Below are positions 1 to 64,000 of a DNA stretch of 64,000 nt, in pieces. Numbering within the stretch: position 1 is the stretch's first letter; each line of letters opens with the position of its first letter. The DNA is taken from the NCBI GenBank assembly GCA_951406725.2, contig OX597828.1, positions 50,158,001 through 50,222,000 of the forward strand, given 5' to 3'. The notes under the pieces were generated by a model. It did not search any database. It saw nothing but the letters and a program-made list of their open reading frames with translations, and was not told the DNA's origin. The translations under genes and the position numbers were made by a program. The stretch is from Octopus vulgaris (lineage: Eukaryota).

Positions 1-519
1 GCTTATTTCAGATATTCTCATTTAAAAAAATCATCTCTAGCTAATCGTTGAGAGGACATTGGTGTTGCCTTGGAGGAGTTTTGCGCTCTCTGAGTGCTCT
101 TGTTATTATTATTGTTGTTGTTATGGTGGTTGTGGCCAACAAGTAATTTATCATAGTATAATATTTTATGTTTTTTAAAGTGAATATTTAAATTAGAAGC
201 CAAAGATTAAACAAACAAACAAAAAACCGTACCATCCTCAACCGCCTCTTTTTTATCCCCAGTAGCCATTTAAAATTTTCCACCACTCCGGGGTTAGATA
301 CTGTCTCCTCTGAGAAACCCTGATCTAAAAACTATTGTGAATTTTTTTTGACATAATATCCTCTTATGTTGTCTGCGATTACAACTTTTTGATTTGATAT
401 GTAAAAGAAAGGAAATTGATATGAGGAAACCAATGTTGCGGTTGTCTGAGGTTATAAATAGGTGACGAGTGGATCAATAATTATAGATAGGTCGAAGATG
501 TTATGGAGGAAGAGATGGC

Positions 520-950
520 GTGGTGGTGGTGGTAGTGGTGGTAGTAATGGCAGTGATGAAGGTGGTGGTAGTGGTGGTGATAGAGATAGTGTTGATGATG
601 GGGATGATGATATGGCGTGCTGATTACGATGGAAATATTGGTGAGGGTGGTGGTGGTGGTGGTGGTTATGGTGGTGGCTATGATGGTGGTGGTGATGTAA
701 ATAATGATGATGATGATGATGATGTCGACGACGACAATGATGACGATGGTGATGACAATGGTGACGACGATGGTGATATGACTACAACCACGGCGACGAT
801 GTTGATGATGATGATGATGATGATGATGACGACGATAATGAATACAACCACGGCGACGATGTTGATTGATGATCAGGATGATGATGATGATGGTGGTGAT
901 GGTGATGAAGAAGAAGAAGAAGAAGGAGATGGTGATTATGATGACGACGA
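520..950. repeat. (GGT/GAT/GAA)n compound trinucleotide microsatellite
   Basis: Direct reading; explains the poly-V/G/D/M ORF 520..1023. Confidence 0.9.
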
Positions 951-1119
951 CGGCTGTGTAAACACTTCAGAAAAATGTCTGACAACATTACGTTTTGTTG
1001 GGTGCCACTTCAACTTAGATTAAATCACTTTTAATCATAAATCATATTTTATTGTTGTGTCAGTGTTAACTGGATTCGGCCGTAATAAGAATCCTCTTTT
1101 TCTTTTTCACACGTCGTCT

Positions 1120-1147
1120 TCATCATCATCATTATCGTCATCATCAC

Positions 1148-1196
<49 letters not shown>

Positions 1197-1240
1197 GTCA
1201 TCGTCATCGTCATCGTCGTCGTCGTCGTCGTTGTCGTAAT
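1120..1240. repeat. (CAT)n/(CGT)n microsatellite
   Basis: Direct reading. Confidence 0.9.
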
Positions 1241-1371
1241 GACACTTGTCACCATTATCTCGCTCTCACATTCGCTCCCAAGCATCACCACAAACCACCA
1301 CGAAGGTAAAAGCAATTATGACTTCTCAAAGAAGCTCTGAAAGTGATAACTACCTACCTACCTACCTACAC

Positions 1372-1403
<32 letters not shown>

Positions 1404-1408
<5 letters not shown>

Positions 1409-1608
1409 TAATACAAACAAGAAAACAAAAACAAAAAACAACAACGCAAGGACGTGGAACAATAAAGTATTATTGGACGCTCAGGAAAGAAGGGAAGAAG
1501 GAGGGTTTGACGTTTCGAGCGGAGCTCTTCGTCGGAAACTTACGAGAAGGAAAGATCCAGAGAAAGGAAGACAGGGGAAAAAATCGCTAGTGATACAGAC
1601 GAGGTCAC
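1404..1608 (-). mobile_element. Short HHR-bearing repeat (Penelope pLTR-like) abutting (TA)n
   Basis: Homologous to 30905-31115; contains a minimal HHR on the minus strand; its 3' end abuts the (TA)n tract ending at ~1403. Confidence 0.65.
1505..1539 (-). ncRNA. Minimal type I hammerhead ribozyme motif (variant core)
   Basis: Minus strand gttt-CCGACGA-a-gagc(tcc)gctc-GAAA-cg-TC-aaac; stems I and II pair; core U4>C. Confidence 0.6.
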
Positions 1609-1676
1609 TTCCTCCACCTCACTCTCTATTTTATATCTTATCTAAATTAACTATTTCTTAACTATCCTCTCACACA

Positions 1677-1726
1677 GTCTCCGATGAAGGGATATAATAA
1701 ATATCCTAGAAAGAGCTGTAAGACCT
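1677..1726 (+). ncRNA. Type I hammerhead ribozyme motif (variant/degenerate)
   Basis: gtct-CCGATGA-a-gggatat...atatcct-a-GAAA-gagctg-TA-agac; stem I gtct/agac, stem II gggatat/atatcct. Confidence 0.55.
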
Positions 1727-2035
1727 TCTATCTGTAAATGTTCTAAAATCTACCCAGCCTTGTTTTATTTTTTATCCCATTAAGAAATAACATTCTTATA
1801 TACACACGCTGACATATGACCAACGTTGAACCCCTTATTCACATAATCACCGAACTTGGAACTTAACTGCGCTCCATCTATAGCACTTATTCAGCATTAC
1901 CTGACACCTTTGGGTCTCAACGACACCATTATCTCTCATAACCTATATATTTTATTAACAAATCTCATTTCTGCCCTAACTGTTGCGCCCTCAGATTCAC
2001 AAGCTACATTTTCAACAAAAGATCATACTAACATA

Positions 2036-2547
<512 letters not shown>

Positions 2548-2775
2548 CACACACACACACACGCACGCGCACGCGCGCACGCGGCACACAGGATCCAGAA
2601 GCGAACATTAGAACCATCAGGAGTGTTTTATTCACTTCGGTGAAATTTTAAGTAAAGTGATTTTGCATATGTTTTAGAGTTCACTTTATCCACCTGCCTG
2701 TGTAACATCTCGAATAAAACTTCATGGGATTGTCAGCCTGTAGATTAAAGTGTATTGCAATTGATTTAAAATATA

Positions 2776-2936
2776 CAGGAGTGGCTGTGTGGGAAGTAGG
2801 TTGCTTGCGAACCATATGGTTCCGAGTTCAGTCCCACTGCGTTGCACCTTGGACAAGTGTCTTCTACTATAGCCTCGGGCCGACCAAAGCCTTGTGAATG
2901 GATTTGGTAGATGGAAACTGAAAGAAGCCCGTCGTA

Positions 2937-3017
<81 letters not shown>

Positions 3018-3232
3018 ATTTGTGTGTCTGCGTTTGTCCCCCCCAACATCGCTTGATAACGGATGCTGGTGTTTTTCCGTCCCCGTAACTTAGCGGTTCG
3101 CCAAAAGCGAATCGATAGACTAAGTACTAGGCTTACAGAGAATAAGTCCTGGGTGTCGATTTGCTCGACTAAAGGCGGTGCTCCAGCATGGCCGTAGTCA
3201 AATGACTGAAAACAAGTAAAAGAGTAAAAGAG
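2776..3232 (+). mobile_element. SINE family A copy
   Basis: Homology to 2036-2547. Confidence 0.85.
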
Positions 3233-3321
3233 CAAAGATTAAATGCACATAACTGCTACGTCTAAGGACACTAGGACACTTATTCAGCAGAAGCACGTAT
3301 CGGAATGGAATACGGAGAAAA

Positions 3322-3721
3322 TCTTTATATATAAAAGAGAGGTTGTGTGCTGTCTGTCTCCTACGATTTAGATTCCTAACTACTCCCACATTTTGCGGTG
3401 CAGTTTAACCAAAACCGGGTATCTTATAGTCGTGATTCATATCGAGCCCTTCTGGGTATTAGCGCGCGTCTACGATGAGTCTACGATTAAAAAAAAAAAT
3501 TACCATCATTCTTTCCCAGTTTTAATACATTTTTTTCGCTATTATATAAGAGAAGTAACTCTCTAAAAATGTCTACGATGAGTCAACGATTTAAAAAAAA
3601 TTACCATCATTTTGTTTCCGTTTTTAATGCATTTTTTGCTATTTTTTGGCTATAACTCTCTAAAAATGCTTATATAGTTATTTCCCTTACAAACCCGAGC
3701 AACGCCGGGCGATACTGCTAG
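3322..3721 (+). mobile_element. Non-autonomous Helitron (~400 bp)
   Basis: 5' TC, 3' CTAG, subterminal hairpin cccgagcaacgccggg, inserted between A and T with no TSD; second copy at 9088-9484. Confidence 0.85.
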
Positions 3722-3994
3722 TACTTCGTACATTAATTCTTAGGATGTACAAATTTCCATTCTTCATTATGATGTCTTGATTAGATATTCTGTATAGTGT
3801 ATGTATGAAATCCGATGAGGCGAATTCAGGATTTACTTATCGAGTGAAATACAGTCTAACTGTTTATCTGAAACGATTCTGGATATTCACTATCATTCGT
3901 TGTTGTTGACTGGGTCTCTATTGCACCAGAGTGCTCAAGGTATTATTTGCATGGATTTCAAATCCTTATTCCTTTACGTGATACACATACACAC

Positions 3995-4383
3995 GTGGAG
4001 GCGCAATGGCCCAGTGGTTAGGGCAGCGGACTCGCGGTCATAGGATCGCGGTTTCGATTCCCAGACCGGGCGTTGTGAGTGTTTATTGAGCGAAAACACC
4101 TAAAGCTCCACGATCTCCGGCAGGGGATGGTGGTGATCCCTGCTGTACTCTTTCACCACAACTTTCTCTCACTCTTACTTCCTGTTTCTGTGGTACCTGT
4201 ATTTCAAGGGGCCGGCCTTGTCACTCTCTGTGTCACGCTGAATACCCCCGAGAACTACGTTAAGGGTGCACGTGTCTGTGGAGTGCTCAGCCACTTACAC
4301 GTTAATTTCACGAGCAGGCTGTTCCGTTGATCGGATCAACCGGAACCCTCGTCGTCGGAACCGACAGAGTGCTTCCATTTTTC
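3995..4383 (+). mobile_element. SINE family C (tRNA-derived head)
   Basis: A/B-box-like tggcccagtggttag / ggtttcgattccc; TSD tacacatacacac at 3982-3994 and 4384-4396; second copy at 18082-18459. Confidence 0.85.
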
Positions 4384-4440
4384 TACACATACACACACAC
4401 ATACACACACACACGCCCGCACGCACGCACATATTAAACA

Positions 4441-5327
4441 GGCGCAAGAGTGGCTGTGTAGTAAGAAAGCTGCGAGCTGAGGAAAAAAGAACGTTGTTTA
4501 AGAGAAGCGAAAGTCGGCGGGCGCTTTTCGTCTTCTCCCATCATCATCATCATCATCATTTTTGCATCATTATCATTCATCCCATTAATGTCCGTGTCAG
4601 CCCGCAAAGCTTCTATCTGTGTGATGCCCTTGTGGCAAATTAAATGAAATAAAGAAAGCGGCGACCTGGCAGAAACGTTAGCGCGCCGGCCGAAATACTT
4701 AGCGGTATTTCGTCTGCCGCTACCTTCTGAGTTCAAATTCCGCCGAGGTCGACTTTGCGTTTTATCCTTTCGAGGTCGATAAATTAAGTACCAGTTACGC
4801 ACTGGGGTCGATGTAGTCCTTGTTTGTCGTCTCTGTGTTTAGCCCCTTGTGGGTAGTAAAGAAATAGGTATTTCTTCTGCCGCTACCTTCTGAGTTCAAA
4901 TTCCGCCGAGGTCGACTTTGCGTTTCATCCTTTCGGGGTCGATAAATTAAGTACCAGTTACGCATTGGGGTCGATGTAGTCCTTGTTCGTCGTCTCTGTG
5001 TTTAGCCCCTTGTGGGTAGTAAAGAAATAGGTATTTCGTCTGCCGCTACCTTCTGAGTTCAAATTCCGCCGAGGTTGACTTTGCCTTTCATCCTTTCGGG
5101 GTCGATAAATTAAGTACCAGTTACACACTGGGGTCGATGTAATCGACTTAATCTCTTTGTCTGTCCTTGTTTGTCCCATCTATGTTTAGCCCCTTGTGGG
5201 CAATAAAGAAATAAGAAGCTTGCTTCCCAACCATATGGTTCCTTAAGTAAGTGTCTTCCACTATAGCCTCGGGCCGACCAAAGTCTTGTGAGTGGGTTTG
5301 GTAGACGGAAACTGAAAGAAGCCTGCC

Positions 5328-5392
<65 letters not shown>

Positions 5393-5632
5393 CATACATA
5401 CATATATGTATGTATTTGTTATTTGTTTCTGTGTTTGTCCTTCCACCATCGCTTGACTAGCGATGTTGGTGTATTTACGACCCCGTCACTTAGCGGTTCG
5501 GTAAAAAGAAACCGATAGAATAAATATTAGGCTTACAAAGAATAAGTCCTGGGGTCGATTTGTTCGACTAAAGGCGGTGCTCCAGCACGGCCGCTGTCAT
5601 TTGACTGAAGCAAGTAAAAAATAAGAGAATAA
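4441..5632 (+). mobile_element. SINE family A copy interrupted by a nested insertion (4471-5212)
   Basis: Head at 4441-4470 resumes at ~5213 (agaagcttgcttcccaaccatatgg). Confidence 0.7.
4658..5212 (+). mobile_element. SINE family B (Meta-domain-like), three tandem body units
   Basis: gcctttcatcctttcggggtcgataaattaagtaccag core repeated with ~163 bp period. Confidence 0.85.
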
Positions 5633-5680
5633 ATATAAAATCGATTAAGGAAGCAGAAGATTAGATTTGGTCGTTATTCC

Positions 5681-5783
5681 GCACGACGATCGTTTCGACC
5701 CACCCTGCGAATGTCCCTTATGGTGGAATGCTGTACAACGTATTGTGTTGCATCAATTTTGCTATCTGGGTCACATTAGGTAC
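5681..5783 (-). ncRNA. Degenerate HHR with extended stem II
   Basis: Minus strand gtac-CTAATGT-gaccca...tgggtc-GAAA-cgatcg-TC-gtgc; core mutated from CTGATGA. Confidence 0.45.
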
Positions 5784-6164
5784 ATTCATAAAGCGGTATC
5801 TCGCTAAAAATCTTGAGTTTGGGCGGTCATATAGTTATTTGCCCGCTTAAGTCAGGGAATGAAGCATTGCTACTGTTGTCCTTATATTAAATATTCATAA
5901 GAAATAATAGTAAATAATTGTAAATATAAGCGTATAAACTGCAGACAGGAAAGAATGAAAAAAGAAAAATTTTACAAGGGAAAGCCAGTGGGAGAGAGAT
6001 ATCCTATCGCTCGGTGTGCAACATAATATCATTCATTTAGTATTAAATTTCAAAGAGCGTTTATTCAAAAGGAAACGAAATCTAAAAAATAACAACGCCA
6101 AGTATCTGACTTCTTGAATGACATTGCAATCAATCGAAATTATTAGCGATACATAAAGATAGGA

Positions 6165-8452
<2,288 letters not shown>

Positions 8453-8455
8453 ACA

Positions 8456-8846
8456 TTCTTTTACTTGTTTCAGTCATTTGACTACGGCCATGCTTGAGCA
8501 CCTGCTTTTAGTCGAACAAATCGATCCCAGGACTTATTCTTTGGAAGCCTAGTACTTATTCTATCGGTTTCTTTTTGCCGAACCGCTAAGTTACGGGGAC
8601 GTAAACACACCAGCATCGGATGTCAAGCGATGTTGGGTGGGACAAACACAGACACACAAACACACACTCACTCACTCACTCACACACACACACACTCACA
8701 CACACATATACATATATACGACGGGCTTCTTTCAGTTTCCGTCTATCAAATCCACTCACAAGGTTTTGGTCGGCCCGAGGCTGTAGCAAAAGACACTTGC
8801 CCAAGGTGCCACGCAGTGGGACTGAACCCAGAACCATGTGGTTGGT
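8456..8846 (-). mobile_element. SINE family A copy
   Basis: Reverse-complement homology. Confidence 0.85.
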
Positions 8847-9087
8847 AATAAAAATGAAGAAGGAGGTTAGATACTGTGGTTTATACGTAAACTATCTTTG
8901 GGATTTCGTCTAGTTTTGGTTAGACAGTAATAAAAATTCCTCCCACGAGGTAAATTATTTTGTTCTTCCACAAGAATTCTTTTCAAAGCTATTTAAACCA
9001 GCAATAACGTCAACAACTTGATTTCTGAATCAAATTAATAAATTGTTGCCTTTTAATGAAGAGTAAAAACATTTTTGATTTTCTAAA

Positions 9088-9484
9088 TCTTTATATATAA
9101 AAGTCAAGTTGTGTGTCTGTCTCCTACGATTTAGATTCCTAACTACTCCCACATTTTGCGGTGCAGTTTAACCAAAAGCGGGTATCTTATAGTCGTGATT
9201 CATATCGAGCCCTTCTGGGTATTAGCGCGCGTCTACGATGAGTCTACAATTTAAAAAAAATTTACCATCATTTTTTTCCATTTTAATGCATTTTTTCGCT
9301 ATTATATAAGGGAAGTAACTCTCTAAAAATGTCTACGATGAGTCAACGATTTAAAAAAAAAATTACCATAATTTTGTTTCCACTTTTAATGCCTTTTTTC
9401 GCTATTTTTTGGCTATAACTCTCTAAAAATGCTTATATAGTTATTTCCCTTACAAACCCGAGCAACGCCGGGCGATACTGCTAG
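9088..9484 (+). mobile_element. Non-autonomous Helitron copy
   Basis: A|TC ... hairpin ... CTAG|T; homologous to 3322-3721. Confidence 0.85.
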
Positions 9485-9687
9485 TTTAACAATAAAAAGA
9501 TATTATTAAAAAATGGCCGACATGTAAAGGGGGTTGTATGTGTGGTTATGTATATGTCCTTATGTGTGTGTGTGTGTTTATATACGTGTATTTATGTGTG
9601 TGTATGTGTATGAGTGGAAAGGAAAGAATTTATCTGAGAATGAGTTGGTGAAAGAGAAAATGTGAGCGTATATGCGAAAGAATCCGA

Positions 9688-9729
<42 letters not shown>

Positions 9730-10069
9730 ATGAGTGTGTGTGCACGTGCTTGTGGGCGCTCGGGTTTTGAAAACCCCGGCGGCTGAGAATCCGATCACGA
9801 ATTTTGAATCTCATTTGTAAGCAAGAAGCTTGTAAACTAAAGTAAAGTAACGTTTTAAGAACATTTTTAGCTTTAAATTTTGTGCTATCATTTGATTCCA
9901 CCTTCGCCATTCCACCTCCTCCATTTTACCTGCGGTCTTGATATATCATAAAACGTACATAATTGCCCGTCTACGGCTCAATGTCACTCCTGCTCTTTAA
10001 TCTAACTCCTTTCAGCACAGAAAGAACAAATATCATCGTAATATATTCTAGCTACTAAAACAAAAAGCG

Positions 10070-10115
<46 letters not shown>

Positions 10116-10542
10116 TATAGATACACATACATATATACATATATAAATATACACACACACATATATAAATATATATGCATATACACACACACACACACTC
10201 ACATACACACATATATATATATATATATATACATTTCAACAATTGAGGGTAAAATTAATTAATTATTAATTAATTTCACCAAGTGTTCAGTATGCAAAGG
10301 GACCATTTAAGGCGAATTCAAATTATTACAATATATAAAAGGGCTTAGTAAAATAAATTACTTTGCCGCATACTGAACTCATTAGAAATAGCATACTGAA
10401 CTCATTAGAAATAGCAGCTAAAAAACTTTTTTAAAAACCATTTCTAATACTTAAAGAAAATCTCTCTCGTATAATGTTTGGTCAACTCAACTCACGAAAG
10501 TTTGGGGGTAAAGACATAAAAAAATCAAATGCAAAGGTTATT

Positions 10543-10594
10543 TGAGAACGTACGTTTCAAGATTAGTCATCAAGACACTTCTATCATCAGCTCA
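10543..10594 (-). ncRNA. Type I HHR motif (left arm)
   Basis: Mirror of 11568-11619. Confidence 0.6.
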
Positions 10595-11567
10595 GAAACT
10601 CCATGGTTTGGATTTGAAAACACTGAAAGTGAGAGCAAACTTTTTCGGCCTCTCATCGCCTTCGAAGATCTGCTCGTAACTAACAGTGCCAACAAACCCA
10701 AACATGCAAGCGAAGAATTTCTGTCCTCCCCTTTCCACCAGCGTGGGTTAAAATCAACAAACACTCTGCTTATTTCGGTAAAATCCGAAGCATTAATTAG
10801 AGGGAGATTAATTATAATTTCAACAATTGAGGGTAAAATTAATTAATTATTAATTAATTTCACCAAGTGTTCAGTATGCAAAGGGACCATTTAAGGCGAA
10901 TTCAAATTATTACAATATATAAAAGGGCTTAGTAAAATAAATTACTTTGCCGCATACTGAACTCATTAGAAATAGCAGCTAAAAAACTTTTTTAAAAACC
11001 ATTTCTAATACTTAAAGAAAATCTCTCTCGTATAGTGTTTGGTCAACTCAACTCACGAAAGTTTGGGGGTAAAGACATAAAAAAAAAGTCTTTACCCCAA
11101 ACTTTCGTGAGTTGAGTTGACCAAACACTATACGAGAGAGATTTTCTTTAAGTATTAGAAATGGTTTTTAAAAAGTTTTTTAGCTGCTATTTCTAATGAG
11201 TTCAGTATGCGGCAAAGTAATTTATTTTACTAAGCCCTTTTATATATTGTAATAATTTGAATTCGCCTTAAATGGTCCCTTTGCATACTGAACACTTGGT
11301 GAAATTAATTAATAATTAATTAATTTTACCCTCAATTGTTGAAATTATAATTAATCTCCCTCTAATTAATACTTCGGATTTTACCGAAATAAGCAGAGTG
11401 TTTGTTGATTTTAACCCACGCTGGTGGAAAGGGGAGGACAGAAATTCTTCGCTTGCATGTTTGGGTTTGTTGGCACTGTTAGTTACGAGCAGATCTTCGA
11501 AGGCGATGAGAGGCCGAAAAAGTTTGCTCTCACTTTCAGTGTTTTCAAATCCAAACCATGGAGTTTC

Positions 11568-11619
11568 TGAGCTGATGATAGAAGTGTCTTGATGACTAAT
11601 CTTGAAACGTACGTTCTCA
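11568..11619 (+). ncRNA. Type I HHR motif (right arm)
   Basis: tgag-CTGATGA-tagaagtgtc..gactaatctt-GAAA-cgtacg-TT-ctca; palindromic stem III; non-canonical U-U at the base of stem II. Confidence 0.6.
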
Positions 11620-11808
11620 AATAACCTTTGCATTTGATTTTTTTATGTCTTTACCCCCAAACTTTCGTGAGTTGAGTTGACCAAACACTATATGAGAGAG
11701 ATTTTCTTTAAGTATTAGAAATGGTTTTTAAAAAATTTTTTTAGCTGCTATTTCTAATGAGTTCAGTATGCGGCAAAGTAATTTATTTTACTAAGCCCTT
11801 TATATATT

Positions 11809-11927
11809 ATATATATATACATATACGTATATGCATATATAAAATATATATGCATATATGAATATATATATATATATACATATATACATATATACATATA
11901 TGCATATATAAAATATATATGCATATA

Positions 11928-11965
<38 letters not shown>

Positions 11966-12494
11966 TATACATACATATATAAATATATATATACATGTAT
12001 AAATATATATATGTACATAAATCTTTATATACATATATATATATATATATATAAATATATATACATATATATAAATATATATACATATATATAAATATAT
12101 ATACATATATATAAATATATATACATACATATATACATATATATATATATAAATATATATACATGCATATATACACATATATAAATATATATACATACAT
12201 ATATACATATATACATATATATAAATATACACACATACATATATACATATATATATATATAAATATATATACATATATACATATATATAGATATATACAT
12301 ACATACATATATATATATATATATGAATATATACATACATATATACATATATAAAATTATATGTATATGTATGTAAAGCATATATGTATATATTTATGTA
12401 TATATGCATGTATATATATATATATACACATATTACACATTATATGTGTGCGCATGTGGGTGTGTGTATGTGTGTATGTATGTGTGTTTGTGTG

Positions 12495-12526
<32 letters not shown>
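11809..12526. repeat. Degenerate (TA)n/(TACA)n/(TG)n tract
   Basis: Direct reading. Confidence 0.9.
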
Positions 12527-12528
<2 letters not shown>

Positions 12529-12872
12529 AAAGAATTCTCTGAACTGATGGAAACAATAATATGAGACATTTCACAATGTCGTCAACTTTGTTCTTCCGAG
12601 CAAAGTTGATATGTTATAGAACTAAGATACCAAAATTCTTGTGATTTCCTGTAAGTCTATGAAGTCATATATTTAAGACATTTGAAAAGACAATGTATCA
12701 AAGTGATTTATGTTTAATACAGTGAAGAGTCATAAATGTAATACATCGCTTCAGAGTCATATATTTAAGAGTGTGAGGGGCCCTATGATCAAATTCTTGA
12801 GTGCGAGCTTTTGGTCATTGGTCTTCTTGATCAGGGTGACCTGAGGGTTAAATATCACCATAGGACCATCAC

Positions 12873-13101
12873 GTATTTCTTTATTGCCCACAAGGGGCTA
12901 AACATAGAGGGGACAAACAAGGACAGACAAATGGATTTAGTCGATTACATCGACTCCAGTGCGTAACTGGTACTTAATTTATCGACCCCGAAAGGATGAA
13001 AGGCAAAGCCGACCTCGGCGGAATTTGAACTCAGAATATAACGGCAGACGAAATACCGCTAAGCATTTCGCTCGGTGTGCTAACGTTTCTGCCAGCTCGC
13101 C
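12873..13101 (-). mobile_element. SINE family B copy
   Basis: TSD taggaccatcac at 12861-12872 and 13102-13113. Confidence 0.9.
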
Positions 13102-14565
13102 TAGGACCATCACTTGCATCACCACCGACACTGCAGTACCACCAGCACTACCACCGCCACTATCACTGGCATCAATAGCTCTAGTACTAGCACCAGCACC
13201 ACCAGCATCAACATCATAACTAGCATCATCACCTGTACCAGTAGTAGCACCCCCAGCAATAGTACCATTACCATTAACCACCACTACAACCACCAGTACC
13301 ACCAACACCACTATCTCTACCACTACAATGATAAACAGTACTGCCACCTTCGACCATCACCAACAAAAGCAATAAAAACAATAGCAAATCTTGGTATTGT
13401 ACCTTAAACTGTATCAAAATTCCCGTGTGAAACATTTATCTCTGTCAAATACAGTCGTCTCTTGAGCAATCGCTGAAACTATTAAGGAAGGACAACCAGG
13501 CGTTATGCTCCTTACATCTCGCTCGAGTCCATTTATCCCACGTTATGGTCAGTCTTTAAACATTGCCTTCCCCTTATCTTAAATTACATTGAAGGATGTC
13601 AAATTAGATACAATTTTAACAAGAATCATTCGGTCACCTTTAGAGAAATAATCAAATTTTAATGTAAAGTCACCCATTTAAACATTCATCCAGGGGAAAT
13701 TCCAAGTAATTTAACGCTAATGTCGTTTCCATTATGACTTTCTGCAATGCAATGGAGATGTAAAACACATTAACAAACCGACTTTACAATAGCTTTACAA
13801 GTTAACTGTAAATACAAATGCATCTATCTTAAGATTTACTCCACTAAAAATATATATAAAAAATAATTGATTTTTACTGCAAGCACTTATTACTGTTTCG
13901 TTTTGGTTTTAGAATTACTTTTGGATGTAGATAAACATTTAAAGTGGATTCTTGAGTCATCTTAATTGCACAGACGTCAGAAACAGAGGTTAACTTAATG
14001 TACGTTGCGTAAGTTCAGTACCAACGGACATTTTCGATTCGTGCTTATTCTCAAGTAACAGGTAATTTATTATGACGTTTCTTGTGCAGTGTATAAAATA
14101 GGGGAAGATTTAAAGCGCACTATTTTATATATATATTTTTATCGACTTATATTTTTGTGCAATTATAAACTGCACAGTGTGCATAACCTATACAATTTTA
14201 TACACAGTAAATTATATACTGTATAAACTATAGTGTAAAGTTTATGAATTGTACAGGAAACATATATTGTACAACACACAAACATAGTTAAACCACGAAA
14301 GCTCTTTAATGTATCATTCAACAAAACATAGAATGTATAGTACAATACAAGAGGAAATGTTAAGGAGTGTATAAAATCACAAACGACAGAGAAATAATTT
14401 GATGAAATTCTAATTAACAGTAAGAAAATAATATTTTCATAATAAATTGTTTCGTAACTTAAAAACGTGTGAATGATTTAGATTATATTTAATGATAAGA
14501 AAAATTACTTACATGCCTGCATTAAAGCATAATGCAAAAAATCCTTCAAAATAATGCAGAGTTAA

Positions 14566-14629
<64 letters not shown>

Positions 14630-15634
14630 TACTCGCACGTACGCAATCATACACATACATCGTAGGGTTTCTATATACGAACGTAATCCTTTCCGGAGCT
14701 CTATTCGTTAGCCAAATTGTTCATTAAATGAGTATTGAGATACATATCAATACTGGTAATCCACTCCGAGTCATATCCAAACTCCACATAAGTGCACGAA
14801 ACACACATACAGAAATGATGTTTTTTTAATGTTTATTTCTTGCCATCCATCAATAACAAATACATAAATATATAAGTATATATATATTATATATATATGT
14901 GTGTGTGTGTTTTTGTCTATGTGCATTTCCTCGTTGCCTTGGATATGTTGGCTTTGTGAATAAACTGTCTGCGTTAACCAAAACGACATCAACTTGTTTG
15001 TAGTGCTTCATGAAGGGGCGTCTGGGTTGTACGCTGTTCGACAGATGAGGAAAGACCTGGACCTGTGAAATAAAATGATATCCCTTGCTTGGAAACAAGT
15101 CGGGGTAATTGACAGAAAGAATCTATATCTGTAAAATCACGCCTTATTTACTATGAAGCCAGGGTGGTAGGGATATTTTGGAGCAATGAAATTAAAAGCA
15201 AATCTATGGCTGGAGTACAAACATATAGAGAAAAGAATAAATAGGAAATTAAAACATACCTGCAAAACCAACACAAAAGAAATATACTGTTTTAAATCTC
15301 CGAGGAAGTTGCTACCTTCCAAACTATCCTTCCAAACCTAAACGCATTCCAACGATGCTAAATTAACAAACGAGTGTATACAGAACATAAAATAAATAAT
15401 TATAGAAATAAAGTAAAAATACATTTAAATCAATGTTCGCTTCACTTAATGTGTCAGGTTGTTCAACATGAACGGGTGAGACTGGAGTGGCGAGGAGGAT
15501 ATTAACAAGAAGACGTCTCCGAGCGGTTGGATTTCTCTATCTCTCAAATGTTGGACATCAATGTGATTCATGGCCAGCTTCTCTGCATCTAGGATAAGGT
15601 GATATTCCTTGACCTGTTTAAATATTTTATTTCT

Positions 15635-16389
15635 TATTTCTTTACTACCCACAAGGGGCCAAACATAGAAGGGACAAACAAGGACAAACAAAGGGATTAA
15701 GTCGATTACATCGGCCCCCGTACGTGACTGGTACTTAATTTATCGACACCGAAAGGATGAAAGGCAAAGTCGACCTCGGAGGAATTTGAACTCAGAACGT
15801 AGCGACAAACGGAAATACCTATTTCTTTACTACCCACAAGGGGCTAAACACAGAGGGGACAAACAAGGACAAACACACGGATTAAGTCGATTACATCGAC
15901 CCCAGTGCGTAACTGGTACTTAATTTATCGACCCCGAAAGGATGAAAGGCAAAGTCGACCTCGGCGGAAATTGAACTCAGAACGTAACGGCAGACGAAAT
16001 ACCTATTTCTTTACTACCCACAAGGGGCTAAACACAGAGGGGACAAACAAGGACAAACAAAGGGATTAAGTCGATTACATCGGCCCCCCGTATGTGACTG
16101 GTACTTAATTTATCGACCCCGAAAGGATGAAAGGCAAAGTCGACCTCGGCGGAATTTGAACACAGAACGTAGCGGCAGACGAAATACCTATTTCTTTACT
16201 ACCCACAAGGGGCTAAACACAGAGAGGACAAACAAGGACTGACAAACGGATTAAGTCGATTATATAGACCCCGAAATGATGAAAGGCAAAGTCGACCTCG
16301 GCGGAATTTGAACTCAGAACGTAACGGAAGACGAAATACCGCTAAGCATTTCGACCGGCGTGCTAACGTTTCTGCCAGCTCGCCGCCTT
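15635..16389 (-). mobile_element. SINE family B, array of about four body units
   Basis: ~185 bp period; TSD attttatttct at 15624-15634 and 16394-16404. Confidence 0.85.
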
Positions 16390-17389
16390 AAAGATTTTAT
16401 TTCTACAAGAGAACAACTCTTTAAGACACTTAGTTGGAATATTTTCCTTTCTTCTCCGCTCATCTTCATCAAGAGACAATTTTCACTGCGTCCGCCTCTT
16501 CTTTCTGAACATGTACCAGCACCTCAGTGGTGAATTGTCTCTGTGTTGAGTCTTTATTTGAACTATTCTCTCCAAATGTCTACTGAATGTATTCGATACT
16601 CACACACACACACACACACACACACACATGAACATGTACATATGTCATATGTTACAGTTACACTTCATTCTCAAAACGAGACTACTGCAACACACAGACT
16701 TATATATATATAAAATCTGAATAAACAATAACACCACCACAGAATGACTAAGTAGCTATAGATTCAAATAAGTTAGTAAATATAAAATATACATTCTTAA
16801 AGTTAAACAGACATCAGGCATAAAAATAGAAAGCTTGAAAGAAAGAATGGATCACAAAAATATAAACAATGAGCAAAATAGTCTATCAATAAAAAATACA
16901 AACGAAGAATTAAAATATGAAAAGGATAAACATTGAGAACGTAAAATCACAAAGGTAGACTATATATTTCCTAGCCAAATCATAAAAAAAACATGAAATT
17001 ACAACCAAAGTTCACCAACAGATTATTGAGCAACAGCAACAACAACAACAAAAATCAAACTAGAACAACAGAAACAAAATTTCGGATGAAAGAGAATATT
17101 AGAAAGATTTTAAAATAGAACATTCTAAAGAATGGTATTTTGAATATGATTATAATCATAAGGTGGAAATGGTTAAGGAATTAAAAATCGATAGCTCGTC
17201 CTGTTGACCAAAAAGAAGATCACTCCAATCATAAAATGTATCGATAACATTGTAACAACCATAAAAAAAAATGCAAATCTGGCCATCGTAGTTTTAGTGA
17301 AAACCATCACAAACATCATTATAACCAGGATAACTCAATTTGCTCAGCATCTGTAGTACCTTAGAAGAAAGTGGTTACTTTATGAACAG

Positions 17390-17572
17390 GTATTTCGTCT
17401 GCCGTTACGTTCTGAGTTCAAATTCCGCCGAGGTCGACTTTGCCTTTCATCCTTTCGGGGTCGATAAATTAAGTACCAGTTACGCACTGGGATCGATGTA
17501 ATCGACTTCATACCTATGTCTGTCCTTGTTTGTCCCCTCTGTGTTTAGCCCCTTGTGGGTAATAAAGAAATA
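17390..17572 (+). mobile_element. SINE family B headless monomer
   Basis: TSD ggttactttatgaacag at 17373-17389 and 17573-17589. Confidence 0.85.
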
Positions 17573-18081
17573 GGTTACTTTATGAACAGTTGAGCCGAAA
17601 TAGACAACTTGGGAAAGAAAGATACAGAGAAACATAGACAATAAAAGGAAGAGATCATTCAATCCTTAGTAAATACACAAACGAGAAAAGAAAAGAAAAA
17701 AATGGGACTCGCTTACTACAGAAATGAAGTATATAATTTAAGTATCTGAAATCGAAGGATTTTTTCCTGAACTATGTGAAAATAGAACAGAAAATATTGT
17801 AGTGTCAACTGCGAGAGGTGGAGAGAGAACGTGAAAGGCAACAGATGTAACATTTGAATAGATTCTCGAAGAAATAACCTATCTGTATGTAGCTGAGATA
17901 CTATACACCACAAACAACTGGAAGTTACTTGTAAATGAGAGGTTTCGATATTTATTATGTAGTCGCAAAAAAACTGCTCGCAAAAATATTCAGGCGTTTT
18001 AACTGAAAGAGCCAGAAGTAACTCAAGGCAAACGAAATGCTAGACCTCCAAATCTAACGCTTGGAACCTGTAACCGACATT

Positions 18082-18459
18082 GGAAGCACTCCGTCGGTTA
18101 CGACGACGAGGGTTCCGGTTGATCCGAATCAACGGAACAGCCTGCTCGTGAAATTAACGTGCAAGTGGCTGAGCACTCCACAGACACGTGTACCCTTAAC
18201 GTAGTTCTCGGGGATATTCAGCATGACACAGAGAGTGACAAGGCCGGCCCTTTGAAATACAGGTACAACAGAAACAGGAAGTAAGAGAAAGTTGTGGTGA
18301 AAGAGTACAGCAGGAATCACCACCAGCCCTTGCCGGAGCCTCGTGGAGCTTTAGGTGTTTTGGCTCAATAAACACTCACAACGCCCGGTCTGGGAATCGA
18401 AACCGCGATCCTATGACCGCGAGTTCGCTGCCCTAACCACTGGGCCATTGCGCCTCCAC
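18082..18459 (-). mobile_element. SINE family C copy
   Basis: TSD aaccgacatt at 18072-18081 and 18460-18469; homologous to 3995-4383. Confidence 0.9.
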
Positions 18460-20107
18460 AACCGACATTACCCTATAATACACAAAAGCTTAACATTTAA
18501 ATTTAACGTTAAAGGTAAATGGTCACATAAATAAATAAATAAATAAATGATAAAAAAAGAAGGAAAAGTTTTAGCAATAAAGTAACTAATGAACAGATCC
18601 ATAGCTGAAGAGTGTAGGAGAGAAGAGAGTGGGGGGGGGGTGAGCATCACATGGATTAATTAGGAGAAGGTTTTAGGCAAAGCCTTCTAGTGATATTGTC
18701 GGACATGAATAAGGTGGTTCTAATTAAACTCAGATATATCAAACATAGAAAGCAGTTCATTAGAAACGAATAAAAGAGGGAACTGGAAATACGAAACCAA
18801 TCCTTATTAGAAGAGTTCCATTGCTTTTTTTGCCGGGTGAAATAATCTTCAATAAACAAACTAAACCGGACTAGACAGATACAATCTACTATCTCTCGTG
18901 CAGGAGGGGAGACCTTAAGGCGTATATCCTATTTGATGACAAGCAACTAGAATATTACGATAGACTGCACACAGATTTAGTCGGGAGTCTGGTGGGAAAT
19001 TTAGTTTAGCAAAAAAATGCACAAAAACTATCTTCAGAAAAGCAAGAGTAATAATCGATATGACAGAACAAACTAATTAATGAAAAATAAAAACAAAAAC
19101 AAGAAAAAAACCCCAGAAAAAAAAAAAAGAACGCAGTGATAAGAAATTATGATAAACACAAACTTTAAATACTTAAAAATTGATAAACAAGACGGAGCGT
19201 AATACACAGAAATAGAGGAAAAGATTAGGAAGGGATATTATAAATAAATAATTAAGACTGGTCTAAACTCCAACGTAAGATAAGTTTTAAAAATCTGTTT
19301 AAGTATTAAATAGAAAAAACTTGTGAGAGAAACAAGAGAAATAAACTGACTGTATTCAGAAAACAAAAGCCAAAAGAATAAAGTTATATTTAGCAAGAAA
19401 TATGAAGTGTATAATATGCAAATCCTTTAGTTTCGTCCATATTTCTGGTTGTCAGCTATAAAATGTCCTTCACTTCCCTCTCATTGTGACATTTATTCTT
19501 CTGTTTTTCTAGCATGATATCTATTTTATTTACTACGAAGCCAGGGAGGTAGGGATATTTTGGAGCAATGAAATTAATAGCAAATCTATGGCTGGAGTAC
19601 AAACATATAGAGAAAAGAATAAATAGGAAATTAAAAAAAAATACCTGCGAAACCAACACAAAACAAATATACTGTTTTAAATCTTCGACGAAAGTTTAAT
19701 ATATAAATCAAAATCTGAGATAACAGACAGCATCGATGGGGATAGAGAAAGACTGAAAGTATATAAAATATTGTCTACAAAACGTTAAACTAAGACATCT
19801 GCAAGAAAAAGCGTTGGTTAATGCAGTGCTGTCACCTGGAGGTTCTGAGTTCAATCTCAGGCAAAGCGCCACAGTGAATCACAAAACGCCCGAAGAAAGC
19901 CGGCGAATATAACAGCCGAAACATAGTGAAAGCAACAATGAAGACGGGGACAAAACTCTGACTAATGCAAAAAGTGTTCATGATTTTTATGTATGCTCTC
20001 CATAATGTTAAAAAATTCTTTACTCCGAAGTATAAGGCCTAAAGATTTCAGATGAGGGCTATATTCGATTACATCGATCTTGTCACATGATTGGTACTTT
20101 ATATTAT

Positions 20108-20510
20108 TCTTTTCTTTTCTACTCTAGGCACAAAGCCCGAAATTTTTGAGGAGGGCGCTAGTCAATTAGATCGACCCCAGTTCGCAACTAGTAATTAATT
20201 TACCGACCTCGAAAGGATGAAAGGCAAAGTCGACCTCGGCGGAATTTGAACTCAGAACGTAACGGCAGACGAAATACCTATTTCTTTACTATCCACAAGA
20301 GGCTAAACACAGAGAGGACAAACAAGGACAGACAAAGGGATTAAGTCGATTATATCGACACCAGTACATAACTGGTACTTAATTTATCGACCCTGAAAGG
20401 ATGAAAGGCAAAGTCGACCTCAATGGAATTTGAACTCAGAACATAAAGACAGACGAAATACGCTAAGCATTTCACCCGGCGTGCTAACGTTTCTGCCAGC
20501 TCGCTGCCTT
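20108..20510 (-). mobile_element. SINE family B, two units with an alternative tail
   Basis: Homology to family B. Confidence 0.8.
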
Positions 20511-20984
20511 GGTACTTGATATTATTGACATTGGATGTATAAAAGGAAAGATGATCTCAGTGTGGTTTGAACTCAGAATGTTAAAGTTACGGGACAAGTA
20601 CCACTAAGCATTTTCCTGACACTCTAATGATTCTGCTTGTTCAAAATAAAAGATAATACCGAGAACGTACCGAACGAAAACAGTAATAACAAGACCTCGC
20701 CACACAAAGGAAAATTTTATTGATTTTCAGTAATTCAGTCACTGATTTGCAAAGCCATTATCTTCAGAAGAAACAATGGTCGAAGTGATGGTGAACAATT
20801 CTGCAGCTACAGAAAAAAGAGGGAATCATAAGAGCTAGCTCAATCTCTTTTATAAGGATATTCCAAAGAAGTTCATCTCTGTTCGTCTTTAACACTTTTA
20901 ATCAGCATAGCAAACCATAGCATAGGTTACATTTGTGATAGGAGCACGATCCAGTAGCTCTGATAGAAAATGAGAATTACAGGG

Positions 20985-21235
20985 CCTTTTGGGGGACTAC
21001 CTTATAAAGACTGACAATACTATTAAAGCAAAAATACCAGATATGATTCCAAAGGACAAAACCAAACAGCGTAAGATTATGAATTTTGCAATTTTCTATG
21101 ATAGCAAAGTCGATAGCAAAAAAAAAAAAAAGAAAATGGAAAAAAAAATTGAGAAATACCAAGATCTAGCTAGAGAGTTGAGGAGACTGGAAGACTAAGA
21201 CAACAACTATCCCTTAGGTAATTGGTGCACTAATC
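20985..21235 (+). pseudogene. Old RLE-type non-LTR retrotransposon endonuclease relic
   Basis: ...KIPDMI...KIEKYQDLARELRRL...VIGAL motifs. Confidence 0.55.
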
Positions 21236-21816
21236 CAGAAGGAATATAAGCGACGCCACAACAATATAACCAGGCTTGTCCATTGGACACTTTGCAACAC
21301 GTATGGACTTGACAGAGCTAAAAATTGGTACGACCACAAACCTGAAGGCATCGTCGAAAATGGAAATGCAAAGATCCTATGGGATTTTATGATTCAGTGT
21401 GACCATGAGATAGAGAATAGGAAGCCGGACACAGTCTTAATTGAGAAAGAAAACAAACGATGCTGGATCATAGATATAGCATGCCCAGCTGACAATAAGG
21501 TATGCAATAAGGAAGAAAGAAAAGTCGAGAGATGTGACAGGTTAGCTTGGGAAGTTAAGCAGTTGTGGTCGATGAAAAACGTAGCAGTAGTACCAATAAT
21601 TGTCGGAGCCCTGGGAACAGTGAGCAAATATCTCGAGAAGTACGTGTAACAAATAGGGACTGCAATAAGGGTGGGGCACTTGCAGAAAACAGTATTGCTT
21701 GGAACCGCTCGGATACTCCTGAAGGTGCTCGAAAAATAAGAGGTTTTACCTTAGTTCACTGGTAGTGAACAGCTGAAACTGTAATACATCTGCAGCGTTA
21801 GAAGCTGTGCAAAGGC
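21236..21816 (+). mobile_element. R4/Dong-like non-LTR retrotransposon 3' end (restriction-like endonuclease)
   Basis: RHN...ILWDF...RKPDTVL...IIDIACP...VPIIVGALG; internal stop at ~21647; followed directly by (TAA)n. Confidence 0.8.
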
Positions 21817-21854
<38 letters not shown>

Positions 21855-21879
21855 TGATGATGATGATGATAATAATAAT

Positions 21880-21938
<59 letters not shown>

Positions 21939-21992
21939 TGATGATGATGATGATAATAATATTAATAATAATAATAATAATAATAGTAGTAG
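21817..21992. repeat. (TAA)n/(TGA)n microsatellite
   Basis: Direct reading. Confidence 0.9.
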
Positions 21993-22533
21993 TACCAGGC
22001 AGTGGCTCTCATGGCTCCTGATCTTAACTGATTGGAAGTGTTATCATGTACATTGTTTTGTCTTGGTATAAAAGATGGGCTACAGCAAATATTCTGCTCA
22101 ATACCACAGATTTGCTTGTCAGTTGTTTGACCTTAACCAGCTGAGCATGTCCCTTAGTGGTTGACGATATATGCGTATCTGATCACAAGCAGAAGTAGTG
22201 GGGGATCATTATAGCCGTGTGTTGAGAGGGATTCTTTGGGCTTTTGATAATTCACTTCTGGAAACATGGGTGGTTCGGTCAACATCCTTAAACAATCCTT
22301 ATTCAGGGACCTTTTGAGCGGGATGGGCTACTCGACCTGAATAAAATTCTAACTGGGTTTCCCCTGCAAGGTCATGCGCTGTTTATCACCATGTCGCGCA
22401 CATATGGTTGTGATGCATGTGCCTGGTGAACCCTTATCAGACGGGTAGTCATGATGGGTATATTGGGCTTCGTATATTTTACTCCATTGTCACTTTGGTG
22501 GCATGCACTGCTCTCTCACACACTCACTCACTC
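21993..22533 (+). mobile_element. Non-autonomous interspersed repeat flanked by trinucleotide tracts
   Basis: An internally deleted copy lies on the minus strand at 45810-45932, also between (TAA)n tracts. Confidence 0.6.
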
Positions 22534-22535
22534 AA

Positions 22536-22639
<104 letters not shown>

Positions 22640-23079
22640 ATAATAATAATAATAATAATGGTGGTGATGATGATGATGATAATGATGGTGGTGGGAACTC
22701 TTCTTCCGGATCATTTGAGCAAAAAATCGAATAGAACCAAACAGCAAAGATGGTAAATTAATGAGAAATATTATAAAATAATAACCAGATAAAATCTTGG
22801 GGTTTTAGGTTAGCCGTTGCAGGTCAAAGGTGACGACTAAATTTGGGTTATTTCAGAAATAGACATTTTCACTTGCTTTCACAGCCACAGTTTTGGCTAT
22901 TTGTGACCAGAAGAGATAAGAGAGGAGGAGGAGGAGGAGGAGGAGAGAAGAATCACGAAGAAAATTTTTTGATACTCCATCATTTCTTTGATTCGGTTAG
23001 GAGAAAAAAAAACCCCAGCTTTATTTCAAAAAATCTAATGCTAATCAATAAGACTATTTTATCTTTGAAAATATTCTGG

Positions 23080-23114
<35 letters not shown>

Positions 23115-23529
23115 TAACGCATCAACCTCCTCCTCCTCCTTCTCCTCCTCCTCATCATCATCGTCATCAACACCACCGTCGACACCACCACCACCACCAC
23201 CACCAACATCCCCCTCACTACCGTTATTTCCATCATCACAGTCATCATCACTATTAGGCTCATTATAATTTTTCAACGAGACAAAAAAACACCGCATCAC
23301 TTACGCTCCTCCTCCTCCTGCTCCTTCTGCCCCTGTTCCTCTTCCTCCCGATTCTCCCCCTCCTCCTCCTCCTTTTGCAATCGTCCTCCTCCTCACCTTC
23401 TCTGTATCCCTTGCTCCATCCCTTTTCATCACTTCATCATCTCTTTTTCTCTCTTCTCCACTTCCTCATACTTTGTCGTCATCATCATCATCATTATCAG
23501 TAGCAGCAGAATTACAGTTATCATACGTA

Positions 23530-23870
23530 TTAGTTAGTTAGTTAGTTAATTTTTTGGCTCAAAAAGCAAAAAGCAAGGCCATGTAGGGGGACATGGAGTT
23601 ATGTACAGGGAGGGTGTTCATGTAAAGAGTTCAGGCCACTTGTGGTCAAGGGAGACTTTGAACAAAGCGGTCGTCGGCATCTTCACCATCTCGTCTGGCA
23701 GCTTATTCCACGGATCCGCAACCCGGACGGAGAAAGCCCCTCTCCTTCGATTGAGATGAAATCGTCGCAGGTAGAGCTTTTCGGAATGACCCCGCAGCCG
23801 ACGCTCTGGAGCAGGAGTGAAGAACAGCTCTTTCGAGAGGTTACACTTTCCGCTTATGATGTTGTGAGCA
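23530..23870 (-). mobile_element. CR1-clade LINE 3' end with (TAAC)n tail
   Basis: LRGHSEKL...RRRGAFSVRVADPWNKLP...FKVSLD matches the CR1 ORF2 C-terminal pattern; tail ttagttagttag at 23530-23548. Confidence 0.8.
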
Positions 23871-24139
23871 AGAATGATCATTATTACCATGAGAATAATA
23901 GTTTTAATTTTCTCCACTTTTTAGGCGAGTACATCTTCCTCTTCCTCTTCCTCCTCCTCCTCCTCCTCCTCCTCCTCCTGCAATACTAAGTAACGTCAAC
24001 ACAACGTAAAATTCCATTCCCATGTCACCACATCATTATACAACTCCATCACAAGGTAACTATAAAACAAAATCACCGCAACCCATGGTGGGTCGGTGAG
24101 ATGAACGGTAGAGTCGTATAATATCGGGCAGAGGATCTT

Positions 24140-24490
24140 TCATCTTCTAATCCAGTCACTGGATTGCAGCCATGCTGGGGCATCGTCTGGAAAGGTTTAG
24201 TCGAACAAATCGACCCTAGTACTTGTTTTTAAATCTATCGATGGTCTTTAGCCGAACAGGTAAGTTACGGGACATAAACAAACTAACACCGATTGTCAAG
24301 CACTGGTGGAGGGCACACACACACAGATATTACGGGCTTCCACACAGTTTCTGTGTACCAAATTAACTTGCAAGGCTCTGGTCACCTTGATGCTAGAGTA
24401 GAAGACACTTGCCCAAGGTGCCACGCATTGGGACTGAACCTGAAGTCACATGGTTGCAGAATGAGTTTCTAAACTAATCGGCCGTGTGTT
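24140..24490 (-). mobile_element. Old SINE family A-related copy
   Basis: Degenerate homology. Confidence 0.65.
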
Positions 24491-26236
24491 GTAGAATAAG
24501 AGCGTAGTAGTATGTATATTAGAGTAGTGAACTAAACAGTAGAGTGAAATATAATGGTGAAATTCAGCCAAAATGGTTTTGTATTTTACCACCTCGAAAG
24601 GATGAAAGCAAAGTCGACCACGGGATGGATTTGAACTAAGAACATACAGAGCTGGAAGGAAAAGGCATTTTATCTGATTCTTTAACGATTCTAACAACAT
24701 CAACAATAACATGTACAATAATAAGAATCCATTCTACTACAGGCACAAGGCCTGAAATTTGGGGGATGGAGACTAGTCGATAAATATTGGTTTTAAATTT
24801 TAGCACAAGGCCAGATATTTCGGAGGTAGATTTAAGTTGATTACACTAGTACTAATTTTATCGTTGCCAAAAGGGCGAAAGGCAAAGTTGACCACGGAGG
24901 AATTAGAACTTATTAAACACGGATGAATGTCCTGCTGCTAAGCATCCCCCCCCCCCGGTGTGCTATCGGTTCTGCCAGCTCGCCGCCTGTGCCAGTGGGT
25001 AACATATTAAAACATGTATTGACTGGCCTCCTTTTCCAGTGCAAACATATTAAAATAAACATTTTTTTTTTACCCAGACATAAATTCGTGCTTCTTACGC
25101 ATATAGACACATAAGAAATATATGCTTACAGATGTTTACGTTCATTAGTAAAATAGATAAAACAACAATTGCTGAAAATTTCTTGTATATATGCTCTGCT
25201 TTTACCACAAACCAGAACCGAAGCGAGCATAAACCGAGTCGAAATATTGCCATTTAAAAAAAAAATCTATTTTTTTTCTATGTAAAACCTAGCCCAGTCA
25301 TATAACCTTTCTGCATTTGAAACTGGAAAACTTATAGAAAATATAATAATAAATAAATATATATTTCTATTTTTACGTAAAGTTTTGCAAAGTTTTGCGG
25401 TAGATTTCAGTAAATAATATCTAATTCCATCAAATCTCGAGCTTATAGCTGTAGACATCATCTAAAGAAAACCAAGTCAAACCACACATTTATATACTGG
25501 TATACATTTGTGGTTGTATACGCAAACACTCACGTAAACACACACACGTGCGAATACATAGGGACACACACACAGACATACATTCTGACGATTTAGAAAC
25601 TCAAATGAAACACAAGATTTCCAAGTACCTACTTATGTATGTATGCATGTATGTATGCATGTATGTATGTATGTATGCATGTATGCATGTATGTATGTAT
25701 GTATGTAAATATATATGTATGTAGACACATAGATATATAATACACACCTGAACCCACATATAGGCGTGTATGTGTGTATGTGTGTGTATGCTCGCGTGCG
25801 TAATCTCAAGTATCCCCTCAGAATTGTTTATTGACACTAGGGTCGACTCCACGAGTTGAATGAAAAAAAATGTCGCTGTGTCTGTGATGCTAATCTCTTG
25901 CGAATAAGATTCCCAGGTTAATCGCCACCTATCCGGGACAGATAGGTGAACGAAAGGCAATGTAGTAGATTGCTCATCTTTAGAAAATTCAACGAAACAA
26001 CCGCCACATTTTGATCACATGACTCATGCGCTGCTTGTTTAATAACTTACTCACACAGTTATTTTAACTCCATATCTGCATGGGAGAGTATAATCATTTA
26101 TGCGTGCACTTACCAGATAAAACAGAATCGAAGAAGAATCCAAGGAGACTTTTGGTGATCTGTGTCAGCAAGGTATGTAGTTTTTGGGAAAAGAGAAACA
26201 AGAGTAAGTACAGCGAAATTGCCATGAGGAATGGAA

Positions 26237-26272
26237 CACCTAACGTTTCGGACAGAGTCCTTCTTCAAGATA
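26237..26272 (-). ncRNA. Degenerate minimal HHR motif
   Basis: Minus strand tatc-TTGAAGA-a-ggac(tct)gtcc-GAAA-cgt-TA-ggtg; C3>U. Confidence 0.45.
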
Positions 26273-26652
26273 AAGGCATCAGGAGAGACGTCAATGAAAG
26301 ACCACAGCTTTACAGCCTCGACGTTTGAGAAACTGACTGTTAACTTATACGCATACATTTATACATAGATTTTCACACACACATATATTTAGCACACTTC
26401 CAGGCACATGCATAAACTCTCATAAACATATTTTCACACATACTTGAAAGTATAATAATTTATACACGCAGAAACTAAACCCACATAAAAGCTCTTACCG
26501 TTTACGTATTATCCTGCAGACAAATCAATGTAGTATACTGTAAACATGTAGAGTTTACACCATAACTTTCAAAAATCTTGCTGCATTTCACATGTAAGTT
26601 TTGGCCCTCCAAAGTCGTATCAGTATATAAGTTAACCGACCATATTTGGTTA

Positions 26653-27053
26653 CTTTTTACTCTTTTACTCTTTTACTTGTTTCAGTCATTTGATTGTGGC
26701 CATGCTAGAGCACCGCCTTTAGTCGAGCAAATCGACCCCAGGACTTATTATTTGTAAGCCTAGTACTTATTCTATCAGTCTCTTTTGCTGAACCGCTAAG
26801 TGACGGGGACGTAAAAACACCAGCATCGGTTGTCAAACGATGTTGGGGGACACACGAAAATATATACACACACACACACATATATATATATACATATATA
26901 CGACAGACTTCTTTCAGCTTCCGTCTACCAAACCCACTCACAAGGCTTTGGTCGGCCCGAGGCTATAGCAGAAGACACTTTCCCAAGGTGCCACGCAGTG
27001 GGACTGAACCCGGAACCATGTGGTTCGTAAGCAAGCTACTTATCACACAGCCA
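26653..27053 (-). mobile_element. SINE family A copy
   Basis: Reverse-complement homology. Confidence 0.85.
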
Positions 27054-27584
27054 CACCTACACCTAGGCTGTAAATTCTAATTAGAATAATTCGACTTGTA
27101 TGCCGAAAAATACGGTTAAAGCATAGCAAAGGAAAGTCAATCACATACACTCCCAGACACATACAAACGCTCATTCTCTCGTTCGCTCATTCTCTCGTTC
27201 TCTCGTTCTCGCGTTCTCTCGTTCTCTCTCACACCCACACACTGAGATATGTGTAATGATATTGTTTTATTAAATGGATTCGTCTAAAATAGCATTGTTG
27301 GTTGTTCAAACTCAAAAGCTTTGCCCAATCAATAGTTCATCGACTTACCATGTTCATCCCGTGGGTGGGTGTCTGTGTTAAGGGTATATACAATAGCGTG
27401 TGTATTTTATTGATTCCGTCATGATGGTATAGAGTTGGCGGCAGAATATTCTACATTCCATAGATAATTCTTTCTTTAGAATGTTTGATGCACTTTTTTC
27501 CAAAGTGTAAAAGAAAAACGACTTATCTAAATGGGTGATAAAGCCATGAACACGGATTCGGCGTGTATTTGTGTATGTGTGTGC

Positions 27585-27648
<64 letters not shown>

Positions 27649-27678
27649 TTATACACACACACAAATTTAGAAGTGTGT

Positions 27679-27715
<37 letters not shown>

Positions 27716-27718
<3 letters not shown>

Positions 27719-28968
27719 GGGTTGGAAAAATAATGGAAACACCTTAAAATTTCAAACAAATTAATTTTAATATGGAGTAGGACCGACTTTGGCAGTAATT
27801 ACACCTTGAATACTACGAGGTATGGACTCATACAAAGTTTGAATTGTTTCCAAAGGAATTTTTGTCCATTCTTCTGCTAAAACAGTCTCCAGTTCTTGTA
27901 GTGATGATGGTGGAGGATATCGACTCCTTACTTGTTTTTCTAAAATGCACCATAAATGTTCAATAATATTGAAATCTGGGGACTGTGGTGGCCAGATAAG
28001 ATATTCAACTTCGCTAGAATGTTCCTTGTACCATTCAGTAACAACTTTAGCTGTGTGAATTGGTACATTATCAACCTGAAAAATTGCGTTTCCATCCGGA
28101 AACAGTTCTGCAACCATTGGATGAATTTGATCAGATAAAATACTTAAATGAAGGTAAACCATTGGGCTGGCGAATTTCCAAGATATAGCGCCACTCAAAT
28201 CATCACAGATCCTCCTCCATGTTTAACAGTTGGAAGAAGACAGTCTAGGTCAAATGCTTCTTTTGGCTGTCTCCACACGTATACTTAGCCGGTGTTTGGA
28301 AATAAGGTAAAAGATGACACGTCCGAGAAAATAACATTCTTCCACTGTTCTAGGGACCAATTCTGTAGGTTTTTACTCCACTGAAAACGCTTTGCAACGT
28401 TTGTTTTGAAAGTAGTGGTTTTATGATTGCAGCCCTCCCGTGAAATTCGGCTTTGTGCAGCTCTCGGCGAACAGTTTTTGTGGAAACTGGGTTCTCGAGG
28501 TGGTCATTAAGCTCTGCAGTAATTTTGGGAGCTGTACTTTTGTGATCCTTTGTAACAATTCGAGTAAGAGTCCGAGGGTCCCTACCTGAAAAATTTGATT
28601 TTCTTCCGGAGTTTTGTTTCGACGAGGAGGTTTCCCCTCTTTCTCAAAGCTGTCATTACTTTCGAGACAGTACTTCTTGCTACACCAAGCATTTTGACTG
28701 CTTTCGTTATGCTACCGCCTGCTATACGAGCACCAACAATTTTATCTCTTTGAAAGTCTGATAGATCTGTCGTTTTAATAAATTTTAATTACCTTTTTCT
28801 AATGATATCTGAAAAGAAACAGCAATTTTAGCAAAACATATTAAGCAACACTAATAATAAATAAAAAATACACAAAAATAAACAAGCTTTTGACTGTTTT
28901 ATTGATATTTCAAAATTGTGATGCTATGATGCTATTATGCTGGGTGTTTCCATTATTTTGTCCAAACC

Positions 28969-28971
<3 letters not shown>
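27716..28971 (-). mobile_element. Full-length Tc1-superfamily DNA transposon (DD36E / Incomer-type)
   Basis: TIRs caggggttggaaaaataatggaaacacc / ggtgtttccattattttgtccaaaccctg; inserted in (TA)n; 1256 bp. Confidence 0.9.
27767..28773 (-). pseudogene. Tc1-type transposase pseudogene
   Basis: DLSDFQR..IVGAR HTH start (ATG>ACG), FSD, FQVDNVPIH and WPPQSPDFNIIE motifs; frameshifted. Confidence 0.9.
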
Positions 28972-29047
<76 letters not shown>

Positions 29048-29157
29048 TGTACTAGTGCAATACTTTCAAATTGCTCAATGCATTTCAATCTTTCATATTA
29101 CATAGAATCTTGAGATATTGCACACATGCACACACAGACACACACTCATATACACAG

Positions 29158-29217
<60 letters not shown>

Positions 29218-30286
29218 CAACACACACACAAACATGTATGTATAATATGAATGACGTCACAGAAGCATTCATATCGAGGTATATCTATCTATCCATCTTG
29301 TGATTCAAACAGGAAAATAGAACTTAATCCATGCGCATATATATATATATATTAAAAATAGAAAATGGAATTTACGAGTTTCATTATTCAAATTCACTAG
29401 AATTGGTCGACTTATTCCACAACTCTACTTAACTAGTGAGATGCTGTACAATTGTCTTGCATCACAGATACAGATTGCGTCTCCTCGGGTGACTTTTAAA
29501 CAAGTGCCCCGTTTTTTCTCCTCGCCATTACACTTAGCTCTATTATAATACATATCTAATCTATGAAGCTGCAGCATTCTAGCAGTTTTCATGAGAAACT
29601 GAGACTGAAAAACACTTCTCGTCAAAAATATAATAAAATACACCGAGAACATTAAATGAATATCGTCCCCGTAGGCCTTTCTCAATGGCGTCCGTTCACA
29701 GTCAGCTACGAGATTTGTTGCCTCTCATGTGAAGTAAAGCAGCGAATAGCCGCCCGGCTGAATAAAAATCCATTATATGCAATGGAAGCTGTGCTAAATT
29801 AAAATAGCCATCTACGTATCATATTGGCAGATAAATTATATTTACTGCTAAAAAAAAGACGAAACTGCAGTATAAGATGAGCCGAGTTTGTAAATGTTTT
29901 TGATTTTATTTCATTGAATTTATCCACTTTTTGTGATCTAGTACTTGCTTCTTCTTTTAGAGGCCTTTTAATGTACTTATATATGAATAACATATAGCCT
30001 AATGGCTAACTTGTCTTTTGTGCTAGATCACCGGTAATAATAATTTATTTTATTACCTTTTTACTATGTTATCATATTTAATGTAAATACGTTAATGTTA
30101 ACATACTATTTCACGGTAGATGGGAGGCAAGAAATCTCGTATAAGCGTGTGGATCGTTGTGAGTAAACACTATTGACAAGGTTTAGAAATGCTGAAATGC
30201 ATCTGGAGTATCTGTTCACTGTAGTTGGGGCGATTTTTGTCTCCCTCAGATATATATTGTGTTTTTAAATATATCACGACAGTAAT

Positions 30287-30699
30287 AGGCGCAGGAGTGG
30301 CTGTGTGGTAAGTAGCTTGCTAACCAGCCACATGGTTCCGGGTTCAGTCCCACTGCATGGCATCTTGGGCAAGTGTCTTCTGCTATAGCCCCGGGCCGAC
30401 CAAAGCCTTGTGAGTGGATTTGGTAGACGGAAACTGAAAGAAGCCTGTCGTATATATGTATATATATATGTATGTGTGTGTTTGTGTGTCTGTGTTTGTC
30501 CCCCTAGCATTGTTTGACAACCGATGCTGGTGTGTTTACGTCCCCGTCACTTAGCGGTTAGGCAAAAGAGACCGATAGAATAAGTACTGGGCTTACAAAG
30601 AATAAGTCCCGGGGTCGATTTGCTCGACTAAAGGTGGTGCTCCAGCATGGCCACAGTCAAATGACTGAAACAAGTAAAAGAGAAAAGAGAAAAGAGAGT
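30287..30699 (+). mobile_element. SINE family A copy
   Basis: Homology. Confidence 0.85.
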
Positions 30700-30904
30700 A
30701 ATACACATTATCACCGGACGAATACAGCAGTAAACTCGCTTTTCAACGATGTATTAACATAAACTTTCATGCATATGTGAGTCTCTGTGTGTGTGTGCAT
30801 ATTTTTACAGGGACAAGAAATTTGTCTTGCACATATATGTATATAAGAATGTGCACATATATATATGTATGCACATTCTTATATATATATATATATATAT
30901 AAAT

Positions 30905-31115
30905 AAAGTTAATCCAAACATGAAAACACAAAGAGAAAACACAACAACGCGAGGACGTGGAACAAGTATAGTATTATTGGACGCTCAGGAAAGAAGGAAA
31001 GAAGGAGGGTTCAACGTTTCGAGCGGAGCTCTTCGACAGAAACATAGGAAAAGGAAAGATCCAAAGAAGGGAAGACGGAGGAAAAAAAATCGCCAACGGT
31101 ACACACGCGGTCACA
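30905..31115 (-). mobile_element. Second copy of the HHR-bearing repeat at 1404-1608
   Basis: Homology; degenerate HHR at 31009-31043 (CTGTCGA...GAAACGTT); abuts (TA)n. Confidence 0.65.
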
Positions 31116-31487
31116 TTTTGAATGTATATATATACACACATATACACACACATATGTGCGTATATGTGCATGCAAAAAATGCTACGTTCATCAGTGTTGC
31201 ACTATCAATGTTTGATGTTTTCTTGTATACATACCTTGGTTGTTACCATAAACCACAAATGATAAGTAGAACACACACACAAACACACACACACCATGCA
31301 CACAACGTATACACACATACACACACACACACAAGCAACAACATATACAATCTATATGTGTATATTTTGCGTTATATTTGTATATTGATACAAATATATA
31401 TATATAATATATATAATGTATGTATATATAGATATATTATATCAATTATATACATATCTATGCGTGCGTGTTTGTGTGTTTGTATGT

Positions 31488-31545
<58 letters not shown>

Positions 31546-31692
31546 TGTGAGCATAAAATGTTGCCAGTCGTAAAATAATTGTGGTGTGTTATATGGTTTT
31601 TAAAAGACAAGTTTCATCTTCAATTAAGTAATGAATTCAATCAGAAGTCACAAATAAACGCCGCTGACAACACAAATATTCAGTATGTATGT

Positions 31693-31723
<31 letters not shown>

Positions 31724-31896
31724 TATACATATAGACATGTATTTATGTATATATACATATGTATATATATATACATATATATATATATTTGTCTACGTAT
31801 CCATGTATATTTGTATATACACGTGTGTGTATATATATTTATATATTTGTCTACGTATATGCGTATGTATTTACAGGTACATGTATGTGTTTATAC

Positions 31897-31927
<31 letters not shown>

Positions 31928-32543
31928 TGTATGTATGTATGTATGTATGTATGTATGTATGTATGTATGTATGTATGTATGTATGTATGTATGTGTGTGT
32001 GTTGTGTGTTTGTATGTGTATATGTGTGTGTATGTGTCAGTCTGTATGTACAAGGCTATTTGATTAAGAAGTTCGCTTCTGAACGATTTGATTACCAGTT
32101 CGATCCTACCGTGTGGCATCTTGGAGGCAAGTATCTTCTTATTTAGCCTCATACCGACCAATGTCTTGGAAGTGCTGTTGGTAGACAGAAAGTGTGCGGC
32201 CACCCCTCGTGTGTGTGTGTGCGTGTATATATATATATATATATATATATGAATATATATTATATATATATATTATTGTTTTTACGTATTATTTTGTTTT
32301 CATATTCGTGTAGCATCGTCCGTTTTTCCGTCCTTGTTTTGTATACATTCGAAGCTTTTTTCCAAGGAATTTAATGCGCTTGGCTTAGTTTTTCCTTGGG
32401 GTTGGCCAGATTGGAGCAATATCAAGATTAATCAGCCGAAATTGCGAGGATGATCCGGTTCTTGACTGAAGATTGAAGGCTTCGAATGTCTCGTCCGTGT
32501 TTTTTGCATCGTCTTCTAAATGTTTTGCGTTCTTGTCCCAGTT

Positions 32544-32593
<50 letters not shown>

Positions 32594-32718
32594 TAAATTA
32601 GAGATAAAACCACTATTAGGTAAATCATACAAAGAAAAACTTAAGTCAATACATAAGATTAATTAATTTATATTATTTTAAATATATATCAAAATTATTA
32701 AAAAAAGATAATTAGTAT

Positions 32719-32785
32719 AACACTACGATCGTTTCATGGCTGTCCAATTCGTAAAAATTCGAGTTACAGTCATTCTTCAGGTGAT
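32719..32785 (-). ncRNA. Canonical type I hammerhead ribozyme
   Basis: Minus strand cac-CTGAAGA-atgactgt...acagccat-GAAA-cgatcg-TA-gtg; intact core, GUA triplet, palindromic stem III; inside a ~260-bp island between (TA)n tracts. Confidence 0.75.
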
Positions 32786-32848
32786 TGAAATATTTAACTT
32801 AGCGAGGTTTATATATAGCGGCGTACGTACCCTCTCTCTTATATGTAA

Positions 32849-32883
<35 letters not shown>

Positions 32884-33132
32884 CACACAAACACACATCT
32901 ATCTATCGGACTTTCATATTCTGAATAGTTTCTGTATAAGATTAAATTAAAGAAAAAAAAGATATTTATTCCATGCAGTTGTGTGTGTTTGGAACGAACG
33001 ATTATGAACAGAGATTTGAAAACCCGTCAGACCAGATCAGTAGCAGCATCAGCATCACCAGCAGAAGCAGAAGCTGTTGCTGCTGCTACTACTAATATTA
33101 CTACTGTTACCACCACCATCACCACCACCACC

Positions 33133-33164
<32 letters not shown>

Positions 33165-33532
33165 CAGCAGCAGCAGCAGCAGCAGCAGTAACAGCCGAAA
33201 AATTTGTAAAATTTGGTAAGCTTGATCTTAATCTGCGGGGTGGGCTGTGGGTGCAGCGTACGAAGCTTTTATTTTATTTGATTCAGCAAGAATTTTCTGG
33301 AAAGTCTTCGATATAAAACAAGATCAAATATGAAGAGCAAAAAAAAAAAGACTTTTTATGTAGGTAGCTAAAAAAAAAAAGAAATACAAAAATAACACGC
33401 GCACTCAAAAACCAACTTTTATTTTAGATCAGGCGTTGTAATTCGTTAGCAAGCATAATTGAATCATTAAGACCACGTAACAACATGATACTACTACTAC
33501 TACTACTACGGACTTCAAATTGAACAAATTGA

Positions 33533-33626
33533 CGCCAGTGCTCAACTGGTACTTATTTTATCGATCCCGAAACGATGAAAGGCAAAGTCGACTTCGGCGG
33601 AATTTGAACTGAGAACGTAAAGACGG

Positions 33627-33627
<1 letters not shown>
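33533..33627 (-). mobile_element. SINE family B fragment
   Basis: Meta-like core. Confidence 0.75.
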
Positions 33628-33676
<49 letters not shown>

Positions 33677-33729
33677 GAATAATAATAATAATAATAGTAG
33701 TAGTAGTAGTAATAGTAGTAGTAGTAGTA

Positions 33730-33774
<45 letters not shown>

Positions 33775-34276
33775 TATTATGAAAATTTAACATAGTATAT
33801 CAGTATTATGAGCAAGCGAAGAGAAGAGGGTAGTGATGAAGTGTTATTTGGAAAGTAAACCCAAAGTAAGGAGTTACAGAAAACGTATGTCAGCACTATG
33901 GGCAAAAGAAGATGTTTGAAGAAAAAGTGGATAAAGAAAAGAACATATGTTAGGAAGAAAATGTGGATAACAGGATTGGAGACGGAAGAGATATCACAGA
34001 AGAACTAAGAAAGGCCAAGAAGTAGTAGAACCAAACAACGTAAGTAATATAGTTCAATCTATAAAAAAATCCCACAAGAAAAACATTTTAGCGCTACCAA
34101 CCAGGAAGGGAAAACTGACACCAGCGACTTCAGTGAGGTAGATTGGAAGAGCTTAGATGAGTTGAAGGAAGTAATAAGTAAAGAAGAAAGAAAAAGATTA
34201 CCAGCATGAAAATGTGTTATTAGAAGGAAATTGTTACTAGAAAATTAGTGTATGTAAAGTAATTTGACACATTAAG

Positions 34277-34640
34277 TAAATATAAGGACATAGAAATTGA
34301 AATAAAAAAGATGTGGCATCTTAAAGCGAGAACTGTCCCTGTTATTGTAGGTGTCCTAGGTATAATAAAAAAGGGATGTCAGAAGCATCTAGATAAGATC
34401 CCAGGAGAACCATGACTCAGGGAAATCCAAAAGATTGTGCAGACAAGTGCTGACCACATCCTTAGAAAAACCTTATCCATTTAAATGTTTGTGTTGTATT
34501 ACATGAAGATATTTTGCTACTGCTCTTGCCACTTCTCCTCCCCAAGCTTTCAGTCAAACTGTAACATCTTTTATCTTTCACTCGCCCCAGGATGCTGGGT
34601 GTGTCTCGGCCAGTGATTTTAACAAACATGCACAGTAAAA
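34277..34640 (+). mobile_element. RLE-type (R4-like) LINE 3' end
   Basis: KYKDIEIEIKKMWHLKARTVPVIVGVLG...; followed by (TAAA)n; the same family lies on the minus strand at 46020-46268. Confidence 0.75.
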
Positions 34641-34699
34641 GTTAATAAATAAATAAATAAATAAATAATCATTTCTACTAAACGGGGAGAGGACTAGTC

Positions 34700-34847
34700 T
34701 ACTACACAGGTATTTAATTTATCGACCCCCAAAGGAAGGAAAGGCAAAGTCGACCCCAGCGGAATTTGAACTGAGAACGTAAAATCGGACGAAATGCCGC
34801 TAAGCATTTTGCCCGGCGTATTAACGATTCTACCGACTCGTCGCCTT
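34700..34847 (-). mobile_element. SINE family B copy
   Basis: Homology. Confidence 0.75.
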
Positions 34848-34868
34848 AACAACAACAACGGTGATGAA

Positions 34869-34904
<36 letters not shown>

Positions 34905-35626
34905 ATGGCTTTTGAAACGAGGTCCATGGAATTTGATTTACATTCGAATTTCAAGATAATGTCCAAAATGTAACCGGAATAAAAGACTACGAAACGTAGT
35001 TGATTCTAAATCTACTCAATGATGATTTACCTAGGGCTAAACAATAACGGAGACGCGTTTGAAATGATATGAATTATAAATTAGTTTCAGGCAGAAACAA
35101 TTTGTAATCAGTCATTGAGACACGGTATTTAATTAAGAGATAATAAAAACAAGTTATAAAACATGACGGCTGTGTTCGACATCTGCATATGTAACTATGG
35201 TAAACTATAACTTTTGACGGATTCATTTACGTATTTACGTATAAACAAAAGTTATGAAATTAACACTGACTCAAGCGACGACCTTCTGATATATGGAAGA
35301 ACGAGGGGATCAACACGTCATTGACAAACGAGTCGTCATGTGATGTAGTGATGGTGAAAGTGGGGTGTCTAGCAGCCGGAGGTTCAACATAAAAGTGAGA
35401 ATAGAAGTAATCGCTATATTAATATTTTCGACTAAATAAGACGAAGAAACTGAAAATAAAAATAAAACAACGTATGAAATGCATTTCTTGTTAATGTTAA
35501 TTTTACTGGTTTGGTGATACATACATATACACACACACACACACACAAATACACACATCTATAATATACATACATAAGTACACACGCACGGATACACATG
35601 CACACACGAATGTACAAATACATTGT

Positions 35627-35705
<79 letters not shown>

Positions 35706-35761
35706 CATACCTACCTACCTACCTACCTACCTACCTACCTACCTACCTACCTATCTATCTA

Positions 35762-36841
35762 TTGTCCCTAAAAGGTCGAGCGGAGGTGGCGAACACGTAC
35801 ATCGCGTCCGTCATCTACTACCGCCTGACCGTCGTACCTTGTCCCGACCCTACTATCACCAAACTAGAACGCATCCTCTTTCGCTTCTTGTGGAAAGGAT
35901 GCGTCCCGATGGTCAGGCGATCCATTTGCTGTCAACACCCGTTAAAAAGAGGGCTGGGCATGCCGTGGTTGATGATGCGCAGACACGCGCTGAGACTGCG
36001 GCATCTCTGGCTCTATGTAGACGACGGTGAACAGGTGTGGTCGCCGTTTGTGAGGCACGCTTTCCCGCAGCTCGTCTCCATGACCGAACTGCAGTCGTGG
36101 ATCAAAAAGAGGCCGAGGAAGGGCGAATGGCACCGCGAGTGTCGCGTTGCTCTCAAGCAACTCTGCCGTCCTGGGTCGACCTTAAGTGACTTCAACACAA
36201 CCAAAGCATTCTATAGGGGTTTAGTGGAGGGGAGGTACGACGACGAGCTCGGGGCGAACCTGGACGTCGACGAGGAGTACCTGACCCGCCTGTTCAGGAC
36301 GACTTTCGGGCCAGGGCCCATGGACAACTTCCAGAGATCCCTGGCCTGGCAGTGCTACCGAGAAGCGCTACCCGTTCGGGATAAGCTCTACAGACACGGC
36401 TCGAGAAACACGGGGCCGACCTGCCCGAGATGCGGTCAGAGCGACGAAACCGTTCTGCACGCACTCGTTCAGTGTCCAACAATTTCCGACCTGTGGGCTT
36501 ATGTCGAACAACTGCTGTCACGTGTGGGACGAGTCGGTTTATCAGCTGAGTCTATCGTCAATATTGTCACGCCTCCTTCCTTCAAACGGGAAGGAAGAGC
36601 TATTTTCATCATCCTTGTGGCTATGGCGAAAGAATGTATCTGGTGGACGCGTCTGAAAGGATTGGAGACAAACACTTTCCTCTCTGGTCAATCTCTCATC
36701 AACTTCTTCAAGTACCACTTGAAAAAGAAAGTGAGAGTAGAGAGGCAAGTTTTGTCTAGCGAATGTTTTAAAAAAAGATGGGTGAATGTAGCAAGAATGG
36801 CACGTATGAATGACGAAGCCACCTTGAGCATAGTCCTATGA
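35762..36841 (+). CDS. Tx1/L1 ORF2 C-terminal fragment (post-RT region and CCHC zinc finger), no true start codon
   Basis: SLKGRAEVAN, FLWKG, GLGMP, CPRCGQSDETVLHALVQC motifs; 359 codons open. Confidence 0.8.
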   Translation: MSLKGRAEVANTYIASVIYYRLTVVPCPDPTITKLERILFRFLWKGCVPMVRRSICCQHPLKRGLGMPWLMMRRHALRLRHLWLYVDDGEQVWSPFVRHAFPQLVSMTELQSWIKKRPRKGEWHRECRVALKQLCRPGSTLSDFNTTKAFYRGLVEGRYDDELGANLDVDEEYLTRLFRTTFGPGPMDNFQRSLAWQCYREALPVRDKLYRHGSRNTGPTCPRCGQSDETVLHALVQCPTISDLWAYVEQLLSRVGRVGLSAESIVNIVTPPSFKREGRAIFIILVAMAKECIWWTRLKGLETNTFLSGQSLINFFKYHLKKKVRVERQVLSSECFKKRWVNVARMARMNDEATLSIVL

Positions 36842-37220
36842 ACCCAGAAATCGAAAACAGAGAGTTGCTTATTTGCAAAAAAAAAAGAAAAAAAAAAGAA
36901 ATATAAAATGTGACTTCATTGACCGAGGTTACCGTGGTCTTTTCCGTAGGCTTTTCTTTCCACGGGTAAACCTCACCTGTCCTTCCCTTTACACTTCATA
37001 TTGACATTTCTGTGATAACGATCCCTATTGATCAATTTTTTTTTCCTCTCCCCCTTTTTTTTAACCCCCCTTTTTTTTGTCCTCTTTCTCTCCTTTTACG
37101 ATCCCTTTTGATCGAAACTCCCCCTTCCTTTTTTTTTTTTTTTTTTAAACCTTCAAAAGAAAAGCTCTACCTTGTAATTTGTTCTATCTGTGTGCAGCCC
37201 TGTGTGGCTAATAAAGAAAC
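35763..37220 (+). mobile_element. 5'-truncated Tx1/L1-clade LINE inserted in (CTAT)n
   Basis: Uninterrupted ORF2 C-terminus, 3' UTR with aataaa at 37210; both flanks are (CTAT)n/(CTAC)n. Confidence 0.85.
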
Positions 37221-37221
37221 A

Positions 37222-37275
<54 letters not shown>

Positions 37276-37300
37276 CATACCTACCTACCTACCTACCTAC

Positions 37301-37367
<67 letters not shown>

Positions 37368-37404
37368 CATACCTACCTACCTACCTACCTACCTATCTAC
37401 CTAC

Positions 37405-37471
<67 letters not shown>

Positions 37472-37496
37472 CATACCTACCTACCTACCTACCTAC

Positions 37497-37583
<87 letters not shown>

Positions 37584-37620
37584 CATACCTACCTACCTAC
37601 CTACCTACCTACCTACCTAC

Positions 37621-37675
<55 letters not shown>

Positions 37676-37700
37676 CCTACCTACCTACCTACCTACCTAC

Positions 37701-37758
<58 letters not shown>

Positions 37759-37815
37759 GTCTGTCTGTCTGTATGTCTGTCTGTCTGTCTGTCTGTCATT
37801 CTGTCTGTCTGTCTA
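37221..37815. repeat. (CTAT)n/(CTAC)n/(CTGT)n microsatellite with ~100-bp higher-order units
   Basis: ctacatacctac junction recurs at ~37273, 37365, 37469 and 37581, and at ~35703. Confidence 0.9.
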
Positions 37816-37854
37816 TCATATAGAATTTATATTTACATTTATATTTATGTTTAT

Positions 37855-38076
37855 ATGCAGCTCAAGATTGCTCTACATTTTAAAACTGATGTAATACTTG
37901 CATTGTTCAATTAAATGGAGTCGCATGAAACGATCGTTCTGCATTACCTCTGGATATCCTTGTTTCTTATTTTGATTATAATCACCCCATTTTGAATTAT
38001 ATGGATAATACCATAGCAAATTCTGGTGCCTTTAACTTAAGTACCATATTCAACTGAATCTAAATTTTTACTGAAC
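37855..38076 (+). mobile_element. Degenerate HHR-bearing element related to the 54841-55563 element
   Basis: atgcag-CTCAAGA-...-GAAA-cgatcg-TT-ctgcat at 37855-37944; downstream ttataatcacccca and tggtgc..gtaccatattcaa match the reverse complement of 54841-54961; ends at a TA tract. Confidence 0.6.
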
Positions 38077-38231
38077 TTATATATATACATACATACATAC
38101 ATACATACATACATACATACATACACATATACATATATATACATACATGTTTTATGCTTGAAACTAAGTGAGGTGCTGCTGGCTAATTCATTGTTTACAT
38201 CTCTCTCTCTCACTCCGTCTCTCTCTCTCTA

Positions 38232-38264
<33 letters not shown>

Positions 38265-38331
38265 TTACATATACACACACACATATATATATAAATATAC
38301 ACACACACACATATATATGCACATATATATT

Positions 38332-38387
<56 letters not shown>

Positions 38388-40626
38388 TATACACACTTAT
38401 GCATATATAAATATTATGAACGATGCAGACATGTATATGCATATACTAGAGAGAAGGAGAACGAGAGAGAGAGAGAGAAAGAGAACGAGAGAGAGAGAGA
38501 GAGAGAGAGAGGGGAAAGAGAGAAAGAAAGAAGGAACGCGAGCGAGAAAGAAAGAAAGACAGAAAAAGCGTGACTAGCGAATGTGTTAGAAGTTGTGTAT
38601 GCTCGTGCATGCTGTAAGACTGAATAGAAAACGAGCAAAGTTTGCTTCTTAGTTTATTGAAAATGAGAAAAAAGAAACGGAGGAATAAAAACCATTGAAA
38701 TAAATCCGAAAATATTCTATTTTCAGATAATTAATCGTTTACACGAATTGCCTTGAGTTAGTGTCAAGTGTTCATAAGTGTAGAGATTTTTGCACCAGTA
38801 GACGTCCTATTTCTGCTGTTGAAATATTGTGTCTTTAAATACGTTTTCTTCTTTTTTTTATTAAATAGTGCGCTTGTATGTATGTATGTATGTATGTATG
38901 TATGTATGTATGTATGTATGTATGTATGCACGCATATATACGTACACATATACATGTATATGTGTACGTATATATACATATATATGAGCATGTTTGTATG
39001 TGTACGTTTATTTATTTAGATACACATATATTTGTATATATGTATAGAGATACATGTGTGTATATATATGGGTGTGTGTATGTATATTTGTGTGTGTACA
39101 CAGACATGCACACACATACGTACACACACACGCGCGAGCACACACACGCGCGAGCACACACACATACACACTAAAGAAAATAAGTTCTTCAGCCACACGA
39201 CTAGACGTATAAGTATAAGTTTGAATTTACTTTATGAAAATTTATTGATAAGTACTTAACCGGTTTCACAATTTTCATGATTTTCAAAACAGTGAATTAT
39301 TGGGAATTTTCGAATTACCGTATTTATGTGGACTAAATTTCGAGTGGTGTTTTCTCACAATATGGTTTTTGTGGCTATTCTTTTTATATTTTTATTTATT
39401 AAAATTCATCATTATTTAGCAAATTATGAAACCCTTTTGCATGTTTACTTAAAGTTTGGTAATTTCCTTCCGTGAATACGTAGGTCACGTCTGTCTCATC
39501 AGATGTTCAGAGGAGTTTGATAGGCATTCAAGACGGTTTGTAGCTATTTAAACCTTTCTTAGTGAACTCAGGTCACATATTATTAGTTTTATTGGAAGCG
39601 ATACTAGTTCTTTACTTTATTTGTAAGTCCATCTGTTAGGACAGGAGAATGCCGGTGTCACTTCGACAGAGGGAGGGCTGCGGTATAGTATACAATCAGT
39701 GATAGTTATTTGCCTTGTGTACTAAAAATGGTGGTATAAAATGTTGGTTCGAGTCAGCAGAAGTCATTTGGAGCTGATTCAGACTTATTAAATACAACTC
39801 CAACCAAATATTTCTTTTGCTAAATTCTTTCTTTTGCTCAATTACCTGTACACACACACACGTGCGCGCATATGTATAAATTGATTGCAAGGAGATATTA
39901 TTTTGATTTGCAACCATTATATACTGCTAAGTATATCAATGGTTTCACAATTCAATATCGTGTTTTACTTCTTTGCTAGCAGTGCGATGTTTTCATTTTT
40001 AAGTTTATGTCAGCACATTTCTATAGAAACCAGAGCCAGCACTGAACATCGTAATTTTCAGTGTTGGCTCTGAACTCTATAAAACATCTGCAGAGATAAA
40101 CTTAAATTTATGACAAGGCTGACAAAAGATTCACTGCCAGTATAAACAGCCTTATAGATAAACTAACATCTTGGAATATGTCTGTTGATAGCTCGATTCT
40201 GTTTGTAACAATAGGTGTTGCTTTAGTAGTAGTCAGTAATAACTGTATGGACCAGGTTGCAATCATTCTTTCAATGGCATTCACTATAGCAGCTAGTACT
40301 TTGACAAGGCGTAGTTATTCTATCACTCATGAGTGAGACACGGAGTCGAACGCCTTTTTGTAGTCCAGCCATATCATTAGGAGATCTTAGAAGGATATGG
40401 CTTCGCTATTCATGAATGAGATAACTAGTAAATATCTGATAAACAAGAGGGACAAAGATACCACCAAACCTCTATGTTGTGTTAAAAATTTCGGCTTTGC
40501 TATGCCTGTGTGGAAGATCAGCAGCACACATCAGCAGCACACACATCAGCAGCAACTTCCCCCAAATGTCTACTAACTGAGGAAGAACTGCTCTGACGTA
40601 TGCGTCAAAGGTATGTCAGAACCACT

Positions 40627-40858
40627 AGCGGCGAGCAGGTAGAAACGTTAGCAGGCCGGGCGAAATGCGTAACCGTATTTCGTCTGCCGTTACGGTCTGA
40701 GTTCAAATTCCGCCGAGGTCGACTTTGCCTTTCATCCTTTCGGGGTCGATTAAATAAGTACCAGTTACGCACTGGGGTCGATATAATCGACTTTATCCGT
40801 TTGTCTGTCCCTGTTTGTCCCTCTCTGTGTTTAGCCCCTTGTGGGTAGTAAAGAAATA
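40627..40858 (+). mobile_element. SINE family B copy
   Basis: TSD ggtatgtcagaacca at 40609-40623 and 40859-40873. Confidence 0.9.
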
Positions 40859-40894
40859 GGTATGTCAGAACCAGCAGATATTCACACCTTTAAA

Positions 40895-41130
40895 AATAAG
40901 GAATACTGGTGGAACACTCCAACCACGTCATCAATTAGGTGTAAACACAGCAGACCTGATATTGTTCTGTGGGACAGGGAAAACAGTCATGTACTGTTGT
41001 AGAGGTCAGCTGCCCGGCACATGGGAATGTACAATCAAAAGCCAGGAAAAGAGAACATTTATGGCGAATCAATACGGAACTTACAGCTCTTGTATGCTGA
41101 CTATGAATTCCCATTTTTACTCAATCATTA
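40895..41130 (+). pseudogene. RLE LINE endonuclease relic
   Basis: KEYWWN...RPDIVLWDREK...VVEVSCP. Confidence 0.55.
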
Positions 41131-41880
41131 GTTATCTCTCATATATTGAATACAATCTCATTAAGCAGTGAACAACAATAATATTTATTTGAAACAATCT
41201 CCTACATGGCTGTAGAAAGAAACCTTAAACGTTATTTTCGATTTTGCTTTTATGGTTCTTCCACGGCAAAAATTCTGGTCATTTTTTAACTTCCTTCGTT
41301 CAAGAAAATAATAGTTTCAGGTCAGGTTTACCAGAAGATTCACACAAATCACCCTAATCTGATACAGTTGAGTGTCCATCTAGTAAATAATGTCGATATC
41401 TTACTGCAGTTATTCTTCAGAGTTTGCAAAACTATCTTGTCTTTGTATTCAATCCTTCAAAAGAAAGTAAACTGAAAAAATATCTATTCTTCTAACATTG
41501 CATTTTGAAGGGTTTATCGACAGGTTTGGGATGATTAATCCTTTGTTGATAAATACCATATTTTATAAATACCATATTTGTTTATAAAACAGGGATTTAT
41601 TTAAACTGAACGGTCCTTGATGGACAAATGTTTTTATTACACACATTCTGAATGAAAAGGGGGATACCGAGTTCAATATCCTGAGTTTCTTTTTTTTTAC
41701 GTCTTTCAGTAAAAACAATGTTCCTTAACTAACTACCGAGTCTTGTTAATGTTAGGTAAACCATGATAAAGAACAAAACAAGTAGTTGATCAAGTAGTTT
41801 ATTAAAGGAAAACTACATGAACTAATTAATGATCCTTGATACAAGTTACTGACTGATTTATTAGACGGTCATAAATTAAA

Positions 41881-43030
41881 TACGACGGTTGTCCCGAAAG
41901 CTGTACGAAAGTGAGAGTATTAAGTGACATAAGCCATTGAAGTTGCACATGCTGGTTGAGTAACTTTTCATACAAAGATGCTACTTACCATGACCTCTAT
42001 CATATGCGGTTCATTTGCGACAATGTTCAATCCAACGCTCGACTGTTCTTTGAAAATGCTCTGTTGTGTGCTATTGTACCTAATTTTTCATCTCGACTGC
42101 CATCAAATCGTTGTCCCAAAGACTGTCTTCCATTGAACCGAACAGGTGGAAGTGAAATAGCGGTAGACCCGTGGTGGACGGTGGATGGGAGACTTCTTTG
42201 TCAATTGCTTTTGTAACCGAAGTTGCGTGTGGTCACTTCAGATTCTAGTTCTATTTCTACCTTTTAATGGCTTCTCTAAACCACGTTCCAGAAAAACGGA
42301 GAACGACGCCTTTGTCTTTCCCCAATAATGGTTCTTGAATTGAGGAAAATGTGTGACGCCATTTTATGGTATGAGCCTTCGTTTCCGGATCATAAAGATA
42401 CACCCACGTTCTCATCCCCTGTCATCAAATCGGAGAAGAACGTTTTCTCATTAGTTTCAAACGCTTCCAGCAGAACAAAGCACACTTCCACCCTTCTCTA
42501 CTTCAAATCGGGTGTCAGTAGTCGAGTTACCCACTTCTCACTCATTTTCTGTTACCTAAAGTTTTCTACTATTTCCCGTAATGCCTTGTGATCACAGTCT
42601 GGTTCTATAACATGTTCACGGATCGTGTCTTGTCTGTCCGTGTAAATGAATTTGTTTACTCGTTTGTGATTCGTGTCAGTAAAGCATAAATGATGATTTC
42701 CTACCGTGTCTCTTCTCTTCAATACTTGTTTCTATTTCTTTAAAATTCTTCGTCCATCTGTGCGCATTCCTCTTATCAACAATATCATCTCAGTAAACAA
42801 AATGTAGCCTTCTGTGGATGATGGACAACCAGCACCCTTCCTTTGTCAAAAACTCAGGGATAACCTATTGCTTCTGCTGGAACCAATTATTTGCCTGCAA
42901 TGGAGAAGAACATGAAGGAGAGTTCCAATAGAGGAAAATTTATTCTACCAACATCTGCAATTAAAATGAACTACGTCCGTTAATGAATAAGTTATGTTCC
43001 CTTTGGATTACATTCGGTACAACCCTCTTA
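41881..43030 (-). mobile_element. Degenerate mariner-type transposon
   Basis: TGDE(T)WV motif; imperfect TIRs tacgacggttgtcccgaaag / cattcggtacaaccctctta (16/20). Confidence 0.7.
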
Positions 43031-43559
43031 AATGGTTAACAATTTCTGAAAAGTCTCTGTATATAGTTAACTTGGCTAACCTGAATTGGTTTATTATATT
43101 TTCTCAGCGCTGTGAATCAACTAGAACTGCAAAACAGATGGACGATCGATAGTCGCTTTTCCTATCAATGTCGGCGCTATTGTTGTTGCTAATGTACTGC
43201 TGTCGTTGGCGTTGTTGTATTCTTGTTGTTGTTAGCGGTGTGAATATTATGTTTTGTTATTGTTGTTGTTATTGTTGAACACTTTCAATATTTTGATTGA
43301 CTAACCAAATTATAATTAACTAAAATTAAAATTGTTTATCTTTTGACAACCCGGTTGAGTTAATAAGGAAATTCTAATGAATTAATAACTTGTATTTTAT
43401 TCCAACTATTGGATTTTAATTTTTACCAAAATTAAGTGAAATTTTCTGGATACCCACCCCCGCCACAGACAGAGTCAATTGCAGGAATACACGTACACAC
43501 ATATATGATTTATACACATACAAACGTAAGTATATTTATTTACATACAAGATACCCCTT

Positions 43560-44893
43560 ATAAGAATTCCTATTCTCTATCCCAACTCATTATATCTGGT
43601 CTGTTGCGCTTATATTTTATTGAAATCTCCACTGGGACATTCCACCAGTATTCCTTTTTATTATTAGTGGCTATGGCTTATACCATACTGTGGGTTCTTA
43701 TTATTTTTGACTTCGGGATTATCCTTCCGATGGATTTTATTATAGAGTGTGCTAGCTACAACATCATGTCTCATTGGTAGATAATACTGTGATGACATTT
43801 TGGACGACTGCTTATGATATCTTCAGTGTGAGCTCCACAAAGTCTACATCGGTTATCACATTTTACTGCTTTTCCTGCATCTCTATCCCTTTTGTGCATC
43901 AGGTATTTGCTTGATCTTTCCTGTTCCTGGATTGCAAACGCATACCCTTCAACGTGAGAGGTAGTAATCCGGCTATTGGTCCATGATAGACTGCTTTGAT
44001 GATCGATGTTACTATTATCTCGGAGCCTTCTAACAAATCCATGCATGGTCTTCTGCTCATATAGGTTCATCCTTTCATCTGATGATACGTTGCGGCAGAG
44101 TCGTGCGACTTCTTTTGGCATGTATTCTAGGTTATAAGACAAAGAATGTTGCTCAAGGAGCTGCCTTCCAAGTCTTATGATGTTATCAGCCTCATGTGTG
44201 CAAACTTGGTCAAGGGATGAAATTCAACACTTGGTGGTTAAAAGATGTTGCCGAAGGGATATGATACGACATTCAAAGGCATTCTGGATCAATGTTAAGC
44301 ATCTGCCGGCTTGTTTTCATTTTAGGTAGTGGCGGTCTACGTCACTGTTTACGTGGAAATTATGTGTGTTTGTTAGTATTTTTCGGGTTTTCACATCAAT
44401 GGCTGGGATCTCATCAATCCTCCAATCAAGCACCCCAAATGTTGGTATGACTACTGGCACTGCAAACTCCTTGTGGTCCACTGTTTTATTGAATGCAGAG
44501 AGTTTTGAGTTTCAAATTTTCTTTATTTTGCTGTAATATTCTTTAGTGACACATGCTTTGTTACAGGTGTCATGGTAAGATATGTTTTCATCCACCCCTA
44601 GATACCTGTAACATTCCTCGTCATATATAGGGAAAACAGAGTTTACATCATTGATGGAGATGTTGGTAATCTGGTTTTTAGTTTCCCCCCTTTTCACACC
44701 CATATAACAACATTTATCCTGATCAAGCTCCAACCATACATTCTTTGAACATCTTGTAACTAGGTCAAGGCCCTTTTTCATCTCATGCATATTTTTTGCA
44801 TAAAGTTTCAAGTCATCCACAAAGAAGCAGCGTGTAATTTTGGTATTCCCGTTTCCTTGTGAACCAGTGAAATATCCTTCAGACTTCCTTAAC
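43560..44893 (-). mobile_element. RLE-type non-LTR retrotransposon relic (RT, zinc finger, start of endonuclease)
   Basis: FFVDDLKLYAK, YRYLGV, EGYAFAIQEQ, CRLCG motifs; stops and frameshifts. Confidence 0.8.
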
Positions 44894-45348
44894 ATGTATG
44901 TATGTATGTATGTATGTATGTATGTATGTATGTATGTATGTATGTATGTATGTATGTATGTATGTATGTATGTATGTATGTATGTATGTATCCCATGAGT
45001 GGATTCCTCATGTGTTTAAATGTACACTGTATCTTATGACTAATAAGTAGTCTTTTGGACTAAATTTTTACACGTTAGACCACTGGAAATGTAAATTTTA
45101 ATTAATTCTATTTCCCTTTGATATGATTAAATATTGTATGTATGTATGTATGTATGTATGTATGTATGTATGTATGTATGTATGTATGTATGTATGTATG
45201 TATGTATGTATGTATGTATGTATGCATGTATGTATGTATGTATGTATGTATGTATGTATGTATGTATGTATGTATGTGCGTATGTATGTATGTATGTATG
45301 TATGTATGTATGTATGTATGTATGCATGTATGTATGTATGTATGTATG

Positions 45349-45377
<29 letters not shown>
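44894..45377. repeat. Two (TATG)n tracts
   Basis: Direct reading. Confidence 0.9.
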
Positions 45378-45379
<2 letters not shown>

Positions 45380-45931
45380 GCACGCACGTACGTAATTATG
45401 CGACATCATTCCTTCTTGATGGTAAATATATGAACTGAGTCATAATGACCTGCACAGAAAAAGTTATACTGCTATTACAGAGAAAAGTAGTTATACCCAG
45501 AAAATACAGTATATGATAAATGAAATACATCTCGGCTTCACTAGCTTAATATGATTAAGATAATTCCAGGATCAGCAGGCTGGTCGTCGTAATTGCTACA
45601 CTATATACTAACGGTTGTCATAGATGCAAGCTTTGTTTATCAGGAAAGTTTAATAATTAAACCGTGAATTAAACGGAATCAAACAAATCGTCTGAGCTGA
45701 TCTCCGATTGGCCCAGCGTAACTGTATCTGTAAAGGCTGTTTAAACTTGATGACATTTTCTGATCTAGTTCTGTTGGCTCCTATCAAGTTTTTTGTATTA
45801 TTATTATTATGACTGAGTGAGAGAGGAACGCATGCCATCAAAGTGACACTGGGGTACAAATATACGAAGCCCAATATAGCCATCATGACTACCCGTACAA
45901 TAAGTACCACTGTCTGGTACTGAATCAAAGC

Positions 45932-45989
<58 letters not shown>

Positions 45990-46019
45990 GTCATTTACTT
46001 TTAATCTGCATGCTTGATG

Positions 46020-46268
46020 CAATCACTTGCCGGGACACACCCAGCGCCCTAGGGCAAGTGAAGGTTAAGAGTTGTTGAAATATAGCTGAAAGCTTGGGGA
46101 GGGGAAGTAGAGAAATATCTCCATGTAATACAAACACAAACATTTACATTGATAGGGTTTTTCTAAGGATGTGGGCAGTACTTGTTAGCACAATCTTTTG
46201 GATTTCCTTGAGACATGGTTCTCCAGGGATATTGTCTAGGTGTTTCTGACATCCCTTTTTTATCATAC
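46020..46268 (-). mobile_element. RLE LINE 3' end (family of 34277-34640)
   Basis: Reverse-complement homology; flanked by (TTA)n. Confidence 0.7.
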
Positions 46269-46277
46269 CTATTATTA

Positions 46278-46429
<152 letters not shown>

Positions 46430-46583
46430 GCTGTTGTTGTTTCCGCACCGGAAAAATGATTGGCGGCATTTCTTCCAACTATACGCTCTGAGTTCAGATC
46501 GATGAATTAAGAACCATTCAAATGCTGGAGTCGATATAATCTCGACTAACCTCCTCCTCACAAATGTGCCTATAATAGAAAGG

Positions 46584-47525
<942 letters not shown>

Positions 47526-47526
47526 A

Positions 47527-48008
47527 TTTCTTCTTCTTCTTCTTCTTCTTCTTCTTCTTCTTCTTCTTCTTCTTCTTCTTCTTCTTCTTCTTCTCCTCCT
47601 CCTCCTCCTCCATCTCCTCCTTCCTCTCCTGCCCTCCTCCTCCTTCTCCTCTTTCCACCCTCCCCTCTCCTCCTCCTCCTTCTCCTCTTCCCACCCCCCT
47701 TCTTCTCTGCTTTGAGTCCTCTTCCCCTCCCCCTTCTGCTCTTCTCATCCTCACCTTCTTCTTCCCCCTCCTCCTCCTCCTCCTCCTCCTCCTTCTTCTT
47801 CTTCTTCTTCTTCTTCTTCTCCTTCTCCTCCTCCTCCACCACCACCACCACCTCCTCCTCTTCCCCTCCTCCTCCTTCTGCTTTTCTCATCCTCCCCTTC
47901 TTCCCCCTACCCCTACCCCCTACCCCCTCCCTCTCCCCTTCTTCTTCTTCTTCTTCTTCTTCTTCTTCTTCTTCTTCTTCTTCTTCTTCTTCTTCTTCTT
48001 CTTCTTCT
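47527..48008. repeat. (TTC)n/(CCT)n polypyrimidine tract
   Basis: Direct reading. Confidence 0.9.
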
Positions 48009-48375
48009 ATCGTGGTGTCTTTTTAACCTATTCGAAAATTCCCTTTCCCCTATTTACATTAATGTATTCCTTTCAACATATCGATATAACACACTTTTTG
48101 TGAGATCGCTTGTTTGTTTATTAACAAGCACGCCAATAAACACAAATATCGAGAGTTAAATATTCTTCTCACGTCTGCTATCCTATCCTTGCACTTTCGT
48201 AATACTTCGTTTAATTTCCCAGCCACACGCAACATTGATTATGATATTTCAGTTTCATCTCGACTGTCACATTCTTTCTGCTAACCAAGCAAAAACAACA
48301 ACAACAAAAAAGGATCTTCAAATCCTTAATATACAGAATCAAAATTATTTTAGCATTTGTAAATTTTCTATACTC

Positions 48376-49121
<746 letters not shown>

Positions 49122-49459
49122 CTGGCGGCATTTTGTCTGACGCTCTACTGATCCTGTCATTCTTTACTAAATGCATAATGATTGCTAACATAGGTACAAG
49201 GTCACGGATATGGGCCGACGGTAACAGTAGATTTATATATCAATCTCCCAGTACTTGGTTGTCACCACTTTAACAACAATCATGTTAACAACACCAGACA
49301 AAATGTGTGTCTGTGTATATTTAAAAAACTTGTGTTGCAGACGATATGTGTGTCTGTGATTTGAAGTAGATTTGACTGCCACTTTTAGTGGCTCGAGCAA
49401 TCTATTTAGGTTCCCTCTTGGCTTTAATCTAGAGGATGATAGAGTCACCGATGTAGGTG

Positions 49460-49797
49460 TTAAGGGTAAAGAGGTAAAGACCTCCTTCAGTCATGAATGA
49501 CCATGAGATTGCACGTAGAAAGTCTCCCCCTAGGCACAGGTCCGGGCAAAGTTGTTAATGGAGGATTAGCAGTCGCTCATACATACCCCTCTCCATGCCA
49601 CTGATGTTATCCAAACGAAAGGCAAAGGCCGATACAGCTTTGCACCAATGACTTCGCAACTCATTTCTATCACTGACTGAGCTGGAGGAAGGTGGAATAA
49701 AGTGTCTTGTTCAAGAACACAACACAATCTGGGAAACGAACTCACTACCTCATGATTGTGAGCCCTGCATTCTAACCACTGAGCCGTGTGCCTTCAC
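49460..49797 (-). mobile_element. Older tRNA-headed SINE
   Basis: Minus-strand head gtgaaggcacacggctcagtggttag...gagttcgtttccc. Confidence 0.55.
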
Positions 49798-50964
49798 ATT
49801 GGGAGCAATCATTCAATAATTCTATGGGAAAGGCATGAATGCTGCGGCAGTATCGTTTCTTCACTGCATATCCAGATTAAGGAAAATGTATGTCGTTTAT
49901 GCGGTGAAAGATGCTAAATGGCAATAAACAAGTTCCCTTCTCTAGCATCACTACCACCTTCCTCATAACTAATAACGTTATGACACTTTAATCGTGTAAA
50001 AATATTTGGGTGGTTAAGTGAAAACCAGAATCACTTTATGATACACAAGTATAACGACTAGAGATTTTTGCATGACATTTCTTTAGCATAACGAATCATT
50101 AATATTTGGTTGGTCTTATTGACTTGAATCGCCGATGGAATGGAGGTTTGTGATATTCATGACATTTTGAGAGATAATGCTTTCATTAGAAACGGAGCCA
50201 GAAAGAGATCACTCGTTCAACATGTACTAGAAATGCCATTAAAAACCGTAGTAACTGTATAAATATAAAACCATGACAATAATTAGTTTAGCGAAGCATA
50301 TTATATGCTGAAAAGAACTTAAGTCTTGTTAAGGATGCTATGAAAAGTTATCGAGTAAAAGAGACATAAATATGTAAAGACCTGTTACTGGATCGCTAAT
50401 CTTCGCCAGTTTTCGCTTCACACCTTGCAATTAGATATAAATGCTCAACAGAGGAGAGATGTTAAGAAGTGGCGCTGTTTTTGTTTCTCTCTCATTGGGT
50501 GAGCAAGAAAGAGTACAATAAAGACGACGATAATGACGGTGATGGTGATGACATCTTTATTGGCGACAAGGACCTAGGGATTAATGCAAAGTATGTGATA
50601 CAGTTGGGTTACAAAAATATGTGGGGGGTGTACATTTACGATACAGATAGGCTGAAATGGAAAAAAAACACGCTATACAACATGAAAAACAAGTTAAATA
50701 TTTAACAAAGGCACCCATCCACAAAAAGAGAAAAAGTCGCCATCTTGGGAGGATCAGATCAACATTGAACTTTGATTCCGGTTACATTTTGCTCCGGCAA
50801 TTGCTTACTTTCTCCCGACTGCAGCTGAGAGGCAGACTTCACAATAATTGATTTTCTCGACCTCGTATATTTCGAATTCAGATGGTAGTATTTTCGGTTT
50901 TAAATGAGCTGTGATGCCTTTCACATCATTTGAAGAGGAGTGCGCCTTTAGCAGAGTGCGCAAG

Positions 50965-51103
50965 AGGCCAGCAATTTCAGGTTGAGGTAAGTCGATCACA
51001 TCGACCCCAGTGTTCAACTGGTACTTATTTTATCGAGCCCGGAAAGATGAAAGGCAAAGTCGACCTCAGCGGAATTTGAACGATTCTGCCTGCTCCCTAC
51101 CTT
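50965..51103 (-). mobile_element. SINE family B fragment
   Basis: Meta-like core. Confidence 0.7.
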
Positions 51104-52350
51104 AAATAAATATAAAGAGCATATACACGTTATTATACTAGTATGTTTTCCCTAAAATTCCTTTATTTTGGAGATTCGATATGATACGTCCTTTATTTCC
51201 TCTCCAGTCAGTACAGTAGGCTTTTTGTCGCCATTTAATTTTTCAACAGTTGGTATTAGGTTGTCGTTATTCCTTTTGAGAACCGAAAAGTTCAAGTTCT
51301 GTGAGCGGTCATTGCTTCTTTGCTCAGCGGTTTCGGGGAACACGCTGTCTTTGGTTTCCTATTTTGTTCCTTCCCTTTTCCTTTCTGTGCTTTTCGAAGG
51401 TTTTCCATTTTCCTCCAGTTCTATCTCCTCCCTAAACACCATAAATCGATAAGTCGGAACTACTGATTGGTGCCTCTAGTCTGCCCTATAACTCTGGCTG
51501 GCCCTGAGTTGGATGGGAAACTGGCGCTTTCTAACATGTGCCATTAGCAAAACCATAGTATGCGTTAAGAAGCCATATTCGCTCGCGAGTGACGGCTGAC
51601 TATTGTTTTTTTTTATTTTCCAGGCTAGCAATTGACCAGCAGACTGTGCTTAAATGCGTTCTAGGCAGGACGATTCAATGTCCAGTTAGATAAAAAGGAA
51701 TCTCGGCAAACTGTTTTCGTCAGTAAGACTTTTATTATTTGTAAGATTTACAGAAAAAGTACGGTGGAATTATTGTGGTGTCTGGAGCATCGAACGCTTT
51801 CTTCAGCGTAAAGATGACGGGAGGAAAACAAAAACAAAAACACAGCAGAGTTTTACCACCAATTCCCCGTACATAGAGGATGTACAATTCCGTTGGCCTT
51901 AGTTTATTCCCCACCTGTTATCTTTATCCTGAAGGAAGAATCTGTACGAAATATTTGATATTCCAATTCCAGCAGCAATTTCACTGTATACTTCTTGTTG
52001 CCTTTTCCAAATACAATTTAGATGCAGTGTACCTTGAATTACATCTGTAAATGTATCATTTCTTTTTTTGAAGACAGCTAGGTACGGTGTAAGGGAGATT
52101 TAAGAGATGTTCGTTTATCTGTTCTTTATAATGAGGGATTTAGATATAGAGATGCCTGGAATCTAAGCCGACTGCTATGATAAAATGAATGATTGTTCAT
52201 TTGTGAGGGTGGTGTTGTCGGTGGTGATAATAATAGGAAGAGGTGATTTGGCATAAAAGAATGGAGTACAGGGAAGTAACAGAGGAATTGCAACGGTGGG
52301 ATGAGAATGGAGGGGAAGGAGTGTGCGTGCGTGCGTGTGTGTGTGCGTGC

Positions 52351-52400
<50 letters not shown>

Positions 52401-52598
52401 ATTGGACAACGCGAAGTGTTGTTGGTAGTTTGGTTAGAGGAAAATAAATTAAGCGGTGCCCAACGGATACTTTTTTCATACAGAAATAAATACACATATA
52501 CGCGTACACACTCGCACACACATACACATACAACCATGTGAGAGTAACTACGCATACATATAGAAAAATTCATTGAGTAATATAAATATACGCTAGCA

Positions 52599-52636
<38 letters not shown>

Positions 52637-52690
52637 TTCGTTTATGGATTTGGTTTGCAAGATTCTTTATGTGAGTTTGTGTGTTGAAGC

Positions 52691-52871
52691 ATATTCTGTT
52701 GTGTCTGGGGAGAGTCATTTTCTTTTTGTGCCTTATAATGTAACACACTCACCGGTAAAATCGCCACTTATTTCTTATTTTTCTTTTCCTAAAATTTTCG
52801 TTGCGTCTTGCAACCGTTTCAGTAGTCTTGACTCAAAAAGAAAACGACTCTCCTCAGACACAACAGAGTAT
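52691..52871. repeat. 38-bp inverted repeat inside a TA-flanked island
   Basis: 52691-52728 vs 52834-52871, about 3 mismatches. Confidence 0.8.
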
Positions 52872-53236
52872 ATATATATGCATATACTCATATACACATA
52901 CATATAAATATATACATACACATAATTTTTCTTAACGTTCTTTTGTATGCGTTCTACGAATTTAACCAATTTTGGATTGCGTTAATAACGTTGTGTTAAT
53001 ATATATTTTCGGGTGTTTTTGCTTCTCTCATTTAATTGTAGGTTTTCCCTTTTGGGATTACCGTTGCTTTTTGAACTGTTATACAACTTTTGCAGTTTTC
53101 TGTGTCTTCTGGACGCATTGCCTGCTTTAGCAGGTTCGTCTTTTGTACTAATTCTCCCTGCTTAGGGACGAATTGTGTTCCTATGTGGAAAATATTTTAC
53201 ACAATCAATACAACATGGAAGTTGACGCCTCCCAGT

Positions 53237-53280
<44 letters not shown>

Positions 53281-53776
53281 AGACTACTTCTGTCCACGAC
53301 TCTTTCACCACCGACTCGGACTCAAAGTCACATTCGGCACAAACATCAGCCGAGGAGACTGGATAGAAACTGACGAACCCAATGCTCGGATACGAGCTGG
53401 AGCCGACAATAGTATAGTTAGTTAGACAAGTAGAAACACGATTATCTATGACTGACTTCGTCGACTTCCCGAAGACTCGGCTTCCTACGTCATAGTATTT
53501 GTAACGACATCACATACCACTCGTCATGTGGAAGGGCTATTCTAGTATGATAATTATTATCCCCATAACAGTGTTATTAGCTGAAACGCTTCAAGGACTG
53601 AGGGACCTTTGTTTACTGCTGATGCTTTATCACTGACAAGAGCGTTAGTACGAAACTCTTAGCCTTTAAGGTATTATAGATTCTCGGTGAATAATATACA
53701 TGCAAACATAATGCATACATACAAACATACGTACATACATACACAGATAATACATACATATATATATGTTTATGGA

Positions 53777-53830
<54 letters not shown>

Positions 53831-53845
53831 GAGAGCGAGAGCGTG

Positions 53846-53895
<50 letters not shown>

Positions 53896-54708
53896 GTTGC
53901 CTTGTAGTCATCGTTCGTTATTGTTTCAAGTCCGTGTGAATCAATGCATTTGCTGAATTTATTCGCTTTTCAAGGATTATTTTTAATGGAATGAAAATAA
54001 GTAGTATTCCTGGAAGCCGCTACGAATTGCACACTAGATATGTGGCTTGGAGTCACATTCTGCAAGAAGCTGGAAAAAAATATAATGAAAACTTACAGCA
54101 TTTACTTAAATTGTTTTACCGAGCAAAATCAATTTCTCTTGCTGTATTTGTTATTTTATCTTTTGTACATCTGCTTTCAGTATCAGTCGGCTGCACCATG
54201 TCCAAAAAACAAAAAAACCAAACATATCTAATTCTCAGTTTTGTCAATTCAACTGGAATACACGCGCCATCGAGTCGCACAGTTCATTGAGAGAGAACCA
54301 TTGATCTTACTGTATACTTTGGATGTTTTCGAGTGTATCTGTCAGCTTATACGTACATACAAACATACTTATATATAAACACACACACATGTATATATTT
54401 ATGAATGTATATAAATACGTATGTCATATATAATTAAGCGCACATACATATGTACACATATATAAGTACATATATAACCCTTTATAAGTAGACATATACA
54501 TACATGTCTGTATACGTAGACATATGCATACATACACACAGATATATGCATACATGTATACATACGTTTATACATACTTACATACATACATACATACATA
54601 CGTACAAAAATGTATTTATTTAAATCAGCAGAACCACCTTCCCAGGTGGTTTTCTTGTTTATGCAATACATATAACTTCTTATCTTTTAATACATTATCT
54701 CATAGGTT

Positions 54709-54810
<102 letters not shown>

Positions 54811-54814
54811 ATGC

Positions 54815-54846
<32 letters not shown>

Positions 54847-54990
54847 AGCAATAAAGATTCAAGTTAATTTAAATGAATTTACTTGAATATGGTACCTAAC
54901 TTAGATGCACCAAAAAAAACTATACTGATTTAACAATACAGTAATGTGGGGTAATTATAAGCGAGAATGAAGCAACAAGAATGGATAGGT

Positions 54991-55081
54991 TTTTAGTACA
55001 ATCGTTTCATACAAGGACAGGTTTTATTAAAAGTTGCAAAAATTACAGCATATAAACGTGTCCCGTACTCATCAGCTAAAA
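54991..55081 (-). ncRNA. Type I hammerhead ribozyme (left arm)
   Basis: Mirror of 55444-55534. Confidence 0.75.
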
Positions 55082-55443
55082 TACATGTGAGTTCTCTAGA
55101 CATCCTAGTGGTTGAGGCTATACTCATGAAGTAATGTAGATAATTAAGTAACATAAACAGATTTCAAAAGTTCGTTAAAGTTCTTTAAAGATGATGTACA
55201 GTCTTATCACAGAATTTTAAAAAAGTTTTAATAGCATCACAGAGGAGGTGACCTAATCCATAGTGCACATATGAATTTCCAGAGATGATGCTATTAAAAC
55301 TTTTTTAAAATTCTGTGATAAGACTGTACATCATCTTTAAAGAACTTTAACGAACTTTTGAAATCTGTTTATGTTACTTAATTATCTACATTACTTCATG
55401 AGTATAGCCTCAACCACTAGGATGTCTAGAGAACTCACACGTA

Positions 55444-55534
55444 TTTTAGCTGATGAGTACGGGACACGTTTATATGCTGTAATTTTTGCAACTTTTAATA
55501 AAACCTGTCCTTGTATGAAACGATTGTACTAAAA
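55444..55534 (+). ncRNA. Type I hammerhead ribozyme with extended stem II (right arm)
   Basis: ttttag-CTGATGA-gtacgggaca...tgtccttgtat-GAAA-cgattg-TA-ctaaaa; 6-bp stem I, intact core, GUA triplet. Confidence 0.8.
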
Positions 55535-55562
55535 ACCTATCCATTCTTGTTGCTTCATTCTC

Positions 55563-55623
<61 letters not shown>

Positions 55624-55624
55624 C

Positions 55625-55658
<34 letters not shown>

Positions 55659-55779
55659 ATGTATATATATATACATGTATATATATATGTGTAATATATG
55701 TATTATAAATACGTATATATACATATATACGTGATATATATATATATATTATATGTATGTACACCTGTACACATATATG

Positions 55780-55835
<56 letters not shown>

Positions 55836-55870
55836 ATCTGACTGTATATGTATATGTACATGTGAGTCCA

Positions 55871-55913
<43 letters not shown>

Positions 55914-56189
55914 CGGTATACGTCCAGTGAGACCATAACTAACTTTTTAAAAAGATCAAACCTATAAAATTATGAAAGAGAAACATAAATTAGTGAAACA
56001 ACGCAAACGGTTATGCGAAATATTAAATAAATAGATAAATGAATATGTAAATAAATATGTAAATAAGTAAGTAAATAAACAAATAATAGGAAAATGGCTT
56101 TAAAGTATTTAATAGTTGTTGAAAATGTTCAAAAGCTGAAATCTATAACAGTGTAATGAGAAAGTACATTGGTTCTAACTAAATAACTG

Positions 56190-56390
56190 AATGGTGGTTT
56201 AAATGACAAGACTCATTGGTAGAGTTTGCGATACAGCTGTGTGATGGTTTGAATGGCTCAACTCAATTGTAGCTTAAATGATACTGGTCACAGGTTGTTT
56301 AATGACTCAGCTCAGTGGTGGTATGAATGACTCAGCTGAGTTGTGGTTTATCTGATACTGGTCCAGGGGGTGGTTTAAATAACTGGCCTC
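56190..56390. repeat. Degenerate ~25-nt minisatellite (ggtggtttaaatgactcagctca-like)
   Basis: Recurring tggttt(a/g)aatga motif. Confidence 0.5.
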
Positions 56391-57054
56391 AAGGTAATCA
56401 TTACACCCAGTCCTTTCTACCATAATGTCTGCTTTTTAGAATTACCCCCCTACTTCTGTCTTTGTTTTAATTGCAACTGTCATCGGGAAACCATCCAAGG
56501 AAAACATCAAATAACTGTCTCGAAAGGGTTGCCAGAGTCATGGACTCATCCTTTTACATCGGGATGAGTCACTAAAAAATAAAGTAAAAAAAAAAAAAAA
56601 AAAAACGATACAAACTCGAACATGAAACTACAATAATAAATAAACTAAGAGTTATTAGAGAATCGATAGTATAACCTCGAAACCGCGGTCCGGTGCGTAT
56701 CACTTAGGCTTACGAGAAAGGGATGGCCTACCTTTGCAAATACAATAAGGGCACAGATAGTGTGCCTAAAGCCAGCTGGAGACGATGATCTCCTGGGGCT
56801 AAAAAGCTACAATACCCCCCCCCTTTGTGGTTAGTCATATTGAGATGGCTATTATACTTTACATTGTCGAGCGATTACTGTTTACATCTCGTTCTGAGAT
56901 TTAATAACGACAGTATTTTGAGAAGGGACTATCGCTTTACGTCAGGTTGATCATATTAGAAAGGAACTTTTCAAATCATGTATACACACTCACATACGTG
57001 TGTATGTATGTATGTACGTATACATCCATAATACATACATACGTAGTACATACT

Positions 57055-57110
<56 letters not shown>

Positions 57111-57260
57111 TTATGTATATGTATATGACGAAGGCAAGCAAGCTAAAACATCGATGTTACTGTCAACCTTTCCGTCCTTTTAAAATCTAATGAACATGAA
57201 CTCAATTTAATGAGTTTTATGTCAAATTACTTTTATATGTACCTTGACATAAACGCACGA

Positions 57261-57304
<44 letters not shown>

Positions 57305-57347
57305 AAACAGACACAGACACACAGACACACACACACACACACACACA

Positions 57348-57384
<37 letters not shown>

Positions 57385-57402
57385 ACAGACACACAGACAC
57401 AG

Positions 57403-57433
<31 letters not shown>

Positions 57434-57699
57434 ATTTTCCACCTTAGTCATTTCTATGAAACCATATCTTACCTATCATTAAATATCTATTTTGTCTTAC
57501 TGTGTAAATTTTGAATCGAATACGAAAAAAAAAAAATAAAGAAAAAGGAAAAAAACAAAACAAACGAAATATATAAAACCAAGGATGAAAAATACTACAC
57601 AAAAGAAATGGAACGAGGCGTTCCAGTTAGAATGAAGTGCTTTCACCTAGGGTAAATCAAAGAACGGACACAAATCCAGGATTACTCCGACCCCGAGGA

Positions 57700-58300
57700 T
57701 CACTCCGACAAGTGCCTTGCCTCAAATATATTCTCCGGTCTTCGGTTACCAATTGTTTCCACTCTCACTTACTTTCCAGTTAATCCATTGGAGAGTAACC
57801 CCTCTTCTTTCAGCCTTATCTTACTCTCCAACTGGAACTTAGAAAAGTTGATGAGGGTTTGGCCAGAAAAGGGAGTGGCTTAATCCTTTCCTTTCCATCT
57901 TGTCCACCATACCCATGAAACAGAGGAAAGCTTTTCGGTCGAAGAGAAGCGATGGGCCTATAAATTCACCTGATAGTCAGATTCGTCTTACACGTGACAG
58001 CAACTACCCAACATAACTCCACAAACCAGCAATACTCGGATACCAGGCATGTGCATATTGAACCGTTTCTTCGATTAGCGTACATTTTATATAGAGCATG
58101 TTAATGCCATTAAATGCACATGTAGAGCTTGAATAAACCAGAAATACCTTGGTTGCACAGACAGGATACAGATTTCTGGAAATTATCCACATCTCTGGGC
58201 TGAAAGTTCTCCAAAATAAACTAATTTGTTGATCGTTTATTCAATGTCCCAATGCCTTGTTGTAACCCTTGTGTTCCGCTAACCCATATATTGTGGAATG
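57700..58300 (-). pseudogene. Old Tx1/L1 ORF2 3' relic
   Basis: EETVQYAH..LWSYVG*LLSRV..SGQTLINF aligns by eye to the 35762..36841 protein. Confidence 0.65.
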
Positions 58301-59599
58301 TTCCTATGTCATGCATTAACGCAGTTTTCGGCTCGCATTAATCTCAACCTTAAAGAGAAAGTATACAGTCTAATATATCCTTCCTCAACCGACAGAAATC
58401 CACAGTATTCCACGTACCAGTCAAGCTTCTTTTAGTTGCTCATTTAAGGGCAAACTGAAAAATCCCTCCGTTTTTTTTTTAATTAGAAGAACCTTGTTAC
58501 TTTTGTCTTACCCCCTTCGTTGCTGAAATCGTCATGCAAGGAGGGATAACATTTTTGGAACATACTTGTTCCGCATCGTTCTTTTCTTGTCTGAGGTTGG
58601 GGGTGGATGGACCATCGTATTTCAGAGTTACTTTTTGGCAGATATCATTGCCAAAATAATTTATTGTTTTTGCTAACTTTTTCTCTGTGTTTTGTTGTTT
58701 GTGAAGTTGCTATTTTTGTGTTGTATAAATGTCCGTGTTTTTGCGTGCAGAAGTGTAATTTTTCTTTTTGTTTGTTAGATGTGTTTTATAAACTAATGTT
58801 TGTTCGTATTATCAAATATTCGAACAGCTGTTCGAAGCTCTTCAAGACTTGTAAACCAGACAACGAAGACTTGTTATACAACCAAGCGGATATACACAAA
58901 CTAAAATAAAAAAAAGTTTAACGATAAATCATATTTTTTTCCAAAAGCAAAGTAAAAGTGGTGAATGTTCAACTGATTCAAAGCGTAATCCTCCCCCACC
59001 AAATGATGTTTTTTTCTTTTATTAAATACAAACGCGGTAATTAGAACACGAAATTCCTCAAAACATAACAAAAGCAACGACGACGACGATAATGACGATG
59101 TCGACAACAACAACGAGAATAATATTCATAATTCTTTCGAATTTTGGAACATGACTATTTTATGACTATTTTATCGGCCCTGAAAGGTTGAAAGGCAAAG
59201 TTGCCCTCTACAGGATTTGAACTCAAAACGTAAACGGCCGGAAGAAATGCCTCTTAGCTTTTTGTCCGATGCTCTGACAATTCTTCTTGTAATACTATAT
59301 TCGTTTATTTGTCACAGGGGCATCTGATGAAAGAGGGAATTCAAGGATAGTTTACAATTTGTGTGAGTATTTACATAAAAAAGAGGGACAGGAAGGAAGA
59401 GGAAGGGGAGATAAGACAGTATGTATAATATACAAAATTTATAAACACATGGATGAAACTAATGCCAGTCAAAGTACACAAAGGCCCAAAATCACTCTGA
59501 TCACCAAAGTCTTAAACCTACTCAACTGTTGTTCTATAAACTACAGGTATATATTTAGTGTAATTCTATTGACTCAGAACATTTTTACCAGTAGCCCAT

Positions 59600-59790
59600 A
59601 GTTTGATATATTTGCTGGGAAAGAACCTTTCACTTTTCTTTCGAAGTGGAAATTGAAAAAGGTTGACAGAAAAGAAAGGTATCCGTCTCCAATCCGTTCA
59701 CTCTCTTCCACTGCTCACTAACCAGCCCGCCATAGCGACTTGACAGAGCAACACTGGATTTGCCCAACATGCAACAACAGCTGTTCGACA
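59600..59790 (-). pseudogene. Old Tx1/L1 ORF2 3' relic
   Basis: VEQLL.HVG...GLETDTFL...FFNFHFERKV. Confidence 0.55.
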
Positions 59791-60294
59791 GATTTATAAT
59801 ATAGACACAAGGCCAGCAATTTTGTGGCCGATACCATCGACCTCAGTACATGATCGGTACTCTCTTCTATAGGTCCCAGGCAGGTTAAAAGAAAAAGTTG
59901 AGCCGGGCGAAGTTTGAAATCAAACTGTAAAAAAACAATAATTTATAACATTGGCACAAGTCCATACATTGGGAGGATGGAGGGTTAGTCGATTAAATAT
60001 TGACCTATGTAGGTAACTTTTACTTTATTTTATAGTCTTTCGATTGATGAAAGCTCAAGTTGGCATCGGTGAAATTTGATCTTAGGACGTTATGAGCCAG
60101 AACAAAACACTGTATATATATATATATATGTGAGGGCGCGTGTATGAGCGTACACGCATTGTGTACAGTTAGTTAGTTAGTTAGTTAAGTTAGTGTACAC
60201 TCATACACGCGCGCTCACACACGTTCACACAAACTTAAACACACTCACGCTTACATATACAACACTCTCACACACGCAGTTATGCACACGTATA

Positions 60295-60343
<49 letters not shown>

Positions 60344-60378
60344 ATACAGATACATATATATATATATATATATATATA

Positions 60379-60694
60379 TTGGAAGGTTTGGAGATGATGT
60401 ACAGGTATTATATATTAGAAGAAATAAGGTAATCAGATCGGATGGTTCATATTTATAGATATTTATTTATATATTACATTTTTTACATATACATATCATA
60501 TCATTCAGATCATATCATTCGGATTATTAGCGCTTTCGCCCATTCCAGTTTGATTTGAAAACCCCACTCGAATGGGAGAAAGCGCTAATAATCCGAATGA
60601 TATGATCTGAATGATATGATATGTATATGTAAAAAATGTAATATATAAATAAATATCTATAAATATGAACCATCCGATCTGATTACCTCATTTC

Positions 60695-60706
<12 letters not shown>
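60379..60706. mobile_element. Fold-back palindrome with an HHR 3' half in each arm, inserted in (TA)n
   Basis: Arms ~60409-60545 and 60570-60706 (2 mismatches seen), 24-nt spacer; GAAA-gcgc-TA next to the centre. Confidence 0.8.
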
Positions 60707-60769
<63 letters not shown>

Positions 60770-60781
60770 ATATACACACGC

Positions 60782-60903
<122 letters not shown>

Positions 60904-61365
60904 TAGTAGGGAAAACTGCTTATTAGTTAGTTTAGAGTAACGTTTACTAAAATAAAGAGGTTATTAAAGTCTACACTGTCTAGAAAATTCTCAAAAATTC
61001 TAATTTTAATATATTTTTCTTTATCAAAATGTGGTTTTCATGTTTCTTAAATTATTGAAAATTTCAACAGCTGAAGCTAAATTTAATTCGCTATTATATG
61101 CATTTTTTAAGACTGCAACATATCGTTCCCTTTTTGTCTTTTCTCCCTCTCTTTTATTTAGAACTATAACATAAAATCTCATATATTTCCGATAGTTAAT
61201 TTCTTTGTCGAAACCTTCACTGTCCATGATATCGTAGTTTAGATGATGACGGGAATAAAAATATCATTTCCCGTCTCTGAATACATGTAATTATATGCTT
61301 ATATAAGTTCTTAATACTAGAATCTACAAAAAATATATTGACGGAAAAGTAATGTAGAAAAAATA

Positions 61366-64000
61366 AGCCATATCATTAGGAGATCTTAGAAGGATATGGC
61401 TTCGCTATTCATGAATGAGATAACTAGTAAATATCTGATAAACAAGAGGGACAAAGATACCACCAAACCTCTATGTTGTGTTAAAAATTTCGGCTTTGCT
61501 ATGCCTGTGTGGAAGATCAGCAGCACACATCAGCAGCACACACATCAGCAGCAACTTCCCCCAAATGTCTACTAACTGAGGAAGAACTGCTCTGACGTAT
61601 GCGTCAAAGGTATGTCAGAACCACTAGCGGCGAGCAGGTAGAAACGTTAGCAGGCCGGGCGAAATGCGTAACCGTATTTCGTCTGCCGTTACGGTCTGAG
61701 TTCAAATTCCGCCGAGGTCGACTTTGCCTTTCATCCTTTCGGGGTCGATTAAATAAGTACCAGTTACACACTGGGGTCGATATAATCGACTTTATCCGTT
61801 TGTCTGTCCCTGTTTGTCCCTCTCTGTGTTTAGCCCCTTGTGGGTAGTAAAGAAATAGGTATGTCAGAACCAGCAGATATTCACACCTTTAAAAATAAGG
61901 AATACTGGTGGAACACTCCAACCACATCATCAATTAGGTGTAAACACAGCAGACCTGATATTGTTCTGTGGGACAGGGAAAACAGTCATGTACTGTTGTA
62001 GAGGTCAGCTGCCCGGCACATGGGAATGTACAATCAAAAGCCAGGAAAAGAGAACATTTATGGCGAATCAATACGGAACTTACAGCTCTTGTATGCTGAC
62101 TATGAATTCCAATTTTTACTCAATCATTAGTTATCTCTCATATATTGAATACAATCTCATTAAGCAGTGAACAACAATAATATTTATTTGAAACAATCTC
62201 CTACATGGCTGTAGAAAGAAACCTTAAACGTTATTTTCGATTTTGCTTTTATGGTTCTTCCACGGCAGAAATTCTGGTCATTTTTTAACTTCCTTCGTTC
62301 AAGAAAATAATAGTTTCAGGTCAGGTTTACCAGAAGATTCACACAAATCACCCTAATCTGATACAGTTGAGTGTCCATCTAGTAAATAATGTCGATATCT
62401 TACTGCAGTTATTCTTCAGAGTTTGCAAAACTATCTTGTCTTTGTATTCAATCCTTCAAAAGAAAGTAAACTGAAAAAATATCTATTCTTCTAACATTGC
62501 ATTTTGAAGGGTTTATCGATAGGTTTGGGATGATTAATCCTTTGTTGATAAATACCATATTTTATAAATACCATATTTGTTTATAAAACAGGGATTTATT
62601 TAAACTGAACGGTCCTTGATGGACAAATGTTTTTATTACACACATTCTGAATGAAAAGGGGGATACCGAGTTCAATATCCTGAGTTTCTTTTTTTTTACG
62701 TCTTTCAGTAAAAACAATGTTCCTTAACTAACTACCGAGTCTTGTTAATGTTAGGTAAACCATGATAAAGAACAAAACAAGTAGTTGATCAAGTAGTTTA
62801 TTAAAGGAAAACTACATGAACTAATTAATGATCCTTGATACAAGTTACTGACTGATTTATTAGACGGTCATAAATTAAATACGACGGTTGTCCCGAAAGC
62901 TGTACGAAAGTGAGAGTATTAAGTGACATAAGCCATTGAAGTTGCACATGCTGGTTGAGTAACTTTTCATACAAAGATGCTACTTACCATGACCTCTATC
63001 ATATGCGGTTCATTTGCGACAATGTTCAATCCAACGCTCGACTGTTCTTTGAAAATGCTCTGTTGTGTGCTATTGTACCTAATTTTTCATCTCGACTGCC
63101 ATCAAATCGTTGTCCCAAAGACTGTCTTCCATTGAACCGAACAGGTGGAAGTGAAATAGCGGTAGACCCGTGGTGGACGGTGGATGGGAGACTTCTTTGT
63201 CAATTGCTTTTGTAACCGAAGTTGCGTGTGGTCACTTCAGATTCTAGTTCTATTTCTACCTTTTAATGGCTTCTCTAAACCACGTTCCAGAAAAACGGAG
63301 AACGACGCCTTTGTCTTTCCCCAATAATGGTTCTTGAATTGAGGAAAATGTGTGACGCCATTTTATGGTATGAGCCTTCGTTTCCGGATCATAAAGATAC
63401 ACCCACGTTTCATCCCCTGTCATCAAATCGGAGAAGAACGTTTTCTCATTAGTTTCAAACGCTTCCAGCATAACAAAGCACACTTCCACCCTTCTCTACT
63501 TCAAATCGGGTGTCAGTAGTCGAGTTACCCACTTCTCACTCATTTTCTGTTACCTAAAGTTTTCTACTATTTCCCGTAATGCCTTGTGATCACAGTCTGG
63601 TTCTATAACATGTTCACGGATCGTGTCTTGTCTGTCCGTGTAAATGAATTTGTTTACTCGTTTGTGATTCGTGTCAGTAAAGCATAAATGATGATTTCCT
63701 ACCGTGTCTCTTCTCTTCAATACTTGTTTCTATTTCTTTAAAATTCTTCGTCCATCTGTGCGCATTCCTCTTATCAACAATATCATCTCAGTAAACAAAA
63801 TGTAGCCTTCTGTGGATGATGGACAACAAGCACCCTTCCTTTGTCAAAATCTCAGGGATAGCCTATTGCTTCTGCTGGAACCAATTATTTGCCTGCAATG
63901 GAGAAGAACATGAAGGAGAGTTCCAATAGAGGAAAATTTATTCTACCAACATCTGCAATTAAAATGAACTACGTCCGTTAATGAATAAGTTATGTTCCCT
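61366..64000 (+). repeat. Direct duplication, copy 2 (runs off the window end)
   Basis: Matches 40367-43002, including the SINE B copy (61626-61857) and the mariner relic (from 62880). Confidence 0.95.

What the first reader, a model, noticed from the sequence alone, without database searches (positions are those of the whole stretch)
10233..11808. ~561-nt HHR-containing tandem unit (retrozyme-like) folded back into a 1.5-kb palindrome
The left arm holds about 1.5 units (restart at 10817; 23-bp micro-duplication near 10368-10413) and the right arm about 1.3 units inverted. There is one HHR per unit (11568-11619), so a multimeric transcript would self-cleave to a ~561-nt monomer, as in retrozyme circRNAs (inference). 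The unit also has an internal 11-bp stem, gttcagtatgc/gcatactgaac. The HHR has a palindromic stem III, typical of dimer-active HHRs, and an unusual U-U at the base of stem II.
Basis: partly seen in the sequence, partly recalled or inferred. Interest (0 to 1): 0.75.

Follow-up and report, generated by a model that had tools for sequence, protein, structure and literature searches.

The report
Fold-back Penelope-type ribozyme repeat insertion
This is a young, protein-free retrotransposon insertion in an octopus-like genome: a 561-base repeat carrying a self-cutting RNA motif, pasted into a TA run as a mirror-image pair, which is a known habit of Penelope-like elements; this copy cannot release the circular RNA proposed for it.

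Summary
Two head-to-head arms (10233-11086, 1.48 units; 11088-11808, 1.29 units) of a 561-nt unit sit in a (TA)n microsatellite. Each arm has one type I hammerhead (cut 11615/11616; 1 of 20,000 shuffles matches the descriptor).

The interpretation needs correcting:
- Each arm has only one ribozyme, so this locus cannot cut out a monomer. A read-through RNA would fold into a ~720-bp hairpin that masks the ribozyme.
- The U-U at the base of stem II is not unusual: 14 of 25 Hydra-clade Penelope-like (PLE) families have it, and 10 of 25 share the U at the cut site.
- A partial tandem plus an inverted 5'-truncated copy plus a (TA)n target is the published PLE insertion pattern. An unrelated second example lies at 54842-55563.

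Best model: PLE (probably Hydra-clade) target-primed reverse transcription ran past one unit length, snapped back and re-joined the TA target. No PLE protein was found in the window and the unit folds strongly (z about -7), so the template may have been a non-autonomous, retrozyme-like RNA. Plain pLTR fragments of an autonomous PLE are not excluded. New member of a known kind; interest 0.35.

The parts
10072..10232 (.). Left part of the (TA/CA)n microsatellite target; presumed primer for first-strand synthesis (inferred)
   Evidence: Same C-rich polarity as the right flank (TACA:TGTA 6:0 and 35:8)
10233..11086 (-). Left arm, ribozyme sense on minus strand: 1.48 units plus a 23-nt duplication. 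Its 3' end lies 291 nt past the cut site; its 5' end lies 21-22 nt past where the next cut site would be
10233..10329 (-). About 97-nt 3' extension present only on the left arm (PLE 'tail'-like); includes a 33-nt AT-rich hairpin
   Evidence: (D17); published tails are 30-40 bp (PMC8557442)
10368..10416 (.). 23-nt tandem micro-duplication private to one of four partial copies; post-insertion (inferred)
10543..10594 (-). Hammerhead copy 1 (C3 at 10590; first base after cut 10546), identical to copy 2
10520..10846 (+). 108-codon stop-free frame antisense to the ribozyme (P0002); probably not a gene
   Evidence: 63 of 3000 shuffles as long; no Pfam, homologue or Atlas support
11077..11087 (.). Fold-back loop: the unit's 7-A run extended to 9 A; no clear microhomology
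11088..11808 (+). Right arm, ribozyme sense on plus strand: 1.29 units; ends 193 nt past the cut site at an internal TA-rich microhomology with the target
11153..11330 (+). Three stable hairpins: 13 bp (11153-11198); the 11-bp stem (11200-11210/11283-11293) whose loop shows the TA-rich stretch where the right arm's second copy ends; 15 bp (11298-11330)
11439..11569 (+). Long imperfect hairpin just 5' of the ribozyme; captures 11545-11555 and in some folds part of stem I (predicted 'off' fold)
11545..11637 (+). Alternative extended helix I (11545-11555 with 11627-11637, 10 of 11 pairs) closing the ribozyme. Its 3' strand plus stem I is exactly the 22 nt missing from the left arm's 5' end
   Evidence: 13 of 3000 shuffles; noticed after the fact
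11568..11619 (+). Hammerhead copy 2: type I, 4-bp stem I, U-U base and imperfect long stem II, palindromic stem III, GUU cut between 11615 and 11616
   Evidence: compared
11809..12440 (.). Right part of the (TA/CA)n microsatellite

Best explanation
A recent insertion made by Penelope-like element (PLE) machinery, most likely of a (TA)n-targeting, hammerhead-bearing clade such as Hydra, from a protein-free 561-nt ribozyme-bearing RNA unit (multimer or circle). Proposed steps, all inferred: (1) The PLE endonuclease nicks a (TA)n run and the free 3' end primes cDNA on the RNA 291 nt downstream of the ribozyme cut site. (2) The polymerase copies through an intact (uncut or re-ligated) ribozyme and on into the next unit, 1.48 units in all. 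(3) It stalls and slips on a U7 run just short of the next ribozyme's helix I. (4) The cDNA end folds back and copies itself for 720 nt. (5) The new end joins the other side of the target by TA microhomology. The resulting locus is a dead end as a retrozyme, with one ribozyme per strand. If it is read through, it gives a ~720-bp double-stranded hairpin, a likely substrate for small-RNA processing or editing (inferred). In the parent element the ribozyme would be weak alone and cut as a dimer through the palindromic stem III.
For: Shown here: arm geometry, junctions and collinear TA flanks; ribozyme motif far above chance; all differences among the four partial copies are private, so the copies were identical at insertion; no PLE reverse transcriptase or GIY-YIG match among 187 of 187 stop-free frames scanned; strong folding, z -7.1 linear and -7.8 circular, lower than all 22 control windows folded of 40 eligible; read-through fold pairs the ribozyme with its mirror copy; a second, unrelated hammerhead palindrome with the same layout at 54842-55563. 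From the literature: partial tandem plus inverted 5'-truncated copy, tail and (TA)n bias (PMC8557442); head-to-head palindromes read as self-priming on an antisense template (PMC3846280); AT-rich nicking and internal initiation (PMC11167929); Hydra clade targets (TA)n in 26 of 27 families, occurs in Octopus bimaculoides, and has U-U in 14 of 25 and U17 in 10 of 25 hammerheads; Penelope inverted regions yield siRNAs in transgenic flies (PMC3681739). Host is an octopod by inference: the only animal-named relatives of a LINE in the window are from Argonauta hians (2 of 9 hits).
Against: Only one locus of this family is in hand, so a self-contained 561-nt parent is not shown. Under fold-back the right arm's unit junction is a copy of the left one, not independent evidence. 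No sequence link to a named PLE: the Hydra-1_Obim hammerhead differs by eye, and motif searches of that supplement gave 0 hits. Stem III here is 2 bp plus a tetraloop (an 8-nt palindrome), whereas Hydra rows have 3-4 bp. Rfam does not score the motif. The ribozyme fold is ~7 kcal/mol above the minimum-energy fold and stem I probability is <=0.16. A strand-neutral test for RNA-specific pairing was inconclusive (1 G-U vs 1 A-C), the antisense strand also folds well (z -5.2), and one control window reached z -6.9 (8 shuffles only). At 561 nt the unit is longer than the ~170-400 nt invertebrate retrozyme circles of PMC7229834. The fold-back primer would have at most one base pair.
Confidence: 0.55

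Rival explanations
1. Plain pLTR debris of an autonomous PLE. Two 5'-truncated cDNAs (561 and 270 nt) were joined by re-priming at the element's normal start site and then folded back. No 561-nt unit ever existed as an RNA. The machinery is the same as in the best explanation; the template differs.
For: Partial tandems of truncated copies are how pLTRs form. The tandem junction coincides by construction with the insertion's 3' end. The ~225 nt before the ribozyme could be all 3' UTR. The second palindrome in the window looks like such debris.
Against: No coding remnant on either side of the ribozyme. Strong folding spans the whole unit, with a helix starting 7 nt from the junction (11138-11143/11353-11358, P 0.93), whereas the second element's arm shows none (z -0.4).
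Confidence: 0.3
2. Twin priming in place of fold-back: a PLE dimer primes on both cut strands from two RNAs, and the two truncated cDNAs are joined head to head. This is a variant of step 4 only.
For: The purified anole PLE protein nicks and extends both strands and is predicted to be a dimer (PMC11167929). Both arms end on TA-rich microhomology and the centre lacks a good fold-back primer.
Against: The two truncation points coincide within 11 nt here and 46 nt in the second element, and the short arm lies wholly within the long arm in 2 of 2 cases. Fold-back gives both automatically.
Confidence: 0.15
3. The locus is itself an active retrozyme producing a 561-nt circular RNA.
For: Intact core, palindromic stem III (10-nt self-duplex -11.6 kcal/mol), highly self-paired circular fold.
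Against: One ribozyme per strand. Read-through RNA is 95% paired with the ribozyme masked. In the Xenopus tests only 1 of 9 predicted dimers cut in vitro.
Confidence: 0.03
4. Non-autonomous rolling-circle DNA element (Helentron HINE/DINE-1 type) with a chance ribozyme-like motif.
For: An 11-bp inverted repeat arm (11283-11293) followed by a palindrome (11298-11330) lies 15 nt from the long arm's end, like a HINE right module; HINEs carry tandem arrays in oysters (PMC7492417).
Against: The partner repeat is internal and lacks the adjacent 7-12-bp inverted repeat and microsatellite of a HINE left module (direct reading). The ribozyme motif is 1 in 20,000 by chance. Head-to-head inversion recurs with a second ribozyme family.
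Confidence: 0.04
5. Sequencing or assembly fold-back artefact.
For: Long palindrome; three one-base homopolymer differences; PLE tandem/inverted structures trouble assemblers; the window ends in a 99.6% duplicate of 40367-43002.
Against: Arms end at different unit positions. Unique flanks are not mirror images (local score 20 inverted vs 19 direct). Microsatellite polarity is collinear. Arms differ by 4 substitutions including a CpG transition and a 23-nt duplication.
Confidence: 0.04

Closest known systems
Hydra-clade Penelope-like elements (Craig et al. 2021, PMC8557442), e.g. Hydra-1_Obim and Penelope-13_HM
   Same: (TA)n target; hammerhead about 100-400 nt from the 3' end; U-U base of stem II, U at the cut site and 4-bp stem I are common; inverted 5'-truncated copy at the 5' end (noted for Penelope-13_HM); clade present in Octopus.
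   Different: No RT-endonuclease ORF; unit 561 nt rather than 2-3 kb; shorter, perfectly palindromic stem III; longer imperfect stem II; no sequence match to Hydra-1_Obim seen.
Minimal PLE hammerheads (Cervera and de la Pena 2014, PMC4209133)
   Same: Short helix I, long helix II, extra base after the first core box, palindromic helix III; U17 in 20 of 44 rows read and GUU in 12 of 44; paired copies on opposite strands 100-700 bp apart noted in Schistosoma.
   Different: Lacks the conserved G10.1-C11.1 pair; the Drosophila willistoni row appears to share the U-U then A-U start (PDF text, column placement uncertain).
Metazoan non-LTR retrozymes (Cervera and de la Pena 2020, PMC7229834; Li et al. 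2026 preprint)
   Same: Protein-free tandem unit, one type I hammerhead per unit, GC below 50% (34%), highly self-paired circle; size within the 51-972 bp range of the preprint.
   Different: Never two same-sense ribozymes here; inverted, not head-to-tail multimer; PLE-type rather than canonical ribozyme; ribozyme predicted misfolded in the circle, unlike most animal retrozymes; expression untested.
Non-autonomous Chlamys PLEs such as MRC1 (PMC8557442)
   Same: Protein-free PLE derivatives forming pLTRs and multicopy head-to-tail insertions.
   Different: Green-algal; most Chlamys elements lack hammerheads.

Membership tests
Type I hammerhead ribozyme | Core boxes, three helices, NUH cut site | tested here: met
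   GUU is a cleavable triplet (passages of PMC3138052)
Type I hammerhead ribozyme | Match to the Rfam Hammerhead_1 model | tested here: not met
   no hit at gathering score or E<=10; the second element scores 18.4 bits, E 0.042, below the cut-off of 34
Type I hammerhead ribozyme | Self-cleavage | not testable with these tools
   needs an in vitro assay
PLE-type minimal hammerhead | Short helix I, long helix II, palindromic helix III, U-rich and AU-rich flanks | tested here: met
   against the consensus line
PLE-type minimal hammerhead | G10.1-C11.1 pair | tested here: not met
   U-U (or A-U) instead; U-U is however the majority form in Hydra-clade rows, 14 of 25
Autonomous PLE | ORF with telomerase-like RT and GIY-YIG endonuclease | tested here: not met
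   0 of 187 frames in the window match; both flanks are microsatellite. Short or decayed remnants could be missed
PLE-derived insertion | Partial tandem with inverted 5'-truncated copy, head to head | tested here: met
PLE-derived insertion | One-sided 3' tail of 30-40 bp | tested here: inconclusive
   one-sided extension present but ~97 nt (120 nt in the second element)
PLE-derived insertion | (TA)n target; target duplication often not discernible | tested here: met
PLE-derived insertion | Sequence homology to the pLTR of an autonomous PLE | not testable with these tools
   no animal genome collection; only motif look-ups in one supplement (0 hits) and comparison by eye with Hydra-1_Obim
Non-LTR retrozyme | Protein-free tandem unit with one type I hammerhead | tested here: met
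Non-LTR retrozyme | [quoted passage not shown] | tested here: not met
   one per arm; criterion
Non-LTR retrozyme | Highly self-paired monomer circle | tested here: met
   z -7.8, 0 of 60 shuffles as stable, though the paired fraction (0.63) is like that of shuffles (0.62)
Non-LTR retrozyme | Dispersed, permuted genomic copies; expressed linear and circular RNA | not testable with these tools
   no other copy in this window; no host genome or RNA data
Helentron HINE | 3' subTIR followed by a palindrome | tested here: met
   11283-11293 then 11298-11330 (definition)
Helentron HINE | 5' module: subTIR, adjacent 7-12-bp inverted repeat, microsatellite | tested here: not met
   direct reading

The most novel reading that the evidence does not exclude
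An octopod retrozyme family with a Hydra-type hammerhead exists as a 561-nt circular or multimeric RNA with an on/off ribozyme switch, and this locus is a frozen record of its mobilisation by PLE protein: (TA)n priming, copying past unit length through a sealed cut site, a stall exactly at the next ribozyme's helix I, then snap-back. That would be direct genomic evidence for the so far only proposed PLE-retrozyme partnership, with a nameable partner clade, and would show that such insertions turn into long double-stranded RNA sources.
Probability: 0.3. Interest if true: 0.6.

Novelty: new member of a known kind. Interest (0 to 1): 0.35.

Why it matters
PLEs are proposed, not shown, to mobilise animal retrozymes (PMC7229834; preprint). 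A protein-free, more-than-unit-length ribozyme repeat carrying the full PLE integration signature gives a concrete family in which to test that, and points to the Hydra clade. I found no paper describing cephalopod retrozymes: one search returned only Craig et al.; searches added none. This covers the open-licence library only, and the supplements of PMC7229834 and the preprint could not be seen. The giant squid genome paper does report 235 hammerhead-1 loci, so cephalopod hammerheads as such are known. On its own the locus is ordinary transposon debris.

Tried and rejected
Rfam: whole window 0 hits at gathering score. At E<=10 over the element there were only hairpin-type miRNA, snoRNA, CRISPR-repeat and similar matches below gathering score, the strong ones caused by the palindrome centre; 2 weak matches around the ribozyme.

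Protein coding: P0002 gave 1 candidate, none at E<=0.1, near lengths only; Atlas best score 0.76, chance level. P0001 gave 3 weak hits (E about 1e-4) that are internally repetitive translations resembling CRISPR or tRNA arrays (my reading); rejected. No Pfam match for either.

A second hammerhead-like stretch at about 11503-11530 lacks the first core bases and a cleavable site and folds otherwise; rejected. A SECIS reading of stem II was considered from recalled features and rejected (no apical adenines). A possible start codon and intron after the ribozyme give only short peptides; not pursued.

Prokaryotic genomes: 0 exact matches to a 25-nt ribozyme stretch. Bacterial promoter scan empty and not applicable. 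G-U versus A-C strand test inconclusive. Local ribozyme fold no better than shuffles (z +0.9 and +0.6).

My first descriptor missed the second element's ribozyme because of its stem II limit; it was widened. Variant patterns among the four partial copies did not separate fold-back from twin priming.

Unchecked: viral and metagenome contig collections (closed), any animal genome or transcriptome, and covariation across family members (no homologues available).

Full report
Context. The window is AT-rich animal DNA full of microsatellites, short repeats, LINE and Tc1 fragments. The only animal-named relatives of a LINE fragment at 35501-36838 come from Argonauta hians (2 of 9 hits; one hit is labelled as a bacterial metagenome assembly and the rest are unnamed). 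I therefore infer an octopod host. The resemblance of the abundant short repeat to octopus SINEs is recalled, not tested. No host gene was recognised among 187 frames scanned (only Tc1 transposase and zf-RVT matches).

Observation. The left arm spans 10233-11086 with a restart at 10817 and a 23-nt duplication. The right arm spans 11088-11808. The unit is 561 nt, 34% GC. The arms are head to head, with the ribozyme-sense strand pointing outward, separated by an 11-nt A-rich loop. They differ by 4 substitutions, 3 one-base indels and the duplication, so the insertion is young but not an exact mirror. Both flanks belong to one (TA/CA)n run with the same polarity, and the unique DNA beyond is not mirrored. 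No other copy lies in the window.

The ribozyme. Stem I is 11568-11571/11616-11619, C3 is at 11572, and the cut is after U11615 in a GUU triplet. The mirror copy on the minus strand is identical. The descriptor matched 1 of 20,000 shuffles of the unit, although Rfam does not score it. It fits the PLE-type hammerheads of Cervera and de la Pena 2014 (PMC4209133; text parts 1-2 of 4; supplement file 2 part 2 of 3; file 1 not searchable): short helix I, long helix II, palindromic helix III, low activity, probably dimeric. By my hand count, U at the cut site occurs in 20 of 44 rows read and GUU in 12 of 44. It lacks their conserved G-C base pair of stem II. The Hydra-clade table of Craig et al. 2021 (PMC8557442; passages; supplement hits; part 2 of 59) explains that: 14 of 25 families have U-U there, 10 of 25 have U at the cut site, 8 of 25 have both, 26 of 27 families target (TA)n, and one family is from Octopus bimaculoides. 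The 'unusual U-U' therefore points to a probable partner clade. The Hydra-1_Obim ribozyme itself differs by eye, so the partner is not identified.

The palindrome is a known PLE product. Craig et al. describe 5'-truncated partial tandems with an adjacent inverted truncated copy, a one-sided tail and microsatellite bias. Arkhipova et al. 2013 (PMC3846280, passages) report head-to-head as the commonest arrangement and read it as self-priming on an antisense template. This window holds an independent case at 54842-55563: unrelated sequence (best local alignment scores 22 and 30), arms 284 nt at 99%, 46-nt spacer, one hammerhead per arm pointing outward (weak Rfam Hammerhead_1 match, E 0.042), (TA)n on both sides and a 120-nt one-sided extension.

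What the locus can and cannot do. The locus fails the two-ribozyme criterion of Li et al. (bioRxiv 10.64898/2026.07.22.740005; parts 1-3 of 5; supplements not seen). A read-through RNA folds 95% paired, with the ribozyme annealed to its mirror. Penelope inverted regions gave siRNAs in transgenic flies (PMC3681739, passages), so small-RNA output is the likeliest effect if the locus is transcribed (inference).

Was the template a retrozyme-like unit? For: each arm runs through an intact cut site and beyond one unit length. All differences among the four partial copies are private, so neighbours were identical at insertion, as expected from a circle or a homogeneous multimer. No coding remnant was found (the 108-codon antisense frame is matched by 63 of 3000 shuffles). 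The unit folds far better than shuffles (z -7.8 circular, 0 of 60; -7.1 linear) and than all 22 control windows folded of 40 eligible (best -6.9 with 8 shuffles, next -4.6), whereas the second element does not (z -0.4). Against: a single locus; under fold-back the second junction is not independent; re-priming on an autonomous PLE RNA gives the same picture; the antisense strand also folds well (z -5.2); the G-U test was inconclusive; and the ribozyme is predicted misfolded, unlike most animal retrozyme circles (PMC7229834, parts 2-4 of 6; supplement unreadable). I put a PLE origin near 0.88 and, within it, a non-autonomous parent somewhat ahead of plain pLTR debris.

Mechanistic detail, inferred. 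The plus strand can be read as one synthesis primed from the left TA run. It starts 291 nt past the cut site and copies 1.48 units. It stops at a U7 run with two added bases, 21-22 nt short of the next cut site, folds back, and ends at an internal TA-rich stretch that is unpaired in the predicted fold and matches the target. The 22 nt not copied are exactly the 3' strand of stem I plus an extended helix I (10 of 11 pairs; 13 of 3000 shuffles, noticed after the fact). The 5' strand of that helix can instead join the upstream hairpin, which suggests an on/off fold. This is one event, and the second element does not stop near its cut site, so it is only suggestive. Twin priming on both strands remains possible, since the anole PLE protein nicks and extends both strands and does not need ribozyme cleavage in vitro (PMC11167929, parts 1-2 of 4). 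Coincident, nested arm ends in 2 of 2 elements favour fold-back.

Rivals. The Helentron reading meets the 3' module but not the 5' module (PMC7492417, passages) and leaves the ribozyme unexplained. An assembly artefact is unlikely given the unequal arm ends, collinear flanks and real substitutions. The confidences for template (best, rival 1) and for the inversion step (rival 2) concern different steps and are not meant to sum to 1.

Verdict. The feature is real and accurately described, and it is a new member of a known kind. It works like a PLE-mobilised non-autonomous repeat. It is not filed as an active retrozyme or as an autonomous PLE, because a defining test failed for each. No cephalopod retrozyme paper was found (open library only), while squid hammerhead loci are on record (PMC6962438, passages). 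Interest 0.35.

Noticed in passing
window 54842-55563: Second head-to-head hammerhead palindrome in (TA)n, unrelated family: 6-bp stem I, 60-nt stem II region, GUA cut, C3 at +55450 and -55075, 46-nt spacer, 120-nt one-sided tail.
   Followed up: yes
window 40367-43002 and 61366-64000: 2.6-kb duplicate at 99.6% identity, 20,999 nt apart, running off the window end; segmental duplication or assembly haplotype.
   Followed up: no
window 29681-30240: Non-repetitive stretch with a low folding z-score (-6.9, only 8 shuffles); no hammerhead by my descriptor; unexplained.
   Followed up: partly
window 11503-11530: Partial hammerhead-like stretch upstream of the real ribozyme, without a valid first core box or cut site; chance or a decayed relic.
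   Followed up: partly
window 27770-28788 (-): Tc1/mariner transposase in pieces (DDE_3, HTH_Tnp_Tc3_2, HTH_SB).
   Followed up: partly
window 35501-36838 (+): 3' part of a LINE ORF with zf-RVT; closest animal-named relatives in Argonauta hians. One 64%-identical relative is labelled as a bacterial metagenome assembly, probably host contamination.
   Followed up: partly
window 43771-46260 (-) and 21218-21649 (+): Fragments of another non-LTR element (weak RVT_1 at 44515-45015; assignment to the restriction-like endonuclease type is recalled, not tested), interrupted by microsatellites.
   Followed up: no
window 4704-5217, 15635-16389, 20160-20510: Tandem arrays (periods 163 and 185 nt) of an abundant short repeat resembling octopus SINEs (recalled).
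   Followed up: no
window 11106-11182 (+): Possible ~77-nt intron-like segment (donor-like and pyrimidine-AG signals) after the ribozyme, where PLEs often keep an intron; splicing gives no long ORF by inspection.
   Followed up: no
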